A stretch of DNA of 64,000 nucleotides from Nitrospira sp. (lineage in GTDB: Bacteria > Nitrospirota > Nitrospiria > Nitrospirales > Nitrospiraceae), in assembly GCA_030692565.1 (NCBI GenBank), contig JAUYAO010000004.1, forward strand, positions 17,413-81,412, in the 5' to 3' direction. Within the stretch, counting starts at the first letter, position 1; each line of letters begins with the position of its first letter. The position numbers and the translations under genes are program-made. The notes beneath the pieces are model-generated. The model worked only from the letters and a program-made list of their open reading frames with translations. It did no database searches and was not told the origin of the DNA. Of this stretch, positions 1 to 64,000 are shown one piece after another.

Positions 1-25
1 AGTGGCTCAGGGATCTGGAGGGGTA

Positions 26-778
26 ATGCCATCTGTCTTATTGACCAAACGAATCGAATTCGCCGCCGCTCACCGCTATATCAAGCCCGAGTGGGATGAG
101 GCGAAGAACCGCGCCGTCTTCGGCCCCTGCTATAACGCGCCTGCGCACGGGCACAATTACATGCTGGAAGTCACCGTCTCCGGCGAGGTGGATCCCAAGA
201 CCGGCATGGTCATCAACTTGTTCGACCTGAAGCAGGTGCTGCTCGCGGTGATCGAAGAATTCGATCACATGAACTTCAACCTGGACCTGCCCTATTTTCG
301 CGACCGAATTCCGACGTCGGAGAACATCGCGCGGGTCCTCTGGACCAAGCTGGCTGCGCAGTCGGATATCGGCACGTTGGATACTATTCGTCTCTACGAA
401 GACGAGGATCTCTATGCGGAAATCACGGCGTCCGGCGGGCTTGATGTGGCCAGCGTCACCCGCCGGTATTCCTTTACGGCGTTGCTCGATGGCCTCCAGG
501 GGCATATGTGGGATTGCTTCGTGTCGGTGCATGGGGCCATCGATCCGGTCACCGGTATGGTGACTGACATTGGGGCGCTGGACCGTCTGGTGCAGGAGCG
601 GGTTGTTCGAGTATGTGATCGGCAGGATCTTAGAGAAATTCTCAAATCCTCTGCCATCAGCGGTGCGCACCTGGCCGAGTACATCTGGCACGCACTCGTG
701 ACCCGTCTCTCACCCGCGGCATTAAAGAATATTCGCGTCGTGCAGTCGCGCGATCTTTCCTTCGACTACAACGGGTAG
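26..778 (+). CDS. queD: 6-carboxytetrahydropterin synthase / PTPS-family protein, tandem two-domain form
   Basis: ORF 2..778. The N-terminal half has the QueD/PTPS signature (RIEFAAAHRY ... GPCYNAPAHGHNY). The second half looks like a degenerate repeat of the fold. GGAGGGG lies just upstream of the ATG at 26. Confidence 0.75.
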   Translation: MPSVLLTKRIEFAAAHRYIKPEWDEAKNRAVFGPCYNAPAHGHNYMLEVTVSGEVDPKTGMVINLFDLKQVLLAVIEEFDHMNFNLDLPYFRDRIPTSENIARVLWTKLAAQSDIGTLDTIRLYEDEDLYAEITASGGLDVASVTRRYSFTALLDGLQGHMWDCFVSVHGAIDPVTGMVTDIGALDRLVQERVVRVCDRQDLREILKSSAISGAHLAEYIWHALVTRLSPAALKNIRVVQSRDLSFDYNG

Positions 779-784
779 GTTCGT

Positions 785-1264
785 ATGGGATTCCAGCCGC
801 TGTGGATCATTCTTCTTGCCGGGTCGCTCGGGTGGAGTCTGTCCGCATGGGCCGGGCAGGATGAAGAGGCTGTTCAGCGCGTGGTCACGCAGGCCGTCGC
901 CGGCACCGCGACCTTTTCAGAGTCGCGAGACAAGCAGTCGGTGTTGATGCTGTACACGGACGATTATGTGGGGAGTCAGGATGGTCAGCCGGAAACCAAG
1001 GCGGCGATCGAACAATGGTTGAGCGACTATGAGTCGGAGTTGAAGCAGGGCAATCGATTGCGGTTCATCGGAGCGGTGTCGAATCTCAGGACCGGTCGTG
1101 ACGGGTCGACAGCCTGGGCGATCTACGACTATGTGTTTCAAGCCATCAGAGATGGTGAGATCGAGGGGCAAGACGCCGGCACCTGTACCAGCCTCTTGCG
1201 TAAAGAGAATTTAGTCTGGCGTATTTTCCACGATCACTGTTCGAAGTCGAAACCCACAAGATAA
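785..1264 (+). CDS. secreted SnoaL-like / DUF4440 (NTF2-fold) protein
   Basis: Signal-peptide-like N-terminus (LWIILLAGSLGWSLSAWA). The composition of the remainder is typical of SnoaL/DUF4440. The function call is tentative. Confidence 0.55.
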   Translation: MGFQPLWIILLAGSLGWSLSAWAGQDEEAVQRVVTQAVAGTATFSESRDKQSVLMLYTDDYVGSQDGQPETKAAIEQWLSDYESELKQGNRLRFIGAVSNLRTGRDGSTAWAIYDYVFQAIRDGEIEGQDAGTCTSLLRKENLVWRIFHDHCSKSKPTR

Positions 1265-1330
1265 GTCCGCCAAGGCTAGGTGCCGGAGAACGGGCGATCG
1301 GGAAGGTTGCCGAGCTCGCCTGCCGGATCA

Positions 1331-2839
1331 CTACTCTGCGTTTAGGATCTCCTGCACCTTCTCGATCAGCGTCGTCGGGAGGAACGGTTTCTGGAGAAAG
1401 GGCGTGTCTTCGTGTATTCCGCTGGTCTCCAGCGTCTCTCCCGCATAGCCTGACATATAGAGGATCCGCGCCTCCGGTTGCATCGCTTTTACGCCTTCTA
1501 CCAGCACCGTACTCTTCATGCGAGGCATGATCACATCCGTTACCAGTAGATGACAAAGACCTTTGTGGAGTTGGAGTTGCTGCAGGGCTTGGATGCCGTC
1601 GCCGGCGACCAGCACGTGGTATCCCTGGTCTTGAAGAACGGTGGCCATCAGCGTGCGAATGCTGTCATCGTCTTCGACGAGGAGAATGGTTTCCCGTGTC
1701 GTTACCGGCGCCATGGCGGATCGGGTCGCTGCGAGTGAAGCGCCAGATTGTTCGACCCGAGGCAAATACACGGTAAATCGGGTGCCCTGTCCAGGCTGGC
1801 TGGTGACATCGATGTAGCCCTGGCTTTGTTTGAGAATGCCGTAGACGGTCGCCAGTCCAAGGCCGGTTCCTTTGTCAGGTCCTTTGGTTGTGAAGAAGGG
1901 CTCGAAAATATGAGACAGCGTCTCCTGGTCCATTCCGCATCCGGCGTCTTGGACGAGAATTTTGACGAAGGAGCCTACTCTTGCGCCGGGATGAAGGCGA
2001 ACGAAGTGTTCATCGAGGTCAATGCAATCAGTCTCGATATTCAGTAACCCTCCGCCCGGCATCGCATCGCGGGCGTTCACGGCCAGATTCATAAGGATTT
2101 GTTGGAGCTGGACCGGATCCATCATGGCATGTCCGGCTTCAGGATGGAGCACGACGACCATCTGGATATGCTCACCGATGATCCGCTGCAGCAGATCTTC
2201 CATCTCTCTGACGGAAGCATTGATGTCCAGTTCCTTGGGCTCGAACACCTGGCGCCGGCTGAACGTCAGAAGCTTTTTGGTGAGGGCGGCAGCGCGCAGG
2301 CCGGCCTGGCTGATCAACTCGATTTCTCGTTTCGCCGGATGCGCGGCCAATTGCTGCAGCAGCCGGTGGGCATGACCGATGACCACCATCATCAGATTAT
2401 TGAAGTCGTGGGCGATACCGCCGGCGAGCCGACCGATGGCCTCCATTTTTTGCGACTGCTGGAGCGCCTGTGCGGTGCGTTTGTATTCGGTGATATCCGT
2501 GATCGTTTCAATGATGTGGGTGCGGCCGTCGGTAGTCGGTGCCTTCGCCCAATGGACAAGCAGGAATTGATTGCCGGGCAGGGGGACCTCGCTGGAAACG
2601 ACCGTGTCACTTGCCATCGCTTCGGGCATCCGGCAAAAGTCGCAGGGGGTCCGGCACCCGGCGATCTTGTCGTAGCAGGCTTTCCCTGCAACATCGCCGA
2701 ATTTCTTGAGCCCGGTCTGGTTCTGGAATTGGATCTGATGTGTCGACGGGTCGATGACCGTCACGATGACGGGCTGCGAATTGAGCAGGACCTGCGCATC
2801 ATACTGCGGAAATCCGGAGCCGTGAGAGGGAGAGGCCAT
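1331..2839 (-). CDS. hybrid sensor histidine kinase / response regulator (PAS-HisKA-HATPase-REC)
   Basis: H-box IAHDFNNLM, N/G boxes (NLAVNARDAMPGGG, GTGLGLATV) and a C-terminal REC (ILLVEDDD ... LLVTDVIMP). The ORF opens at 2908; I prefer the ATG at 2839 (MASPSHG). Confidence 0.85.
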   Translation of the reverse strand: MASPSHGSGFPQYDAQVLLNSQPVIVTVIDPSTHQIQFQNQTGLKKFGDVAGKACYDKIAGCRTPCDFCRMPEAMASDTVVSSEVPLPGNQFLLVHWAKAPTTDGRTHIIETITDITEYKRTAQALQQSQKMEAIGRLAGGIAHDFNNLMMVVIGHAHRLLQQLAAHPAKREIELISQAGLRAAALTKKLLTFSRRQVFEPKELDINASVREMEDLLQRIIGEHIQMVVVLHPEAGHAMMDPVQLQQILMNLAVNARDAMPGGGLLNIETDCIDLDEHFVRLHPGARVGSFVKILVQDAGCGMDQETLSHIFEPFFTTKGPDKGTGLGLATVYGILKQSQGYIDVTSQPGQGTRFTVYLPRVEQSGASLAATRSAMAPVTTRETILLVEDDDSIRTLMATVLQDQGYHVLVAGDGIQALQQLQLHKGLCHLLVTDVIMPRMKSTVLVEGVKAMQPEARILYMSGYAGETLETSGIHEDTPFLQKPFLPTTLIEKVQEILNAE

Positions 2840-2980
2840 CGGTTCGTTCCAATGACAGGTGTCGAGGCCGCTGGCGGTGCATGCCCCGTGACTGACTCGA
2901 CAGTACACCAGGCCCCGGACGAGTCAAGAAGTTCGTCGGTTCCGGTCTGTTCCTAAGGAGAACGAGGCAGGCTGTGGGAG

Positions 2981-3313
2981 CTACTTGGTAAGGTGATCTG
3001 AAATGAGTGCCGCGAGTTCAGCCGGCTCGACCACGCCTTCGCGGGTCAGGAGGAGCTTGCCGTTCGAGAAGAAGTGCGTCGTGGGGTACGTTTCAAACGT
3101 GTGGGTCTTTTTAATCTCCCGGCAGCGGCCAGGGACATGCATCTTGGCCTTGCCGACCTTGATGCCAGGAAACTTTGCCGCGGTTTCTTCGAGAATAGGG
3201 TCATAGGTCTTGCAGGGTTCGCAGGTGGCGAGTCCATAGGCGACGACGGCACCGGGACTGTCGGTGAACTCTTTGTAGTTCTCATCTCGGACGTCTTCGA
3301 CGGTTCCTGCCAT
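2981..3313 (-). CDS. thioredoxin-fold protein with atypical C-E-P-C active site
   Basis: 110 aa with motif GLATCEPCKTYDP. AGGAGG lies upstream of the ATG. Confidence 0.7.
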   Translation of the reverse strand: MAGTVEDVRDENYKEFTDSPGAVVAYGLATCEPCKTYDPILEETAAKFPGIKVGKAKMHVPGRCREIKKTHTFETYPTTHFFSNGKLLLTREGVVEPAELAALISDHLTK

Positions 3314-3333
3314 GATCCTGCCTCCTAAAATGA

Positions 3334-3364
3334 AAGGGGAGGGTTCTCTCGAACGCCTCCCCTT
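3334..3364 (-). terminator. stem-loop between the peroxiredoxin and thioredoxin-like genes
   Basis: On the minus strand the sequence is AAGGGGAGG-13 nt-CCTCCCCTT followed by TCATTTT. This is a perfect 9-bp stem. It sits directly before the AGGAGG RBS of the downstream gene. Confidence 0.5.
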
Positions 3365-3377
3365 CCGGTTTCACAAG

Positions 3378-3848
3378 CTAGCTGAGCTTCGCCAGTGCTT
3401 CGAGGATATCCTTGTCCTCGCGGGCAACCTTGATTTCCTGCACTTTTGCGTAGGCCACCTTGCCGTTCTTGTCGACAATGACGGTGGCGCGCTTGGAGCA
3501 GTTCAACGGCTCGAAATAGAGGCCGTAGGCCTTGCACGTAGTCCGGTGCACGTCGGACAGCAGGCGGTGCTTGAGGTCCATGGAATCCGCCCAGGCCTTG
3601 TGCGAGAAGAAGCTGTCGCAGCTGATGCCGAAGAGTTCGGCGTTCGCGTTCTGGAACTTGGGGAAGTCATCGGTCAAGCACTTGTTCTCCCCCTGGCAAA
3701 CCGGGCTCCAGTCCAGCGGGTAGAAGGCCAGCACGACGTTTTTCTTGCCGCGATAGTCGCTCAGCTTCACGTCCTTCTGATCCTGGTCCTTCAGGTTAAA
3801 ATCCGGGGCGGTATCGCCGACCTTAATTTCTGCGGCTACATCACTCAT
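3378..3848 (-). CDS. peroxiredoxin (AhpC/TSA family, BCP/AhpE-like)
   Basis: [13 protein letters not shown] peroxidatic-Cys motif; 156 aa. Confidence 0.85.
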
Positions 3849-4028
3849 TGCTATGCCTCCTTATGAGAATATCGCTATCTGTGGGCGTATTTGAGGTCTC
3901 AGATTGAGAGAACCCCCCTGTGGAAACCTTGAACTTTGTACCTTGTGGTTTGAAAGATTGTCAACGGGCCTGAAGGCCTACAGCGATAGGCCTATGAGCT
4001 GTAACAGGCTGAACTTAAAGCGTTTTGC

Positions 4029-4778
4029 CTATCCCTGGAGCTCACGGAACCCGATCATTCGGCCGGCAGGGGATGCGGTGCGGTAATTGACGATCCGGAT
4101 CGTCCGGCCCAGTAACGGGAGGCAAAAGGCCGTGCCGACTTTGGGGGATTGCCCGATGCGGAGCAACTCCGTGGCGGACTCGGTCAGCAAGTCTTTCGCA
4201 GCACTTTCGGGGATCCCTTTGCCATAGAACGTTTCGATCTCGTCCAAGCCGAATTTGGTCAGTCCCATCGTGTGACACCAGACCTGGTCCGGTTTGGCCT
4301 GGTCGTCGTGCACGATGGCGACATGGTCGTCGGCCAGAAAGCTGGTCATCGCTCGATTCTGCCAGTCCGAGGGATTCAGATACGCTTGCGTGGTGACATC
4401 ATAGGCCGTGCCCTGTGTCAGCAGCGTGAGGCCGCGCGCGAGGCGGGCCGCGAACAAGACCAGGTCAGGCATATCCCGATTGGGCATGAGTGTGGGCGCG
4501 ACGGCTCCCATCTGGTCGTGTTCCCAGGCCAGGTTCTTCATGATATCGCCGGTGTGAGTGGCCGGCAGGGGCATCACGACGTGAGCGGACCAGGGGCCGT
4601 GGGTGGCCTGCCAGGACTCTGGCGCTCCAGCCTCCGGTTGAATCGCAAGCGGGCCGCCGTATTCGCGATCGTGCCAGATCGCGATTTCATCGAGTCCTGG
4701 CGCGGTGCCGCGATAGCCGATGAAATAGAGCGGCGGGCGTTTGGCTGACGGCTTGGGGATTTTTTTCTTGATACGCAT
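4029..4778 (-). CDS. hypothetical protein (possibly DUF4261-like)
   Basis: ORF 4029..4886 would overlap the typA 3' end. The ATG at 4778 (MRIKKK) removes that overlap. The motif HTMGLTKFGLDEIE resembles DUF4261, from memory only. Confidence 0.5.
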   Translation of the reverse strand: MRIKKKIPKPSAKRPPLYFIGYRGTAPGLDEIAIWHDREYGGPLAIQPEAGAPESWQATHGPWSAHVVMPLPATHTGDIMKNLAWEHDQMGAVAPTLMPNRDMPDLVLFAARLARGLTLLTQGTAYDVTTQAYLNPSDWQNRAMTSFLADDHVAIVHDDQAKPDQVWCHTMGLTKFGLDEIETFYGKGIPESAAKDLLTESATELLRIGQSPKVGTAFCLPLLGRTIRIVNYRTASPAGRMIGFRELQG

Positions 4779-4791
4779 CGTCGACGGCTCG

Positions 4792-6651
4792 CTATTTGCC
4801 GGATTTCTTAGCTCGGCGGCGTTCATCCGCATTGAGCAACCGTTTGCGCAGGCGGAGGTTGAGCGGAGTAATTTCCACCAATTCATCCGGTCCGATATAT
4901 TCCAAGGCGAATTCCAGGCTCATCTCCCGTGGCGGGGTAAGCACCAACGCTTCATCGGTTCCTGATGCCCGCATGTTGGAGAGGTGCTTTTCCTTGCAGA
5001 CGTTCACGTCCAGATCTTCGTCCCGGCTGTTTTCGCCGATCACCATGCCGCGATAGACCTCGACGCCCGGGCCGATGAACATGGTGCCCCGTTCCTGCGT
5101 CATGAAGATAGCGTAGCCGGTGCTGGTGCCGTCTTCGTGCGCCACGAGGGATCCGTGCGGTGCGACCATCAAATCCCGCTCTTCGGCCGGCTCATAGGCG
5201 GCAAATACGTGATGCATGATGATCGTGCCGCGGGTTTTGGCCAGCAAGAGGTTCTTGAGGCCCATGATGCCGCGCGTCGGGATATGGTATTCGAGATGCA
5301 TTTCGCTGGTGCCGACATCGGAATGGATGAGGCGCATATGGCGCAGTTCGCCTCGGCGCTTCCCCATCTCTTCGATGACCGTCCCCTGGTAGGTCTCGGG
5401 GACTTGGATCGTGAGTTCTTCGTACGGTTCCGTGGCTTTGCCGTTGGCATCGCGGTGGATGATGACCTCGGGTTGCGAGACCTGGAGTTCGTACCCTTCG
5501 CGCCGCATCTGTTCGATCAAGACGCCGAGGTGGAGTTCTCCGCGGCCGGCGACGAGGAACCGGTCGGCGCTGTCGGTTTCATGCACGCGCAAGGACACGT
5601 TCGTTTCGAGTTCTTTGAAGAGCCGATCCCGCAAGTGGCGAGACGTCAAATACTTTCCTTCGCGTCCGGCAAACGGGCTGTTATTGACGGAGAAGCTCAT
5701 TTGGACGGTCGGTTCATCGATCGTCACGCGGGGCAAGGCAATCGGATTTTCCGCATCGGCGATCGTATCACCGATGCTCACCTCATCGAGGCCTGCGACA
5801 GCCACGATCTCTCCGGCTGCCGCCTGATCGGCATCGACCCGTTCAAGGCCGGAGTACACAGCCAGGTCGGATACCTTCCCGAGGGTTTGGGCGCCGTCTT
5901 TCCCGAGCAGCATGACGGGCTGCCGTCGGGCGATGGAGCCGGATTGAATCTTCCCGATGCCCATCTTGCCTTTGTAGGGATCCTGAACGAGGGCCAGGAC
6001 CAGAATTTGGAGCGGGGCTTCGGCATTGATGGCCGGTGCGGGAATTTTTTCCAGAACCGTGTCCAGCAACGGCGTAATGTCTGTCCCGGGCTTATTCACA
6101 TCCAGCGTCGCCTGGCCCTTGATGGCGGCGGCATAGACGATCGGGAAGTCGAGTTGTTCGTCGGTGGCGCCCAGGTGGACGAACAGATCGAACGTGCGAT
6201 TCACGACGTCGTCGATCACGGCATCGGGCCGATCGATCTTATTGATCACGACGATGGCCTTATGCCCGAGCGCGAGTGCCTTGCGCAGCACGAACGTCGT
6301 CTGCGGCATGGGCCCTTCTTTGGCGTCGATGAGGATGAGCACGCCGTCGACCATCCGGAGCGTACGCTCGACCTCGCCGCCGAAATCGGCATGCCCCGGC
6401 GTGTCGACGATATTGATTTTGACGCCCTGATAGACGACGCTGGCGTTTTTCGCTCGGATCGTAATGCCGCGCTCACGTTCCTGATCCATCGAGTCCATGA
6501 TGCGCTCGCCCATGTCGTCGATCTTGCGATGGACGTGGGTCTGTCGCAACACCGCATCGACCAAGGTGGTTTTGCCGTGGTCGACGTGTGCGATGATGGC
6601 GATGTTTCGAATATCGGTGCGACGGTCGTGAGGGGCGCGTAGCTGTGTCAT
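4792..6651 (-). CDS. typA: translational GTPase TypA/BipA
   Basis: [31 protein letters not shown] and NKID G-motifs. Length (619 aa) is typical of the family. Confidence 0.95.
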
Positions 6652-6671
6652 GGTGTTGTGGTCTCGCGGTC

Positions 6672-6699
6672 AAAAAAAGGCGCCTCGACAGTGAGGCGC
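6672..6699 (-). terminator. intrinsic terminator-like hairpin plus U-run downstream of the GT2 gene, inside the typA leader
   Basis: Minus strand reads GCGCCTC-actgtc-GAGGCGCC followed by TTTTTTT. Confidence 0.65.
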
Positions 6700-6707
6700 A
6701 ATCGCGC

Positions 6708-6737
6708 AGTATAGCCGAAGTCTCGTCTCCGGCACAA
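6708..6737 (-). promoter_or_regulatory. candidate sigma-70 promoter for typA
   Basis: Minus strand reads TTGTGC-18 nt-TATACT. Pattern match only. Confidence 0.3.
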
Positions 6738-6774
6738 GCCACGATCTTCAGACCTGTTGGTTTTTCCTACGAGG

Positions 6775-8181
6775 CTACTTACTGTGCCAGGACGCGGTTC
6801 TCGTCATGGCTCCCCACGTCGCTTTTTTGCCGACCATCCAACGATACAACCCGATCAATTTCCAGAGGGAATTCAATTGTCGATAGCCGAAGTTCTCCAA
6901 AATCGCTCCTAGGAGGAGCAGGAGGACGTGTTGAGGTTTCGGATAGACGTGGAAGGACATCTCTTCGAGGAAAAATGCACTGACCGAGAGCAGGATGCCG
7001 AGACTGATGGCGGCCACGAGCAACACAAGCCAGACTTTAAAAGAGACGAAGCCCAGAATGAATCCGACGGTGACGAATACGTAGCCGAAGACTTCGATGG
7101 CCGGGCCCAGCCACTCAAACAGGGCCATAAAAGGAAATGCCAGCCAGCCGACGGCTCCACCCTTGGGATGAAATAAGAGATCGAGATTGTTCGTCAAGCT
7201 CTCACACAGGCCACGCTGCCACCGGATGCGCTGATTCTTGAGTGTCGTGAGGTCTTCCGGGGCCTCGGTCCAGCAAATCGGGTCGGGAGCGAAGGTGATG
7301 CGATAGGGCTTCCCGGCTAGTCGCATGTGCCGGTGGAGCCGCACGACGAGCTCCATGTCCTCGCCGATCGTATCGTGGCGGTAGCCGCCGATGCCGATCA
7401 CGGTGTCCTTATGGAAGAGCCCGAAGGCGCCGGAAATGATGAGCATCGCATTGATCGGAGACCAGCCGAGCCGGCCGAACAGGAAGGCGCGCAGGTATTC
7501 GATGATTTGAAACAGCGCGAGGATATTGGTCGGGAGCCCCACCTTCGTGAGAAATCCGTTCTTCACTTCGCAGCCGTTGGCGACGCGGACGGTGCCGCCG
7601 CAGGCGATGGTGTGGGGGTCGTCCAGAAAGGGCTGCGCTGCCAGCCGAAGGCTGTCACGTTGGAGGATGGAATCGGCATCGATACAGCAAAATAACGGGT
7701 ACAGCGAAATGTTGATTCCGGCGTTGAGCGAGTCCGCTTTGCCGCCGTTGTCTTTATCGACGACCCGCAGATTGGGCTGTGCCGGGGCGTGGTAGACCGT
7801 TCGGATCGGCTTCGTGGCCAGCCGGGCGTCATAAGCTTCGGGAAAGGGAATCAGGCCGAATTCCTTGATCAGCACGTCCAACGTCGTGTCCTTCGACCCG
7901 TCGTTGATGACCACGATTTCAAATTCAGAATAGCTCAACTGGAGAAGGGATCTGACGGTGGTCGCGATGGTCGCTTCTTCATTGAACGCGGGAACGAGCA
8001 GCGTGATTTGCGGTTCGAACCCGGTGTAACCGTGCGGGAGGCTGTTGAGCGAACGCTCTTCCATGTAGCGCCGCAAATGAATGGCGGCGACGACATCCAG
8101 CATCAAGTATCCTGCGGTCAGGCCGAGAAGGTAGAGCAAGAACAGCCATTCGGAAATCGATATGAGCGCGTCTATCCACAT
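6775..8181 (-). CDS. processive family-2 glycosyltransferase, PgaC/IcaA-like polysaccharide synthase
   Basis: INDGSKD, CIDADS and QRIRWQRG (QxxRW) motifs. TM segments are present at the N-terminus and several at the C-terminus. Confidence 0.85.
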   Translation of the reverse strand: MWIDALISISEWLFLLYLLGLTAGYLMLDVVAAIHLRRYMEERSLNSLPHGYTGFEPQITLLVPAFNEEATIATTVRSLLQLSYSEFEIVVINDGSKDTTLDVLIKEFGLIPFPEAYDARLATKPIRTVYHAPAQPNLRVVDKDNGGKADSLNAGINISLYPLFCCIDADSILQRDSLRLAAQPFLDDPHTIACGGTVRVANGCEVKNGFLTKVGLPTNILALFQIIEYLRAFLFGRLGWSPINAMLIISGAFGLFHKDTVIGIGGYRHDTIGEDMELVVRLHRHMRLAGKPYRITFAPDPICWTEAPEDLTTLKNQRIRWQRGLCESLTNNLDLLFHPKGGAVGWLAFPFMALFEWLGPAIEVFGYVFVTVGFILGFVSFKVWLVLLVAAISLGILLSVSAFFLEEMSFHVYPKPQHVLLLLLGAILENFGYRQLNSLWKLIGLYRWMVGKKATWGAMTRTASWHSK

Positions 8182-8236
8182 CGGTCAGTGTCGTTCCATC
8201 CGCCGTCGGGTCCGCCGATGGAGTGGTACCTCTACC

Positions 8237-9805
8237 ATGTGGTGGAGCTGGACCCTTGCGGCCATGTCGGTCGTGGCCCTGCCGGTACTCGGATACGCAG
8301 AGGACATTTCGGTACCGCTCTCCATTCCCATCCCGCCCGCCGTTTCTGAGATCGAGTTGTCGTATGTCGGTGAACGCACTACTCCAGCCGTGACGCTCAG
8401 TGGTCCGCCTGCTGCCGTGCCCTCTCTTCCTTATCGACCGTTTGTGCCTATTCTTGATCTTCGCGGCCTGTTCGGCGAAGCCCGCCTGTTCGGCTCCTGC
8501 CAAGGACGGCAGACTCGGGCGCAGGAGGGGATCGATCTGCAGCGGGCTCCCGGAAAGGGCCTGCGGTGCGGTCAGCGCATCCCTCTGCATCAGGCAGAAA
8601 TTGCCGTGGATCTCTTGTCTTACGAGACCCTGCGGATTCGTGGGCATGCGACCGGCCGGGTCGTCGTGGCATTGGAAGATCGGGCTGCAGCGCAACGAGA
8701 AGACAATCTCCCGCTTGCCACGGTGACGGGTCCGTTCGATCTCACGCTTCCGCTCAAGGGGATCGGTCGGAAGCTGGATCTCCGTTCACTGACGGCGCTG
8801 GTGGTATCGACGGAGACGGCCGGTGCGCACATTCTGTTTGAACAGATTGAAGCCGTGCAGCCGTCAGTCGTGCCCCGAGGGCCTGTTGGGATCGGATTCT
8901 GGGTGTGGACGTATCGCGAGGCGATCCGTGACCCGAATGCCCTGCTGGCGACCTGTCGGATGCAGGGCTGCTCCAGAGTGCTGATTCAGATGCCGTCTCA
9001 GGCGGATGACGACGGGCTTTGGCGTCACTATGCCAGACTATTGATGACGATGCAGGAGGCCGGGGTGGCGGCATTTGCGCTGGACGGATATCCCGAAGCG
9101 ATTCAGGAACCCCATAAACTCGCCGATAAGATACAGAGGCTCCTGGCCCTGGTGAAACCCGGCGGGATATCCGGGGTTCAGCTTGATATCGAACCCTATC
9201 TCCTGCCGGGCTTTCTGAAGGATGAGGCCCAACTTCGTCGCTATGTCGAGGCGATTGAGACGCTGAAGGACGTCATCGGCGGACGCGTTCGTCTCTCGAT
9301 GGTGATTCCCTTTTGGCTGACGGCGCCGACCCTGGCCGGTCGTCCGTTGGCCTATGCCGTGATGGATCGGGTCGACGAAGTCGCGGTGATGAGTTATCGC
9401 ACTGACTTGGACGAAGTGCAGGACATTGCCGAAGACATCCTGCGCTATGGCGATCTTGTCGAGACACGGGTGTGGCTGGCGGTGGAGACGACTCCGCTCC
9501 CGGTTGAGCAGCATGTGGTGCTGCGCCGTGAGATGGACCCTGACCGGGCTGATGCGATGCTGGACTATGATCGGCGTCTGCTGCAGTGGATGCCACTGCC
9601 AGGGGGATCGAACCTCTCGACCCGTCGGGAGTGGTTCCGCATTCATCACCGATTCACCGTGAGGCCGGAGCGGCTGACCTTTGCCGGCCGTTCACGCGCG
9701 GAGGTGTCCGCCTCGGTGAAGCGGATTGTGGAGATGACCTCACATCCCAGTTTTTCGGGCGTGATCATTCACGACGTGGATGGGTTTCGAGCGCTGCCGG
9801 ACTAA
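8237..9805 (+). CDS. secreted protein with C-terminal glycoside-hydrolase-like (TIM-barrel-like) region
   Basis: The ATG at 8237 gives a signal peptide (MWWSWTLAAMSVVALPVLGYA). The C-terminal half (GFWVWTY ... LDGYPE ... VQLDIEPY ... VAVMSYR) resembles GH-like domains of EPS-processing enzymes. The function call is tentative. Confidence 0.5.
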   Translation: MWWSWTLAAMSVVALPVLGYAEDISVPLSIPIPPAVSEIELSYVGERTTPAVTLSGPPAAVPSLPYRPFVPILDLRGLFGEARLFGSCQGRQTRAQEGIDLQRAPGKGLRCGQRIPLHQAEIAVDLLSYETLRIRGHATGRVVVALEDRAAAQREDNLPLATVTGPFDLTLPLKGIGRKLDLRSLTALVVSTETAGAHILFEQIEAVQPSVVPRGPVGIGFWVWTYREAIRDPNALLATCRMQGCSRVLIQMPSQADDDGLWRHYARLLMTMQEAGVAAFALDGYPEAIQEPHKLADKIQRLLALVKPGGISGVQLDIEPYLLPGFLKDEAQLRRYVEAIETLKDVIGGRVRLSMVIPFWLTAPTLAGRPLAYAVMDRVDEVAVMSYRTDLDEVQDIAEDILRYGDLVETRVWLAVETTPLPVEQHVVLRREMDPDRADAMLDYDRRLLQWMPLPGGSNLSTRREWFRIHHRFTVRPERLTFAGRSRAEVSASVKRIVEMTSHPSFSGVIIHDVDGFRALPD

Positions 9806-9836
9806 GGCTGTATGGCGAGAGGTTGGGCCGCCAGGG

Positions 9837-11696
9837 ATGAGCGATTCCATGGGATGGAGAGGTCAGTGTAGATCTGTTGCCGGGGTGGTGCTTGCGATAC
9901 TGTTCGCCCTGGGGTGGGCGGGCGTGGACGTTGGTCTGGTGCAGGCGATCAGCGCCGAGCCCTCGCCACGCCGGCTTCTGGAGCAGGGGAAGGCGCTGGA
10001 GCAACAGAAACAGTTCCCGAAGGCCATCGCGGTCTATCGCCGATATTTGGCAGCCCGCCCGGAGAATGACGAAGTCCGTGCCGCATTAGCGAAGCTGCTC
10101 TCCTGGCAAGAGCAATGGGACGAAGCGAGCGCCTTATATCGGGACGTCTTGTCCCGCCATCCTCTCGATGACGAAAGCCGCGTGGCTCTTGCGCGGGTGT
10201 TGTCGTGGCAACAGCGCTACGACGAGGCCAAGCAGGAGTATGAGCGGGTTCTCCGCGATCATCCGCAACATCCTGATGCGCTGACCGGGCTCGCCGATGT
10301 GCTGGTGTGGAGCGGTCATCCGGACCAGGCGATTCCGTATTATCAACGTGTGGTGGAGGCCACGGGCGATCCGGCACTCGCATCACGCCTCCATTCACTG
10401 AAGGCCGAGTCCTCTCAAACAATCGCCCCGCCGGTTCAACGCCCGGCACCCGTGCCAGCCCCGGTCCGGGAGGCCGAGTCTGTCTCTGCCGATGCGAGGC
10501 AGAGAGTGGAGCGCGGGCGCCAGTTCGAGGCGGCGCGGCAGTACGGCGAGGCGGTCGCCCTCTACCGTGAAGGACTGCGCCGGTCTCCTGAAAACGATGA
10601 GGTGCGTGGTTCATTGGCGCGCGTCCTGTCGTGGCAGGGCGCGCACTCCGAGGCGGCCTCGTTATATCGTGAGGTGTTAGCGCGCCATCCCAAGGATCAG
10701 GATATTCGTGTGGCGCTGGCGCAGGTGCTCTCGTGGCAGAAACAATTCCCCGACGCGCAGGCTTTGTATGAACAGGTGGTTCGGGAAGAGCCTCGCCATC
10801 TAGAGGCGCGCCGCGGGCTTGCGGAGCTGGCGCATTGGCAGGGGAACCGGACAGAGGCCTTGGCGCGTTACGAGGCGCTGGTGGCCGAGACGCACGATCC
10901 GGACATCGAACAGCAGCTGCGCAACGTACGATCCGAACTGCTGGTCTCGCCGCGGGCGGCCGTGGGGCAAGGGTTGACCGGGCTCCGTCTGCCCTATCGC
11001 GACTACGCCAAGATTGGCTACGGGCACTACACCTACACGCGGAGCCAGCCGGATGAGCGGGATCTCCTCTTTGAGGTGGCCAAGCCGATCGGCGATCAGA
11101 CGCTGGTGGTTCGGGCCGAGCCGATCAATCGCTTTGGCTCGCACGACACGCCGCTGTCGGCCGAGTTGTACAGTCCGCTCTGGAAGCGGGCCTGGGGCTA
11201 CGTTGCGGCACAAGGGACCATCAATCCGCATTTCGCCCCCAACTATTCGTTCGTCGGCGAGATGGCGCAGGGGTTGGGCGGCGTCCATGCCGCGCTGGCT
11301 CCGTTCGAAGTGTCATTCGGCTATCGTCGTTTGAATTATAAGAAAGACGACATCGATCTCCTCATGCCCGGATTGACCATCTTCCTGCCGTTCAATCTCT
11401 GGCTGACCGAGAAGGTGTATCTGATCCCCAATACCGGGGCCTTCACATTGTCCTCGCAATTGACCTGGCGGCCGACGGAGCGGGTGCAGGTCTTCGCGTC
11501 GGGGTCGTTCGGAACGTCGGGCGAACGGATCGTGGCCACGCAAGATTTTACCCGGGTGCAGAGCCGGACGCTCCAAGGGGGAGTGACGGTCCCTGTGACC
11601 GATCGATTTTCGGTTGAGGCGTCGGGCTATTACGAAGACCGCGGATTTCTCTATGTCCGACGGGGCGGCAACCTGAGTCTGATCTATCACTGGTAG
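9837..11696 (+). CDS. TPR-repeat / outer-membrane beta-barrel export protein (PgaA-like)
   Basis: Six repeats of the (A/S)LA(R/Q)VLSWQ...EA type. The C-terminal third is beta-strand-like and ends in LIYHW (aromatic OMP terminus). The ATG at 9837 precedes a signal peptide. Confidence 0.7.
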   Translation: MSDSMGWRGQCRSVAGVVLAILFALGWAGVDVGLVQAISAEPSPRRLLEQGKALEQQKQFPKAIAVYRRYLAARPENDEVRAALAKLLSWQEQWDEASALYRDVLSRHPLDDESRVALARVLSWQQRYDEAKQEYERVLRDHPQHPDALTGLADVLVWSGHPDQAIPYYQRVVEATGDPALASRLHSLKAESSQTIAPPVQRPAPVPAPVREAESVSADARQRVERGRQFEAARQYGEAVALYREGLRRSPENDEVRGSLARVLSWQGAHSEAASLYREVLARHPKDQDIRVALAQVLSWQKQFPDAQALYEQVVREEPRHLEARRGLAELAHWQGNRTEALARYEALVAETHDPDIEQQLRNVRSELLVSPRAAVGQGLTGLRLPYRDYAKIGYGHYTYTRSQPDERDLLFEVAKPIGDQTLVVRAEPINRFGSHDTPLSAELYSPLWKRAWGYVAAQGTINPHFAPNYSFVGEMAQGLGGVHAALAPFEVSFGYRRLNYKKDDIDLLMPGLTIFLPFNLWLTEKVYLIPNTGAFTLSSQLTWRPTERVQVFASGSFGTSGERIVATQDFTRVQSRTLQGGVTVPVTDRFSVEASGYYEDRGFLYVRRGGNLSLIYHW

Positions 11697-11699
11697 GGT

Positions 11700-13604
11700 A
11701 TGGAACGATCAATCCTCATCCGTCTGACTGGAGTCGCAATCCTTTTTCTGTCGATCGTCATCGGGTCGTGGGTCTTGTTCGGCCCGCGATCTATTCAGCA
11801 CATCGACCTTCCCGATCAGGCCTTCCATCGTTTCCCCGGCGTCTCAGGTCCCGATCATGCCACCGTTGTACCCCCGCGCGTGTCGACGGCGTGGACGACC
11901 TATGCAGAAGGGGCGAAGAGCCGCCTGGCGATCTTATTGACCGATCCGGATTCCTCCTGGCTGGGATTGGCGCATGGGCTCAAATCCATCGGCGTCCCCT
12001 TTCTCATCACGCGCGATGTTCGTGAAGCCCTGACGCATCAGGTGGTGGTGGTCTATCCGATGATCTCGGGGAAGGTGCTCAGTTCCCAAGAGCTACAGGC
12101 GCTGGCCGAATTTCCCCAAGCCGGCGGGACGTTGATCGGGGTACAGGTATTGGGCGGCGGGTTGAATGAGACCTTCGGTTTTCGCGAGGCGTTGGTCTCG
12201 CGGGAGCGCTATGACCTGCACCTGGCGGAGTCCGACCCATTGCTGGCGGAGTTGACCGAGCTGCGCGAGCGGCATCTCCGTGTCGGCATTCGAGACAAAG
12301 GGATCGAGGTGATGGGAACCTACGGTTATACGGAGAGTGAGGCCCCGCTCGCCCGATTTGACGACGGCACTGCGGCCGTCACGCAGAAAACCTACGGTAA
12401 AGGCCGAGCCTATGCCATCGGGCTTGATCTCGGCTTCCTGCTGCTCAAAGGGTACAACAATCGCGGAGAGGAACTTGTTCAGACGTTCGACAATCAGTTT
12501 GATCCGACGCTCGATGTCTGGCTGCGGCTGCTGAAGTCGATCTATCGCGCCGCCCAGGCAGGCGCGGTGACGCTGGGCACGGTGCCCTTCGGCCAGTCGC
12601 TCTCGGTCATGCTCACGCACGATGTGGATTTTACGGAGTCCATTAAAAACGCGGTGGATTATGCGGAGTATGAGAAGAGTCAGGGGTTGATTGGCACGTA
12701 CTTTATCCAGGTGAAATACATTCGCGACTACAACGATGATATTTTCTTCAATGACGAAGGGGTGCGGTATCTCGCGCGTCTTGCAGGTCTCGGCATGGAG
12801 CTGGGGAGTCACACGATCGCCCACTCGAGGGTCTTCAACCGGTTTCCGATGGGGACGGGGCGCGAGGCCTATCCCGCCTATGCGCCGTTCGTGAAGGATC
12901 GGACGACGGCCTTGAACGCGAGCATCCTCGGCGAATTGCGGGTCAGTAAGTTCTTGATCGATCACTTTTCAGGCCAGTCCATCGTGTCATTCAGGCCGGG
13001 CGAGTTGTCCAATCCCTTCAGTCTGCCTCAAGCCCTGCTGGCGACCGGATATCGATATAGCTCAACGGCCACCGCGAACAATTCGCTGACCCATCTGCCG
13101 TATCAGCTGAACTATGATCGATTGACGGACAGCGAAGTCGAACTGTTCGAGTTCCCCGTCACGATTGAAGACGAGGAGCTGCCGAAGATGGGCGACCGGC
13201 TGCCGGAAGCCTTGGAGGTCGCGCGCCAGATCAGCCGGTACGGTGGCTCAATGGTTGTGCTCATCCATCCCAATATCCTCGATCATAAACTGGCCTTTGA
13301 AAAAGGGTTTGTCGAAGGCGTGCGGTCTTATGCCTGGTTTGGGTCGGTAAGGGAATTCGGGCGCTGGTGGGCGGCGCGCAATCAGGTGAAACTCGACGTG
13401 GCTCAGGATGCAACGAGCCTTACGGTGACGATTGCGTCTCCTGAATCGGTGGACGGATTGACCCTTGAGATACCGGCGGGCTGGAGACTGAGTGCAGCGG
13501 GTTCGTCATTGCAGGGCATCCAGCAACGGAGTACCGCGGTCATTCTGCCAGAATGGCAGGGCACGCACAGGCTGGTCTTTTCATCGAGCCGGTCGTCGAA
13601 GTAG
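11700..13604 (+). CDS. polysaccharide deacetylase (CE4/NodB-type) with N-terminal extra domain
   Basis: LTHDVDF and GSHTIAHS correspond to CE4 motifs 1 and 2. An N-terminal TM/signal anchor is present. Confidence 0.7.
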   Translation: MERSILIRLTGVAILFLSIVIGSWVLFGPRSIQHIDLPDQAFHRFPGVSGPDHATVVPPRVSTAWTTYAEGAKSRLAILLTDPDSSWLGLAHGLKSIGVPFLITRDVREALTHQVVVVYPMISGKVLSSQELQALAEFPQAGGTLIGVQVLGGGLNETFGFREALVSRERYDLHLAESDPLLAELTELRERHLRVGIRDKGIEVMGTYGYTESEAPLARFDDGTAAVTQKTYGKGRAYAIGLDLGFLLLKGYNNRGEELVQTFDNQFDPTLDVWLRLLKSIYRAAQAGAVTLGTVPFGQSLSVMLTHDVDFTESIKNAVDYAEYEKSQGLIGTYFIQVKYIRDYNDDIFFNDEGVRYLARLAGLGMELGSHTIAHSRVFNRFPMGTGREAYPAYAPFVKDRTTALNASILGELRVSKFLIDHFSGQSIVSFRPGELSNPFSLPQALLATGYRYSSTATANNSLTHLPYQLNYDRLTDSEVELFEFPVTIEDEELPKMGDRLPEALEVARQISRYGGSMVVLIHPNILDHKLAFEKGFVEGVRSYAWFGSVREFGRWWAARNQVKLDVAQDATSLTVTIASPESVDGLTLEIPAGWRLSAAGSSLQGIQQRSTAVILPEWQGTHRLVFSSSRSSK

Positions 13605-13619
13605 CGGCTGCCCCGGCCG

Positions 13620-14720
13620 TTAAGCCGGAGCCACTCCGGGAGTTAGCGCAAAAGAGTCCTGGATTCTCTTGGCGACGAAGGGGGTGAGCACCTTCCGCGC
13701 TTCCGTCGTCGGCAGCGTTTGCACAAGGATCGATAGTTTCTCGTCTGTCATTGACGGCAGAATGGAGAGGGCCTCCGCGGCTCTGTATCGCACCCACCAG
13801 TGGGAGTCGCCCAACAATCCGATCAAGTGTTCTTCATCTTCCTCGACGCCCATCTTTCCAAGGGCTGACGCAGCGTGGACTCGAATAAACCACGTCGGGT
13901 GGGTGAGGTACTGTCGCACGGTGGAGAGATCCTGCGGGTCGGAGCATTGCCCGAAGAGCGAAAGGCACCCGGCCAGCACGTCTTCATGCAGGGGACGCCG
14001 GGCAAGGAGAGGGCGAATCAGCGGCAAGGCGCGATGATTCCTGATCGAAGCGAGAAAGCGGATTAGACGAGCGGCAATCAGCGGCGGTGCGTGTCCCGCG
14101 GCTTCCCCGAGCGCGCGGGCGACGAGTTCATTTCCCGCGCCCTGGAGGATGGCCAGCACTTTGAGCGGAGACCAATCGAGACGTTGGGACATCAACGGGA
14201 CCAACACAGGAATCGCGCGCGGGGCATCGATTCGCACAAGGGCGCGGGCGGCCTCAAGAGAGCGAAACGCATTTGCGTCATGCGCGAGTTCGACGAGGCG
14301 CAGCCAAGCTGAGGAGTCTTTCAAGTGGCCGAGCGTGACGATCGCCAGGAGTTGTTGCCGCAGCGTCCCTTTGGCCAAATAGTGGTGCACGACGTGATCC
14401 ATGCCGGTCCGCCGTATCACCGCGCACAGTTCGTCTGACGACTCTCCTTTGATGGACTCCTGCAGATGATTCCATAAATAGAGAAACAGCACCCGGTCGC
14501 GCGGGTGGATCGGCGGGAGGGTGTCAGGCGCTTCGATCAAGCTCTGGGACAGGATCGGACGCCAGACGGTCACCATCTGTTGGCGCCGTCGGTCGGTCGA
14601 GACACGGAGTCGACGGATGATGAGCGTCCATCCGAGGAGGAACAGAATCAGACCATGAATGGTGAAGGTGGTCAGCCAGCCGACGTCCATAATTGACTGG
14701 GAGAGAGTGTTTTCAACCAC
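13620..14720 (-). CDS. membrane-anchored HEAT-repeat protein
   Basis: One N-terminal TM helix, then PBS-lyase-type HEAT repeats (for example LLGDSHWWVRYRAAEALS). GTG start at 14720; the alternative ATG is at 14690. Confidence 0.65.
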   Translation of the reverse strand: MVENTLSQSIMDVGWLTTFTIHGLILFLLGWTLIIRRLRVSTDRRRQQMVTVWRPILSQSLIEAPDTLPPIHPRDRVLFLYLWNHLQESIKGESSDELCAVIRRTGMDHVVHHYLAKGTLRQQLLAIVTLGHLKDSSAWLRLVELAHDANAFRSLEAARALVRIDAPRAIPVLVPLMSQRLDWSPLKVLAILQGAGNELVARALGEAAGHAPPLIAARLIRFLASIRNHRALPLIRPLLARRPLHEDVLAGCLSLFGQCSDPQDLSTVRQYLTHPTWFIRVHAASALGKMGVEEDEEHLIGLLGDSHWWVRYRAAEALSILPSMTDEKLSILVQTLPTTEARKVLTPFVAKRIQDSFALTPGVAPA

Positions 14721-14742
14721 GCCTATTCCCCGCTATCTCCAG

Positions 14743-15141
14743 CTAGGCCGCGACTTTGAGGAAGCGACTCAGCCGTGCGGTGAGTTCCCGCGGGTTGAAA
14801 GGTTTCACCATATAGTCATTCGCGCCTGCGGCCAGGGCCTGTTGAATGTCATGCTCGCTTGAATCTGCGGTGAGCATGATGATGGGAACCCGCTGCCATT
14901 CAGTCTTGTTCCGAATATACGGGAGTAGCTGCAGGCCGCTCACGTGCGGCAACATGATGTCGAGCAAGATCAGGCTCGGCGGCGCCATGGTGTCGATCAA
15001 CTGCTGCGCTTGGTGGCCGTCGGGTGCATGGACGACATGGTACCCGGCGCGTTCCAGGAGAAATCTGATCAAGCCGGCGGTATCTTCCTCATCCTCCGCC
15101 ATCAGCAATGTGGGTTTCCCCGAGGGTGTTGTCTCCGTCAT
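14743..15141 (-). CDS. single-domain response regulator (REC only)
   Basis: LLMAEDEED ... LILLDIMLP ... typical CheY-like receiver. AGGAGA RBS. Confidence 0.9.
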   Translation of the reverse strand: MTETTPSGKPTLLMAEDEEDTAGLIRFLLERAGYHVVHAPDGHQAQQLIDTMAPPSLILLDIMLPHVSGLQLLPYIRNKTEWQRVPIIMLTADSSEHDIQQALAAGANDYMVKPFNPRELTARLSRFLKVAA

Positions 15142-15171
15142 GTGCTCTCCTTTCTCTCTCCGTCGTCGTCG

Positions 15172-15510
15172 CTAGTCGAACACCACTTGGACTTGCTCAA
15201 GATATGTTGCGAGCAGCGCCAGCTCTGTTGCAATCGGGGCCGCTGATCCCGCCTTCGCGGCTTGTTCGATCGCGGCGGCCATCGTAGTAACACGATCGAA
15301 GCCATAGCTGCCGCCGGCTCCTTTCATGCCATGGGCGATCTTACGGACGGTCTCAAAGTCCTGTTGCGCCAGCGCCTCCCGCATGGTCACGACCTCTTTC
15401 TTGCGATTGGTCATAAATTTCGGCAACAGGTCTTCAAAATCCGCTTCCACGTGGACGATCATCGCGTCGTCTGTCGATACCGGATGAAGTGGGGGTGTGA
15501 TGTGCATCAA
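15172..15510 (-). CDS. Hpt phosphotransfer protein
   Basis: HGMKGAGGSYG Hpt histidine motif. The start overlaps the kinase stop (ATGA). Confidence 0.85.
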   Translation of the reverse strand: MMHITPPLHPVSTDDAMIVHVEADFEDLLPKFMTNRKKEVVTMREALAQQDFETVRKIAHGMKGAGGSYGFDRVTTMAAAIEQAAKAGSAAPIATELALLATYLEQVQVVFD

Positions 15511-18500
15511 GCAGCCTCCTGGTGATCGGGATGTCGGGCATAGTGGCGAATGGCCTCCAGCAGCGCCTTTTTCTTAATCGGTTTCGTGAGATGCGCCGTG
15601 CAGCCGGCCGAAAGACTTTTCTCGAGTTCTTCGGGGAATGCATTGGCCGTGAGCGCCAAGATCGGAGTCGGCGCGCGCCGGTGTTCGTGTTCCCATTCCC
15701 GAATCCGATGGGTGGCGACATACCCGTCCATGACGGGCATCTGCATGTCCATGAAGACGAGATCGTAGGTGCCCGCTTTGAACTTCTCCAATGCGATCGC
15801 CCCATTTTCTGCCATGTCGAGTTCATAGGCTGTGGTTTTCAAGAAGAGCGCGACGACGTCGCGATTGTCTTCGAGATCCTCGGCGAGGAGGATTCGGCCT
15901 ATCGCAGACGGTCGGGCCGGGACATGCGGTGTTTCGGCGGATGCTGGGAGCGGAGTGGTTGCCGGAGTCTGGTCGAGGGAGATCTGTGGTATTTCGGTCA
16001 GGGTACTGTGGACGGCGTTGAGCAGCGCTATGCTTCGAATGGGCTTGCTGAGATGCTGGCGAATGCCCAAGGCGTGAGCTTTCGTCGCGTTTCCGCTGCC
16101 CGCGTCGGATGTCAGCATGATGGTTGGCGTCTTGGATAATTCCGGGGATGCGCGCATCGCCTCGGCGACGGAGAAACCGTCCATTTCCGGCATGCGACAA
16201 TCGAGGATGACGAGATGAAATGGGATGCCGTCGGTGTGGGCCTTCTGCATCGCAGCCAACGCGGCAGGGCCGTCACCGGCTTCGACGATACTGGCGTCTG
16301 TTCGGGCGAGGATGTCGTGGCAGACCAGGCGATTGGTTTCATGGTCATCGACGATCAGCATGCGCGTGCCGGTCAGGCGCAGGCCGGTCCCGTCGCCGGC
16401 GGGAGGCTCTGAGGCGGCCTGCGGCAGGCGTACGGTGACATGCATGGTGCAGCCCGCTCCGAGCGTGCTTTCAGCCCAGATGCGTCCGCCCATCAGTTCA
16501 GTCAGGCGCCGGGAGATGCTGAGCCCCAGCCCGGTGCCGCCGTATTTTCTCGTCGTGGAGGAATCGACTTGCGTGAAGTTTTCGAAGATTGTATTCAGCT
16601 TGTCTTCGGGAATGCCGATGCCGCTGTCCGTCACGCTGAAATGCAGCAGGCCCTCTGGGGAGGCGTCGTGCGGCTGCACCCGCAGGATGATTTCGCCCCG
16701 CTCGGTGAATTTAATGGCATTGCCGAGGAGGTTGAGCAGGATCTGCCTCAGACGCGTGGGATCTCCCATCACGAACTGTGGGGCATCAGGCGCCACATGG
16801 GTGATGAGTTCGAGCCCTTTTGCCTGTGCCCGCACAGCCATGAGTTCGCCGGTGGTTTCGACGAGTTCCCGAAGATCGAAGGGAATAGTTTCCAGCGTCA
16901 TATGGCCGGATTCGATTTTCGATAAATCCAAAATGTCGTTAATCAGTCCCAGCAAGGCGTTCGCCGCCCGACTGAACCGATTCACAAAATTCTTTTGTTC
17001 GTCGGTGAGCGTGGTTCCCAGCAACAGATCGGCCATGCCGATGATAGAATTCATGGGGGTACGGATTTCATGGCTCATCGTGGCGAGGAACGCGCTCTTG
17101 GCTTGCGTAGCTGCCAAGGCCTGATCTCGCGCTTGCTCGAGTTCGCGATTCTGTGATTCGAGATGCTCGGCAGCGATCCGTATAGCCTCATCCGATTTTT
17201 TGCGCGCGGTGATGTCCCGGACAAATCCGGTAAAGAACCGGCTGTCTGCGAGACGGATTTCGCTGATGGCCAGTTCGATCGGAAATAATGTGCCGTCTTT
17301 CTTGACGCCGGCGACTTCCACTTCTTTCCCGATGACGTTGGCGTGACCGGTCTGGCGATAGTGTTGGAGATAGCCGTCATGGGCTGATTGGTGCGGCTCC
17401 GGCATGAGGCGGGAGATGTTGGTGTTGATGATCTCTTCGGCTGTGTAGCCGAAGATCCGTACCGCCGAGGGATTGAACGAGGTGACGGTGCCGCGCTCGT
17501 CGATGGTGATGATGCCGTCGGCCGCATGGTCCAGGATGGCCCGCATCCAAGCTGTGTGTCGCGTCAGCGCTTGCTCAGCGGTTTGTCGCTGCATCGTATT
17601 CCGATAGGACCGCAGAATCTGGCCGCAGGTTTGGAGAAACGGATTCAGATAGTCGATCAGTGAAGCGTGATAGCCCTCCGGTCGTCCGGCCATGGCCACA
17701 ACCCCGACCACTCGATCACCTTCTAACAGCGGAAGGCCGAGGAGTGTTTGAAAAGAGGGATGGCCGGAATCATTAATCAGGACTGGGTGCCCGGTGGTAA
17801 GCACCCGTTGCAAATGTTGCTGGAGGACTTTCTCCTGTTTCTCTGACGAGGGCTCTGACGTGGCAGGGAACGTATGGGCATGGATGTGGAGAGATGGGGG
17901 AGCCTCGTTGGTGAATTCCGCCTCCCCAACGATTCCGTAGGGACTCCGAGTGAGGATTTGCAGTCGGGTGAGCAGTCTGGCAAACATCTCTTCGGTCCGG
18001 ATGTCTGAGATAAACGCGTCCTGCACTTCGGAAATCGCGGATAATAATTCTTGCTGGGCCTCAGTCTGGAGTGTCACCTGTTTCAAGGCTGTGACGTCTT
18101 TCGCAATGCCGAGAAATCCTGTCAGCGCGCCGTTGGGCCCTCGCACGGCCGTGACGACCAGACTGACGGTAATGCCGTCGCCGTCTTTGCGAAGGTAGGT
18201 CCATTCCCGTTCTTCGTAGCCTCCCATGCGCGCCGCTTCAACCAGGACATCGGCACCGGCCAGCGGACGTCCGAATCGTTCAGAGAGCTGATGCCCGCGA
18301 ACGGCTATTTCCGACGGGAGGTGGAAAGAGTCGAGGGTGCGCTGTCCGATGACTTCATCGGCCTGGTAGCCGAGCAGGCGCTCGGCGCCGAAGTTAAAGA
18401 GCGTAATGAGGCCTTGCGGATTGGTGGCGATGATGCCGATTTCCGTGGCGGAATCGAGGACGGTTTGCAGACGTGCCCGAGTGTCGGCGATTTCCTCCAG

Positions 18501-19412
18501 CGCCTGTTTTTGCGCGGTGATGTTGCTGCAGGTCCAGATCAGCCACTGTTCTTCATGGTGCCGCTCCGGAAGCGTTTTCAAGGAGGCTTCGACCCAGATG
18601 GACTCGCCGGATTTGGTGCGGCCGATCAGATCTCCCCGCCAGATGCCGTGCTGTCGGAGGAGGGGGAAAAACACGTCGTCGAGTTTCGCGACCCATTCGG
18701 GTGGATAGAGCGTCGTCCAGGATTGTCCGATGAGGTCGATGGGACGAAAGCCATACATGCCGGCAAAGGCGTCGTTGACGAACGTATAGCGGCCTTCTTT
18801 GGTCAGGAGGGCGACGCCCTCGGTGCTATGTCCCAATGCCAGGAGCAGCCGCTCATGCATCGCTTCGGCTTGCCGCTGGGCTTGGGCACTCTGGGCGAGT
18901 TGCTTGGCGCGTTGGCGGAGCTCCAACTGGCTTATAACTTGCCGTGCCAGGGCGGTGAGGGCCTGCTCCTGTTTTTGGCTGACATGGCGGGGATGACGGT
19001 CGAGCACACAGAGGGTGCCGATCGCATCGCCATCGGCAGTGAGGAGTGGAATGCCTGCGTAGAAGCGAATGAACGGCTCTCCCGTGACCATGGGATGATT
19101 CGCGAATCGAAGATCGGCCAAGGCATTAGGAAGCACGATGGGGTGCGATTGCATGATGGTATGGGCGCAGAGCGAGCGATCTCGCGGGAGTTCGGTCTGG
19201 GGAATTCCGATGCGGGATTTGAACCAGAGGCGGGTCCGATCCATGAAGCCGATGTAGGCCATGGGGGCTCCGCAGATTTGTGTCGCGAGCTGGCATAGGT
19301 CGTCGAAGGCCGGCTCAGCTTGGGAGTCCAGGATGCCATAGCGCAACAGGGCGTCGTGGCGTCGATATTCATCTTGCGGCTGTATAGAAGGCTTCATCAC
19401 GCTCGGTGGCAT
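15507..19412 (-). CDS. multi-domain hybrid histidine kinase (GAF, several PAS, GAF, HisKA-HATPase, two REC)
   Basis: 1301 aa. H-box MSHEIRTPMN, G-boxes GTGLGLSI, and two receiver domains (MLIVDDHETN; ILLAEDLEDN). Confidence 0.9.
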   Translation of the reverse strand: MPPSVMKPSIQPQDEYRRHDALLRYGILDSQAEPAFDDLCQLATQICGAPMAYIGFMDRTRLWFKSRIGIPQTELPRDRSLCAHTIMQSHPIVLPNALADLRFANHPMVTGEPFIRFYAGIPLLTADGDAIGTLCVLDRHPRHVSQKQEQALTALARQVISQLELRQRAKQLAQSAQAQRQAEAMHERLLLALGHSTEGVALLTKEGRYTFVNDAFAGMYGFRPIDLIGQSWTTLYPPEWVAKLDDVFFPLLRQHGIWRGDLIGRTKSGESIWVEASLKTLPERHHEEQWLIWTCSNITAQKQALEEIADTRARLQTVLDSATEIGIIATNPQGLITLFNFGAERLLGYQADEVIGQRTLDSFHLPSEIAVRGHQLSERFGRPLAGADVLVEAARMGGYEEREWTYLRKDGDGITVSLVVTAVRGPNGALTGFLGIAKDVTALKQVTLQTEAQQELLSAISEVQDAFISDIRTEEMFARLLTRLQILTRSPYGIVGEAEFTNEAPPSLHIHAHTFPATSEPSSEKQEKVLQQHLQRVLTTGHPVLINDSGHPSFQTLLGLPLLEGDRVVGVVAMAGRPEGYHASLIDYLNPFLQTCGQILRSYRNTMQRQTAEQALTRHTAWMRAILDHAADGIITIDERGTVTSFNPSAVRIFGYTAEEIINTNISRLMPEPHQSAHDGYLQHYRQTGHANVIGKEVEVAGVKKDGTLFPIELAISEIRLADSRFFTGFVRDITARKKSDEAIRIAAEHLESQNRELEQARDQALAATQAKSAFLATMSHEIRTPMNSIIGMADLLLGTTLTDEQKNFVNRFSRAANALLGLINDILDLSKIESGHMTLETIPFDLRELVETTGELMAVRAQAKGLELITHVAPDAPQFVMGDPTRLRQILLNLLGNAIKFTERGEIILRVQPHDASPEGLLHFSVTDSGIGIPEDKLNTIFENFTQVDSSTTRKYGGTGLGLSISRRLTELMGGRIWAESTLGAGCTMHVTVRLPQAASEPPAGDGTGLRLTGTRMLIVDDHETNRLVCHDILARTDASIVEAGDGPAALAAMQKAHTDGIPFHLVILDCRMPEMDGFSVAEAMRASPELSKTPTIMLTSDAGSGNATKAHALGIRQHLSKPIRSIALLNAVHSTLTEIPQISLDQTPATTPLPASAETPHVPARPSAIGRILLAEDLEDNRDVVALFLKTTAYELDMAENGAIALEKFKAGTYDLVFMDMQMPVMDGYVATHRIREWEHEHRRAPTPILALTANAFPEELEKSLSAGCTAHLTKPIKKKALLEAIRHYARHPDHQEAA

Positions 19413-19702
19413 CCGGTCACGAATGCAATGGTTCAGTTCGTTAGGCGATAACCCTTAGCCAAGGATGGACCGCCGGAGCGCAGAACAGTGCCACATCTCC
19501 GGCTATCTTCTCGGTAAATTCCCGTGCAATCTTGAGCGGTTGATGAGTGGGGTGGTCTGTAGGACTCCGCTCCCCGCCTTCCGGGAAGACGGCCTCTGGT
19601 GTAACGGGTCTGATTGCCTGGTCTGCTTGAGTTTTGGGGGGATGCATTGTAAGGTGACGGGGCGACCCTGCCAGATTCTTTTTCCCTTTGGAGCGTGCCT
19701 GA

Positions 19703-22111
19703 ATGCCTGGTGACGACCGGTTCGTTGAAATACAGCAGCCTTCGCGTCGTCCCTGGCGTTGGTGGCAGATCACCCTCTTGACGCTGTGTGCCCTCGGCAT
19801 TGTGGGCGTCACGGCTGCGGCTGGCGTGATCTGGCATTTGGCTCAGGATCTTCCCCCCTTGGACCTCTTGCAGGGGTATCAACCGAGTTTGGTCACGACG
19901 GTCTATGCCGACGATCGGCAGCCGATTGGCCAGTTCTTTATCGAGCGGCGGACGCTGACCCCTCTGGACCACATTCCGAAAACATTGACGCATGCCGTGA
20001 TTGCGACGGAAGACGTGCGGTTTTTCGAGCATCCTGGGCTGGACTATATCGGGATTTTGCGAGCTGCGTGGACCAACCTTCGCCACGGCGGGAAGAAGGT
20101 GGAAGGGGCAAGCACGATTACGCAGCAATTGGCGCGGTCTCTCTTCTTGTCCGCAGAGCGATCGTATGATCGGAAGCTGCGGGAGTTGATCCTGGCCTAT
20201 AAGATGGAAGCGGTGTCCACGAAAGAGCAGATTCTTGAAACCTATTTGAACCAGATCTATTTCGGTCAGGGGTCCTACGGAGTGGCATCCGCGGCGCAAT
20301 CGTATTTCGGAAAAGAGATCGAAAAACTCACGCTCGCCGAGTCCGCGTTTCTCGGCGGACTGCCGAAGTCGCCGAGCCGGTTCTCCCCGTTCACGAACTA
20401 CGAGCGGGCGAAGAAGCGTCAGGAGCATGTGCTCGCGCGTATGGAAGAGGCGGGATTCATTTCCGTCGCTGAGCGCGATGCCGCGATCGCAGAGGAATTG
20501 AAGTTCCGTCGGCCTGGCAGTGAGCACATTGCGCCCTATTTCGTCGAACATGTGCGCCAGCAGCTGGTCGCAAAATACGGCGAATCGATGGTGTACAAGG
20601 GCGGGTTGCAGATCTTCACCACGCTGAATCTGGAAATGCAGCGAGCTGCGGAGAGTGCGTTTCTTGCGGGCGTGCGGGATCTCGATAAACGCCAAGGGTG
20701 GCGTGGCCCAAAGAAGACAGTCGATCTTGCGACGGTGCAAATCCCCGGGGCTCCGCTTTCGGATCAACCGATCAAGGCCGGGGATTTTCTTGAGGGCATC
20801 GTGCTGAAGCAGGCGAAGGATCACTATGTCGTCCAACTCGGGGATCAGACGGCCAAGCTTCTATTCGACGATATGGCCTGGGCCAAACGTGTGTTGAAAG
20901 GGACTGATCCAACACAGGATGTGGTGGTGACGCCTGACGTCAAGAAAGCCTTGAAGCCGGGCGATGTGATTGAGGTCAGCGTCAAGAAACTCGCCAAGGA
21001 CGGGATGCAATTGACTCTGGAGCAGACGCCGATTGTCGAAGGTGGGCTGGTTGCGGTTGACCCTCGGACGGGGGCTATTCGTGCCATGGTGGGTGGCTAC
21101 GATTTTTCCCGCAGCGAATATAACCGCGCGGTCCAGGCCCGCCGGCAGCCCGGCTCAGCGTTTAAGCCGGTGATCTACGCCACGGCGATGGCGCAGGGGA
21201 TGAGTCCTGCGACGCAAATTCTCGATGCGCCGGTGGTGTACGAGCAGGAAGCCGACGATAAAATCTGGAAGCCGGAGAACTATGGACGGAAATTCCACGG
21301 GATGGTGACGCTGCGCGATGCCCTGGCGCACTCACATAATCTGGCCACCGTGCGATTGCTGGACAAGGTGGGCATCAAGAATGTCATTGAGTTTGCGCGA
21401 ACGGTCGGCGTCACAAGTCCGCTTCCCGCAGATTTATCCCTGGGGTTGGGATCGTCCTCTATCGGGCTGCTGGAACTGACCTCGGTCTACGGCGTGTTTC
21501 TGAACAAGGGGACGAGAGCCGAGCCCTTTGCGATTAAGGTGGCCAAGGACAGTACCGGCAAGACACTTGAAGCCATGGAGGATCAGCCGCACGAACTCAT
21601 CGCGAAGGAGACGGCCTATCTGATCACCAACATGATGGAAGATGTGATTCAGAAAGGGACCGGTCAGGCGGCGAAGGTGATCGATCGACCGATCGCCGGC
21701 AAGACCGGCACAACGAACGAATACATCAATGCCTGGTTTATCGGTGGAGCTCCGAACTTGGTAACGGGGGTATATGTCGGATTTGACGATCGCCGGCCCT
21801 TGGGAGAAAGCGAGACCGGTGCCCGTTCGGCGCTGCCGATTTGGATCCAGTTCATGAAGGAGGCCTTGCTCCAATTGCCGGTGGTGCCGTTTGAAATTCC
21901 TGAAGGCATCACCTATGTAAAAGTCGATCCGACCACCGGGCTGCTGGAGTCGGAGCAGGAAGGGGACGGAGAGAAAGGCTCAGTCGAGCTGTTCGCCAAA
22001 GGAAGCGAACCCACCCAATCGGCTGCGCGCCGTCTCGGGCCGACCGATTTCTATAAGCTGGATCAGATTCCTGAAGGGGGGCCTGTCGGGGAGGGTATCG
22101 CTTCGCCGTGA
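19703..22111 (+). CDS. mrcA: penicillin-binding protein 1A (bifunctional transglycosylase/transpeptidase)
   Basis: GT51 motifs (EDVRFFEHPG, GASTITQQLAR), transpeptidase motifs (SAFKP, SHN, KTGTT), and an N-terminal TM anchor. Confidence 0.92.
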   Translation: MPGDDRFVEIQQPSRRPWRWWQITLLTLCALGIVGVTAAAGVIWHLAQDLPPLDLLQGYQPSLVTTVYADDRQPIGQFFIERRTLTPLDHIPKTLTHAVIATEDVRFFEHPGLDYIGILRAAWTNLRHGGKKVEGASTITQQLARSLFLSAERSYDRKLRELILAYKMEAVSTKEQILETYLNQIYFGQGSYGVASAAQSYFGKEIEKLTLAESAFLGGLPKSPSRFSPFTNYERAKKRQEHVLARMEEAGFISVAERDAAIAEELKFRRPGSEHIAPYFVEHVRQQLVAKYGESMVYKGGLQIFTTLNLEMQRAAESAFLAGVRDLDKRQGWRGPKKTVDLATVQIPGAPLSDQPIKAGDFLEGIVLKQAKDHYVVQLGDQTAKLLFDDMAWAKRVLKGTDPTQDVVVTPDVKKALKPGDVIEVSVKKLAKDGMQLTLEQTPIVEGGLVAVDPRTGAIRAMVGGYDFSRSEYNRAVQARRQPGSAFKPVIYATAMAQGMSPATQILDAPVVYEQEADDKIWKPENYGRKFHGMVTLRDALAHSHNLATVRLLDKVGIKNVIEFARTVGVTSPLPADLSLGLGSSSIGLLELTSVYGVFLNKGTRAEPFAIKVAKDSTGKTLEAMEDQPHELIAKETAYLITNMMEDVIQKGTGQAAKVIDRPIAGKTGTTNEYINAWFIGGAPNLVTGVYVGFDDRRPLGESETGARSALPIWIQFMKEALLQLPVVPFEIPEGITYVKVDPTTGLLESEQEGDGEKGSVELFAKGSEPTQSAARRLGPTDFYKLDQIPEGGPVGEGIASP

Positions 22112-22115
22112 GTTG

Positions 22116-22328
22116 TTAGGATTGTGAGTCTTGGTATTCCTCATGCCAGGCCATCTGAATCGCTTCGAGGATCTTCTCGTTCGACTTCTTGGGATCATCT
22201 TTAAAATCCGGCAGTGCCACGATCCAGGCGTGCATGTCCGTGAATCGAACGGCCAGCGGATCCGCGTCCGGGTGTTTCTCGACCAGTCGAATCGCAATAT
22301 CTTCCGTATTCTGCCACTTCAAATCCAT
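22116..22328 (-). CDS. iscX: Fe-S assembly protein IscX
   Basis: 70 aa: MDLKWQNTEDIAIRLVEKHPDADPLAVRFTDMHAWIV... This is the typical IscX/YfhJ sequence, and the gene is the last one of the isc operon. Confidence 0.85.
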   Translation of the reverse strand: MDLKWQNTEDIAIRLVEKHPDADPLAVRFTDMHAWIVALPDFKDDPKKSNEKILEAIQMAWHEEYQDSQS

Positions 22329-22350
22329 CGGGTATCCTCGTTATCAGGGA

Positions 22351-24171
22351 TTACGTAACTTCAGAGACCTTTTTGCCTTGCAGCCCTCGCTTGAGGGAAT
22401 CGTCCAACATGGCTACAGTCAGGCCTTTCGCGGCTTGTTCAAGCTCGGCCATGCGAGCGCGGATGGCGCGGGGGTCGTTCCCATCCTTGGCCGCAGCCAG
22501 TGCCGAGAGTACTTGGCGAATGGCGGTGACCTCGGCGGCGGAGATGAGCTGCCCGCCGTCGGTTAAGGACTTTTCCGTGGTGATGATCAAGGCTCCGGCG
22601 TCGAGCCGGGCTTCAATCAACTTTCGCGCGCTGACATCGTCTGCGGCGAACTTGAAGGAGTCTTCGATCATCCGCTCCACTTCTTGATCCGACAACCCGT
22701 AGGAGGGTTTGACCTCGATCGACTGGGTTTCACCGGTGCGCATGTCTTTGGCCATGACGTTCAGAATGCCGTTGGCATCGATCAGGAAGGTCACTTCGAT
22801 GCGCGGCACTCCCGCTGGCAGCGGCGGAACTTTCAACCGAAAACGGGCCAGGCTGCGGTTGTCTTTCGCCAGTTCCCGTTCGCCCTGGAGAATGTGGATG
22901 TCTACGCCGGTCTGTCCGTCCACATAGGTGGTGAACATCTCCTTGGCGCTGGCGGGAATTGTCGTGTTGCGGCGGATGAGGCTGCTCATGACCCCGCCCA
23001 TCGTTTCGATGCCCAGCGAAAGAGGCGTCACGTCGAGGAGGAGCATGTCGGTCGTGCCGCCGCTCAGAATATCGGCCTGCACGGCGGCGCCGAGGGCCAC
23101 GACTTCGTCCGGGTTGAGCTCGCAATGCGGTTGCGTGCCAAAGAGAGCCTGCACGCGTTGACGGACCAGCGGCATGCGGGTCGAGCCGCCGACGAGCACA
23201 ACTTCGTCGATGTCGGCTGCAGTCAGCCCCGCATCCTTGAGGGCGAGACGGCAGGGTCCCAGCGTACGTTCCACCAGGGCGTTGCAGAGCGACTCCAGGT
23301 GTTCGCGCGTGAGTTCGCGGGTGAACAGACCCTTGCCGTCAGGAAGTTCGAGGTTCACGGTGGTCTTGAGTTCGTCCGAGAGGCGGATTTTTGCCCGCTC
23401 GGCTTCAAGCCGGATTCCCTGCATATGATCGGGATGAGCCTTGAGGTCGAGCCCGTACTGCTGGCGAATGTCCGCGACGAAGATGTCGGCGATCAACTGG
23501 TCGAAGTCGTCGCCGCCCAGGTGGGTGTCTCCATTGGTGGCAAGCACTTCGAAGATACCGTTCTTCAACTTCAAGATTGATATATCGAAAGTCCCGCCGC
23601 CGAGATCGTAGACCGCGATGGTTCCCTGCGTCTTTTCTTGGAGCCCATAAGCCAACGAGGCTGCGGTTGGCTCATTGATGATGCGCAGAACCTCAAGCCC
23701 CGCGATCATACCGGCGTCTTTGGTGGCCTGGCGCTGGCTGTCGTTGAAGTAGGCGGGGACGGTGATGACGGCTTTGGTGATGCTCTCACCGAGAAAGGCT
23801 TCCGCCCGGAGCTTCAACTCCTTCAGGATCATGGCGGAAATCTGCGGCGGCGAATAGGTCTTCTCGCCGAGCTTGATCCGGATGACTCCGCCTTTCTCGG
23901 TGAGCGTATAGGGAAAGTAGGCCAGTTCGTCCTGAACGTCGGCCAGGCCCTTGCCCATGAACCGCTTCACGGAATAGACGGTCCGCTCGGGGTTTCTGGT
24001 CAGGTGTTCTTTCGCCGGATCGCCGACGATGAGCCCGTTATCGGTCAGCGCAACGACGGAGGGGACCATGGCCCGCTCGTGGCGTCCTGCGATGACACGG
24101 GGCGTGCCCTCGTCCATATAGGCGACAAGGGAGTTCGTTGTTCCGAGATCTATGCCGACGATGCGTGCCAT
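22351..24171 (-). CDS. hscA: Fe-S cluster assembly chaperone HscA (Hsp70 family)
   Basis: Hsp70 signatures (IGIDLGTTNS, DLGGGTFD, VVLVGGSTRMP) in an isc operon context. Confidence 0.93.
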   Translation of the reverse strand: MARIVGIDLGTTNSLVAYMDEGTPRVIAGRHERAMVPSVVALTDNGLIVGDPAKEHLTRNPERTVYSVKRFMGKGLADVQDELAYFPYTLTEKGGVIRIKLGEKTYSPPQISAMILKELKLRAEAFLGESITKAVITVPAYFNDSQRQATKDAGMIAGLEVLRIINEPTAASLAYGLQEKTQGTIAVYDLGGGTFDISILKLKNGIFEVLATNGDTHLGGDDFDQLIADIFVADIRQQYGLDLKAHPDHMQGIRLEAERAKIRLSDELKTTVNLELPDGKGLFTRELTREHLESLCNALVERTLGPCRLALKDAGLTAADIDEVVLVGGSTRMPLVRQRVQALFGTQPHCELNPDEVVALGAAVQADILSGGTTDMLLLDVTPLSLGIETMGGVMSSLIRRNTTIPASAKEMFTTYVDGQTGVDIHILQGERELAKDNRSLARFRLKVPPLPAGVPRIEVTFLIDANGILNVMAKDMRTGETQSIEVKPSYGLSDQEVERMIEDSFKFAADDVSARKLIEARLDAGALIITTEKSLTDGGQLISAAEVTAIRQVLSALAAAKDGNDPRAIRARMAELEQAAKGLTVAMLDDSLKRGLQGKKVSEVT

Positions 24172-24176
24172 GGTGA

Positions 24177-24899
24177 TTATGCGATGGTGGCGACGAGGTC
24201 GTTGACGATGTTCTTGACGTAGGTGCGGTTGGAGAGGATGTCCCGCATATCTTTCAGAATACGGTCCCGTTCGGTGCGCGCCTGTTCGGTGGCTTCGCCG
24301 CGGTCTTGTAGCTCATCCCACCGGCCGAAGAGTTGGTGAAGTTGGGTTTCCATATCTCGTTGCCGACCCTCAAGCGTGGTGCGTTCGGATTGGAGCTGTG
24401 AACGGAGCGCAGCGGCAGCGTCGGAGGTCCGGTCACTGGCGCGGAATTCATCGAGCGTGTCCTGGAGTTCGAGGATTTCTTCGAAGAGGTCGGCGGGCGG
24501 TGTCGTCCGGATCTCTTTCACCGAGCCGGCTTCGAGGTCCAGCAGATATTCGGCTCGCTGAATCGGATCCCGCAGCGTGCGATAGGCGGTATTCAGCATG
24601 GCCGAGTTGCCGAGGCTGATGGTCTGCTCCGCATCGCTCTTATTCTGGTAAAAGTCGGGATGGAACGCCCGGCTCAATTCGTAGAATTTGGTTTCCATCT
24701 GTTGCTGATCGAGGGCCAATCGGCGGGGAATGCCGAAGCAGGTGAAGTAGTCCAATTCCTTCGACACCGGCTGGACCTTCACGCAGCGATCGCAAAAGTA
24801 TTCTCCCGAGACCTCGGATTGGCAGTGCCAGCACATACTGCGAGCCATTTGCAGCTCGCGCCGGTCACCGGTGCTATGGGTATGATTGTGTCCATCCAT
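24177..24899 (-). CDS. hscB: co-chaperone HscB with N-terminal tetracysteine zinc-finger-like extension
   Basis: J-domain (YELSRAFHPDFY) plus a C-terminal helical domain. The N-terminus carries CWHC-x9-CDRC. The start could instead be the internal MARSM. Confidence 0.85.
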   Translation of the reverse strand: MDGHNHTHSTGDRRELQMARSMCWHCQSEVSGEYFCDRCVKVQPVSKELDYFTCFGIPRRLALDQQQMETKFYELSRAFHPDFYQNKSDAEQTISLGNSAMLNTAYRTLRDPIQRAEYLLDLEAGSVKEIRTTPPADLFEEILELQDTLDEFRASDRTSDAAAALRSQLQSERTTLEGRQRDMETQLHQLFGRWDELQDRGEATEQARTERDRILKDMRDILSNRTYVKNIVNDLVATIA

Positions 24900-24912
24900 G
24901 GGCGGTACTCGT

Positions 24913-25269
24913 TTAAGCCGAAAAAGACTCTCCGCAGCCGCAGGTTTTGTTGGCGTTCGGATTCACGAACTTGAAATTCCCGCCCATCAGGTCCTTGTGA
25001 AAGTCCATCTGGGTGCCTTGCAGGTAGATCGCACTCTTGGCGTCCACAATGATCTTCACGCCGTCGAAGTCATAGACCTGGTCGTATTGGCCGATCTTTT
25101 CGTCGAAGTTGATGGTATAGCTCAGACCGGAGCAGCCGCCCCCTTTGACGCCGAGGCGGAGGCCGCCTTCTTCGATGCCTTGGACATTGATCAGGCGCTT
25201 CACTTCCTTAATCGCTGCATCGGTGAGCGAAATGACCGGGGTCTGGGCTTCCGTATTCGTGGCGTCCAT
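24913..25269 (-). CDS. iscA: Fe-S cluster insertion protein IscA
   Basis: GGCSG and the C-terminal CGCGESF motif. The ATG at 25269 avoids overlap with iscU. Confidence 0.9.
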   Translation of the reverse strand: MDATNTEAQTPVISLTDAAIKEVKRLINVQGIEEGGLRLGVKGGGCSGLSYTINFDEKIGQYDQVYDFDGVKIIVDAKSAIYLQGTQMDFHKDLMGGNFKFVNPNANKTCGCGESFSA

Positions 25270-25288
25270 AGTGCGTTCCCTTCTGCCG

Positions 25289-25672
25289 TTACTTTGTGTC
25301 GGCTTTCTTCTGATAGTCGGCCAGTGCCGCCTTGATCGCATCCTCAGCCAGAACCGAACAGTGGATCTTGACCGGTGGCAGGTTCAATTCATGAACGATG
25401 TCGGTGTTCTTAATCTTTTGGGCCTCTTCGATGGTCTTGCCCTTGAGCCATTCGGTGGCCAGGCTGGAGCTGGCAATGGCGGAGCCGCAGCCGAAGGTTT
25501 TGAACTTGGCATCGACGATCGTATCGTTCTGGACCTTGATCTGCAGCTTCATGACGTCGCCGCACTCGGGCGCACCGACCATCCCAGTTCCCACGCCCTC
25601 TTCGTCTTTCTTGAAGCTCCCCATGTTCCGGGGATTATTGAAATGATCAACGACTTTGTCACTGTATGCCAT
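25289..25672 (-). CDS. iscU: Fe-S scaffold protein IscU
   Basis: GAPECGDVMKLQI ... FGCGSAIASSS ... LPPVKIHCS. Confidence 0.95.
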   Translation of the reverse strand: MAYSDKVVDHFNNPRNMGSFKKDEEGVGTGMVGAPECGDVMKLQIKVQNDTIVDAKFKTFGCGSAIASSSLATEWLKGKTIEEAQKIKNTDIVHELNLPPVKIHCSVLAEDAIKAALADYQKKADTK

Positions 25673-25712
25673 GGTGCGTCCTCCTCGTGTCTATCTGAGT
25701 CAGTGGGCTGGA

Positions 25713-26930
25713 TCAGTGGGCCGCCCACTGAACGGATTTCAAATCGACCCCTTCTTTGGCCATTTCGTACAATGGAGACATTTCACGCAGCTTCGTGACG
25801 ATCTCAATAACCTTCTTGATCGTGTAGTCAATCTCTTCATCCGTATTGAAGCGGCCAAGGCCGAAGCGGATGGACGAGTGGGCGAGTTCCACGCCGACGC
25901 CCAAAGCCCGCAGGACGTAGGACGGTTCCAGCGTCGCCGAGGTGCAGGCCGAGCCGGACGAGAGCGCGATGTCCTTCATGCCCATCAGGAGCGATTCGCC
26001 TTCGACGTAGGCGAAGGAAATATTCAGGTTATGCGGCAAGCGCTGAGTCGGATGGCCGTTGAGATAGGCTTCGTCAATCTCTTTCATGATGCCGGCCTGC
26101 AGGCGATCGCGCATCGCAGCCAGACGTACCGATTCCGTGGCCATTTCCTGCTCGCACAATTCGCAGGCTTTGCCGAATCCGACGATCATCGGCACCGGCA
26201 GAGTGCCGGAGCGCATGCCGCGCTCGTGTCCGCCGCCGTCCATTTGCGCGGCGATCCGCACGCGGGGGTTCTTCTTTCGGACATAGAGGGCGCCGACACC
26301 TTTCGGGCCATAGATCTTATGGGCCGAGAACGACATCAGGTCGATCCCCATATCCTGCACATCGACCGGGATTTTGCCGACGCCTTGCGTCGCATCGCAA
26401 TGGAAGAGCACGCCCTTTCCCTTGGCGATCTTGCCGATTTCCTTCACCGGGTTAATCGTGCCGATTTCATTGTTGGCGAGCATCACGGAAATCAGGACCG
26501 TCTTGTCCGTGATCGCCTTCCGCACATCTTCCGGATTCACCATGCCGAATTTATCCACCGGGAGATAGGTCGCCGTCGCTTTGCCCTTCGCTTCGAGGGC
26601 CTTGGCGGTGTCGATGACTGCGCGGTGTTCGGTCGAGGAGGTGATGATATGATCGCCCTTCTCCTTGTACATCTCCAGCACGCCCTTGATCGCCAGATTG
26701 TCCGATTCAGTCGCGCCGCTGGTGAAGACGATTTCCTTGGAATCAGCCTTAATCAGCTTCGCGATCTGCTTGCGGGCATTTTCAACCGCTTCTTCTGCCG
26801 CCCAGCCGAAGGCATGGTTGCGGCTGGCGGCGTTGCCGAACTTCTCGATGAAGTAGGGCAGCATGGCCTCCAGCACCCGGGGATCCATCGGGGAGGTTGA
26901 ATGATTATCCAGGAAAATAGGGAGCTTCAT
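25713..26930 (-). CDS. iscS: cysteine desulfurase IscS
   Basis: 405 aa. [12 protein letters not shown] carries the PLP lysine and SSGSACTS carries the active-site Cys loop. Confidence 0.95.
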
Positions 26931-27400
26931 TGTGCGACTCCTTGTGCCGTGGGAGACTGAATCGTGATGAGAGGTGTTCCGCCCATCATGTCTTGCAACG
27001 TCATATTGTTGAGAAGCTGATAAATGCTGTCTTGTACCTTGAGCAGCGGTGTGCGGATGTTGCAGTGCTCGCGCTGGAGGCAGAGTTCGCCTTCTTTTTC
27101 ATGCGAGCAATCCGTAATGCCCAGCGGCCCTTCGATACCTTCGAGAATCTGCGCGATCGTAATCTGTCTGGTGCTGCGGGCCAGGACGTAACCGCCCTTG
27201 GGACCGTTATGGCTTTCGATCAGCCCGTTCTTCGCCAAGGTCTGAAGCACCTTTGCTAAGAGTTCGAGCGGGATGTGGTACTCTTCTGCGATTTCTTTCG
27301 TATTTACAACCCGGCCCGGAGTCACGTCACCGAATTGCACCGAGGCGATGTGCTGGAGGGCCATGAGGGCGTAGTCAGCTTTTTTTGAAATCTTCAACAT
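26927..27400 (-). CDS. iscR: Rrf2-family regulator IscR
   Basis: Rrf2 wHTH N-terminus ([15 protein letters not shown]) and three Cys (C-x8-C-x5-C). Overlaps the iscS start by 4 nt. Confidence 0.85.
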
Positions 27401-27408
27401 GCCTATTG

Positions 27409-27457
27409 CCGATCATTGAGATCGGAGACTATAATGATCTCCGATCAATAAGGTCGG
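27409..27457. promoter_or_regulatory. nested palindromes in the iscR / fdx divergent intergenic region (candidate IscR operator or leader structure)
   Basis: CCGATC-attga-GATCGGAGA-ctataatga-TCTCCGATC-aataag-GTCGG. The perfect 9-bp inverted repeat GATCGGAGA/TCTCCGATC brackets a TATAAT hexamer. Confidence 0.4.
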
Positions 27458-27532
27458 ACTAAAGATACCACGCAACTTTTAGAGCTGTCAACAACGGAAT
27501 CCAGCATTTTCCGGAGAGAAAGGATCAAGCAT

Positions 27533-27949
27533 ATGGGAGGCACCAACCCTTATATCGAAAAGACGGAATATGAGCTTCCCCGATCCTCCTATACCATTAC
27601 GTATATCGAGCCGGACGGCACCGTGACCAAGGTCGCCGTTGATCCGGCAAAGATTCCCTATGGCCCAACCGGATTGCCGGGAAGCATTCTTGACATAGCG
27701 ATGGCCAACGGGGTGGATCTGGAGCATGTGTGTGGGGGGGTCTGTGCCTGCTCGACCTGCCATGTGATCGTCAAGCAAGGGCTTGAGAGCTGCAGCGAAG
27801 GGACTGACGATGAATTCGATCAGCTAGACGAGGCTCCGATTACGACATTGCAGTCTCGACTCGGTTGCCAATGTGTGCCGAACGGCACAAAGGACATCGT
27901 GGTGGAGATTCCCGCCGTGAACAAGAATCTCGTCAGGGAAGGGCACTAA
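27533..27949 (+). CDS. fdx: [2Fe-2S] ferredoxin, ISC/adrenodoxin type, with about 30-aa N-terminal extension
   Basis: CGGVCACSTCHV ... LGCQ cysteine pattern (C-x5-C-x2-C...C). Confidence 0.8.
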   Translation: MGGTNPYIEKTEYELPRSSYTITYIEPDGTVTKVAVDPAKIPYGPTGLPGSILDIAMANGVDLEHVCGGVCACSTCHVIVKQGLESCSEGTDDEFDQLDEAPITTLQSRLGCQCVPNGTKDIVVEIPAVNKNLVREGH

Positions 27950-28671
27950 TCGAAGGTTTCTGTCTTCACGTCCTTCCGGTCGTATCCGTATTCCATCAAC
28001 GCCGCGCGTAAGGGCCGGACAAATCCCTTGGTGCCGCTGATCATCGGGATGACTTTCGGTTGTCCTTCCACGAGGGGGCGCAACATCGCCGCTGTTTGCG
28101 CGACCGCCTCTGCTTCTCCGCCCGGTGCGACTAGGGGCAAGTAGCGGAAGGAAGGGGAATGAACGGCCATGGTGAGCAATTCCTGATGAAACAACAGCTC
28201 GTCCTCCGACGGCGCCACTGCGATGAGGAGCACTGAGGTGATCGCGTGGGCTGCGACCAGTTGTTTCAGGAGGCAGCGAATCGGGACGAGACCGGTATAG
28301 CGGGCGATGAAGAGCAGTTCCCGATCCAGGGGCATCGGCAGCACAAAGTTCCCATAAGGGCCTGAGAGCGGAATTTCATCGCCGGATTTCAGCTGATAGA
28401 GGTAATTCGAGCCAATCCCCTCAGGGATGCGGTCAAACACCAGCGTCAACTCACCGTAGGGAGAAGAAGGATCGGCCATTGAGTAGGCGCGATTGAGCGG
28501 GGGCTTGGCTCCAACCGGCAACTTGACCGAGACCCATTGTCCCGGCTGAAACACAATCTTCTGCTGGAGCGGGCGAAGGACCAGTTGCCGCACATGGGGT
28601 GTGAGATCGAGCGTGGAGAGCACGACGGCTGGTTGGGTAAGTTCTGCCATACGACCGGTGTCTATCCTCAT
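27946..28671 (-). CDS. ferredoxin-NADP reductase-like FAD/NAD(P)-binding oxidoreductase
   Basis: RAYSMAD (RxYS FAD motif), GPYG, and an NAD-binding half. The alternative start is the ATG at 28650. Confidence 0.7.
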   Translation of the reverse strand: MRIDTGRMAELTQPAVVLSTLDLTPHVRQLVLRPLQQKIVFQPGQWVSVKLPVGAKPPLNRAYSMADPSSPYGELTLVFDRIPEGIGSNYLYQLKSGDEIPLSGPYGNFVLPMPLDRELLFIARYTGLVPIRCLLKQLVAAHAITSVLLIAVAPSEDELLFHQELLTMAVHSPSFRYLPLVAPGGEAEAVAQTAAMLRPLVEGQPKVIPMISGTKGFVRPLRAALMEYGYDRKDVKTETFD

Positions 28672-28755
28672 AGCAGAACCGGCCTGATTCTGTACAACAC
28701 TTTTCCCTGCGTGCTATAGATACCGGCCTTTCCACCCCACTAATGAGATGAATGC

Positions 28756-30171
28756 ATGACTCAAGTACGTGTCCGCTTCGCACCCAGTCCGACCGGGTTC
28801 CTTCATATCGGGGGAGTCCGGACTGCGCTATTCAATTGGCTCTATGCGCGCCAACAAAACGGGATCTTTGTCCTGCGGATTGAAGACACGGACCAGGATC
28901 GTTCGACTGACGAGTCTATTCAGGCCATCATCGAAGGCATGAAATGGGTGGGGCTGGATTGGGACGAAGGACCGTTTCGTCAAACTGAGCGCATGGAGCT
29001 GTATCGCAGCCATGCCCTGGCGCTGCTGGACAAAGGCCAGGCCTACTGGTGTGTGTGCAAGGCTGAGGAACTGGAAGCCCGCCGCAAAGAAGCCGAGGCG
29101 AAAGGGCTGTCGCCTCGATACGACGGGCGCTGCCGGACTCTCGGGGTTACAAATCCCTCGGGCGATGCCGCGTTGCGATTCAAGGCCCCGCAAGAAGGTC
29201 AGATCGTGGTTGATGATTTGATCAAAGGGAAGATCACGTTTGACAATAGTGCGGCAGACGATCTGATCATCCTCCGCTCAAACGGGTATCCGACCTACAA
29301 TTTCTCCGTCGTGGTCGACGATGCGCTCATGAACATCACCCACGTTATTCGTGGGGATGACCATTTGACCAACACACCACGCCAAATTCCAATCTTTCAG
29401 GCGTTGGGGTTTCCAGTCCCGCAATTCGGCCACCTGCCGATGATTCTGGGGTCGGACAAATCCCGGCTTTCCAAACGGCACGGGGCCACGTCGATCATGG
29501 CCTACAAAGACATGGGCTACCTGCCCGAGGCGATGGTGAACTATCTGGTCCGGCTGGGCTGGTCGCACGGGGATCAGGAACTGTTTACCCGGCAGGAACT
29601 CATCGAAAAGTTTTCCTGGAAGAACGTCCAGTCCTCCCCGGCCGTGTTCAATCCCGAGAAACTGCTCTGGATCAACGCCGAATACATCAAGACGACCTCG
29701 CCGAGCCAGGTGGCGCAGGCACTCGTTCCGCTGTTAGAGCAGGCCGGTCTGCAGGAACAGGTCAAGGCGGTGTCGCCCGAGTGGTTGGCTCAGCTGGTGG
29801 TCCTGGTGAAGGAACGGGCGAAGACCCTGGTTGAGATGGTGGACTGGGTGCGGCCGTACTTCGGCGAGTCGGTCCTCCTCGAAGAGGAAGCCGCCAAGAA
29901 ATTTCTCACGCCGGCCATCGCGCCGGTGCTCGGTAAGCTGATCGCACGGTTCGAGGACTTTCCCGCGTTTTCGAAACAGGTATGGGAAGAGTCGTTCAAG
30001 AAGTTCGCGGAAGAAGAAGGCCTCAAAATGGGCCAGATCGCTCAGCCAGTGCGTGTCGCCTTGACCGGCAGGACCGCCAGCCCTGGGCTGTTTGAGGTCA
30101 TGGAGGTCCTGGGGCGAGACCGGACGCTCCTCCGTCTCCGGCGAGGACTTGAACGAGCCACAGCTTCATAA
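28756..30171 (+). CDS. gltX: glutamyl-tRNA synthetase
   Basis: RFAPSPTGFLHIGG (HIGH) and LSKRHG (KMSKS-like). Confidence 0.95.
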   Translation: MTQVRVRFAPSPTGFLHIGGVRTALFNWLYARQQNGIFVLRIEDTDQDRSTDESIQAIIEGMKWVGLDWDEGPFRQTERMELYRSHALALLDKGQAYWCVCKAEELEARRKEAEAKGLSPRYDGRCRTLGVTNPSGDAALRFKAPQEGQIVVDDLIKGKITFDNSAADDLIILRSNGYPTYNFSVVVDDALMNITHVIRGDDHLTNTPRQIPIFQALGFPVPQFGHLPMILGSDKSRLSKRHGATSIMAYKDMGYLPEAMVNYLVRLGWSHGDQELFTRQELIEKFSWKNVQSSPAVFNPEKLLWINAEYIKTTSPSQVAQALVPLLEQAGLQEQVKAVSPEWLAQLVVLVKERAKTLVEMVDWVRPYFGESVLLEEEAAKKFLTPAIAPVLGKLIARFEDFPAFSKQVWEESFKKFAEEEGLKMGQIAQPVRVALTGRTASPGLFEVMEVLGRDRTLLRLRRGLERATAS

Positions 30172-30242
30172 GACGAATTCTGTCAATAAATTCGCGACGA
30201 TCTTGACGGAGTCACGATCCGTATATTACTGTGTGCGTCGGT

Positions 30243-30316
30243 TGGGGGATCGTCTAGCGGTAGGACGTCAGTCTCTGGATCTGACTACCTAGGTTCGATT
30301 CCTAGTCCCCCAGCCA
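30243..30316 (+). tRNA. tRNA-Gln (anticodon CTG)
   Basis: Hand-folded cloverleaf. The acceptor TGGGGGA pairs with TCCCCCA. The D arm is GTCT/GGAC. The anticodon loop is CTCTGGA. The T arm is CTAGG-TTCGATT-CCTAG. CCA is encoded. Confidence 0.9.
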
Positions 30317-30370
30317 AAAATTCTTTCCCACGCCGTACTCTCAGGCCGACGTCTTCGTTTCGTACCGCGC

Positions 30371-30444
30371 TGGGGGATCGTCTAGCGGTAGGACGCCGGC
30401 CTTTGGAGCCGGCTACCTAGGTTCGATTCCTAGTCCCCCAGCCA
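30371..30444 (+). tRNA. tRNA-Gln (anticodon TTG)
   Basis: Same body as the previous tRNA. The anticodon stem is CCGGC/GCCGG and the loop is CTTTGGA. CCA is encoded. Confidence 0.9.
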
Positions 30445-30642
30445 ATTTCTCTTTCATCGCATCAACAACCCTCAACTTCTTGGCGTCTCTTCTGCTGGTT
30501 GCGCGGAGCGCTGCTCGGGCGCTCTGCCGCGGTCTTCCCCGTGATGCTCTGTAAGAACTCCGCCATCGGAAAGACATACGCGCACAAGGGGATGCTGAAG
30601 ACAAGCACCCCGCTTCTTATTCACCTTACAGGGAGGATTGCG

Positions 30643-31113
30643 ATGAAACGCACGGTGACGATGGGACTGTTGTCTCTGGTGATGGCAACAGGGTTGTTTG
30701 TGGCGTCGAACGGCTTGGCGGCCGATGCGCATACCACGAGCAAGTTTGAGGGCGTGAAGGCCAATACCGGCACCGCTATGCACGGCCGGCAGGGGAACAA
30801 CGATACGTTGACCTGGTCGGAGGAATTCAAGATTCCCGACACGCCCGCTCCACACTGGCAGGTGGTCGACACCAAAGGAAATGTGTTTTTGTTGCAGCGC
30901 TTGAAGATCAAGGGCGACAAAGAAAATCGAACGATCACCATCTCGTCATACATCCACGATGTGGCGAAGGTGCAGATCTACTGCGCCTGGGCCGAAGCGT
31001 TGCTCGGCGCGGCTTCATTCGCCAAGCCGATTATGACTGCGGCCGGCGAAGCCGCTTCGATGCATGCGGACAACGCCATGGGGAAGCACAACAGCATGGC
31101 GATGGGGCGGTAG
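30643..31113 (+). CDS. secreted hypothetical protein (possibly DM13-like)
   Basis: GGGAGG RBS and the ATG at 30643, with signal peptide MKRTVTMGLLSLVMATGLFVASNGLAA. The domain call is weak. Confidence 0.55.
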   Translation: MKRTVTMGLLSLVMATGLFVASNGLAADAHTTSKFEGVKANTGTAMHGRQGNNDTLTWSEEFKIPDTPAPHWQVVDTKGNVFLLQRLKIKGDKENRTITISSYIHDVAKVQIYCAWAEALLGAASFAKPIMTAAGEAASMHADNAMGKHNSMAMGR

Positions 31114-31211
31114 TGATTGGCCATCGGCTGTCAGCCCTCAGCTTTTTCGGAAGCGTGAAGCTGGCGGCCGTCGGCTGAATGCAGCGTGACGATGGTGACA
31201 AGGAGGTGTCT

Positions 31212-31691
31212 ATGCTTCGAATGGCGATGGCGGCAATCATCGGTTTCGTGGCGGCAGGTCCCGCCGCCGCGCAGCTCATGGAAAAAACCGCGCTCACGCT
31301 GGACGGGGCCAAGCAGATCGCGGCCGTCGCGGAAGCCAAGGCCAAGGCGGAAGGAGCTCGCGTGGTGATCGCAGTCGTGGATGACGGTGGCAACTTGTTG
31401 TTGCTGCAACGGCTGGATGACACGCAAGTGGCCAGCGTCAATGTCGGCATCGACAAGGCCAGAACCGCTGCGATTTATCGACGGCCCAGCAAGGTGTTTG
31501 AAGACCAAGTGAAGAACGGCCGGGTGTCGGCCTTGGCCCTGCACGGAGCCGTCGCATTGCAAGGCGGCGTGCCGATCACCGTGAAGGGGAAGGTCATCGG
31601 CGCCATCGGCGTCAGCGGAGAAACGCCCCAGCAGGATGAAGACATCGCACTCGTCGGGGCTGCTGTCGCCGCAGGATTCACCACTCAGTAG
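31212..31691 (+). CDS. secreted GlcG/HbpS-like (DUF336) protein
   Basis: AGGAGG RBS. AVVDDGGNLLLLQRLD ... GGVPI ... IGAIGVSG is the DUF336 signature. Confidence 0.8.
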   Translation: MLRMAMAAIIGFVAAGPAAAQLMEKTALTLDGAKQIAAVAEAKAKAEGARVVIAVVDDGGNLLLLQRLDDTQVASVNVGIDKARTAAIYRRPSKVFEDQVKNGRVSALALHGAVALQGGVPITVKGKVIGAIGVSGETPQQDEDIALVGAAVAAGFTTQ

Positions 31692-31766
31692 CTGACAGTC
31701 TTCAGCGATCAGCTCGGATGCATGTGCTGGATGCTGACAGCTGATGGCTGAAGAAAGGGCCGCATC

Positions 31767-32681
31767 ATGAAACATGCAATCTTATTCATCTCCGCAGTGG
31801 TCTGTGTAAGCAGTGTGTCACTGGCACAGACCGGATCGGTGTCCGATACGCGTGCGCTTACACTCGAAGGAGCTAAGACGGTCATTGCCGCAACGGTTGC
31901 GGAGGCAAGAAAGGTGAATGCCCCGGGCGGTTCCATCGCCGTCGTCGACGACGGCGGGAATCTTCTGGCGCTCGAACGGCTGGATCAGACCTTTGCTGCC
32001 AGCGCAAATATCGCGATTGGGAAGGCCCGCACGTCCGCGCTCTTTAAGAAGCCGACCAAAGTGTTCGAAGACGTCCTCAAGGGTGGACGCACCTCCATGG
32101 TCACGCTGGGCAGCGATCTCCAGAACTTCACCCCGTTGCAAGGCGGGATTCCGCTCGAATGGGAAGGCAAGGTCGTCGGCGCGATCGGGGTGAGCGGTGC
32201 GGCCAGTGCGCAACAGGATGAGGAATTGGCGATCGTCGGCGCCAAGTCGTTGGATTCAATGGAAATGGCCGGGATGGTTAATGGCCACTCGCCGTTACCC
32301 GTCACCTACATCGAGAGCCAGAGAGTCACGGCTTCTTTTGCGAAAGGCGCCGTCTTGCTCGGGGACGACGAGAGCATGATGCACGCGGCTCGGAATTACA
32401 TGGTGCACGCTAGCCACCGCGACAAGGCGGGCGTCGTCGAAATCCACGAGTTCGATACGGACATCGTCTACGTCCTCAAGGGTACGGCACAGTTGATCAC
32501 CGGCGGGACGCCGGTCGGCACGAAGACGATCGCGCCGCATGAGTTCCGAGCGCCGACTGTCACCGGCGGCGAGGCGCGGAAGCTGGTGCCGGGCGACGTG
32601 GTGATTATCCCGAATGGCGTGCCGCATTGGTTCAAAGAAGTGGAAGCGCCGTTTGACTACTACGTGGTGAAGGTGCGGTAG
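31767..32681 (+). CDS. secreted GlcG/DUF336 - cupin fusion protein
   Basis: The N-terminal half repeats the DUF336 signature (AVVDDGGNLLALERLD ... IGAIGVSG). The C-terminal roughly 130 aa looks like a cupin barrel (GDVVIIPNGVPHWF). Confidence 0.7.
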   Translation: MKHAILFISAVVCVSSVSLAQTGSVSDTRALTLEGAKTVIAATVAEARKVNAPGGSIAVVDDGGNLLALERLDQTFAASANIAIGKARTSALFKKPTKVFEDVLKGGRTSMVTLGSDLQNFTPLQGGIPLEWEGKVVGAIGVSGAASAQQDEELAIVGAKSLDSMEMAGMVNGHSPLPVTYIESQRVTASFAKGAVLLGDDESMMHAARNYMVHASHRDKAGVVEIHEFDTDIVYVLKGTAQLITGGTPVGTKTIAPHEFRAPTVTGGEARKLVPGDVVIIPNGVPHWFKEVEAPFDYYVVKVR

Positions 32682-32824
32682 ACGGAAGCTGAAAACGGTC
32701 CTCAACTTTGTTCTCGTCTTGCGACCATCCTCAACGTACCCCAGAGGGTACGCCTCCGGTGGCCGCATCGCCTGCGGCCTCGTTGGATGACCGTTTTGAG
32801 CATCCTCCGAGGACGGAGAATGAA

Positions 32825-34459
32825 ATGAATCAGCGACAAAATGCACTCGCAGTATTTGCGACTATGACTTTGGCTTTCTGTTCAGGTCTGGCCCGGGCGC
32901 AGGTTACGGGGGATGCGCCGGGGGTGCGGCCGGACGCGATCGTCGATCTGAAGACCGACGAAGGGATTGCGCTCGTGAAAGGCCAGTGGCGCTATAGCAA
33001 CGTCAAGGTAATCGAGGTCGATCACCATGGTCCGGGAGCGGATCTTGCGCCGTCCGGCCCGCCGAATCGGACGCAGGATATCGACCTCCACGCAGGCGCG
33101 GCCGACTTCGATGATTCGACATGGGAACAGATCAAACCGGTTCAACTCGAAGAACGGCGCTCTACTGGGCGGCTGTGCTTCAATTGGTATCGCACGAGTG
33201 TGACGATACCGGACAAGATTGGGTCTTTCGATCCGACCGGAGCCACGGTCGTTTTCGAAGTTGCGATCGACGATTATGCGGAGATTTGGATCGACGGAAA
33301 GCTGCCGCTAGTCTTGGGGCAGCCGGGTGGGCACCTGATCAAAGGTTTCAACGCACCGAATCGGGTCGTTCTGACGAAGGATGCGCGGCCGGGACAACGG
33401 ATTCAACTCGCGGTCTTCGGTATCAACGGCCCGCTTTCCAACCCGCCGGGGAATTTTATCTGGGTGCGGTCGGCCATGCTCGACTTTTACAAGGCCGCCC
33501 AGATCGGCCCGACACAGTTGGTGAAGACCGAGATCGTCAAGGTCGATGAGGCGCTCGATCAGATCGTTGCGCCACACACCCAGTTAGAGAAACTCGCTGG
33601 TGGCTTTCTCTTCACCGAGGGACCGGTCTGGGTCCCGGCCACCGCCAATACATCGGGATATCTCCTCTTCAGCGATCCCAACGCCAATATCATCTATCGT
33701 TGGTCACCTGAAGGGCAGGTATCCGTCTTTCGCACCAAGAGCGGCTATAGCGGATTCGACGTCGGGGAGTATCATCAGCCCGGCTCGAACGGGTTGACGC
33801 TCGACCGCCAAGGCCGCCTCGCGATCAATCAGCACGGGAATCGCCGTGTGATTCTGGTCGAACCGCGCGGCAACATCACGGTGCTCGCCGACCACTATGA
33901 CGGCCGGCGCCTCAATAGCCCCAATGACCTCGTCTATCGATCCGACGGTGCACTCTACTTCACCGATCCACCCTTCGGGCTCCCTCGCGTGTTCGACGAT
34001 CCGCACAGGGAACTCCCCTACAGCGGCGTCTATTGCGTGAAAGATGGCGTGGTGAAATTGGTGAGCACCGACCTCGATGCTCCGAACGGTCTGGCGTTCT
34101 CGCCGGACGAGAAGAGACTCTATGTCGACAACTGGAACGACGAGAAGAAGGTCATTCTGCGCTACGACGTGAATCCCGATTGCACGCTGTCCAATAGCCG
34201 GTTGTTCTTCGACATGACAAACGCACCCGGCACCGACGCCCTCGACGGTCTCAAAGTCGATCATAAGGGCAACGTCTACTCAACCGGGCCGGGCGGGCTC
34301 TGGATAATCTCCCCGGATGGCAAGCAGCTCGGGCTCATCAAAGGGCCGGAAGATCCGCACAACATGGCCTGGGGCGACGACGACGGCAAGACGCTCTATA
34401 TCACCGCGCTCACCGGCATCTATCGCATAAGGATGAATGTGTCGGGGGTGCGGCCATGA
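32825..34459 (+). CDS. secreted SMP-30/gluconolactonase/LRE-family beta-propeller with N-terminal beta-sandwich domain
   Basis: The ATG at 32825 precedes a signal peptide. The C-terminal 300 aa carry TEGPVW, NDLVYRSDGALYFTDP, PNGLAFSPDEK and NMAWGDDDGKTLYIT. Confidence 0.8.
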   Translation: MNQRQNALAVFATMTLAFCSGLARAQVTGDAPGVRPDAIVDLKTDEGIALVKGQWRYSNVKVIEVDHHGPGADLAPSGPPNRTQDIDLHAGAADFDDSTWEQIKPVQLEERRSTGRLCFNWYRTSVTIPDKIGSFDPTGATVVFEVAIDDYAEIWIDGKLPLVLGQPGGHLIKGFNAPNRVVLTKDARPGQRIQLAVFGINGPLSNPPGNFIWVRSAMLDFYKAAQIGPTQLVKTEIVKVDEALDQIVAPHTQLEKLAGGFLFTEGPVWVPATANTSGYLLFSDPNANIIYRWSPEGQVSVFRTKSGYSGFDVGEYHQPGSNGLTLDRQGRLAINQHGNRRVILVEPRGNITVLADHYDGRRLNSPNDLVYRSDGALYFTDPPFGLPRVFDDPHRELPYSGVYCVKDGVVKLVSTDLDAPNGLAFSPDEKRLYVDNWNDEKKVILRYDVNPDCTLSNSRLFFDMTNAPGTDALDGLKVDHKGNVYSTGPGGLWIISPDGKQLGLIKGPEDPHNMAWGDDDGKTLYITALTGIYRIRMNVSGVRP

Positions 34460-35463
34460 GTCACATGGCGGGCAGGGTGATTCTGTCGGGAATCTTCGTC
34501 CTGCTGTTCCATTTCACGGCATGGGCTGAGCCAGTCCCGGTCACGATTACCAGTCTCGATCCGCGTTTCGATCAGCTTGTGCCGAAGCATGCGCAGCTCG
34601 AAAAAATCGCCGATGGCTTCATCTGGGTCGAAGGGCCGGTGTGGAACAAGCAGGGCGGCTTCCTGCTGTTCTCAGACATTCCGGCCAACACGGTCTACAA
34701 ATGGACGCCGGACAAGGGCGTCACCCCGTTTCTCAAAAACAGTGGCTACAGTGGCGCGACTCCCTACGCCGGCAAGGAGCCCGGATCAAATGGCCTGACG
34801 TTCGATGCGAACGGACGCCTTGTACTCTGCCGGCATGGAGATCGGCAGATCGGACGGTTGGAAGCAGACGGCACGATCACGCCATCGGCCGAGCGCTATT
34901 ATGGCCACCAGATCAACAGCCCGAACGATCTCGTGTACAAATCGAACGGCGACCTGTACTTCACGGATCCGCCATTCGGATTGCCCGGCGTCTTCAACGA
35001 TCCGAACAAAGCCCTGGTACAAGGTGTCTATCGTGTGGCGAAGGACGGCGCTGTCACACGATTGATTACCGATATCAAGGCGCCGAATGGCATTGCATTC
35101 TCGCCGGACGAGAAGACCCTCTACGTCTCCGATGTCGATCCGAAGCGCGCAGCATGGTTGGCGTATGACGTGAGGCCGGACGGTACCGTGACAAACGGGC
35201 GTGTCTTCTTCGATGCTACTCGCTGGCGCAAGGATCCCTTCTTCGGGCCGGATGGATTCAAGGTGGACCGGTACGGCAATATCTTCGGCGCTCGGCCCGA
35301 CGGCCTTAGTGTCATGGCGCCGGACGGGACGCTCCTCGGCACCATCGAGACGGGGCGGCCGACGTCTAATGTCGCGTGGGGTGAAGACGGGCGGACCCTC
35401 TTTATCACGGGCGGGGATTCACTGTACCGGATGAGGCTTGAGACCAGAGGCGCCCATTTCTAG
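34456..35463 (+). CDS. secreted SMP-30/gluconolactonase/LRE-family protein
   Basis: Paralog of the previous propeller (VEGPVW, NDLVYKSNGDLYFTDP, PNGIAFSPDEK). The start overlaps the upstream stop (ATGA). Confidence 0.85.
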   Translation: MSHMAGRVILSGIFVLLFHFTAWAEPVPVTITSLDPRFDQLVPKHAQLEKIADGFIWVEGPVWNKQGGFLLFSDIPANTVYKWTPDKGVTPFLKNSGYSGATPYAGKEPGSNGLTFDANGRLVLCRHGDRQIGRLEADGTITPSAERYYGHQINSPNDLVYKSNGDLYFTDPPFGLPGVFNDPNKALVQGVYRVAKDGAVTRLITDIKAPNGIAFSPDEKTLYVSDVDPKRAAWLAYDVRPDGTVTNGRVFFDATRWRKDPFFGPDGFKVDRYGNIFGARPDGLSVMAPDGTLLGTIETGRPTSNVAWGEDGRTLFITGGDSLYRMRLETRGAHF

Positions 35464-35572
35464 AAATGTGTAAGAATATTCCCGCTTGTCCGACTCCCTC
35501 TATAAGGCCTGCAAGCGGTCTGCTCACACAGGTCTGCGGAAGAACGACATCAGAGGATCGAGCAACAAGGAC

Positions 35573-35863
35573 ATGATCACAGAATTGATCGCACGCCTGA
35601 CCCCTCCCTGCACCGACATCACGCGGCTTGTATCAGAGTCCATGGACCGGCCGATGGCGCTGTCCACCAGACTTGCGCTCCGGTTTCATCTCCTGATCTG
35701 TGCCGGCTGTGCCGCCTACAAGCGCCAGTTAGAACAGATTCGACAGACCTTGCGTCGATCAGCGGATGCCGCTCCCGGCGAATCGAACGGATCGACGGGT
35801 TCCTCTCCCGAAACGACCGCACGGTTGAAAGACGCCTTTCGGCAGCAGGCGAAGAAGCCCTGA
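35573..35863 (+). CDS. small zf-HC2 (putative anti-sigma) protein, orphan
   Basis: C-x23..-H-x3-C-x2-C pattern (CTDITRLVSE ... HLLICAGCAAY). Paralogous to 53209..53475. Confidence 0.55.
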   Translation: MITELIARLTPPCTDITRLVSESMDRPMALSTRLALRFHLLICAGCAAYKRQLEQIRQTLRRSADAAPGESNGSTGSSPETTARLKDAFRQQAKKP

Positions 35864-35934
35864 CAGCCTCTTTCAGTCACCAATTCCCTCGGCATTTTCC
35901 TGTAAGACCGCCGTCCTCATGCCGACTGACTTCC

Positions 35935-36411
35935 ATGCGTTGGATCAGTTGTGTACTCATTATGGTGCTTGGCGGATGTCAGACCCTCCGGGGCTCTGAC
36001 TCCTGGATCCGCACCCAGCTTCCGTCGGTGTGGCCGCTGTGGGAACGATATCAGCAATGCCGCACTGCGACGGACCCGACCCAGCTCCAAGCCGTCCTCG
36101 ATCATCTTGAGCAGGCCATGATCACGGGCGTGACGCCGCCGGCTTGGATCGCCGTGTTCGGGGTTCAGGTCTCCCGGCAACCCCTGCGAACATCGGTCGA
36201 TCCTGAAGCCTTAGCGGCGGCCTGCACGGTGCGAGCCGCGATGGTGTCCCTGGGGATCGGTCGTGATGCTGAGGCGCGGGCGCTCTATCAACGGGTGCTT
36301 GCGAGATACGGGACACAGGAGTTGGCCTATTACCGGGATCAGGCCATCGAGGCCTTGCGGCATCTTGATGCGCAGCTCGTTGCACTGCGCCGCGCCCCAC
36401 CCATCCGGTGA
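35935..36411 (+). CDS. hypothetical lipoprotein
   Basis: Lipobox VLGGC after a hydrophobic N-terminus. Confidence 0.55.
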   Translation: MRWISCVLIMVLGGCQTLRGSDSWIRTQLPSVWPLWERYQQCRTATDPTQLQAVLDHLEQAMITGVTPPAWIAVFGVQVSRQPLRTSVDPEALAAACTVRAAMVSLGIGRDAEARALYQRVLARYGTQELAYYRDQAIEALRHLDAQLVALRRAPPIR

Positions 36412-36464
36412 TGTAAGAACGTTGAGCCGTGCTCGACTGATCGGCAGGGAAGCGGAGGGAGCCC

Positions 36465-36686
36465 ATGAACGCGACAATCTATTGGACCAGGCACAAGCTT
36501 CAGCAGGGAACCCGCGAACTCCGCTGGGCCGCCAAACTCTGGTGGTTCAAACAGGAGATCGACTTTCTCGGCTGGCGCTGGTGGATGGAATCGCACCTGC
36601 CCGACGCCGCTGTTCCAGCGACCTCTCATCTCACCGCGCAAGAAGGCACCCATGCGATGCAGCCACTGCCACTCCTTCATGGTTAA
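36465..36686 (+). CDS. small Trp-rich hypothetical protein
   Basis: GGAGGGAG RBS 3 nt before the ATG. G/C-rich third codon positions by eye. 73 aa with 8 Trp. Confidence 0.4.
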   Translation: MNATIYWTRHKLQQGTRELRWAAKLWWFKQEIDFLGWRWWMESHLPDAAVPATSHLTAQEGTHAMQPLPLLHG

Positions 36687-36909
36687 GGATCATCTGTACG
36701 ATCTGCTCGAAAACGACGGGCAGGTCTATGTCGGCGGGTGGCGTTGGGGCTATCGTTGTGCCGGATGCAGCCGGGTCGTCGAGTCCGGCGAGGATCAGGA
36801 TGAAACTATCGAGGGGCCGGTGTCGGTCGGTTCGGCCGCGCCGGACTCGGCGGCGACCGCCTCGGCCAGCGCGGCGTCTCCGTCTATACCGTTGTTTCGC
36901 ATGTTCTAA
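36652..36909 (+). CDS. small 4-Cys zinc-ribbon-like protein (paralog A)
   Basis: MRCSHC...WGYRCAGC. GAAGG lies upstream of the ATG. G/C-rich third positions. Confidence 0.5.
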   Translation: MRCSHCHSFMVKDHLYDLLENDGQVYVGGWRWGYRCAGCSRVVESGEDQDETIEGPVSVGSAAPDSAATASASAASPSIPLFRMF

Positions 36910-36926
36910 GCCAAGGAGTGTCAGCC

Positions 36927-37184
36927 ATGCTTTGTATGATCTGTTGCCATATCATGCTCAGCTGCAGCAGCCAGACGGTGGAGGACGAGAGGGGCTCGTT
37001 ACTCGTCACCCGGTGGAGCTGTCCCGGTTGCGGACGGTGCGAGGAAGAAATCTGGGTCAGTCGCCACTACCAGGGCGCCCGGCCTCGCCGGCTTCGCTAC
37101 GCGGTCAACGCCGCAGTGGCCCTTACCATTCCGACGCGCTCGCGCGCCGGACGAATATCTGTGTCCCATGCGTCAGTGGGCTGA
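36927..37184 (+). CDS. small 4-Cys zinc-ribbon-like protein (paralog B)
   Basis: AAGGAG RBS. MLCMIC...RWSCPGCGRC has the same C-x2-C ... W-x-C-x-G-C layout as paralog A. The 3' end overlaps the MIP start. Confidence 0.5.
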   Translation: MLCMICCHIMLSCSSQTVEDERGSLLVTRWSCPGCGRCEEEIWVSRHYQGARPRRLRYAVNAAVALTIPTRSRAGRISVSHASVG

Positions 37185-38001
37185 CCGCGCGCGCGGTCAT
37201 TGGCCGGAGTATCTGATGGAAGCGGCCGGTCTCGGCCTCTTCATGATCTCCGCCGCGGTGGTCACGACTCTGCTGGAGTATCCCGGCTCTCCGTTGCACG
37301 CCTCGCTGCCCGATCCTGCCACGCGCCGTGCGCTCACCGGCGTGGCGATGGGGCTCACCGCCATCGGTATCATCTATTCACCGTGGGGCAAACAATCCGG
37401 CGCCCATTTGAATCCGGCGGTGACGCTCACGTTTTATCGATTGGGCAAGATCGACGGGGTGGATGCAGTCGGGTATGTACTCGCGCAAGCAGCCGGCGGG
37501 CTCATCGGACTCCTTGCGGCTAGGGCCGGAATCGGCATGGCCCTCGCACATCCGGCGGTCAACTATGTAGTAACCGTGCCGGGCGAAGCGGGAATCGCCA
37601 CGGCTTTTCTGGCAGAGGCCGCCATCTCCTTTGGTCTGATGCTGACCGTCTTGTTCCTGTCGAACCACAGAACGCTTGCGCCGGTCACCGGTCTTGTAGC
37701 CGGTGGGCTTGTCGCGGCCTATATCGGAATCGAGGCGCCACTTTCCGGTATGAGCATGAATCCGGCCAGGACGCTGGCCTCGGCGATTCCGGCTCATGTG
37801 TGGACGGCATTCTGGCTGTATCTCACGGCTCCGATGGGGGGGATGTTGCTTGCGGCTGAATTCTATCTGCGTGCGAAGGGGCTCAGGCAGATCTATTGCG
37901 CGAAACTGCATCATCATAACCGGGCGCGCTGCATTTTCCGCTGCCGCTATGGTGAGCTGCTCGAGCGGGGAACAGCGAGGCCGTTGCCTGCTGATCGATA
38001 A
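37168..38001 (+). CDS. MIP-family channel (aquaporin/glycerol-facilitator-like) with Cys/His-rich C-terminal tail
   Basis: Two NPA boxes (HLNPAVT, MNPART) and six TM segments. Tail: CAKLHHHNRARCIFRC. Confidence 0.85.
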   Translation: MRQWADRARGHWPEYLMEAAGLGLFMISAAVVTTLLEYPGSPLHASLPDPATRRALTGVAMGLTAIGIIYSPWGKQSGAHLNPAVTLTFYRLGKIDGVDAVGYVLAQAAGGLIGLLAARAGIGMALAHPAVNYVVTVPGEAGIATAFLAEAAISFGLMLTVLFLSNHRTLAPVTGLVAGGLVAAYIGIEAPLSGMSMNPARTLASAIPAHVWTAFWLYLTAPMGGMLLAAEFYLRAKGLRQIYCAKLHHHNRARCIFRCRYGELLERGTARPLPADR

Positions 38002-38003
38002 GA

Positions 38004-38669
38004 CTATTGTCCCCCGTGGGGCGACTGCCGGTTGCTGCTGCTCTGCAGATCCATTTCCAAGACGACGGGGCCGTTGGGACTCTTCGGATCCACGCGATGC
38101 GGCATCTGATCGACCGCCAATTTGCTGAGGGGAACGGCGACGATATGTGGGGCCTTCTCGGTGGGGTTGGAGTAGAGCGCCAGCCGGATATTTTTAGGGC
38201 GCAGTTGTGGGGTCAGTAACGGCTTCAAGTCCGCGCTGGCGAATCCCACCACCAAGGCGCTGCCGTCGGCCAATTTATGGATCTCGTAAGCATTGGCGGC
38301 AGGCGCCGCACGCTCTAACACCATGTCCGGACTCTGTGAGACCAAGGCCAACCCGAGTCCTTGCTGAGGGACGAACCCGAAGCTGCCGACCGGCGCCACG
38401 GAGTAGCGGGTCTGCGGGAGCTCGGCGCCGAGCTCCACCACCCCGGTCTTGAGCCGCAACTGCCGGCGCAAGTCGGCTTCAGTCCCCTGGGCATCGAGAA
38501 ACACCGCGGCCGGGGCCGCCTTCTGGGACGGCAACACCTCCATCTTGCCGCTATTCCCACCGCGCGGCGCGGCATGCAGGGAAGCAGGCAGGAGGCTCAG
38601 GAGTAACAGGCTCAATAGCGCATGAGTCAAGACGCGGCGGTCGGTGCGAAGGGGAGGTCGGGATGACAT
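38004..38669 (-). CDS. secreted hypothetical protein
   Basis: Signal peptide LLSLLLLSLLPASLHA. No recognisable domain. Confidence 0.5.
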   Translation of the reverse strand: MSSRPPLRTDRRVLTHALLSLLLLSLLPASLHAAPRGGNSGKMEVLPSQKAAPAAVFLDAQGTEADLRRQLRLKTGVVELGAELPQTRYSVAPVGSFGFVPQQGLGLALVSQSPDMVLERAAPAANAYEIHKLADGSALVVGFASADLKPLLTPQLRPKNIRLALYSNPTEKAPHIVAVPLSKLAVDQMPHRVDPKSPNGPVVLEMDLQSSSNRQSPHGGQ

Positions 38670-38751
38670 GGTCGTCAGGTGCTCCGGTAGTAAAGTGTGA
38701 GACTCATCTTTATCAAGTCCGGCCTGTCCGGCGCAATGGGCATCAGTCCGA

Positions 38752-39378
38752 TTATCGTTCCAGTCTGCGGGGCGGCATTATTCTGGCCGGTGAGGCGCAG
38801 GGGTTCGTCGTAGGATCGTGGAGGGCTACGTCGGCGACCCCGTGCCGCGCATCGAGTTGAATCAGACAACAGTCATGCAGCAGGGCCTTCAGCTGTCGAC
38901 GGCCCCGTTGTACCCGTGACTTCATGCCGGAGAGGGAGAGGCCCAGCTTGGTGGCGGCGACCTGTTGGGTGAGCCCGTCTAGTTCGACAAGCCTCAGGGC
39001 GTCCCGGTATTCCGGCGCCAGCTGATCCACCATGGGGCGGAGGCAGTTCGCGAGCTGGATGCGAGGCTCGTCTCGCTCCTCCGTTGGCTCTCCCGCCGTC
39101 AGCAGAGCTTCAACGTCCGTCGCCAGCCCTGCCGGGAGTTCTCGATGCCGGTGTGAAGTCCGGTAATAATCGATAACCACATGGCGCGTGACGGTGAAGA
39201 TCCAGGAGACCAGGCGGCGGGGATCCTGCACCTGGTCGATCTTGTCGTGGATCTTCAGAAAGACTTCCTGGAGTAGATCGTCCACCGCCGCATCGTCTGC
39301 GACTCGTTTGGCGATGAAGGCGCGCAGTCGCCCGCGCACCTCCATCCAGACGTCTTGTCTATTCTGTGTCATGGTCAT
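38752..39378 (-). CDS. ECF sigma factor, SigZ-like, with Cys-containing C-terminal extension
   Basis: Sigma-2 (LLQEVFLKIHDKI ... WIFTVTRHVVIDYYR) and sigma-4 (ALRLVELDGLTQQVAATKLGLSLSGMKSRVQRGR), then HDCCLIQLDARHG. GGAGAAA precedes the ATG at 39378. Confidence 0.8.
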   Translation of the reverse strand: MTMTQNRQDVWMEVRGRLRAFIAKRVADDAAVDDLLQEVFLKIHDKIDQVQDPRRLVSWIFTVTRHVVIDYYRTSHRHRELPAGLATDVEALLTAGEPTEERDEPRIQLANCLRPMVDQLAPEYRDALRLVELDGLTQQVAATKLGLSLSGMKSRVQRGRRQLKALLHDCCLIQLDARHGVADVALHDPTTNPCASPARIMPPRRLER

Positions 39379-39412
39379 TTCTCCGAACGGAGCCCTTCTA
39401 CGGTACCGTGCA

Positions 39413-39858
39413 TCAAGACGCTGCGCAAGGTGCCGCTCGGGTCGCGCCGGAATGGGCCGGGACGCAGCAGCCTGTCTGGCTGAGCGGTCCGTCGACGGCC
39501 AATTGCTCGTGCACGAGGAAGACCTCCCAGGCATTCCCGTCGGGATCCGTGAACCAGAGCTTGTCCTGTCTGGCAAAGCAGCAGGATGTATTTTCTTCGA
39601 CGCGCTCCGCACGCCGGCGGTCTGCAACCGCGATTTCCACTGGGCGATCTCTTCGAGCGAATCCACCTCGATGCCGAGATGGTCGACCGAACTGATTCTG
39701 CCCGTTGACGAGACCAGCGACAAATTCAGCGCCGGGGTTGTCCGGTCGAACTTGGCATAGTCGTCTGTCTGTTTCTGCGGCGACACGCCGAACACCTTCC
39801 GGTAGAACTCGACCGATGCCGGGACATGGCGGACATTGAGGGAAATGTGTGGCCTCAT
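39413..39858 (-). pseudogene. ArsI/CadI-family VOC metalloenzyme, frame broken near 39610
   Basis: The N-terminal part (MRPHISLNVRHVPASVEFYRKVFG ... HLGIEVDS ... RLQTAGV) is in one frame. The C-terminal part (ERVEENTSCCFARQDKLWFTDPDGNAWEVFLV) is in the frame one base back. GGAGG RBS at the start. Confidence 0.7.
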
Positions 39859-40005
39859 AAGAACCTCCTGGGTGAGCGGCAGGAGAGAAGTCACCTGCCT
39901 ATCCCTAGAGACGGAGCATCGGGGAAAAGGACGCAACGGGGAGCGGGCTGGCAGTGGAAAAACAGGGGGCGCGATCCAACAGACAAACTGAGGAAACGGC
40001 AGGGA

Positions 40006-40356
40006 TTATTCCGTTCGCCGCCGTTTGAGCTTATGTCCCACCTGTACGATCGCCTCGATGGCGGGTGTCAGCTCGCGTCCGAGGTCCGTCAAGGCATACT
40101 CCACTGTGGGCGGCGAAGTCGGCATCACCTGTCGGGTGATAATCCCATCCTGCTCCAATCGTTTCAGCCGCGCGGAGAAGACTTTCGGCGAGACGCCAGG
40201 GATGTCCGCCATCAGCTCGCTGAACCGCCTCGGTTCTTCCCGGAGATACCAAATCACGTTCGGCGTCCAGGCTCCCTTCAAGAACTGCATGCAGACAGTC
40301 AGCGGACAGCCCGCAGGCGGCGGCAACACCTTTGATTTGCGACGTTTGACGGCCAT
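40006..40356 (-). CDS. HxlR-family transcriptional regulator
   Basis: CPLTVCMQFLKGAWTPNVIWYLREEPRRFSEL ... typical HxlR wHTH. Confidence 0.85.
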   Translation of the reverse strand: MAVKRRKSKVLPPPAGCPLTVCMQFLKGAWTPNVIWYLREEPRRFSELMADIPGVSPKVFSARLKRLEQDGIITRQVMPTSPPTVEYALTDLGRELTPAIEAIVQVGHKLKRRRTE

Positions 40357-40513
40357 CCGGCCTCCTCCTGCGGTTCAGTGAACAGCGCTTTCCGAATGGA
40401 AAGTCGAAAGCGTACTTACTAAACGATAGCATCTTGCCATGTGATAGTCCACGCATTACCTTGGCGTGCAGGAGACAGCACAGTCATTTCATTCATATGG
40501 AAGGAGTTGCATC

Positions 40514-41236
40514 ATGACCGCTCAGAAGACCGCCATCGTCACCGGAGCCTCCAGCGGAATCGGCCTGGGGCTCACCACGGCATTGATCGAACAGGGCTAC
40601 CGCGTCGTCGCCAACTCGCGGCGGATCACCACGGCCGGAACGGTACAGCCGTCGGACAACGTGGCATTGATTGACGGCGATATTGCCGATCCAGGCATTG
40701 CGCGCCGGATTGTCGAGACCGCCATCCAGCGGTTCGGCAGCGTGGACCTGCTGGTCAACAATGCCGGAATATTTATTACCAAGCCCTTCACGGACTATAC
40801 ATCGGACGATTTCGAACGGCTGGTGTCCACGAATCTCACGGGGTTTCTGTACGTAACCCAAGGGGCTGTTCGTCAGATGACTCGGCAGGGAGCCGGGCAC
40901 GTCGTGAACATCACGACGACGCTCGCCGACCAGCCGGTCGCCGGTGTGCCGGCTTCCATTCCCGTTCTGACCAAAGGCGGGCTCAACGCGGTCACCGCGG
41001 CATTGGCCATCGAGTACGCCAATGCCGGCATCCGGTTTAATGCCATCGGCGCGGGCATCATTGATACACCGATGCATAAGTCGGAGACACACGGATTCTT
41101 GAAGGGCCTGCACCCGATCCAACGGATCGGCCGGGTGTCGGAGATCGTCGATGCCGTGCTCTATCTGACGGCTGCCACATTCGTCACCGGTGAAGTATTG
41201 CACGTTGACGGCGGCGCGCATGCCGGGAAGTGGTAA
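40514..41236 (+). CDS. SDR-family oxidoreductase
   Basis: AAGGAG RBS. TGASSGIG cofactor motif and NNAG. Divergent from HxlR. Confidence 0.85.
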   Translation: MTAQKTAIVTGASSGIGLGLTTALIEQGYRVVANSRRITTAGTVQPSDNVALIDGDIADPGIARRIVETAIQRFGSVDLLVNNAGIFITKPFTDYTSDDFERLVSTNLTGFLYVTQGAVRQMTRQGAGHVVNITTTLADQPVAGVPASIPVLTKGGLNAVTAALAIEYANAGIRFNAIGAGIIDTPMHKSETHGFLKGLHPIQRIGRVSEIVDAVLYLTAATFVTGEVLHVDGGAHAGKW

Positions 41237-41296
41237 ACGAATTCTTCCGGGCGCTCGTTCTGAGCGTTCGTGTTTTTCCTAGAAAGGACAGGGATT

Positions 41297-41524
41297 ATGC
41301 CATACGTGAATATGCAGGTGACGCGAGAAGGGGTGACGCTCGAACAGAAAGAAGCGCTCATCAAAGGGGTGACCGATTTGTTGGTCCATGTGCTGAACAA
41401 GCAGCCGGCTCAGACTTTTATCGTCATCGAAGAAGTGGATACCGACAATTGGGGCATTGCCGGAACGACGGTGACGAAGTTTCGGGAACAGGAGAAGAGA
41501 TTGAGTCCTAAAAGTGTGAGATGA
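41297..41524 (+). CDS. 4-oxalocrotonate tautomerase-family protein
   Basis: MPYVNMQV... gives Pro1 after Met removal. The size is larger than the classic 60-70 aa. Confidence 0.7.
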   Translation: MPYVNMQVTREGVTLEQKEALIKGVTDLLVHVLNKQPAQTFIVIEEVDTDNWGIAGTTVTKFREQEKRLSPKSVR

Positions 41525-41529
41525 GAATA

Positions 41530-41562
41530 GCCGGGGTACGGCCTCAATGGCCGCACCCCGGC
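41530..41562. terminator. strong GC hairpin between convergent genes
   Basis: GCCGGGGTACGGCC-tcaat-GGCCGCACCCCGGC: 13 of 14 positions pair. There is no obvious U-run on either strand. Confidence 0.45.
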
Positions 41563-41580
41563 AAGTGAAGAGCGAGGGGA

Positions 41581-42630
41581 CTATTCTTCGAGGCGGATGA
41601 TCGGACAATTCACCACCACCCCGATCGGGCCCCAGGGCTTGCCTTCAGGGCCGGAGATCTGGCCGGCGAAGGCCTTCTTCTCGACTTCATTGAAGTCCGT
41701 CAGTTGGACGGAGCTGGAGGCCTGCATCGGCACCTGGGCCCAGACCGTCGCATGGACATCCCACATCGGGCTGTAGGCCAGGGCGCGGGCATCGAACGGA
41801 ATCTCCTGCACGATGTTCAGCGGATCGCCTTCACCCATGAGGGCTGAGGCAAGGCCCTGCCGCTGCGGATTCATCTTGCCCGTCGGTCCGTTCACCACCG
41901 GGGCCAAGCCGGTCAAGCCGGAGCCGGGGCCGTTCGAGCCCTTGTTCGGCAAGGCCTTCAGATTCGGCGTATAGTTCGCCGCCTCCAGGGCTGCGATCGC
42001 CGGATCGGATGCGTTGAATGACGTATAGTGCACGCGGCGGCCTTCGAAGAATCCGTCCGTCATTTTGAAGGTGGCCGTGCGCTTCTCCAGATCGATACGG
42101 ATGAGACGATCGTGCGGGCCGCTGTTGTTCTTGATCTGCGGCGCATTCAACACGATGCCGTTGGGCAGTTGGATCAACGGCGTGTAGAGTGCCTCACCAA
42201 TGGCGCCAGGCTTCGCTTCCTTCGGAGGGAACCCGGTCTCGCTCGGCACCACGATACGCTCCGGCGAGAAGTCCACACTGCCGAGGAACTGCACCTTCCC
42301 GTTCACCATACCGACGGATTGAACCGCAAGCGTGCCCTTGCCGTTCGCCATCTTGGGGCTGAAGTGCACCCCGCGCGCGGCGGCGTCGGCCTTGTCCGAT
42401 GACTCAGTCACCACGAACCACACCGTCTCGCCGCTTCGCTGGTCTTCGAAAATCGGTAGCGTCACTTCCGTATAGTCCGCATTCTCGACGGCGCTCTTTA
42501 ATAGCAAGCGATGGCCCTTCTTCATGCCCATGCTCTCCGCGTTGGCCGATACACAGCCCACGGACAGAGCCGCCACGCCCACGGCTGCCATCAACCCGAA
42601 CGTCGTCACTTGTCGCATCTGCTTCCTCAT
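41581..42630 (-). CDS. secreted hypothetical protein, no recognised domain
   Basis: GAGGAG RBS before the ATG at 42630. Signal peptide MRKQMRQVTTFGLMAAVGVAALSVGCVSANA. Confidence 0.6.
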   Translation of the reverse strand: MRKQMRQVTTFGLMAAVGVAALSVGCVSANAESMGMKKGHRLLLKSAVENADYTEVTLPIFEDQRSGETVWFVVTESSDKADAAARGVHFSPKMANGKGTLAVQSVGMVNGKVQFLGSVDFSPERIVVPSETGFPPKEAKPGAIGEALYTPLIQLPNGIVLNAPQIKNNSGPHDRLIRIDLEKRTATFKMTDGFFEGRRVHYTSFNASDPAIAALEAANYTPNLKALPNKGSNGPGSGLTGLAPVVNGPTGKMNPQRQGLASALMGEGDPLNIVQEIPFDARALAYSPMWDVHATVWAQVPMQASSSVQLTDFNEVEKKAFAGQISGPEGKPWGPIGVVVNCPIIRLEE

Positions 42631-42752
42631 AACCGTTCTCCTCAAGCAGGTGAAGTGGATCATTCCACTCTCTACGCAGGAGTCGGAGCAGGCGGGAAGA
42701 TCTTACAGGTTGGAAGAGTCTGGTGGCGGAATGAAGAGTGGACTTAAGCGGA

Positions 42753-42947
42753 TTACGAACTCCGTTTTCGTCTGAGAGTAAGGATCGCAATCATAGAGAT
42801 TACGGCGATCAACGGCCCACCGACAAACGCGCCGGTCATCGCGCCTTCGAGGGACTTGTCGTGCTGGTTGGAAGAGAAGAGTTCAATCGCGGCCATCGTC
42901 CCGAACAAGCCGACGACATAGCCCAGGATCGCCGCCAGCAGGGCCAC
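42753..42947 (-). CDS. small two-TM membrane protein (tentative)
   Basis: Two hydrophobic helices. GTG start with no clear RBS. Confidence 0.3.
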   Translation of the reverse strand: MALLAAILGYVVGLFGTMAAIELFSSNQHDKSLEGAMTGAFVGGPLIAVISMIAILTLRRKRSS

Positions 42948-43037
42948 TCCAAAGGTTTTCTTGGAGCGTAGTTACAGCTAAGGGTCAATCGCCGAGTGTT
43001 TGGATAGGGAGATGAGATGCTTTCTCCCCAGCCTGAA

Positions 43038-43502
43038 TTACGCGTGCCCGCTCAAGAGAAAGTCATCGAGCACGAGCACTTCTAGGTCGCTGAATCGCTT
43101 GAGCTGGGAATCATTGGTAACAAAGACATCGGCACGTTCACGCACAGCTGTTGCGAGCTGAATGCAATCCGGCGTCTTAAAGTTAAACCGCGCTCTGATC
43201 TCAGCAGCATGTTCGGCGATTGTCTGTTCCAAAGGTAACAATCGAATGTTGTTGCTGTTGAGCAGGATGTCGCGATATTGGCAGGCCATCGAACGATTTC
43301 CATTCCTTAAGGGGTGAACCATGACCTCGAGAAGCGTGAGATAGGATGAAATCGCAGGAAGATTTGCGGCAGAGAGATGGATAAAGAGTGGATCAACAAT
43401 CGAAATGTATTGTGGGGTCTGCTGAACAAAATAAATCAGAACATTGGTATCCAGGCAGATGCATCGTTTGCCGCGCAATCGGTCAACGAGCGTCCCATTC
43501 AT
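43038..43502 (-). CDS. PIN-domain toxin (VapC-like)
   Basis: CLDTNVLIY ... acidic PIN residues. Overlaps the upstream small gene by 20 nt. Lies in the low-GC region. Confidence 0.8.
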   Translation of the reverse strand: MNGTLVDRLRGKRCICLDTNVLIYFVQQTPQYISIVDPLFIHLSAANLPAISSYLTLLEVMVHPLRNGNRSMACQYRDILLNSNNIRLLPLEQTIAEHAAEIRARFNFKTPDCIQLATAVRERADVFVTNDSQLKRFSDLEVLVLDDFLLSGHA

Positions 43503-43737
43503 TTCTTAGCTCATTGATATATTTCTTTGGGTCGACTCCTTGCCAGACTTCTCTGCCAAGCCCGCGCAACTCGAGAATGCTATGTCGCCGGGCCATGGGC
43601 TTTCCTAAAACTATCGAGGTTAATCCTCCAAGTCTGTACTCCTCATCAATGAGGCTGGATACATCCTTGATTGCACTCCCTGAAACTACATAGGCATAAG
43701 GGGCCGACATTTCTCGATCAGCCAATAGGGATGTCAT
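43483..43737 (-). CDS. putative antitoxin
   Basis: 84-aa ORF directly upstream of and overlapping the PIN gene. The family was not identified. Confidence 0.6.
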   Translation of the reverse strand: MTSLLADREMSAPYAYVVSGSAIKDVSSLIDEEYRLGGLTSIVLGKPMARRHSILELRGLGREVWQGVDPKKYINELRNEWDAR

Positions 43738-44576
43738 AGCGACTCCAGATCAAATAAATTTCTCAACTTATCTGTAATGCTTCCCTCGAATGCGGCTTCA
43801 ATATTTTTGTGTGCAATAGCGACCTGGTCTTTGATTGAGTCAAAACCCAATGGGTGCTCCGGCTTAAAGATATCATACAGATCTAATAAATGTGCGACCT
43901 CATTTGGTTTCTCGGCTGGGGCGCTCCCAAATGTAATCAGCACCCCGTGCCCTCCTTGTTGAGAAGGAAGGTCTACTCGAATCATGAAGCGGCCATGCAT
44001 TTCTCCCATGGCTTTCGGAAGCTGAGGGTATACGGTGAAGTAATCCTCCATCAGAATCTGTGTGTGCGGAATAACGACACGATTGATATACCGTAACCCT
44101 AATCGAGCAATTCCCTTGGGGTTCGCCACTTTTCGGTATGTCTCAAGAGAAGAATAAATCAGCGGTTCCCACTCTTCAAAATGGGGATATGGACGGAGCT
44201 GATTTATAACCAGAACATCCTGGCCAATTTGGATGAGTCGACTCTCATCTGAAGTAACAAACTGCATCCACGGAGGGAGTCGCTTTACTCCAGCTGAGGC
44301 CTCACCAGCGGTCGAGAACATGACTTGGGCTTCTTGAATTTCCCGTTGTCGCTTGACTGGGAAGTCGATCTTGATTTGATCATAGAATTGACCTGGAACA
44401 GTGTCATCCCATTCTGAACCCTCAAAGTATAGCTCGCATAAGGCTTCTACAATAGGAGGGTAACGATACTTTCGGCGTGGAGCCATTTCTTCTATCTCCA
44501 CTGAAATGATACGTGAATTAGTGATTCTTATAGCGACTACCTCGTGAGAAGACAAGTATCTGCAAAGATATGTCAA
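43734..44576 (-). CDS. TIGR04255-like hypothetical protein
   Basis: The N-terminal motif YPPIVEALCELYF matches my memory of the TIGR04255 family. The stop overlaps the antitoxin start (ATGA). Confidence 0.55.
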   Translation of the reverse strand: MTYLCRYLSSHEVVAIRITNSRIISVEIEEMAPRRKYRYPPIVEALCELYFEGSEWDDTVPGQFYDQIKIDFPVKRQREIQEAQVMFSTAGEASAGVKRLPPWMQFVTSDESRLIQIGQDVLVINQLRPYPHFEEWEPLIYSSLETYRKVANPKGIARLGLRYINRVVIPHTQILMEDYFTVYPQLPKAMGEMHGRFMIRVDLPSQQGGHGVLITFGSAPAEKPNEVAHLLDLYDIFKPEHPLGFDSIKDQVAIAHKNIEAAFEGSITDKLRNLFDLESL

Positions 44577-44730
44577 TCAAGCTTACGCAATCCTTCAAGC
44601 GCTTTCAGTTGCTTTGGAGTAGCCCCATCAAGGTGCCGGTTTTGAACGATCGGCACTCTGATCAGACTTCACCTCATTGCTGTAAGATCCCCTCTATCCC
44701 AGGGACTACTTGCCAGCACGGAGGCGCTTC

Positions 44731-46278
44731 ATGTTCCTGACTCCCTACTATGACATCATTATTATCGGCACCGGTCCAGGGGGCGGCACCCTCGCTTACA
44801 AGCTGGCACCGTCAGGGAAGAAGATCCTCTTGTTGGAACGGGGCGGATATCTGCCGCGGGAGAAGGATAACTGGAGTTCCAAGACGGTCTTCATCGATAA
44901 CAAGTACAAGGCTAAAGAAACCTGGAAGGACAAGGATGGCGGCACCTTCCACCCCGGCATCCACTACAACGTCGGCGGGAATAGCAAAGTTTACGGTGCG
45001 GCACTGCTCCGCATGCGCGAACAGGACTTCGGCGAGGTAAAACATCACGGTGGCATCTCGCCTGAATGGCCGATCCGCTACGACGACCTTGAGCCCTATT
45101 ACACCGAGGCTGAATATCTATATTTCGTGCATGGCAATCGTGGCGAAGATCCGACCGAACCAAAAGCGAGCGCGCCCTACAAATATCCAGCCCTCAGGCA
45201 CGAACCCCGCATTCAGGAACTGCACGAGGACTGGCTGAAATGCGGCTACAAGCCATTCCACCTGCCGGTCGGCGTGATGCTGAACGAGCAGCAGAAAGAA
45301 AAGAGCGCCTGTATCCGCTGCAGCACGTGCGACGGCTATCCCTGCTTGGTCAACGCCAAGGCTGACTCACAGGTAATCTGCGTCGATCCGGCATTGCAGT
45401 ACCCGAACGTGACGCTGATCACAAACGCGTTGGTGACAAGGCTAGAGACGAGTGGCACGGGGCGAGAGGTGACGGGCGTCGTGGTGGAACGAAACGGAAG
45501 GACGGAAACCTACAAGGGCAGCATCGTGGGGGTCTCAGCCGGCGCGATCAATTCGGCGGCGCTATTACTGAAGTCCGTGAACGAGAAACATCCGAATGGC
45601 CTGGCGAATTCCTCCGATATGGTGGGCCGGCACTACATGTGCCATAACAACTCGGCCATGTTGGCGATCTCCAAACGGCCGAACCCGACGGTATTTCAGA
45701 AGACCATCGGCTTGAACGATTTCTATCACGCCTCCGCCGACTGGGACTTCCCGATGGGCCATATATCGATGATCGGCAAGCAGGACCTCGATTCGCTGCG
45801 GGCCGGCGCGCCGGCCTTCGCCCCTGGTGTCGCCCTTGATCAAATGGCTAAACACTCCCTCGACTTCTGGATGACCTCGGAAGACCTGCCCGATCCAAAT
45901 AACCGCGTGCTCGTCGGCAAGGATGGTGGCATCACCCTGGCCTATACAGAAAATAATCTGGACGCCCATCGCCACCTGGCTGCGAAGCTCAAGAGCATGC
46001 TGAACCACATCGGCTGCGAGGAGCATCTGTTGCCGACACATCTCTACTTGGGAAAGAAGATCCCTATCGCCGGCACGGCGCATCAATGCGGGACCGTCCG
46101 TTTCGGTCGCGATCCGAGGACCAGCGTGCTGGACGTAAACTGCAAAGCGCACGATCTGAACAATCTCTACGTCGTCGATGCCAGCTTCTTCGTCTCCAGC
46201 TCAGCGGTGAATCCCTCATTAACCATTATGGCCAATGCCTTGCGAGTCGGTGATCACCTTCTCGACCGACTCAAGTGA
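44731..46278 (+). CDS. GMC-family FAD-dependent oxidoreductase
   Basis: GGAGG RBS. DIIIIGTGPGGG dinucleotide-binding motif. The C-terminal GMC region is HQCGTVRFG ... VVDASFF. Confidence 0.8.
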   Translation: MFLTPYYDIIIIGTGPGGGTLAYKLAPSGKKILLLERGGYLPREKDNWSSKTVFIDNKYKAKETWKDKDGGTFHPGIHYNVGGNSKVYGAALLRMREQDFGEVKHHGGISPEWPIRYDDLEPYYTEAEYLYFVHGNRGEDPTEPKASAPYKYPALRHEPRIQELHEDWLKCGYKPFHLPVGVMLNEQQKEKSACIRCSTCDGYPCLVNAKADSQVICVDPALQYPNVTLITNALVTRLETSGTGREVTGVVVERNGRTETYKGSIVGVSAGAINSAALLLKSVNEKHPNGLANSSDMVGRHYMCHNNSAMLAISKRPNPTVFQKTIGLNDFYHASADWDFPMGHISMIGKQDLDSLRAGAPAFAPGVALDQMAKHSLDFWMTSEDLPDPNNRVLVGKDGGITLAYTENNLDAHRHLAAKLKSMLNHIGCEEHLLPTHLYLGKKIPIAGTAHQCGTVRFGRDPRTSVLDVNCKAHDLNNLYVVDASFFVSSSAVNPSLTIMANALRVGDHLLDRLK

Positions 46279-46295
46279 TCAGTGAAGGGTGATGT

Positions 46296-47336
46296 GTGAT
46301 GGGTAAAGGCCTCAACGCACAGTGGGTTCGAATCGGGGCCGTCTGCTTATCACTCGTCACCCATGACTCATCACTCGCGGCGACAGAGTCTCCCCTTGCT
46401 GTTCAATCCGTCGCCTCGGTCGGCTTTACCGTGTCGGACATGGAGCGGTCGGTTGCCTTCTATCAAGACCTGCTGGCGTTTAAGCCGGTGAATGATGTCG
46501 AGGTCGACGGGCCGGAGTACGATCAGCTGTACGGGATCTTCGGCGTGCGGGCGCGGGTGGTGAAGCTGCAACTCGGCGAACAGCAATTAGAGCTGACGCA
46601 GTTCCTGGCGCCGCCGGATGTGCGACCGGTTCCAGTCCCTTCCTATAGCAACGACCTCTGGTTTCAGCACATTGCGATTGTCGTGCGAGACATGGATAGA
46701 GCTTGGGGACAGCTACGCAAGCATCACGTACGCCAGATTTCTCCGCGGCCGCAGACGATTCCCATTTCGAATCCCGCAGCCGCCGGCATCAAGGCGATCA
46801 AGTTTCGCGATCCGGACGGTCACAATCTCGAACTGCTCTGGTTCCCCGAAGGCAAGGGCAACCCGATCTGGAAGAAACCCGGCTCTGATCTGTTTATGGG
46901 GATCGACCATACGGCCATGACCGTGCGCAGCACCGAAAGCAGCACCAAGTTCTATCGCGACCTGTTGGGGATGACGGTCGCCGGGGGCACGCTCAACATG
47001 GGCACGACGCAGCAGTATCTCGACAGTTTGCCCGGTGCCCGCACGTGGGTAACCGGCCTGGCCCCGAAGATGGGCCCGCCTGGCCTAGAATTTCTGGAAT
47101 ATGAACTGCCGACGGCAGGCCGGCCCTTCCCCACCGATACGCACCCGACTGATCTCTGGCATTGGCAGACGACGCTCGTCGTGTCCGACATCGAGGCTGC
47201 CGCCGCACAGGTTCACGGCATGGGACAAATGATCTCATCCGGTGTGGTCACGTTGCCGGATAAGGGCTTGGGCTTCACCAAAGGATTTCTTGTGCGTGAC
47301 TCCGATGGTCGCGCCGTTCAAATTGTGTCACCATGA
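46296..47336 (+). CDS. secreted multi-domain VOC (glyoxalase/dioxygenase-fold) protein
   Basis: Repeated VOC modules (VGFTVSDMERSVAFYQDLL; HIAIVVRDMD; IDHTAMTVRSTESSTKFYRDLLGM). Confidence 0.7.
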   Translation: MMGKGLNAQWVRIGAVCLSLVTHDSSLAATESPLAVQSVASVGFTVSDMERSVAFYQDLLAFKPVNDVEVDGPEYDQLYGIFGVRARVVKLQLGEQQLELTQFLAPPDVRPVPVPSYSNDLWFQHIAIVVRDMDRAWGQLRKHHVRQISPRPQTIPISNPAAAGIKAIKFRDPDGHNLELLWFPEGKGNPIWKKPGSDLFMGIDHTAMTVRSTESSTKFYRDLLGMTVAGGTLNMGTTQQYLDSLPGARTWVTGLAPKMGPPGLEFLEYELPTAGRPFPTDTHPTDLWHWQTTLVVSDIEAAAAQVHGMGQMISSGVVTLPDKGLGFTKGFLVRDSDGRAVQIVSP

Positions 47337-48121
47337 CCACCGCAACGCTCGCCACGATAGGAGCGCCGCGTGCGATGTCGATGTGGATCAAGCTGGGGCT
47401 GGGAGCGGCCGCAATCGTCGCCGGCTGGTGGGGCCTGTCGTCCTTCGACTATGAGAGCTACCTCTCGCCGGCGGTGCTGACGCGGCGGCTGCATGACGCC
47501 GGTCCGCTGGGGCCGGTGCTCCTGATCGGCAGCATGGTCGGAGCCGTCATCATCCCGCCGATTCCGAGCTTGCCACTGGATCTTGCCGCCGGAGCCGCCT
47601 TCGGGCCATTTTATGGCGCGCTCTATGCCGTGATCGGGGCAGAAATCGGCGCGATTCTCTGCTTTCTCATTGCGCGGGCCTTGGGGCGGGACGCGTTGGC
47701 CCGCTTCATGAAGACAGAGAATATCTTCTGCCAGAAGTGCACCGATCACCAACTGATGGGCGCCATGTTCATCGCCCGGTTCATCCCCCTCTTTTCGTTC
47801 GACGTGGTGAGCTACGGCGCCGGACTGACGAACATCTCCCTCAAGACCTTCGCCCTCGCCACCCTCTTCGGCATGGCGCCTCCGACGTTCGCCCTCACAT
47901 ATCTGGGTAGCAGCGTCGTCAGTGCGCAATGGCCGTTGATTGCGGGTGGCATCGTCATGGTCGCACTGTTTCTGGCTATGCCGAAGCTGCTGGCCCGGTA
48001 TCGGACAAGTCGTGTGGCCAGGTTGCTCCTTGGCCCGCCACCGGCTTCGGCAGGGAGTCGAAGAGAGACTCCGGTCCTGGTCCGTTGTGTCGGCTGTGAA
48101 GCCTCTGTGCCGGGCGTGTGA
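47333..48121 (+). CDS. TVP38/TMEM64 (DedA-related) membrane protein
   Basis: ATGA overlap with the upstream gene. Multi-TM protein with the family-typical core motif RFIPLFSFDVVSYGAGLT. Confidence 0.75.
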   Translation: MTTATLATIGAPRAMSMWIKLGLGAAAIVAGWWGLSSFDYESYLSPAVLTRRLHDAGPLGPVLLIGSMVGAVIIPPIPSLPLDLAAGAAFGPFYGALYAVIGAEIGAILCFLIARALGRDALARFMKTENIFCQKCTDHQLMGAMFIARFIPLFSFDVVSYGAGLTNISLKTFALATLFGMAPPTFALTYLGSSVVSAQWPLIAGGIVMVALFLAMPKLLARYRTSRVARLLLGPPPASAGSRRETPVLVRCVGCEASVPGV

Positions 48122-48229
48122 GCGGAGGAGGTGTGTGTGTCCCGGTCGCTCCCCCTGCATTGCCACGTTTTCCTCTCCGGTGCTAGACTCTGTGGCCGTG
48201 AATCCACCCCTCAATCTCTCTAGTACTAG

Positions 48230-49969
48230 GTGCCAATGATGCCGCCTTCTGATCGCGAACCTGCGCCTCCTCAGGATCGCATCGCCGACGAGGCGGCGGA
48301 AACCGGCGTCATCCTCCGCAGAATCCTCGAGGGTGTGGAAGCGAAAGTCGGCGAGCAGTTTTTCCCCTCGCTCGTGCAACAGCTGGCCATGGCGATGGGC
48401 GTCGACTACGCCTATGTCTCGGAACGCACCGAAGATGGGTGCCGGTTCAGATCCAAAGCAGCCTGGGGCAAAGGCCACCTGCTGCCGCCATTCGACGTCC
48501 CTGCTCAGGGTCCCTGCGAAACGGTCTTGACGCGCAAGTGCGTCCATCACCCCGATCAATTACGCGAACTCTATCCGCATGTGCAGTTGATTCAGGACAT
48601 CGGGGTCAACAGCTATTGCGGAGTCCCGGTTGTGGATTCCCATGACCGGGTCGTCGGGCATTTGGCGATCATGGATTCGAAACCGATGCTCGACCCTGTC
48701 CGGGCGACCTCAATCCTCGGCATCTTTGCGATACGGGCTGCCGCGGAATTCGAGCGGCTGCGCTTCGAAGCGGCCATGCGCAAGAGCGACCTGACCTTGA
48801 GAAAGATCGACGAAGGCACGGCAGGAGCGACGGGGGCGGCGTTCTTCCCATCCTTGGTAAAGAGCCTTGCTGAAGCACTGCAGACGAAGTATGCCTTCGT
48901 CTCTAAGTTCGTCGAGGGCCACCGTGCCCGGGTGCGCACGCTGGCCTTTTGGAAGGGCGACGGGTTTCTCGATAACTTCGAATACGATCTGCCCCATACG
49001 CCCTGCGAGCGCGTCTTAGCGGGAGAGGTCTGTCTCTTCCCGGAGAAGGTGCAGGATCTGTTTCCGGATCATCGGGACGATCTCGCCGCGTTGGAGATGG
49101 AGAGCTATCTCGCAATTCCCGTGACGGATCGCGCCGGCAACGTGATGGGCCATTTGGCAGTGATGGATACCAAGCCGATGCACGACGATCCGCGTGTCCT
49201 CTCGGTCTTCAAGATCTTCGGCGTCCGGGCCGGCGCCGAGTTGGAGCGGGAGCGCATGGATGCGCAGCTGAAAGACAACGAAGAGCGGCTGCGCGATCTG
49301 TTCGACGAGGCGCCGATCGCCTATGTTTATGAAGGGGTCGATTCCAAGCTGCTTCGGGTCAACCGCACGGCGATGAAGTCCCTGGGCATCACGGCCGATC
49401 AGGTTCCGGGCCTATACGGGAGGGACTTTGTTCCGGATACTCCCGATGCGCAGCGGCGCTTGAAAGAAGCCTTTGCTTCCGTCGGGAAGGGGATCGACAC
49501 GAGCGGGGTGGTATTGGAACTGCGGCGTAAAGACAACGGGAAACCGCTTTGGATGAGATGGTGGTCGAGGCCGGACCCGAGCGGCACCTACACCCGCACG
49601 ATGTTCCTCGACATTACCGAGCAGGTGTTGATGGAGCAGGAAAAAGCCCGTCTGGAAGCGCAGGCTGTTTATCTGCAGGAAGAAATCAAAGGCGCGCATA
49701 ACTTTGAAGAACTGATCGGGGGGTCGACGTCACTAAAAAAAGTGCTCAAGAATGTAGAACGGGTAGCGCCGACCGATTCGACCGTCCTCATCACCGGCGA
49801 AACCGGCACCGGTAAAGAATTGATTGCCCGCGCGATTCACAACCTGAGTCCGCGCAAGGGCCGGGCGCTCGTCAAAGTCAATTGTGCGGCCATTCCGGCA
49901 GGCTTGATCGAAAGTGAGCTGTTCGGCCACGAGAAAGGCGCCTTCACCGGTGCCTTGACCAAGAAGATG
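48230..49969 (+). pseudogene. sigma-54-dependent activator, 5' fragment (GAF-GAF-PAS-AAA+ through GAFTGA), interrupted by IS
   Basis: Walker A (GETGTGKE) and ELFGHEKGAFTGALTKKM. The reading frame then runs into IS sequence. Confidence 0.9.
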
Positions 49970-50034
49970 AGAGGTGGCTCCGGATGGCTGGACAGCCTAT
50001 TCCCGTTCTTAAGTGGCGCCTCGCGGGTTGCTGA

Positions 50035-50864
50035 CTACGCGGCCGTGAGCCGTGTCGTCAGATTTTCAGAGTACGCCAGGTCAGGCGTCTTGCCGTCAAG
50101 CGCCTGATGCGGTCTGGTCTGGTTGTAGAACGTTAGATAGCGCTCCAAGCCCTGGTGCGCAGCCCCGACGGTCTCGTAGGCGTGCAGATAGACCTCCTCG
50201 TATTTGATGCTTTTCCAGAGTCGTTCCACGAATACGTTGTCTCGCCAACACCCTTTCCCGTCCATGCTGATCTGGATGCCGTGATGCGTCAGGAGTCCCG
50301 TGAACTCCTGGCTGGTGAACTGGCACCCTTGATCGGTATTGAAGATCTCCGGCGGGCCATAGTGGGCCAGGGCGGCCTGCACTGCGTCCAGACAGAAATC
50401 GGTCGTGAGTGTGTTGGAGAGCCGCCACGCCAACACCCGGCGACTGGCCCAGTCCAGGACGGCAAACAAGTACACGAAGCCACGCGCCATCGGGATATAG
50501 GTAATATCGGCGGCCCAGACGTGATTAGGACGCGAGATCTTTAGGTCCCGCAAGGATAGGGATAGACCCGATGGGCCGGATGTCGGCGGCTAAGATGCGG
50601 CTTCCGATACAAGGCCTCAAGCCCCATGCGGCGCATCAGGGTGGCCACATGTCGCCGCCCAACGGCCTGGCCCTCTTGCCGTAAGAGATCGCGCAGCATG
50701 CGCGCCCCGGCAAACGGATACTGCAGATGCAACTCGTCGATCCGCCGCATCAGTGCCAGCGCCGTCTCTGATACCGGCGTCGGGTGGTAGTAGGCAGTCG
50801 AGCGGGCCAGTTTCAGCAACTGGCATTGCCGCCGCACAGGCAGTCGATGGGTGCGATCGATCAT
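50035..50864 (-). pseudogene. IS3-family transposase OrfB (DDE), extra frame break near 50553-50556
   Basis: ...HRVYPY|(L)LRDLKISRPNHVWAADITY... is split between two frames. The DNA reads tat ccc tat cc ttg cgg, so one base is missing relative to YPYLLR. The DDE core is DITY ... NTDQGCQFTS ... E. Confidence 0.75.
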
Positions 50865-51160
50865 GGCTTTGCGCTCCGCAAGCCCGCCTTGGTGAGCGCC
50901 CCGGCTAAAAAATCATTCTCCAGGGCCAGTTGGCCAATCTTGGCATGGAGGGTCTTGAGATCGGGCGTGTCCGCCGTTGGTTTGGCGCCACCAAACACGT
51001 CCGCCGCTCGCGCCAGTAGTTGTTGTTTCCATTCGGTGATCTGGGTGGGATGGACGCGAAACTGCTCGGCCAGTTCCGCCAGCGTCTTGTCGCCTTTGAC
51101 CGCGGCCAACGCGACCTGCGCCTTGAAGGTCGCTCCATGATTCCGTCTCGTTCGCTTCAT
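50861..51160 (-). CDS. IS3-family transposase OrfA (HTH)
   Basis: MKRTRRNHGATFKAQVALAAVKGDKTLAELAEQF... GAGGAG RBS. The slippery heptamer T TTT TTA (plus-strand coordinates 50906-50912) leads in the -1 frame into orfB. Confidence 0.85.
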   Translation of the reverse strand: MKRTRRNHGATFKAQVALAAVKGDKTLAELAEQFRVHPTQITEWKQQLLARAADVFGGAKPTADTPDLKTLHAKIGQLALENDFLAGALTKAGLRSAKP

Positions 51161-51251
51161 CGCCTCGCTCCTCTGGTTTGCCACCACCCGGTGGCGTTGG
51201 TGAAGCAAGGCTACCACTTATCACACTGTCCGAATTTCCGGAGCCCCCTCT

Positions 51252-51926
51252 ATGGGTCGCTTCGAGGTGGCTGATAAAGGCCCGATTTTTCTCGACGAGA
51301 TCGGCGAACTGCCGCTGGATCTGCAATCGAAACTCCTCCGGGTGCTTCAGGAAGGCGAGTTCGAACGGGTCGGCGGGACGCAGACCTTCAAGGTGAATGT
51401 GCGGGTGATCGCCGCAACCAACCGCAATCTCGAGCAGCTTTCGAAGAGCGGCCAGTATCGTCCCGATCTCTATTACCGCCTGAACGTCTTTCCGATTCAC
51501 CTGCCGGCTCTGCGTGAACGCGAAGGCGATATTCCCCTGCTTGTGCAGTACTTCGTGCGTAAGTTTGCCACGAATTTTGGCAAGAAGATCACGAAGATTT
51601 CGGAGCGTATGATGTCCGCACTGCAGCGCTATCAGTGGCCGGGCAACATTCGCGAACTGGAGCATGTGATTGAGCGTGCGGTGATCCTGAGCGAAGGACC
51701 GGAATTGGAATCGATCGAGTGGCTATCGCCGTCCAGCGGCAAGGCCGGATCTGCCAAGCCTCTTACGCTCGAGGAAGCGGAGCGGCAGCACATCATCGAT
51801 ATGTTGGAACAAACCAACTGGCGCGTGAGCGGCCCCAAGGGCGCTGCCGCCATCCTCAGCCTGAAGCCCACGACCCTCGAAGCACGGATGAAAAAGCTCG
51901 GCATTGAGCGCCAGGCGAAGTCGTAA
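51252..51926 (+). pseudogene. sigma-54-dependent activator, 3' fragment (rest of AAA+ plus Fis-type HTH)
   Basis: (M)GRFEVADKGPIFLDEIGELP (Walker B), RVIAATNRNL, WPGNIRELEH, and the C-terminal HTH AAAILSLKPTTLEARMKKLGI. Confidence 0.9.
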
Positions 51927-52101
51927 TTCCTTCTCTCCTGTTTTTCCCGTTATTCCAAAGAAATTTTCCCAACATATCGTGACGGTCCCAATATTTGGGG
52001 AATCATTTCGGTCCGATCTCACGACGGTTTTGCCCGTCAGGGTCCGCCTTCTCATTGGTTCATCAATCACTTAACGCATCCCACGACATCGCTCTGCGCA
52101 G

Positions 52102-52117
52102 TGGCACTGCTGTTGCT
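52102..52117 (+). promoter_or_regulatory. sigma-54 (-24/-12) promoter
   Basis: TGGCACtgctgTTGCT matches the consensus with canonical GG-N10-GC spacing. It lies 45 nt upstream of the ATG at 52161, inside a 235-bp non-coding gap. Confidence 0.75.
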
Positions 52118-52160
52118 GAATAGTCGGGCAGTGCGCGACAGCAAAGGAGAACATGAAGCG

Positions 52161-52430
52161 ATGTTGAAGATCACCAAAGTTCAAGAAAGCGGCCGGGATG
52201 TCCTTCTCAAGCTGGAAGGAAAGATTACGGAGCAGTGGGCCGCCCTCCTCGACGGCGAGTGCCGTTCGTTCCTTCGCCAGAAAAAGGCGGTCTATCTGGA
52301 TTGTTCGCATGTGGACTTTATCGATCAACGGGGAGTGGAGGTGGTGAAGAACTTCCCTCCCGCGCAAGTCACCCTCATGAGCGCTCCCGGATTTGTGACG
52401 GAGTTGCTGGAGATTGGAGGCCAGTCATGA
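52161..52430 (+). CDS. STAS-domain protein (anti-sigma-antagonist-like)
   Basis: LLKLEGKI ... AVYLDCSHVDFIDQRGVEVV is a STAS-like layout. AAGGAGA RBS. Confidence 0.65.
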   Translation: MLKITKVQESGRDVLLKLEGKITEQWAALLDGECRSFLRQKKAVYLDCSHVDFIDQRGVEVVKNFPPAQVTLMSAPGFVTELLEIGGQS

Positions 52431-53155
52431 ATTCAGTCGTCACCACGTATCAGGAATCGGGGGGGCAGGTCTCGACGGTCGGAGCATCGGCCACCACGTC
52501 GCCGGGCTCTTCGCTCTCGCAAGAGGAGCGGTCGCGGATCGGCCGTCTTCGCACCGGAGACGAGGGGGCGTTTGACGAACTGGTCAACAAGCACCACAGC
52601 GGGCTGATTCGCATGGCGCTGGGACATGTGGCGGACCGGGAAGTGGCTGAGGAAGTGGTGCAGGATACCTGGATGGCCGTAATCGAAGGGCTGGCCCGTT
52701 TTGAGGGGCGGTCCTCGCTGCGGACCTGGATCTTCGGGATTCTGATTCACAAGGCTAAGGATCGCGGTGTGCGGGAGAAGCGGCACGCGACATTTTCGGA
52801 TTTCGAATCCTACAACGATGACAATGATGAAGCCGTCGATCCCTCTCGTTTCCATCAGAGTGGCGAATGGGCCGGCCACTGGGCCTTCCCTCCCCAACCC
52901 TGGGACGACCAGACGCCGGAAAAATTGCTGGCCAGCCAGCAAGCGGTGCGCGCCATGAACAAGGCGATTGAATCCTTGCCCAAAACGCTCAAGGAGGTCT
53001 TGGTCCTCCGCGACGTGGAAGGGGTGGACGCCAAGGAAGCGTGCGAGATCCTGAAGATCACAGAAACCAATCTCTATGTTCGGCTTCATCGGGCACGGGA
53101 ACGGGTGCGAGTGGCGGTAGAAAGCTTTCTGGGAGGAAGGCCTTTGGATCTGTAA
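52427..53155 (+). CDS. ECF sigma factor with N-terminal extension and long sigma2-sigma4 linker
   Basis: The start overlaps the STAS stop (ATGA), with GGAGG upstream. Sigma-2 is VVQDTWMAVIEGLARFEGRSSLRTWIFGILIHKAKD. Sigma-4 is LVLRDVEGVDAKEACEILKITETNLYVRLHRARERV. Confidence 0.85.
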   Translation: MNSVVTTYQESGGQVSTVGASATTSPGSSLSQEERSRIGRLRTGDEGAFDELVNKHHSGLIRMALGHVADREVAEEVVQDTWMAVIEGLARFEGRSSLRTWIFGILIHKAKDRGVREKRHATFSDFESYNDDNDEAVDPSRFHQSGEWAGHWAFPPQPWDDQTPEKLLASQQAVRAMNKAIESLPKTLKEVLVLRDVEGVDAKEACEILKITETNLYVRLHRARERVRVAVESFLGGRPLDL

Positions 53156-53208
53156 GAAGGGGGTCGGCAGGAGGACCAACCGGGAGTACATCACCGGAGG
53201 CTCCCTGC

Positions 53209-53475
53209 ATGAAAGACCATCCGTCACAATGGATCCAGAGCGGACTCAGCTGCCGTGATGTCACGGAGCGGGTCTCTGAGTATACGGAAGACCGTCTCCC
53301 GATCCTGACCAAGGTCCGCGTCGGCCTGCATCTCGCTTCCTGCGCCAACTGTCGCGCGTATCTGAGGCAAATGGTCTTGATCTGCGCGACGGCCGCGCTG
53401 CTTCCCAAGCGGTCCCCGTCACCGATTCATCGACTCCAGTTGCGGCGGCAGTTTGCCGCACACTATTCCCGCTAG
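53209..53475 (+). CDS. small zf-HC2 putative anti-sigma factor (no TM segment)
   Basis: GGAGG RBS. CRDVTERVSE ... HLASCANCRAY. 88 aa. Confidence 0.65.
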   Translation: MKDHPSQWIQSGLSCRDVTERVSEYTEDRLPILTKVRVGLHLASCANCRAYLRQMVLICATAALLPKRSPSPIHRLQLRRQFAAHYSR

Positions 53476-53524
53476 GACTTCCGCTCGTGCTGTAAGGGAA
53501 CGGCCTCAAAGCCGACTGATCGCC

Positions 53525-54199
53525 ATGACCACACTTGTGACAATGACCATGTTGAACTCGGAGCAGCTCAGGCTGGAGCAGGCGGCCACGCTGGCGGAGC
53601 CGGAGCGACCGTACGGACTATTGGCCAAGAGTCTCTTTCTTGTCATGGACCTGCTCTACGGCCGCGCTAGAAGTTGGAGCAAATTCAAAGTTCTTGAAGT
53701 AATCGCCCGCGTGCCCTATCAAGCCTGGGAACATGTGGCCTACATCGCGATCACGCAGCAATACCAGCATGAGGATTTTGCCCGGCGGGTGTTCGACCGC
53801 GTGAAAGAGAGCCGTCATCAGCAGGACAACGAACAATGGCATCTCCTCATTCTGGAGGAATGGATCCATCGCGCTCGAATCGAAGAGCGCTTCCTGTTGC
53901 ACCGGCTGGTGCCGCAAGTCATCGCCTTCGTCTATTACCAGATCAGTTGGCTGCTCTATGTGATGAAGCCCGAATGGAGTCATCGCCTGAATGTCGATTT
54001 CGAGACCCATGCGGAACATGAGTACATGCGCTTCGCCCGCGAGCATCCGGAGTTGGAACAGACGCCTTTTGAGAGCGCCTTTAAGAAAGACTTTGGCGAC
54101 TTCGCCACGATGGCCGACGTTATACGCCAGATCGGGTATGACGAACGCGTCCACAAGAACCAAAGCATGCATAAACTCGGCATGGCGCGCTTTACCTAG
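53525..54199 (+). CDS. alternative oxidase / PTOX-like di-iron carboxylate protein
   Basis: All four AOX iron-ligand motifs are recognisable in order: LEVIARVPY (LET-like), NEQWHL (NERMHL-like), DFETHAEHEY (LEEEA-like) and YDERVHKN (RADEAHHR-like). Confidence 0.65.
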   Translation: MTTLVTMTMLNSEQLRLEQAATLAEPERPYGLLAKSLFLVMDLLYGRARSWSKFKVLEVIARVPYQAWEHVAYIAITQQYQHEDFARRVFDRVKESRHQQDNEQWHLLILEEWIHRARIEERFLLHRLVPQVIAFVYYQISWLLYVMKPEWSHRLNVDFETHAEHEYMRFAREHPELEQTPFESAFKKDFGDFATMADVIRQIGYDERVHKNQSMHKLGMARFT

Positions 54200-54212
54200 C
54201 AAGGGAGACATC

Positions 54213-55321
54213 ATGAAAGCTGTTGCCGTCATACCGGGTCAAGCCAGCTCCATCCATCTTGCCGATTTGCCGAAGCCGTCGGTTCATGAGATCCCGAACG
54301 GACGCGGGGTGCTGGTTCAAGTATTACGCGTGGGGGTCGACGGAACCGACAAGGAAATCAACGCCGCGGAATACGGCCAGCGCCTCCCGGTTTTGAGTTT
54401 CTGGTCATCGGTCATGAATGCTTCGGGCGTGTACTGGAAGTCGGCGCGAACGTGACGGAGTTCATGCCGGGCGACTATGTTGTTCCGACCGTGCGGCGCC
54501 CAGGCGGCAGCTTCTACGATCAGATCGGCCAGTACGATATGACGCTGGACGACACGTACTATGAGCGCGGGATCAATCTGCGCCATGGGTATCTGACGGA
54601 ATTCTTTGTCGACGGTCCGGAATATCTCGTGAAGATCCCCAAAGGCCTCAAGGATGTGGCGGTGTTGCTGGAGCCGGCTTCGATCATCGAGAAGGGCATT
54701 ATCCAGGCGTATGAAGCGCAGCGCCGTTTCAAGATATGGCGGCCCAGGAAGGCGGCGGTGCTCGGCGCCGGGACGGTCGGTCTGCTGGCGGCTCTGTCGC
54801 TGAAGATGAGGGGCTTGGACGTTGTCAGCTTCGGCAAGCAGAGCGGGCCATCCCGCAACCTCGACCTGCTGGCGCAGTTGGGCGTGCGGTATATCTCGGC
54901 CGAGGATGTGTCGATCAGAGAAGCCGCAAAGCAGTATGGTCCCTTCGATCTGATGTTCGAAGCCACCGGCTACTCACCGGTCGCCTTCGAGGCCATGGAG
55001 GCCTTGGGTAAGAATGGCGTCCTCATTTTGGCCAGCGTGACCGGCGGCGACCGTGAACACGCGATACCCGCGGACAAGATCAATCTGGATTTCGTACTTG
55101 GGAATAAGCTCGTCGTCGGCACGGTCAACGCCAATCGGGAGTACTTCGAAGCGGGCGTCTACGACTTCGCGCGCGCGGAGCTGGAATTTCCCGGCTGGTT
55201 GTCGAAACTGCTGACCCATCCGGTCGTGGGCTTGGAGAATTACCGGGACATGATGCACCTGCTGACGACCGAGCCCAGCGCGATCAAAGTGTTTGTGAAT
55301 GTGGCGTACGACTGGCGATGA
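54213..55321 (+). pseudogene. MDR-family glucose 1-dehydrogenase-like zinc dehydrogenase, frame broken near 54378-54382
   Basis: MKAVAVIPG ... VGVDGTDKEINAAEYGQ is in one frame. (A)PPGFEFLVIGHECFGRVLEVGANVTEFMPGDYVVPTVRRP ... GAGTVG continues in the frame one base back. Confidence 0.75.
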
Positions 55322-55410
55322 TTCTTCTCTCAACTCTTTTGCCGTAAGGAATTCAGGGCTCGTGCGACTGAGGAGCAGAACACTTCTCCTCCCCGAGCAA
55401 GGAGCCTTGT

Positions 55411-56319
55411 ATGAACCTCCAATCTTCGACCAGTCCCGCCGTTCTCGCGGAACCCAGATCCCGTGAAGTCGAGCCGGTCGGTATAACTCCGTCCACCTCT
55501 GCGGTGCCGGGTCGGGCGATCCATACCGAACGGGTGTATCGCCACCGGCTGCCGGTCCGCATCGGTCACTGGCTGAATGTGGTCTGTCTCTTTATTCTGA
55601 TCATGAGCGGCCTCCAGATCTTCAATGCGCATCCGGCGCTTTATTGGGGGGATCGCTCGGATCGCGACAAGCCGCTTCTCTCCATGCAGGCCGTGAAGAA
55701 TGAGAGCGGGGAGATCCGCGGGCTGACAACGGTCTTAGGTCACGCCTTCGATACGACCGGCGTGCTGGGCTACTCCAATGGCATGAGGCAGGGCTTCCCC
55801 GGATGGGCGACGGTCCCGAGCGCCCGGTGGCTCGCGATGGGGCGGCAATGGCATCTCTTCTTCGCCTGGTTCTTTGTGATCAACGGACTGCTCTTTGCAA
55901 CCTATGCCTTCATCAGCCGACATTTCAAGAAAGATCTTCTGCCGACCGGCCAGGATCTGAAACAGATCCCGCAAGCGGTGAAAGACCATCTCGTGTTGCG
56001 TCACCCGAAAGGCGAGGAAGCGAAGCGCTACAACGTGTTGCAGAAGTTGGCCTACGTCAGCGTGATCTTCGGCCTCGCGCCACTGATCGTGCTGACCGGC
56101 CTGACGATGTCGCCCACGATCGATGCGGCTTTCCCCTGGCTGTTGAGCATCTTCGGCGGTCGCCAGGCGGCGCGCACGATTCATTTCATCGCCTGCTTCT
56201 CGTTCGTCGGATTTGTCGTAATCCATGTCTCGCAAGTCATTCTCACAGGATTCTTCAACAACATCCGGTCGATGATCACCGGATACTTCGTTGTATCGCA
56301 TGAAGGAGTGAAGCCATGA
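55411..56319 (+). CDS. membrane di-heme cytochrome b (PF01292-like, YedZ/PhsC-type)
   Basis: RIGHWLNVVCLFILIMSGLQIF plus further TM helices with conserved His (ARTIHFIACF). Confidence 0.7.
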   Translation: MNLQSSTSPAVLAEPRSREVEPVGITPSTSAVPGRAIHTERVYRHRLPVRIGHWLNVVCLFILIMSGLQIFNAHPALYWGDRSDRDKPLLSMQAVKNESGEIRGLTTVLGHAFDTTGVLGYSNGMRQGFPGWATVPSARWLAMGRQWHLFFAWFFVINGLLFATYAFISRHFKKDLLPTGQDLKQIPQAVKDHLVLRHPKGEEAKRYNVLQKLAYVSVIFGLAPLIVLTGLTMSPTIDAAFPWLLSIFGGRQAARTIHFIACFSFVGFVVIHVSQVILTGFFNNIRSMITGYFVVSHEGVKP

Positions 56320-57086
56320 AGCCTGAACGAGCTTTGGAGCGACGAGGATTTTTGAAGGGCACAGTCGGAGCCGCCGGTCTTCTCGCACTCGGCGGTTGCG
56401 ACAACCTGACGCAGAGCAACTGGTTTCCATCGATCTTGCAGAAGGCGGAACGTTTGACCGAAGGCATCCAGCGAGCGATTGCTCCGGCCAGTGCCATGGC
56501 GAAAGAGTATGGGGAGGCTGACATCTCACGGGTGTTCCCGGCAAACGGGAACACGGATCCAGGAACGGAAGAGTATGCCGAGATGGTGAAGAAGGATTTT
56601 GCCGACTGGGATGTGCTGATCGACGGGCTGGTGAAGACGCCGACGAGGTTTTCACTGGCCGCAATCAGGGAAATGCCGGCGCGGACCCAGATCACCCGGC
56701 ACGATTGTGTCGAGGGCTGGAGTGCCATCGGGAAGTGGACGGGCGTGCCGCTCGGCGACTTGCTGCGCAAAGTGGAGCCATTGCCGACGGCGAAGTATGC
56801 GGTCTTTCATTGTGCTGATGCCGACGACGAGGGTGTCCCGTACTACGAGAGTATGGCCGTCGCCGATTGCTTTCACCCCCAGACGATCCTGGCCTATGAC
56901 CTGAACGGCCGACCGCTCGACGTACCGCACGGCGCGCCGCTTCGTCTGCGCTTCGAACGCCAGCTCGGCTACAAGCAGGCGAAGTATGTGGAGCACATCG
57001 AACTGGTGGAATCCCTCGCCGATATTGGAGGAGGAAGGGGCGGCTATTGGGAAGACCAAGGATATGAGTGGTATGCGGGAATATAG
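56316..57086 (+). CDS. periplasmic molybdopterin-dependent oxidoreductase (YedY/MsrP-like)
   Basis: Tat-like RRGFLKGTVGAAGLLALGGC. Oxidoreductase molybdopterin-binding core (HDCVEGWSAIGKWTGVPL ... GAPLRL ... KYV). ATGA overlap with the cytochrome b gene. Confidence 0.75.
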   Translation: MKPERALERRGFLKGTVGAAGLLALGGCDNLTQSNWFPSILQKAERLTEGIQRAIAPASAMAKEYGEADISRVFPANGNTDPGTEEYAEMVKKDFADWDVLIDGLVKTPTRFSLAAIREMPARTQITRHDCVEGWSAIGKWTGVPLGDLLRKVEPLPTAKYAVFHCADADDEGVPYYESMAVADCFHPQTILAYDLNGRPLDVPHGAPLRLRFERQLGYKQAKYVEHIELVESLADIGGGRGGYWEDQGYEWYAGI

Positions 57087-57102
57087 CCAGCGAGAGTGAC
57101 CC

Positions 57103-58311
57103 GTGAAACATATAACCTGCTTCATATTCTCTTTCGGCGCGTTACTCCTCGCCGGCTGTCTCTCGCCGATTGCCATGCATCGGGCGGTGATCGAGTACGA
57201 CCGAACGGTGAGTTATGTCGAAGCCGATTTGCTGCTGCTCAACATCGCGCGTGCCCGCTACCATCGGCCGGTCCATTTCACGGCGGTCTCGAGCGTGGCG
57301 GCGACATTCGACTTCCGTACGAGCGCAGGCATTCGCGGCGGATTCGGTCCGGTGACGGATTCAGCCGACCGTCCGATCAATCTCGAGTACAGCGCCAGCG
57401 TGGCGGAGAATCCGACGATCACGATCGGGCCGATTACGGGCGAAGAGTTTACGAAGCGTGTCTTGCGTCCGCTGGATGAGGATAAGTTCGAGTTTCTCGT
57501 ACGGCAGGGCTATGACATCAACATGGTGCTACGCCTCATGGCGCGCGGCATTGCCATCGACGATGTCCGTGGGCCTCTCGTCTTGTTCAGCCAGCCGTCC
57601 CAGGCAGAGGGCTATCTGGAGTTTCGCCGCCGGCTGTTGCCCCTCGCGGGCTTGGATGCGGAGCGCAAGTTGTTCGTCGGTCCGATCCTCTTCGAAGAGA
57701 GCCAGACGGTGCGAACGAATCGCCCGCCGAACCCTGATGAAGTCGTGGCGGCGCTGGAAAAGGGGTTCCGATGGGAAGGCGACAGCGAGGGCAAGGTCCA
57801 TACAGTGCGTCGTAAGGCCGTCGGCCGGTTGTTGATCGCCAATTACGATCCGGCCAGGCTGTCGAACGACGAGCGGCGGGCTCTCCATGAGGAGGCGCAA
57901 CGAGTGCCGTCCGATTCGGTGTTGGTGGACCTCAGGCCGGGCCATCCCGGGGGCGACTATCCCTTGCACGGTTCGATTCTGCTTCGCAGCATGAACGCGA
58001 TTATCGGATTTGTGGCGCGCAGTATCGAGGAGGAACCGGAGATGATGGTGTCGCCCGATCCGCGGACCCAGCTTGTGGTGCGCAATCCGGCCAGGACACT
58101 GGAGATCGAAGAATCGGTCTCAAAGCCGGGCGACTATGAATTCTCCGTACCGTTTGACGGCCGCTACTACTCGATCCGCAAGTACCCCGTAAGCCAGGGA
58201 ATGGTTCCCAGTTGGAATCAGGAAGCATTCGCAGTGCTCTCGAATTTGTTTCAGATGACCGTCACCGATCTGACGAAGTATCCGACGCCGGCGATTGCGA
58301 TTGCCAAGTAG
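57103..58311 (+). CDS. hypothetical lipoprotein
   Basis: GTG start. Lipobox LLLAGC. No recognised domain. Confidence 0.5.
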   Translation: MKHITCFIFSFGALLLAGCLSPIAMHRAVIEYDRTVSYVEADLLLLNIARARYHRPVHFTAVSSVAATFDFRTSAGIRGGFGPVTDSADRPINLEYSASVAENPTITIGPITGEEFTKRVLRPLDEDKFEFLVRQGYDINMVLRLMARGIAIDDVRGPLVLFSQPSQAEGYLEFRRRLLPLAGLDAERKLFVGPILFEESQTVRTNRPPNPDEVVAALEKGFRWEGDSEGKVHTVRRKAVGRLLIANYDPARLSNDERRALHEEAQRVPSDSVLVDLRPGHPGGDYPLHGSILLRSMNAIIGFVARSIEEEPEMMVSPDPRTQLVVRNPARTLEIEESVSKPGDYEFSVPFDGRYYSIRKYPVSQGMVPSWNQEAFAVLSNLFQMTVTDLTKYPTPAIAIAK

Positions 58312-58401
58312 GGACGGGCTTCGTCGCAGACGGTGCCTGTCCCGATTGCTCGCGTACATCCAGCCGCGAATCGACGAACGTAATTGGAGAAGGAGGGCGC
58401 C

Positions 58402-58920
58402 ATGCTTGATCGCATCATGACCGGTACGCTCGTCATCCTTGCGGGGCTGTTGCTGCCCTGGGCCGTCGTCAATGCGGGAGCCGGCATGAAGGCGCCGGAC
58501 ATCACCAATTCCACCTGGCTGAACAGCGAACCCCTACGGCTGGCGGACCTGAGGGGGAAAGTAGTCATGGTCGAGTTCTGGACCTTCGGCTGTTACAACT
58601 GCCGGAACGTCGAGCCCTATGTGAAGCAATGGCATCAGAAGTATGCCGATCAGGGTTTCGTCATCATCGGCGTTCATTCGCCTGAGTTCTCGCACGAGCG
58701 CGAAATCGACAACGTGCGGCGCTATATCAAGGATCACGATATTCGTTTCGCTGTGCCGATCGATAACGACTTTTCGACGTGGAATGCCTACGGCAACCGC
58801 TATTGGCCGGCGATGTATCTCATCGACAAGCGCGGCGTGATCCGCCATGTGCGTGTCGGCGAAGGCGGCTACCAGGACACAGAAGCGAAGATTCAATCGC
58901 TGCTTGCTGAGCCGTCCTAA
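58402..58920 (+). CDS. thioredoxin-fold redoxin (TlpA/DipZ C-terminal-like), exported
   Basis: AGGAGG RBS. FWTFGCYNCRNVEPY carries the CxxC. An N-terminal signal/anchor is present. Confidence 0.8.
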   Translation: MLDRIMTGTLVILAGLLLPWAVVNAGAGMKAPDITNSTWLNSEPLRLADLRGKVVMVEFWTFGCYNCRNVEPYVKQWHQKYADQGFVIIGVHSPEFSHEREIDNVRRYIKDHDIRFAVPIDNDFSTWNAYGNRYWPAMYLIDKRGVIRHVRVGEGGYQDTEAKIQSLLAEPS

Positions 58921-58929
58921 GGGGGCAGG

Positions 58930-59928
58930 ATGCCACAGCTGTCACGGCGACGATTTCTGCAGACGACCGGGGGACTGTTGTTGGCGGCAGCCCTGCCCTC
59001 GTCGGCCGCAGCCGGAGTGCTGAACCGCCTCTTCGGTCAGCCCGAGCCGAAGCTGACGAAGTCGATCACGCCCAACGATGAATTCTACGTCACTTCCTAC
59101 CGCAGTCCTCCGACGATTCGCCTCAACGAGTGGTCCTTGGTGATCAACGGCCTGGTCGAACGGCCCATGACTCTGACGTACGATCAATTGCTGGCCAAGC
59201 CGACAATCTCGCAGATCGTGACGCTCGAATGCGTTGGGAATACGGTGGCGGGGGAATTTATCAGCACGGCCGAGTGGGAAGGGGTCTCGCTTCGCGCGTT
59301 GCTGGAGGAAGCCGGTGTCAGTGCAAGAGCCTATGATGTCGTCTTCCGTGCGGCCGATGGTTATTCAGACGGGATTCGTCTCGATCGTGCGGTGGCGGGC
59401 GATGTGTTGATCGCGCACAGGATGAACGGAGTGCCGCTTCCTCTAGGCCACGGATTTCCTGCCCGCATGATTGTGCCCGGCCATTACGGCATGAAGAGCG
59501 TGCAATGGCTGACGGCGATCGACGTCGTGGCCGAGGATTACAAGGGCTACTACGCGCAGAAGGGCTGGACCGACGAGGCGATCATCAAGACCACCTCACG
59601 CATCGATCTGCCAGGACATGGCACAACCCTTACAGGGGGGCGTCATAGGGTGGAAGGCCTTGCCTTCGCCGGTGTTCGAGGCATCAGGCGGGTCGAGATC
59701 AGCACAGACGGCGGGGAACATTGGATGCCCGCGATGCTCGATGTCCCGCTTTCGAATGCTGCATGGCGATTCTGGCGTTACGACTGGGCGGTTCTGAATC
59801 CCGGCCGGCATACGCTCCTTGTCCGCGCCATAGATGGTACCGGGAAGGTTCAATCATCCGTCGAACAGGACCCGGCTCCGGATGGGGCAGCCGGGCTGCA
59901 CGAGATCACGGTGACAGTCGAACCCTGA
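58930..59928 (+). CDS. sulfite-oxidase-family molybdoenzyme (Tat-exported)
   Basis: SRRRFLQTTGG twin-arginine signal. LECVGN (Mo-ligand Cys region), HRMNGVPLPLGHGFPARMIVPG, and a C-terminal Ig-like dimerisation region. Confidence 0.8.
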   Translation: MPQLSRRRFLQTTGGLLLAAALPSSAAAGVLNRLFGQPEPKLTKSITPNDEFYVTSYRSPPTIRLNEWSLVINGLVERPMTLTYDQLLAKPTISQIVTLECVGNTVAGEFISTAEWEGVSLRALLEEAGVSARAYDVVFRAADGYSDGIRLDRAVAGDVLIAHRMNGVPLPLGHGFPARMIVPGHYGMKSVQWLTAIDVVAEDYKGYYAQKGWTDEAIIKTTSRIDLPGHGTTLTGGRHRVEGLAFAGVRGIRRVEISTDGGEHWMPAMLDVPLSNAAWRFWRYDWAVLNPGRHTLLVRAIDGTGKVQSSVEQDPAPDGAAGLHEITVTVEP

Positions 59929-59953
59929 TTGGGCTGTTGTCCGAGCGGCTCGC

Positions 59954-60997
59954 CTAGCGCAGTGAGGCCAGGTCAATCACGAATCGAAACCGCACGTCAC
60001 CCTTGAGGACGCGTTCGTAGGCGTCGTTCACCTGCTGGATTGGAATCACTTCGACGTCGGACTCGATGTGGTGTTCCGCGCAGAAGGCGAGCATCTCCTG
60101 AGTCTCGCGGATGCCGCCGATCACGGAGCCGGCGATGCTCCGTCGATGCAGAATCAACGGAAACGGTTCGAGCGGCGCCGGTTTTTCCGGCGCGCCGACA
60201 AGGATCAACGTCCCATCGGTCTTCAGCAAATTGACTAAGGCGTTGTAGTCATGCGGAGCCGAGACGGTATCGATGATGAAATCGAAATGCCGCTGCAGCT
60301 TGGCAAACGTGCCGGGTTGCGACGTGACCTCGAAATGCGCGGCTCCTAAACGCATGGCGTCTTGCCGCTTCTTCTCCGAGGTGCTCAGGACGGTGACTTC
60401 GGTGCCGAGTGCCCGTGCGATCTTCACGGCCATGTGACCAAGCCCGCCTAAACCCACCACCGCGAGCTTATGATACTTGCCGACGCCCCAGTGACGGAGC
60501 GGGGAATAGGTCGTGACGCCTGCGCACAGGAGCGGGGCGGCGCCGGCGGCTGAGAGGGCTTGGGGAATCCGCAATGCATACTGCGCATCGACCACGATCT
60601 GGGTGGAGTAGCCGCCCTGGGTGATCTGGCCGCTCTTGTCGCGTCCGCTGTAGGTGAGCAGCATGCCAACGTCGCAATACTGCTCTAGCCCTTCCCGGCA
60701 AGAAGGGCAGCTTCGGCAGGAATCGACAAAGCAGCCTACCCCAGCCCGGTCGCCTGTCTTGAACGTCTTGACCTCTTTTCCGACGCGCGCCACTGTTCCG
60801 ACGATTTCATGCCCCGGCACCATGGGGAAAATGGACCCGCCCCATTCGTCCCGGGCTTGATGGATGTCGGAGTGGCAGATGCCGCAATGGGTGATGGTGA
60901 TCAGGATGTCGCGAGGACCGACCTCACGCCGTTCGAATGAGAACGGCGTCAACGCCGCCTTGGCGGTCATTGCGGCGTAGCCTTTGGTTTGCAGCAT
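59954..60997 (-). CDS. zinc-dependent NAD(P) alcohol dehydrogenase (cinnamyl-ADH/YahK-like)
   Basis: GICHSDIH, GHEIVG, the structural-zinc CxxCxxCxxxxxxxC motif, and GLGGLGH. Confidence 0.88.
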   Translation of the reverse strand: MLQTKGYAAMTAKAALTPFSFERREVGPRDILITITHCGICHSDIHQARDEWGGSIFPMVPGHEIVGTVARVGKEVKTFKTGDRAGVGCFVDSCRSCPSCREGLEQYCDVGMLLTYSGRDKSGQITQGGYSTQIVVDAQYALRIPQALSAAGAAPLLCAGVTTYSPLRHWGVGKYHKLAVVGLGGLGHMAVKIARALGTEVTVLSTSEKKRQDAMRLGAAHFEVTSQPGTFAKLQRHFDFIIDTVSAPHDYNALVNLLKTDGTLILVGAPEKPAPLEPFPLILHRRSIAGSVIGGIRETQEMLAFCAEHHIESDVEVIPIQQVNDAYERVLKGDVRFRFVIDLASLR

Positions 60998-61164
60998 GGA
61001 GATGCTCCTGGTATGGGTAAGTTAGCGAAGGGCTCCAAGACCATAGCAAGTTAGCAGTCGGATGCCAATGGGGAATGTGTCGCGACGGAGTGAGCCGTCA
61101 ACCGCGGGGCCTATCCTTCGTTGTATGATGCAGCGAGTTAACCCATGTCGAAGGAGTGTCTGCG

Positions 61165-62493
61165 ATGCCCATGACCTTTCAGGATGCGCGGCATCTGTTG
61201 GCTCGCACGGGATTCGGTGGGACTCCCGAAGAAATCCGCGAACTGACTGCGCTCGATCGTGAGGCCGCCATCGATCGACTGCTTGCCGGAGTTGCCCCCA
61301 CTGCCAGGACGAGCGCTCCCTCCCATGTGCTCAATGCTCTGCCGCCTGCCGAGGGGATGAAGGGGTTGAGCGTCGAGCAGAAGAAGGCGTTCAAACAGGA
61401 GCGGCGGGAGGACGCCTTCGAGCTGAAGGGCTGGTGGTATCAGGAGCTCCTCACCACGCCATCCCCGTTGACTGAACGGATGACCCTGTTCTGGCACAAT
61501 CACTTTACGTCCAGTTTTCACAAGGTCAAATGGCCGGCGTTGCTGTACCACCAGAACGTGCTGCTTCGCCACCATGCGCTCGGTTCGTTCCGAGATCTGC
61601 TCTTTCAGATTGCGAAGGATCCGGCGATGGTGCTGTATCTGGATACGCAGACCAACCATAAGGATCATCCCAACGAGAATTTTGCCCGCGAGCTCTTCGA
61701 GCTGTTCACTCTTGGGGAAGGGCAGTACACCGAGATCGACATCAAGGAAGCGGCCCGCGCCTTTACCGGCTGGCATGTTGCCCTCCATCACGGCGGCGGG
61801 TTCGCGTTCAACTGGCGCCAACATGATGCGGGCGCCAAGCATGTGTTGGGGAAGACCGGGGCGTTTGGGGGTGATGATATTCTCGCGATCGCGCTCGATC
61901 AGCCGGCCTGTGCACGCTACCTCACGGCCAAATTGTGGCGGGAGTTTATTTCGGACGAGCCGGAGGCGCGCGAGGTCGATCGGCTCGCGGCGGAGGTTCG
62001 AAATAGTGGGTATCAGATCAAACCGCTGCTGCGGGGGCTGCTGACGCTGCCGCAGTTCTGGGCATCCGAGACGCGCGGAGTGCTCGTGAAGTCGCCGGTC
62101 GAATTACTGGTCGGTACCGTCCGTCTTCTGAATCTGCCCATTCAAGACACGGCCATGCTTGCAAAATATGGGAAACGCCTGGGGCAGGATCTCTTCGATC
62201 CCCCCAACGTGAAGGGCTGGCCCGGAGGGACTCGCTGGATTACCAGTGCGACGCTGTTGAATCGTTGGCAACTCTTGCAACGGGGCCTGCGGGGTGCGGA
62301 CATGGGCGGACCCATGCATACGCATGCGACGATGAGCGAGATGCACGGCGCCGCCTGGATGACGGAGGAAGAGTCGGAGACCGTGCAAGCGGTCTTGGTT
62401 CCGGTGCCGCCGGTCAATCCGATTCCGACGGGAGCGGATCGGTGGCAGAGGGTGCATCATCTGGTGATGGATCCGACCTATCAATTGAAGTGA
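61165..62493 (+). CDS. DUF1800-family protein
   Basis: AAGGAG RBS. The HLLARTGFG, LFWHNHF and ELFTLG motifs are typical of DUF1800. Paired with DUF1501 downstream. Confidence 0.75.
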   Translation: MPMTFQDARHLLARTGFGGTPEEIRELTALDREAAIDRLLAGVAPTARTSAPSHVLNALPPAEGMKGLSVEQKKAFKQERREDAFELKGWWYQELLTTPSPLTERMTLFWHNHFTSSFHKVKWPALLYHQNVLLRHHALGSFRDLLFQIAKDPAMVLYLDTQTNHKDHPNENFARELFELFTLGEGQYTEIDIKEAARAFTGWHVALHHGGGFAFNWRQHDAGAKHVLGKTGAFGGDDILAIALDQPACARYLTAKLWREFISDEPEAREVDRLAAEVRNSGYQIKPLLRGLLTLPQFWASETRGVLVKSPVELLVGTVRLLNLPIQDTAMLAKYGKRLGQDLFDPPNVKGWPGGTRWITSATLLNRWQLLQRGLRGADMGGPMHTHATMSEMHGAAWMTEEESETVQAVLVPVPPVNPIPTGADRWQRVHHLVMDPTYQLK

Positions 62494-62503
62494 GGGGGAC
62501 GAG

Positions 62504-63688
62504 ATGTTTCGACGAGACCTGCTGAAACTGGCGGCGACGCTCCCGCTTCTGGTGCTGGCTCCACGGCCGTGTGACCTTTTCGCGGCTCCTTCCGCGCCTG
62601 CGCGGGGCCGGTGGGATCGCATTCTGATCTTGGTCGAGTTGCACGGAGGCAATGACGGGCTCAATACACTCGTGCCGTATTCCGACGAGCGGTATTACCA
62701 GGCTCGCCCTCATCTGGCGATTCCTCGCGAGCGGGTGCTGCAGCTCTCGCCGTCGGTCGGGGTGCACTATGCGCTGGAGCCGCTCATGCCTCTCTGGGAG
62801 AAGCAGCAGTTGGCGATTATCCAGGGTGTCGGTTATCCCGATCCGAACCGATCGCATTTCCGGTCGATCGAAATCTGGGACACGGCGTCGGCCAGCCAGC
62901 AAGTATTGGATGAGGGCTGGCTCGCCCGTTTGTTTGAGACCTATCCGTTGCCGGCAGAGTACACTGCCGACGGAATTCTCCTCGGCCAGCGAGACGGCGG
63001 GCCGTTGAGCGGCAGGACAGTCCGGACGGTCGCGCTGCATGATCCGCAGCAGTTTCTCCAGCAGGCCAGTCACGTGAAGGCGGTGGAACAATCGAGTCCC
63101 AATCGTGCACTGGCTCACATCCTCCAGGTGCAACGGGAACTTACCCATGCCGCAGGCGATCTGGCTATACGCTTGCAACATGCCTCGCCGCTGCAGACGA
63201 CTTTCCCTCCGTCGCCGATCGGACACCAGCTGGAGACGGCGGCGCAATTGCTGGCGGCCAAGGTGCCGGTGGCAGTCATCAAAGTCTCGCAGACGGGTTT
63301 CGATACTCATGCCGGTCAGCTGGGGCATCATGAGCGGTTGTTGAAGGAGCTCGCCGACGGGCTGGTCGCGTTCCGTCAGGCAATGGTTCAAGCCGGACTG
63401 TGGGATCGCGTCTTGCTGATGACCTATTCAGAATTCGGCCGGCGGGTCGGCGAGAACGCCAGTGCCGGAACGGATCATGGGACTGCGGCTCCGCATTTCT
63501 TCCTGGGCGGATCTGTGAAGGGCGGATTGTACGGAAGCATGCCGTCGCTGAACGATCTTCAGGAAGGGGATCTGAGATATCGGGTCGACTACCGGAGTCT
63601 ATATGCCACGGTGATGCGATCATGGTGGGGGATTCCGGGAACGACGATCGTGGGGCCGGAGTATCAGGCGATCAATTGTCTGGAGTGA
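62504..63688 (+). CDS. DUF1501-family (sulfatase-fold) protein, Tat signal
   Basis: RRDLLKLAA. GGNDGLNT, FDTH, EFGRR and GTDHG motifs. Confidence 0.8.
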   Translation: MFRRDLLKLAATLPLLVLAPRPCDLFAAPSAPARGRWDRILILVELHGGNDGLNTLVPYSDERYYQARPHLAIPRERVLQLSPSVGVHYALEPLMPLWEKQQLAIIQGVGYPDPNRSHFRSIEIWDTASASQQVLDEGWLARLFETYPLPAEYTADGILLGQRDGGPLSGRTVRTVALHDPQQFLQQASHVKAVEQSSPNRALAHILQVQRELTHAAGDLAIRLQHASPLQTTFPPSPIGHQLETAAQLLAAKVPVAVIKVSQTGFDTHAGQLGHHERLLKELADGLVAFRQAMVQAGLWDRVLLMTYSEFGRRVGENASAGTDHGTAAPHFFLGGSVKGGLYGSMPSLNDLQEGDLRYRVDYRSLYATVMRSWWGIPGTTIVGPEYQAINCLE

Positions 63689-63701
63689 GGGGTCCGGTTC
63701 A

Positions 63702-63881
63702 TCACGTATCCGGATCTTCGTCTGCCGGATCTTCTTGGTCGACGGTCAGCGGCGTGCCCGGAATACGATAGCCTCCGGTGGCCCAGGTGCCCAGGTCCGT
63801 GAGCTGACAGCGTTCGGAACAGAAGGGGCGCCAGTGATTGTCCTTCCACTCGGTGGGTGTGCGGCAGACCGGGCATTTCAT
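63702..63881 (-). CDS. yacG: DNA gyrase inhibitor YacG (zinc-binding, 59 aa)
   Basis: Translated by hand: MKCPVCRTPTEWKDNHWRPFCSERCQLTDLGTWATGGYRIPG... This shows the CPxC ... RPFCSxRC ... DLG.W signature. It is absent from the ORF track because it falls below the size cut-off. Confidence 0.8.
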   Translation of the reverse strand: MKCPVCRTPTEWKDNHWRPFCSERCQLTDLGTWATGGYRIPGTPLTVDQEDPADEDPDT

Positions 63882-63933
63882 GCCGGAAGTCTACCATTCT
63901 CCCGGCTTGGTTAGGCAAGAGGGCGGGCGTTTG

Positions 63934-64000
63934 CTAGGATTTGGTCTGGGGTTTGGCGACGTGCAGAAAACGTTGCAGGCGGCTGCGATCCAGATCGGAC
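63934..64000 (-). CDS. 3' end of an unidentified gene running off the window
   Basis: Open frame ending ...SDLDRSRLQRFLHVAKPQTKS then TAG at 63934-63936. Too short to call. Confidence 0.3.
   Translation of the reverse strand, partial: SDLDRSRLQRFLHVAKPQTKS

What the first reader, a model, noticed from the sequence alone, without database searches (positions are those of the whole stretch)
36465..37184. Three overlapping small ORFs, two of them paralogous 4-Cys zinc ribbons, running into a MIP channel gene
Each ORF has its own Shine-Dalgarno sequence (GGAGGGAG, GAAGG, AAGGAG) and predominantly G/C third positions by eye. Each overlaps the next (36652-36686 and 37168-37184), which suggests translational coupling down to the aquaporin-like gene.

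ORF2 (MRCSHC...GGWRWGYRCAGCSR) and ORF3 (MLCMIC...VTRWSCPGCGRC) share the layout C-x2-C, about 25 residues, W-x(0-3)-C-x-G-C. ORF1 is Trp-rich (8 W in 73 aa).

I do not recognise any of them as a described family. An association of zinc-ribbon micro-proteins with a MIP channel is not something I know. The competing 317-aa ORF 36263..37216 is Arg-rich, lacks an RBS and looks like a high-GC off-frame artefact.
Basis: partly seen in the sequence, partly recalled or inferred. Interest (0 to 1): 0.6.

Follow-up and report, generated by a model that had tools for sequence, protein, structure and literature searches.

The report
Micro-protein genes coupled to Nitrospira aquaporin
Three small genes (one long Trp-rich helix and two zinc-ribbon micro-proteins) are real, conserved and physically welded to an aquaporin-type channel gene in Nitrospiraceae, which points to undescribed accessory proteins of a bacterial channel, though their function is still only inferred.

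Summary
ORF1 (36465-36686), ORF2 (36652-36909) and ORF3 (36927-37184) exist, each with a Shine-Dalgarno site, and overlap as described. The genome is a Nitrospira.

All three are real genes. Across many Nitrospiraceae genera the order lipoprotein, ORF1, [ORF2-type ribbon], ORF3-type ribbon, MIP recurs. Profile E-values reach 1e-14 to 1e-28 and dN/dS is 0.08-0.58. The 317-aa alternative frame scores as non-coding.

- ORF1 is predicted as one long helix. It is single-copy and found almost only at this locus.
- ORF3-type ribbons (four invariant Cys, an EE pair, an RxRY motif) sit beside the MIP in 24 of 25 full-length matches. In 13 of 19 loci the MIP ATG lies exactly 17 nt inside the ribbon gene.
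- ORF2 belongs to a wider, multi-copy Nitrospiraceae ribbon family.

The MIP subtype itself is 55-73% identical across many phyla, yet the small genes accompany it only in Nitrospiraceae, and there they are often lost. No Pfam, NCBIfam, PADLOC or Rfam family matches. The fold is a generic zinc ribbon.

The best reading is a set of lineage-specific cytoplasmic partners or regulators of the channel. This is inferred, not shown. No expression data could be obtained.

The parts
35935..36411 (+). First gene of the conserved module. It encodes a 158-aa lipoprotein (signal peptide plus LGGC lipobox) and matches no known family.
   Evidence: It lies upstream of ORF1 and the MIP in 23 of 36 MIP loci. 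Codon LLR is +22.7. Pfam gives only sub-threshold TPR hits.
36454..36461 (+). Shine-Dalgarno site of ORF1 (GGAGGGAG).
   Evidence: Read. Orthologues carry GAGGTG or GGAGG 6-9 nt before the ATG.
36465..36686 (+). ORF1, a 73-aa Trp-rich protein. It is predicted as one long alpha-helix (residues 3-44) followed by a disordered tail.
   Evidence: Alignment A2 has 20 orthologues with W26 invariant. The AF2 model shows helix 3-44 with pLDDT up to 96. The family is single-copy and found in 20 of 151 family genomes, 18 of them beside the MIP. dN/dS is 0.15-0.58.
36652..36686 (+). 35-nt overlap between the ORF1 end and the ORF2 start.
   Evidence: An ORF1/ORF2-type overlap of 17-20 nt is seen in L045, L047, L050 and L053 (coordinates).
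36652..36909 (+). ORF2, an 85-aa four-Cys zinc-ribbon micro-protein of the distal type. It has a WRWxxRC insert and ends in FRMF.
   Evidence: Alignment A4. Orthologues occupy the same position in L045, L047, L050, L053, L066, L076 and L079. It belongs to a ribbon family present in 144 of 151 family genomes.
36913..36918 (+). Shine-Dalgarno site of ORF3 (AAGGAG).
   Evidence: It lies 8 nt before ATG 36927.
36927..37184 (+). ORF3, an 85-aa four-Cys zinc-ribbon micro-protein of the MIP-proximal type. It has an acidic ribbon core, an EE pair, an RxRY motif and a basic tail.
   Evidence: Alignment A1 has C3, C6, C32 and C35 invariant. The AF2 model has pLDDT 85-96 over residues 1-60. Of 25 full-length matches in the family, 24 lie beside the MIP. 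dN/dS is 0.08-0.54.
37168..37184 (+). 17-nt overlap of the ORF3 stop with the MIP start codon.
   Evidence: The same 17-nt geometry occurs in 13 of 19 loci that have a proximal ribbon.
37168..38001 (+). MIP-family channel of 277 aa, with two NPA boxes and a Cys/His-rich cytoplasmic tail (37891-38001).
   Evidence: Pfam MIP E 5.8e-25. The nearest solved relatives are AqpM and NIP2-1. The subtype is 55-73% identical across phyla. The tail motif is conserved with or without ribbons.
35573..35863 (+). Context gene encoding a zf-HC2 (anti-sigma-like) small protein upstream of the lipoprotein gene.
   Evidence: Pfam zf-HC2 and NCBIfam antisigmaE. Homologues lie upstream of the lipoprotein gene in L041, L043, L044, L056, L074 and L081, and upstream of the MIP in L087, which has no lipoprotein gene.

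Best explanation
The lipoprotein gene, ORF1, ORF2 and ORF3 are four real genes. Together they form a Nitrospiraceae-specific accessory module at the head of an operon whose core is a widely conserved MIP channel.

Shown:
- The small proteins are conserved under purifying selection.
- ORF1 and the ORF3-type ribbon occur almost only next to this MIP.
- The ribbon gene and the channel gene overlap by a fixed 17 nt.
- ORF3 is predicted to fold as a four-Cys zinc ribbon with an extra strand, and ORF1 as one long helix.

Inferred:
- The overlap couples translation, so the ribbon and the channel are made together.
- The ORF3-type ribbon, probably with the ORF1 helix and the ORF2 ribbon, binds the cytoplasmic face of the channel.
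- A candidate docking site is the channel's basic Cys/His tail, facing the acidic ribbon core.
- Binding tunes gating, stability or assembly of the channel, possibly as a zinc-thiolate redox switch.

I put the reality of the genes at about 0.95. The figure in the confidence field refers to the partner-of-the-channel mechanism.
For: - Synteny. Of 36 non-redundant MIP loci from the genome search, 22 have a ribbon upstream, 20 have ORF1 and 23 have the lipoprotein gene. The same holds in independent public Nitrospiraceae contigs.
- Specificity. 24 of 25 full-length ORF3-type matches lie next to the MIP. ORF1 is single-copy and lies beside the MIP in 18 of 20 genomes.
- Fixed geometry. The 17-nt overlap occurs in 13 of 19 loci.
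- Adjacency survives a change of gene order. In G032 the ORF3-type ribbon sits just downstream of the MIP, which argues against a mere upstream leader ORF.
- Selection. dN/dS is 0.08-0.58.
- Charge. The ribbon core is acidic (median -2), unlike DNA-binding ribbons (from my knowledge of NrdR). The ORF3 tail is basic (median +5) and the MIP tail is +7.
- Evolution. In the MIP tree all accessory-bearing channels fall in one clade of 41 rows, and the rows without accessory genes are nested inside it, as expected from secondary loss.
Against:
- The channel works without these genes in other phyla: 0 of 57 loci have them. The same is true in 7 of 36 family loci and in this genome's second MIP copy.
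- The channel's N-terminus and Cys/His tail show no clade-specific change where ribbons are present.
- No ribbon-MIP fusion protein was found, though that search is weak evidence.
- ORF2-type relatives and other ribbon paralogues sit upstream of unrelated genes, so the ribbon family as a whole is not channel-specific.
Confidence: 0.42

Rival explanations
1. The ribbons, and perhaps ORF1, are small gene-specific regulators of the operon. They would bind DNA, RNA or RNA polymerase, working together with the upstream zf-HC2 anti-sigma-like protein, and would not touch the channel.
For: - The ribbon superfamily is multi-copy, with up to 12 copies per genome. Its members usually sit just upstream of, and co-oriented with, diverse larger genes.
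- The closest solved ribbons include the DNA-binding ribbon of NrdR (rmsd 1.6 A over 44 residues, 30% identity, Z 5.3).
- A zf-HC2 gene is conserved upstream in several genera.
- The MIP is followed in most relatives by a long run of co-oriented genes that would need regulation.
Against: - Profile comparison with the genome's own NrdR gives probability 1%.
- The ribbon core is acidic.
- There is no HTH or other nucleic-acid-binding domain.
- Fixed overlap with the target's start codon, and retained adjacency on the other side of the MIP in G032, are unusual for a transcription factor.
Confidence: 0.25
2. The small proteins are assembly factors or metallochaperones. They would deliver zinc to the channel's Cys/His tail or hold it during membrane insertion, acting transiently and not forming a stable complex.
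For: - The MIP tail has a C, HH(H), C, C motif conserved in all loci.
- The ribbon has four invariant Cys.
- Co-translation is implied by the 17-nt overlap.
Against: Channels with the same tail lack the ribbons in all other phyla sampled and in many Nitrospiraceae, so a dedicated chaperone is not required.
Confidence: 0.13
3. The genes are real but functionally unrelated to the channel. They would be a lineage-specific cassette that merely hitch-hikes upstream of it.
For: - The accessory genes are lost piecemeal.
- In G006 the lipoprotein gene and ORF1 persist after loss of ORF2, ORF3 and the MIP.
Against: - ORF1 and ORF3-type genes are almost never found away from this MIP.
- The overlap geometry is conserved across genera.
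Confidence: 0.15
4. The small ORFs are chance frames in GC-rich DNA, and the 317-aa frame 36263-37216 is the true gene.
For: The 317-aa frame is open. It shows about 50% identity to the G006 sequence where the DNA is 76% identical.
Against: - Codon LLR is -32 for the 317-aa frame and positive for all three small ORFs.
- The long frame is not conserved beyond the closest relative, whereas the small proteins are found in many genera.
- The long frame has no family hit.
Confidence: 0.02

Closest known systems
Zinc ribbons of NrdR and ZPR1 (solved structures 7p37, 9fzf, 2qkd)
   Same: They share two CxxC knuckles about 25 residues apart on a small antiparallel sheet. The best superpositions are rmsd 1.6-2.1 A over 44-46 residues at 24-30% identity.
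   Different: There is no detectable sequence homology (hhalign probability 1%). There is no ATP-cone or other attached domain. The core is acidic, not basic. The protein has its own conserved EE and RxRY extension with a fifth strand.
Small accessory proteins of bacterial membrane transporters (KdpF, AcrZ, MgtS, SgrT; named from my own knowledge)
   Same: They are micro-proteins encoded with, or acting on, one membrane transport protein, and are dispensable for its basic activity.
   Different: Most of these known examples are single transmembrane helices. None is a cytoplasmic zinc ribbon and none is known for a MIP channel. No interaction is shown here.
Cytoplasmic partners that gate eukaryotic aquaporins through their C-terminal tails (for example calmodulin on AQP0; from my own knowledge)
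   Same: The idea is the same: a soluble protein docks on a conserved cytoplasmic tail of a MIP.
   Different: The proteins are unrelated and from a different domain of life. Docking here is a hypothesis only. The tail is equally conserved where the ribbons are absent.
Zinc-thiolate redox switches such as ZAS anti-sigma factors (zf-HC2, RsrA type)
   Same: They are small cytoplasmic Cys-zinc proteins. A zf-HC2 gene lies just upstream in this window and in several genera.
   Different: The ribbons lack the H-x3-C-x2-C signature and have no Pfam zf-HC2 hit. No partner sigma factor has been identified for them.

Membership tests
Zinc-ribbon fold (generic) | Two CxxC (or CxxH) knuckles that supply four metal ligands | tested here: met
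   C3, C6, C32 and C35 are invariant in 22 and in 30 sequences. ORF2-type sequences have the same four positions.
Zinc-ribbon fold (generic) | Knuckles carried on beta-hairpins of a small antiparallel sheet | tested here: met
   The AF2 model has strands 11-20, 23-31, 38-44 and 54-60, with pLDDT 85-96. It superposes on the NrdR and ZPR1 ribbons.
Zinc-ribbon fold (generic) | Bound zinc ion | not testable with these tools
   This needs metal analysis of the purified protein.
NrdR | Sequence homology of the ribbon to the NrdR family | tested here: not met
   hhalign of A1 against the genome's own NrdR (TIGR00244 hit) gives probability 1%. NCBIfam gives no hit.
NrdR | ATP-cone domain after the ribbon | tested here: not met
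   The proteins are 60-100 aa with a disordered tail. Pfam finds no ATP-cone.
MqsA/YgiT-type zinc finger (a resemblance recalled from memory) | Match to the curated family models, and an HTH domain after the finger | tested here: not met
   Pfam and NCBIfam give no such hit at E up to 1. There is no second domain.
MIP / aquaporin family (the channel gene) | Pfam PF00230 match above the gathering score, and two NPA boxes | tested here: met
   88.8 bits against a cut-off of 25. NPA boxes at residues 82-84 and 198-200 appear in the alignment to AqpM.
AqpZ / GlpF / AqpM equivalogs | Score above the curated equivalog cut-off | tested here: not met
   The aquaporin Z model scores 59 bits against a cut-off of 256. 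TIGR00861 scores 113 bits against 171. PDB identities are low.
Anti-phage defence proteins (PADLOC) | Match to any PADLOC model | tested here: not met
   No hit for ORF1-3, the lipoprotein or two ribbon paralogues.
Known RNA elements (riboswitch or leader) | Rfam covariance-model match in 35400-38800 | tested here: not met
   No match at E up to 1.

The most novel reading that the evidence does not exclude
The ORF3-type ribbon, the ORF1 helix and the ORF2 ribbon assemble on the cytoplasmic face of the MIP tetramer as dedicated accessory subunits. They would gate or stabilise the channel in response to thiol/zinc redox state. This would be the first accessory-subunit system described for a prokaryotic aquaporin-family channel.
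Probability: 0.25. Interest if true: 0.75.

Novelty: new variant of a known kind. Interest (0 to 1): 0.55.

Why it matters
To my knowledge, and in the papers searched here, bacterial MIP channels are treated as stand-alone proteins with no dedicated protein partner described. This report defines three uncharacterised small-protein families. Two of them are essentially exclusive to one channel locus, and one is welded to the channel's start codon.

That gives a concrete, testable case of micro-protein control of a channel in Nitrospira, the main nitrite oxidisers of soils and wastewater plants.

It also flags a MIP subtype with a conserved Cys/His tail and a cross-phylum neighbourhood of periplasmic redox proteins. 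The substrate of that channel is unknown.

Tried and rejected
- **Family searches.** Pfam, NCBIfam and PADLOC scans of the three proteins and of 30 family members gave only scattered sub-threshold zinc-finger hits.
- **RNA and signals.** Rfam found nothing. No sigma-70 consensus promoter and no terminator lie inside the cluster.
- **Fold searches.** Foldseek and VIA searches of the ORF3 model gave only generic ribbon or beta-sheet matches below Z 6.5. The ORF1 model was not searched, because a single helix is uninformative.
- **ESM Atlas.** Only unnamed ribbon clusters for ORF3, and nothing for ORF1.
- **Word-based homologue search with ORF2.** Only 4 hits.
- **Search for longer fused forms.** None found, which is weak evidence.
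- **Literature.** Four searches found nothing on this association.
- **Clade-specific MIP changes.** A search for changes in cytoplasmic segments found none. The only diagnostic column is residue 32, in the first membrane helix by my own topology estimate.
- **Analogous small ORFs in other phyla.** A search for small two-CxxC ORFs upstream of the MIP found 1 in 55 loci.
- **The 317-aa frame.** Rejected on codon statistics and lack of conservation.

Full report
**1. The observation**

The ORF list and the sequence show ORF1 36465-36686, ORF2 36652-36909, ORF3 ending at 37184, and a MIP gene 37168-38001 (Pfam MIP E 5.8e-25). All lie on the + strand.

There are two small corrections:
- ORF1 has 7 Trp, not 8.
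- ORF3 most likely starts at ATG 36927, 8 nt after AAGGAG, and not at the GTG 36918 given by the mechanical list. All orthologues begin M-x-C.

With a codon model trained on 1040 long ORFs of the same genome, each small ORF scores best in its own frame (LLR +6.3, +7.1, +1.0). The MIP scores +46.9 and the competing 317-aa frame -32.

**2. Are they genes?**

The window is contig C21 of a 4.17-Mb genome. Public contigs that carry the same locus are named Nitrospira or Nitrospiraceae.

Profiles iterated from the window's proteins over fetched loci find the order lipoprotein (35935-36411), ORF1, [ORF2-type ribbon], ORF3-type ribbon, MIP in many genera of the family. Domain E-values are 1e-14 to 1e-28 for the small proteins.

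Among 36 non-redundant MIP loci:

| Feature upstream on the same strand | Loci |
|---|---|
| At least one ribbon | 22 |
| ORF1 | 20 |
| Lipoprotein gene | 23 |
| None of these | 7 |

An independent set of public Nitrospiraceae contigs shows the same pattern.

Further support:
- Pairwise dN/dS for ORF1 and both ribbon types is 0.08-0.58.
- Public records already call the same ORFs, with the same starts, 'hypothetical protein'.
- The 317-aa frame resembles only the nearest relative, where the DNA itself is 76% identical.

I regard the three genes as real, at about 0.95.

**3. What the proteins look like**

ORF3-type ribbons (alignment A1):
- Four Cys and one Met are invariant. An EE pair and a Tyr within an RxRY motif are nearly invariant.
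- The AF2 model is confident over residues 1-60. It shows a four-Cys ribbon on an antiparallel sheet plus a further strand formed by the RxRY segment, followed by a disordered tail.
- The ribbon core is acidic (median net charge -2) and the tail is basic (median +5).

ORF2-type ribbons (A4):
- They share the four Cys and carry a WRWxxRC insert.
- When they are MIP-linked, they end in F-(R/Q)-M-F.

ORF1 (A2):
- It is predicted as one helix, residues 3-44, with pLDDT up to 96 and a disordered tail.
- The conserved hydrophobic positions 21, 25, 28, 32, 35 and 39 follow a 3-4 spacing, as in a coiled-coil seam. A separate conserved Trp/Phe face is also present. This is my reading of A2.

Comparison with known folds and families:
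- Fold searches return only generic ribbons. NrdR gives rmsd 1.6 A over 44 residues at 30% identity (Z 5.3), and ZPR1 is similar.
- A profile comparison with this genome's own NrdR gives probability 1%.
- No Pfam, NCBIfam, PADLOC or Rfam family fits.
- In 1.84 billion representative proteins, the A1 profile finds 597 proteins at E <= 1e-3 and 63 at E <= 1e-10. Of the best 150 listed, all but one (244 aa) are under 140 aa.

**4. Specificity of the link to the channel**

- With the A1 profile, 144 of 151 family genomes have ribbon matches, with up to 12 copies each. Matches that cover the whole ORF3-type profile are different: 24 of the best 25 lie next to the MIP on the same contig. The exception, G092, has it on another contig.
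- ORF1 is single-copy and present in 20 of 151 genomes. In 18 of them it is beside the MIP.
- In 13 of 19 loci with a proximal ribbon, the MIP ATG lies exactly 17 nt before the end of the ribbon's stop codon.
- In many relatives a GAGG-like motif 10-13 nt upstream is embedded in the ribbon's coding sequence. The window has none.
- ORF1 and ORF2-type genes overlap by 17-35 nt.
- In G032, a genome of another family, the ORF3-type ribbon lies just downstream of the MIP and a general-type ribbon lies upstream. Adjacency therefore survives a change of order.

**5. Limits of the link**

- The MIP subtype has an N-terminal HWPEYLME motif and a C-terminal tail with a Cys, a His pair or triplet, and two more Cys. 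It is 55-73% identical in Cyanobacteria, NC10, Acidobacteriota, Planctomycetia, Bacillota, Myxococcota and others.
- None of 57 such loci has a ribbon, ORF1 or the lipoprotein gene within 2.5 kb. Only 1 of 55 has any small two-CxxC ORF upstream.
- In a quick maximum-likelihood tree, all accessory-bearing channels fall in one clade of 41 rows (SH-aLRT 86). The rows without accessories are nested inside it, which fits one gain and repeated loss. The careful tree search did not finish.
- The genome's second MIP (contig C40) lies outside that clade and has no accessory genes.
- The channel's N-terminus and tail are the same with and without ribbons.
- In G006, a member of the same genus, ORF2, ORF3 and the MIP (window 36670-38003) are replaced by about 99 bp, while the lipoprotein gene and ORF1 remain.

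**6. Context**

In most Nitrospiraceae the MIP is followed by genes for a DM13-like protein, a GlcG/HbpS-like protein, an HbpS-cupin fusion and SMP-30-type propellers. In this window those genes lie upstream, at 30499-35463, so the order is permuted. A zf-HC2 anti-sigma-like gene lies upstream of the MIP-linked small genes in this window and in several other genera.

In other phyla the MIP's recurrent neighbours are a GMC oxidoreductase, a glyoxalase-family protein, the HbpS-cupin fusion, Spondin_N, DM13, an SDR and a glucose-dehydrogenase-type enzyme. The channel therefore belongs to an old, unexplained periplasmic redox neighbourhood. Its nearest solved relatives are AqpM and NIP2-1, at low identity.

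**7. Mechanism**

The best-supported reading is that the small proteins are lineage-specific cytoplasmic partners of the channel, made in step with it through overlapping reading frames. The shown and inferred steps are separated in Best explanation.

The main rival is that they are small regulators of the operon. It is supported by the multi-copy ribbon family, whose other members sit upstream of unrelated genes. These include a gene between an NFACT-family gene and an unknown 400-aa gene, genes with a DpnII/MboI-type domain, and an NTPase.

A chaperone role and mere hitch-hiking remain possible.

**8. Caveats**

- No expression or interaction data could be obtained.
- Counts come from samples of related genomes. 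These are not independent, and some contigs are short.
- Genomes G093, G116 and G046 are unpublished. Loci L016/L065 (G093) and L010, L058 and L171 (G116) enter alignments A1 and A4 and the tallies. G046 enters only the tallies. Removing them changes the counts by at most two loci and changes no conclusion.

Noticed in passing
window 37168-38001; loci L093-L151: This MIP subtype is 55-73% identical across many phyla. It recurs next to a GMC oxidoreductase, a glyoxalase-family protein, an HbpS-cupin fusion, Spondin_N, DM13, an SDR and a glucose-dehydrogenase-type gene. This is a conserved neighbourhood of unknown function and substrate.
   Followed up: partly
window 30499-35463 versus L045-L083: In most Nitrospiraceae the DM13-like, GlcG, HbpS-cupin and SMP-30 genes follow the MIP. 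In this window the same genes lie upstream of the zf-HC2/lipoprotein/ORF1 block, so the gene order is permuted.
   Followed up: partly
window 36670-38003 versus L002 1401-1501: A same-genus genome (G006) has about 99 bp in place of ORF2, ORF3 and the MIP. It keeps the lipoprotein gene, an ORF1 orthologue (54% identity) and the convergent downstream gene.
   Followed up: yes
L015, L019, L020, L022, L024, L028, L029, L031, L036 and others: Ribbon paralogues not linked to the MIP very often end in two alanines (LAA, IAA, SAA, QAA), which recalls ssrA-type degradation tags. One conserved copy sits between an NFACT-family gene and an unknown 400-aa gene. Others sit upstream of proteins with a DpnII/MboI-type domain.
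   Followed up: no
L049 1227-1496 (G071): The single ribbon here looks like a chimera. Its N-terminal half is ORF2-type (with the WRW insert) and its C-terminal half is ORF3-type (EEIW and RxRY), as if a deletion had fused the two paralogues.
   Followed up: no
L052 2649-2741 (G174): The ORF2-type ribbon is cut to 31 residues, so it is probably a decaying copy.
   Followed up: no
G000 contig C40 644029-644808 (L007): A second MIP of the same subtype (63% identity) has no accessory genes. In the tree it groups with Nostoc, KSB1 and an unclassified Nitrospirae sequence (L129), not with the Nitrospiraceae clade, so it may have been acquired separately.
   Followed up: partly
window 38752-39936 (- strand): The 394-aa ORF combines a glyoxalase-family N-terminal part with a complete ECF-type sigma factor.
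   Followed up: no
L111, about 676 nt upstream of the MIP: This is the only non-Nitrospiraceae locus with a small two-CxxC ORF upstream of the MIP. It is 91 aa with an internal M-R-C-P-D-C start. The profiles did not detect it, and it may be chance.
   Followed up: no

Follow-up and report, generated by a model that had tools for sequence, protein, structure and literature searches.

A probable sigma-54 promoter, conserved across Nitrospira, upstream of a STAS/ECF sigma/anti-sigma operon whose candidate activator gene is interrupted by an IS element

Upstream of a Nitrospira operon that encodes a STAS-domain protein, an ECF sigma factor and a zinc-binding anti-sigma factor, we identified a motif at positions 52102–52117 (+ strand) that is, with a probability we put at roughly 0.8, the sigma-54 promoter of that operon, set in the classical enhancer layout and shared genus-wide, with the first tier of the cascade that it heads most likely dead in the strain analyzed. 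All coordinates refer to the window, by which we mean the whole 64-kb stretch of DNA that was analyzed. In the mechanism we propose, dimers of an activator with a GAF-GAF-PAS-AAA+-HTH architecture would bind two dyads centered at about −134 and −153, an IHF-like site at about −60 would bend the DNA between this UAS and the promoter, and RNA polymerase with sigma-54 would remain closed at −24/−12 until an activator hexamer remodels it. The newly made ECF sigma factor would be held by the zinc anti-sigma factor and, once released, would probably read promoters of the form GTAAGRA-N14-CGAC. A motif over the ECF stop codon would drive the anti-sigma gene and so provide negative feedback, and other ECF-type promoters would serve a cytochrome b/MsrP-like/thiol-oxidoreductase cluster together with genes of an oxidative-damage theme. 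In the window strain, an insertion sequence (IS) splits the ATPase domain of the activator between the GAFTGA loop and Walker B. The sequences themselves show that the motif is conserved, that the UAS is conserved and phased, that synteny is kept, that the activator gene is disrupted and how the ECF-type motif is distributed; the pairing of each protein with its site, the inducing signal and the silencing of the operon are features that we infer.

The first-pass annotation of this DNA had described a consensus sigma-54 match with canonical GG/GC spacing, and that description holds: positions 52102–52117 (+) read TGGCACTGCTGTTGCT, an exact match to TGGCAC-N5-TTGCW in which the GG (52103–52104) and GC (52115–52116) dinucleotides are exactly 10 bp apart, and the transcription start is predicted near 52128. 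When both strands of the 64-kb window were searched, TGGCACtgctgTTGCT was the sole exact match, and shuffled sequences gave a mean of 0.05 exact matches, with at least one match in 4 of 100 shuffles. With two mismatches allowed, 12 matches were found in the window versus 28 expected, i.e. below chance. Only the exact match stands out from the background, and on composition alone its significance is modest (~p = 0.04). The motif starts 176 nt downstream of the end of the stop codon of the enhancer-binding protein (EBP) gene at 51926, as had been reported, while the other reported distances were off by one or two nucleotides: the gap between the EBP and STAS genes (51927–52160) is 234 bp rather than 235 bp, and the end of the motif is 43 nt rather than 45 nt from the STAS ATG at 52161. 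A ribosome-binding site, AAGGAG, is located at 52144–52149, ahead of this ATG. A GTG at 52101, which as the STAS start would render the motif coding, was excluded based on frame-breaking indels in the orthologs and on the conservation of the ribosome-binding site and the ATG. Two further candidates for the leader were rejected, namely a second sigma-54 or ECF promoter (the spacing and −12 element were unfit, and no ECF-type motif was found upstream of STAS) and a conserved 5' leader RNA structure (RNAalifold returned no pairs for 20 leaders).

Taken alone, the match in a single window is modest, and it is the comparative data that are decisive for the motif. A one-genome-per-species scan gave 38 Nitrospira loci, including that of the complete genome of N. 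moscoviensis, in which the ECF sigma factor is 65–87% identical to the one in the window; the scan also gave one unrelated actinomycete locus. The sequence TGGCA(C/T)-N5-TTGCT was identified in 33 loci at an unchanged distance from the sigma gene and, in right-aligned regions, GGCA(C/T)-N5-TTGCT was present in every locus with upstream sequence (37/37), three of which carry CGGCA or GGGCA instead of TGGCA. Across these 37 loci the 5-nt spacer and the flanks were free to vary. Information content was calculated for 38 unique sequences anchored on the GG, and the means per position were 2.0 bits for TTGCT, which is invariant, 1.76 bits for TGGCAY and 0.74 bits for the 5-nt spacer, with 0.23–0.34 bits per position in the flanking intergenic DNA. 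Conserved −24 and −12 elements on either side of a free spacer are the signature expected of a promoter under purifying selection. The distance from the GG to the STAS ATG ranged from 45 to 59 nt across the loci and, because its steps are not multiples of three, the promoter block is not coding. Phylogenetic footprinting therefore supports the earlier proposal that the motif is a sigma-54 promoter.

An alternative is that the TGGCA-N5-TTGCT block is bound by a different protein or resembles a promoter only by chance; in its favor are the single exact match in 64 kb, which reaches only ~p = 0.04 by shuffling, and the RpoN box, which was not found in the 64-kb window or in the 39 fetched loci. 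We consider this explanation highly improbable, given that the GG and GC are invariant at a fixed spacing with a free spacer and no dyad symmetry, that both the orientation and the distance to the start codon are correct, and that an EBP gene is adjacent, with a dyad UAS at a distance that preserves helical phase. The genome of the window strain is presumed, on indirect evidence, to carry rpoN. The block that follows the −12 element (52118–52135), comprising GAATAG and then GGCATCACG around the predicted +1, was kept in many loci and is probably start-site or initial-transcribed-region context.

Alignment with MAFFT of the 330 nt upstream of STAS revealed two tandem palindromes of the form TCCCAA-N4-TTGGGA, a block conserved far more strongly than the motifs pointed out in the first-pass annotation. 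In the window, dyad 1 (TCCCAACATATCGTGA, 51967–51982) has a degenerate right half, and an identical or near-identical dyad 1 occurs in several other loci; dyad 2 (TCCCAATATTTGGGGA, 51986–52001) has one mismatch to TCCCAA-N4-TTGGGA and its center is at about −134 from the predicted start. Both dyads were found in 36 loci, with a start-to-start distance of 19 bp in 35 and of 18 bp in L035, and a search of the window and of ~400 kb of sequence from the loci found no other copy with 0–1 mismatch. We know of no described EBP site that the palindrome matches. In most loci the proximal dyad is centered 106.5–110.5 bp from the GG; in six the distance is 118.5–119.5 bp. These two spacing classes, about one helical turn apart, fit the face-of-helix dependence that a looping activator would show. 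The first-pass annotation, which defined no clean dyad, had placed a possible UAS within 51975–52050, which was roughly the right region, although the elements it named were the wrong ones, the conserved elements being the two dyads at 51967–52001. The sequence GACGG-N6-CCGTC (52023–52038) was rejected as a UAS based on its being kept only in the closest clade, and there not as a dyad.

Closer to the promoter, a TCAA-N4-TTR core (TCAATCACTTA) is located at 52063–52073 (+), approximately −65 to −55 from the predicted start. The core is at −40/−39 from the GG in 28 of the 38 sequences, against a chance expectation of ~0.4% per locus. The full IHF consensus, WATCAANNNNTTR, which is that of E. coli and may not be that of Nitrospira, was matched in only 2 of 38, and we designate the site at 52063–52073 as IHF-like, and no more.

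The activator gene upstream of the promoter had been reported as disrupted, and our analysis of its domains and of the inserted element confirmed this. Its 5' part (48230–49969, +) encodes GAF-GAF-PAS and positions 1–86 of the AAA+ domain (Sigma54_activat), an assignment based on Pfam, on orthologs and on the GAFTGA loop at 49937, which is the single GAFTGA match in the window; the ORF in which Pfam detected these domains (GAF-GAF-PAS and PF00158 positions 1–86) spans 48230–50107. The 3' part (51252–51926, +), assigned from Pfam and the restored ORF, encodes AAA+ positions 87–168, the AAA lid (PF25601) and a Fis-type HTH_8 (PF02954). Between the two lies an IS3-family element of 1282 bp (49970–51251, − strand), recognized from its sequence, its Pfam HTH_Tnp_1 and rve domains and its imperfect terminal inverted repeats, AGAGGTGGCTCCGGA and AGAGGGGGCTCCGGA, and bordered by a 3-bp target duplication, ATG, at 49967–49969 and 51252–51254. 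The IS splits Sigma54_activat at model position 86/87 and interrupts the EBP reading frame. When the IS and one ATG copy were removed in silico, an uninterrupted 803-aa ORF was restored, which reads ...GAFTGALTKKMGRFEVADKG... and is 61–87% identical, over nearly its full length, to the orthologs upstream of STAS. Since the IS separates Walker A and GAFTGA from Walker B and the arginine finger, the EBP, judged by AAA+ biology, presumably cannot be a functional ATPase.

As is usual for the IS3 family, the element is ~1.3 kb long, has an HTH orfA (51217–50861, −) followed by a DDE (rve) orfB, and shows imperfect inverted repeats and a 3-bp duplication; it differs from the family in that its ends are not the usual TG...CA and its orfB is apparently split. 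The integrase core is encoded in two overlapping frames (50864–50541 and 50553–50035, −) without an obvious slippery site, and this copy of the IS may itself be defective. No further copies of the IS were found in the window or in the loci. In an independent Logan assembly (run SRR13727538), a contig was 100% identical to window positions 51083–59155, and the Logan contig (L040) terminates inside the IS, which is what one would expect were the genome to hold more than one copy of the IS.

An EBP ortholog is encoded upstream of STAS, and co-oriented with it, in 34 loci. This synteny, with the conserved UAS, strongly suggests that the neighboring EBP binds the dyads and is in keeping with the earlier designation of the adjacent EBP as the putative cognate activator. 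It is important to note that adjacency of EBP and promoter is not obligatory, since the EBP gene and the UAS are more than 1 kb apart in nine loci (L002, L013, L014, L018, L019, L024, L032, L034 and L035) and one locus, L012 (1711–5740), has kept the UAS dyads and the promoter below genes that are unrelated to the EBP. In the genome that carries L012, the activator gene must thus have another location. In L002, the space is filled by a + strand gene for a 446-aa protein (coiled-coil, signal peptide), and the UAS stays with the promoter. Such loci, together with the several EBPs encoded in Nitrospira genomes (PMC12542776, PMC6606698), leave room for a genuine sigma-54 promoter that is driven by a different EBP encoded elsewhere, with the operon perhaps still inducible in the window strain. 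We regard that arrangement as quite unlikely in view of the same-orientation ortholog upstream in 34 loci, the absence of the dyad elsewhere in ~400 kb of flanking sequence and the lack of a second EBP gene in the window (one GAFTGA match). The EBP of L002 (1084–5478) was also observed to carry a third GAF domain.

With the neighboring EBP as the activator, the first tier is most likely dead in the window strain because sigma-54 promoters have almost no activator-independent activity, and it is reasonable to infer from the sequence that the operon has been switched off by the IS. No sigma-70-like promoter was found in the gap between the EBP and STAS genes. A search of 51850–52250, from the EBP 3' fragment to STAS, found no intrinsic terminator on the + strand, and low read-through expression despite the IS is therefore possible. 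It could accordingly be argued that the promoter and cascade are real and the operon is nevertheless unsilenced, with transcription that reads through from the EBP gene, or runs outward from the IS, supplying STAS, ECF sigma and anti-sigma at a basal level and with control being exerted mainly post-translationally via the anti-sigma factor; the missing terminator, the intact STAS, sigma and anti-sigma ORFs of the window strain and the ECF-type promoter motif that the anti-sigma gene has of its own would all agree with this. We think it rather unlikely, as the gap offers no sigma-70-like promoter, the transposase genes of the IS (minus strand) face away from the operon, and a frameshifted gene further down the operon fits disuse, although this last point is weak evidence. 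The frameshifted gene (54213–55321, +) encodes a glucose-dehydrogenase-like Zn-dehydrogenase and is a probable pseudogene: a 1-nt deletion after 54379 (54379/54380), where the window has GGCCA-GCGCC versus GGCCAGGCGCC in five orthologs, splits it into two frames. The sequence past the deletion still reads as a conserved protein and the Logan contig shows the same split. All other ORFs of the operon are intact. The dehydrogenase gene may have become a pseudogene only recently, within an operon deprived of its activator.

The first gene of the operon (52161–52430, +) encodes an 89-aa STAS-domain protein (Pfam PF01740, 28.8 bits versus a cutoff of 22.6). Its stop is overlapped by the start of the ECF sigma gene (52427–53155, +; 242 aa) in an ATGA, through which STAS is translationally coupled to ECF in most loci. 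The sigma factor was identified by Pfam (Sigma70_r2 and r4_2) and by PDB and NCBIfam comparisons; it is RpoE/AlgU-like and reaches no NCBIfam equivalog cutoff. The third gene (53209–53475, +) encodes an 88-aa zinc-binding anti-sigma factor with an H-x3-C-x2-C motif (Pfam zf-HC2; NCBIfam NF052368, 50.2 bits versus a cutoff of 50), such that a sigma factor with regions 2 and 4 only adjoins a zf-HC2 protein, the arrangement of an ECF/ZAS pair. The translation of the anti-sigma gene contains C15-x25-H41-x3-C45-x2-C48, a spacing that we take to be the same as in RsrA. In the STAS orthologs, the position aligned to the DSAG of TM1442 is D-Q/A/G/V/E/T-R/M/K-G, with no serine at the SpoIIAA phospho-site, and the STAS proteins encoded in L001–L038 carry two conserved cysteines (in DGECR and LDC[S/A]). 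No gene for a HATPase/kinase-type anti-sigma factor was found in the operon. Judging from these sequences, the STAS/ECF operon is not a classical SpoIIAA/RsbV partner-switching module. The anti-sigma gene is followed by a gene for an alternative-oxidase-like di-iron protein (53525–54199, +; Pfam AOX) and by the dehydrogenase gene. Genes for a b-type cytochrome (55411–56319) and an MsrP-like molybdoenzyme (56316–57086), which together span 55411–57086 (+), are candidate second-tier targets, and further downstream are genes for a 402-aa protein and then a ResA-like thiol-disulfide oxidoreductase.

A two-tier cascade, in which a sigma-54 promoter feeds an ECF sigma factor with a regulon of its own, had been suggested from the window sequence, and it gains support from a conserved ECF-type motif inside and downstream of the operon. 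In the window and the Nitrospira loci, GTAAG(A/G)A-N14-nGAC has 75 occurrences on the + strand and a single one on the − strand. Of 37 loci, 35 have the motif at or just past the ECF stop, before the anti-sigma gene, and of 26 loci, 25 have it before the cytochrome b gene, there often just past a terminator-like hairpin. In the 330 nt upstream of STAS it occurred in 0 of 37 loci, i.e. no autoregulatory ECF promoter of this kind was found in that region. The window copies at these two places are GTAAGAA-N14-GGAC at 53152–53176 (+), which overlaps the ECF TAA stop upstream of the anti-sigma gene, and GTAAGGA-N14-CGAC at 55344–55368 (+), upstream of the cytochrome b gene. When the base preceding GAC was restricted to C, T or A, which excludes the GGAC copy at 53152, the motif had four matches in the window versus 0.125 expected. 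This narrower search gave three more copies, GTAAGAA-N14-(A/C)GAC at 30551–30575, 35470–35494 and 36413–36437 (all +), which precede a secreted-protein gene with two HbpS-like and two SGL-lactonase genes behind it, a second zf-HC2 gene (35573–35863) and the region before a MIP channel gene (37168–38001). These copies may point to additional genes of the ECF regulon. No other ECF sigma gene was detected in the window, and the association of gene and motif suggests that the window's own ECF sigma factor reads GTAAGRA-N14-nGAC. Most simply, the sigma gene would be expressed only from the sigma-54 promoter, and the ECF sigma factor would then drive the anti-sigma gene and the genes of the oxidative-damage theme.

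Sigma-54 control of an ECF sigma gene has a precedent in hrpL, and this locus is an addition to the regulatory map of the genus, not a new mechanism. In Pseudomonas syringae, HrpR/HrpS and sigma-54 direct expression of the ECF sigma factor HrpL, which in turn controls the hrp-box regulon, and the system includes a UAS, IHF and negative feedback (PMC5263251). Both systems have an ECF sigma gene on a sigma-54 promoter with a UAS and an IHF or IHF-like site, a regulon with a bipartite motif and built-in negative feedback. They differ in that one GAF-GAF-PAS EBP stands here where P. syringae has the HrpR/HrpS pair; that the sigma gene here is co-transcribed with STAS and followed by a zinc anti-sigma gene, which HrpL lacks; that feedback here is proposed to act via an ECF-dependent anti-sigma promoter, versus promoter occlusion there; and that the regulon here resembles one for the repair of oxidative damage and not one for type III secretion. 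HrpL was absent among the best 25 NCBIfam matches listed for the ECF sigma factor.

A second point of comparison is sigH-rshA of Corynebacterium glutamicum, in which the anti-sigma gene has an additional promoter for the cognate sigma factor and the sigma gene is not autoregulated, an arrangement that was interpreted as a rapid shut-off loop (PMC3489674). There, as here, the sigma gene is not self-driven, the downstream zinc anti-sigma gene has an ECF promoter of its own (a candidate in our case) and the theme is thiol/oxidative stress; unlike the operon described here, with its probable sigma-54 promoter, sigH is on housekeeping promoters, and it has no STAS partner. The layout at the window promoter also resembles that of NtrC/NifA-type promoters (glnAp2, nifH) in its −24 GG and −12 GC, its tandem dyad UAS ~100–150 bp upstream, its possible bend site in between and its nearby activator gene, but the sensory module is GAF-GAF-PAS here and a receiver domain there. 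The SigH/SigR promoter motif, GGAA-N18-GTT, differs from GTAAGRA-N14-CGAC, and to our knowledge the Actinobacteria are without sigma-54. For Nitrospira, a number of regulators that depend on sigma-54 have been reported, chiefly beside nxr genes (PMC7522533, PMC6606698, PMC12542776). A full-text literature search for ECF, STAS and sigma-54 returned PMC5263251 and an unrelated Agrobacterium transcriptome study, neither of which describes this combination or the Nitrospira locus. Members of Nitrospira oxidize nitrite in soils, waters and treatment plants, and nearly everything said about how they regulate their genes is inferred. By comparative genomics alone, this locus gives a complete, testable cis-regulatory model (dyad, sigma-54 core promoter, candidate ECF motif and a small regulon), and the window strain, whose cascade has probably lost its top tier to a mobile element, provides a natural comparison.

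We speculate, and hold it as a possible if doubtful extension of the sigma-54 cascade, that the locus is a genus-wide stress module that works as a two-key switch: the EBP and sigma-54 would license transcription, and a thiol-reactive ZAS together with a non-phosphorylatable cysteine STAS protein would set the activity of the ECF sigma factor. An ECF promoter within the stop codon of the sigma gene would drive the anti-sigma gene and so produce a pulse-type response. The STAS protein would then be a type of partner not described for ECF/ZAS pairs, and the switch would control periplasmic protein-oxidation repair (MsrP-like), the alternative oxidase and the HbpS-like proteins. If this were the case, the IS would have turned the window strain into a natural knockout of the entire module.

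In several loci, among them L016, L023 and L033 (at ~7076 in these three), L002, L011 and L018, the ECF sigma gene is followed by a tandem pair of zf-HC2 anti-sigma genes. In L016 and L023 each of the two anti-sigma genes is preceded by its own GTAAGRA-N14-nGAC, and in L033 a strict match is located only before the second.
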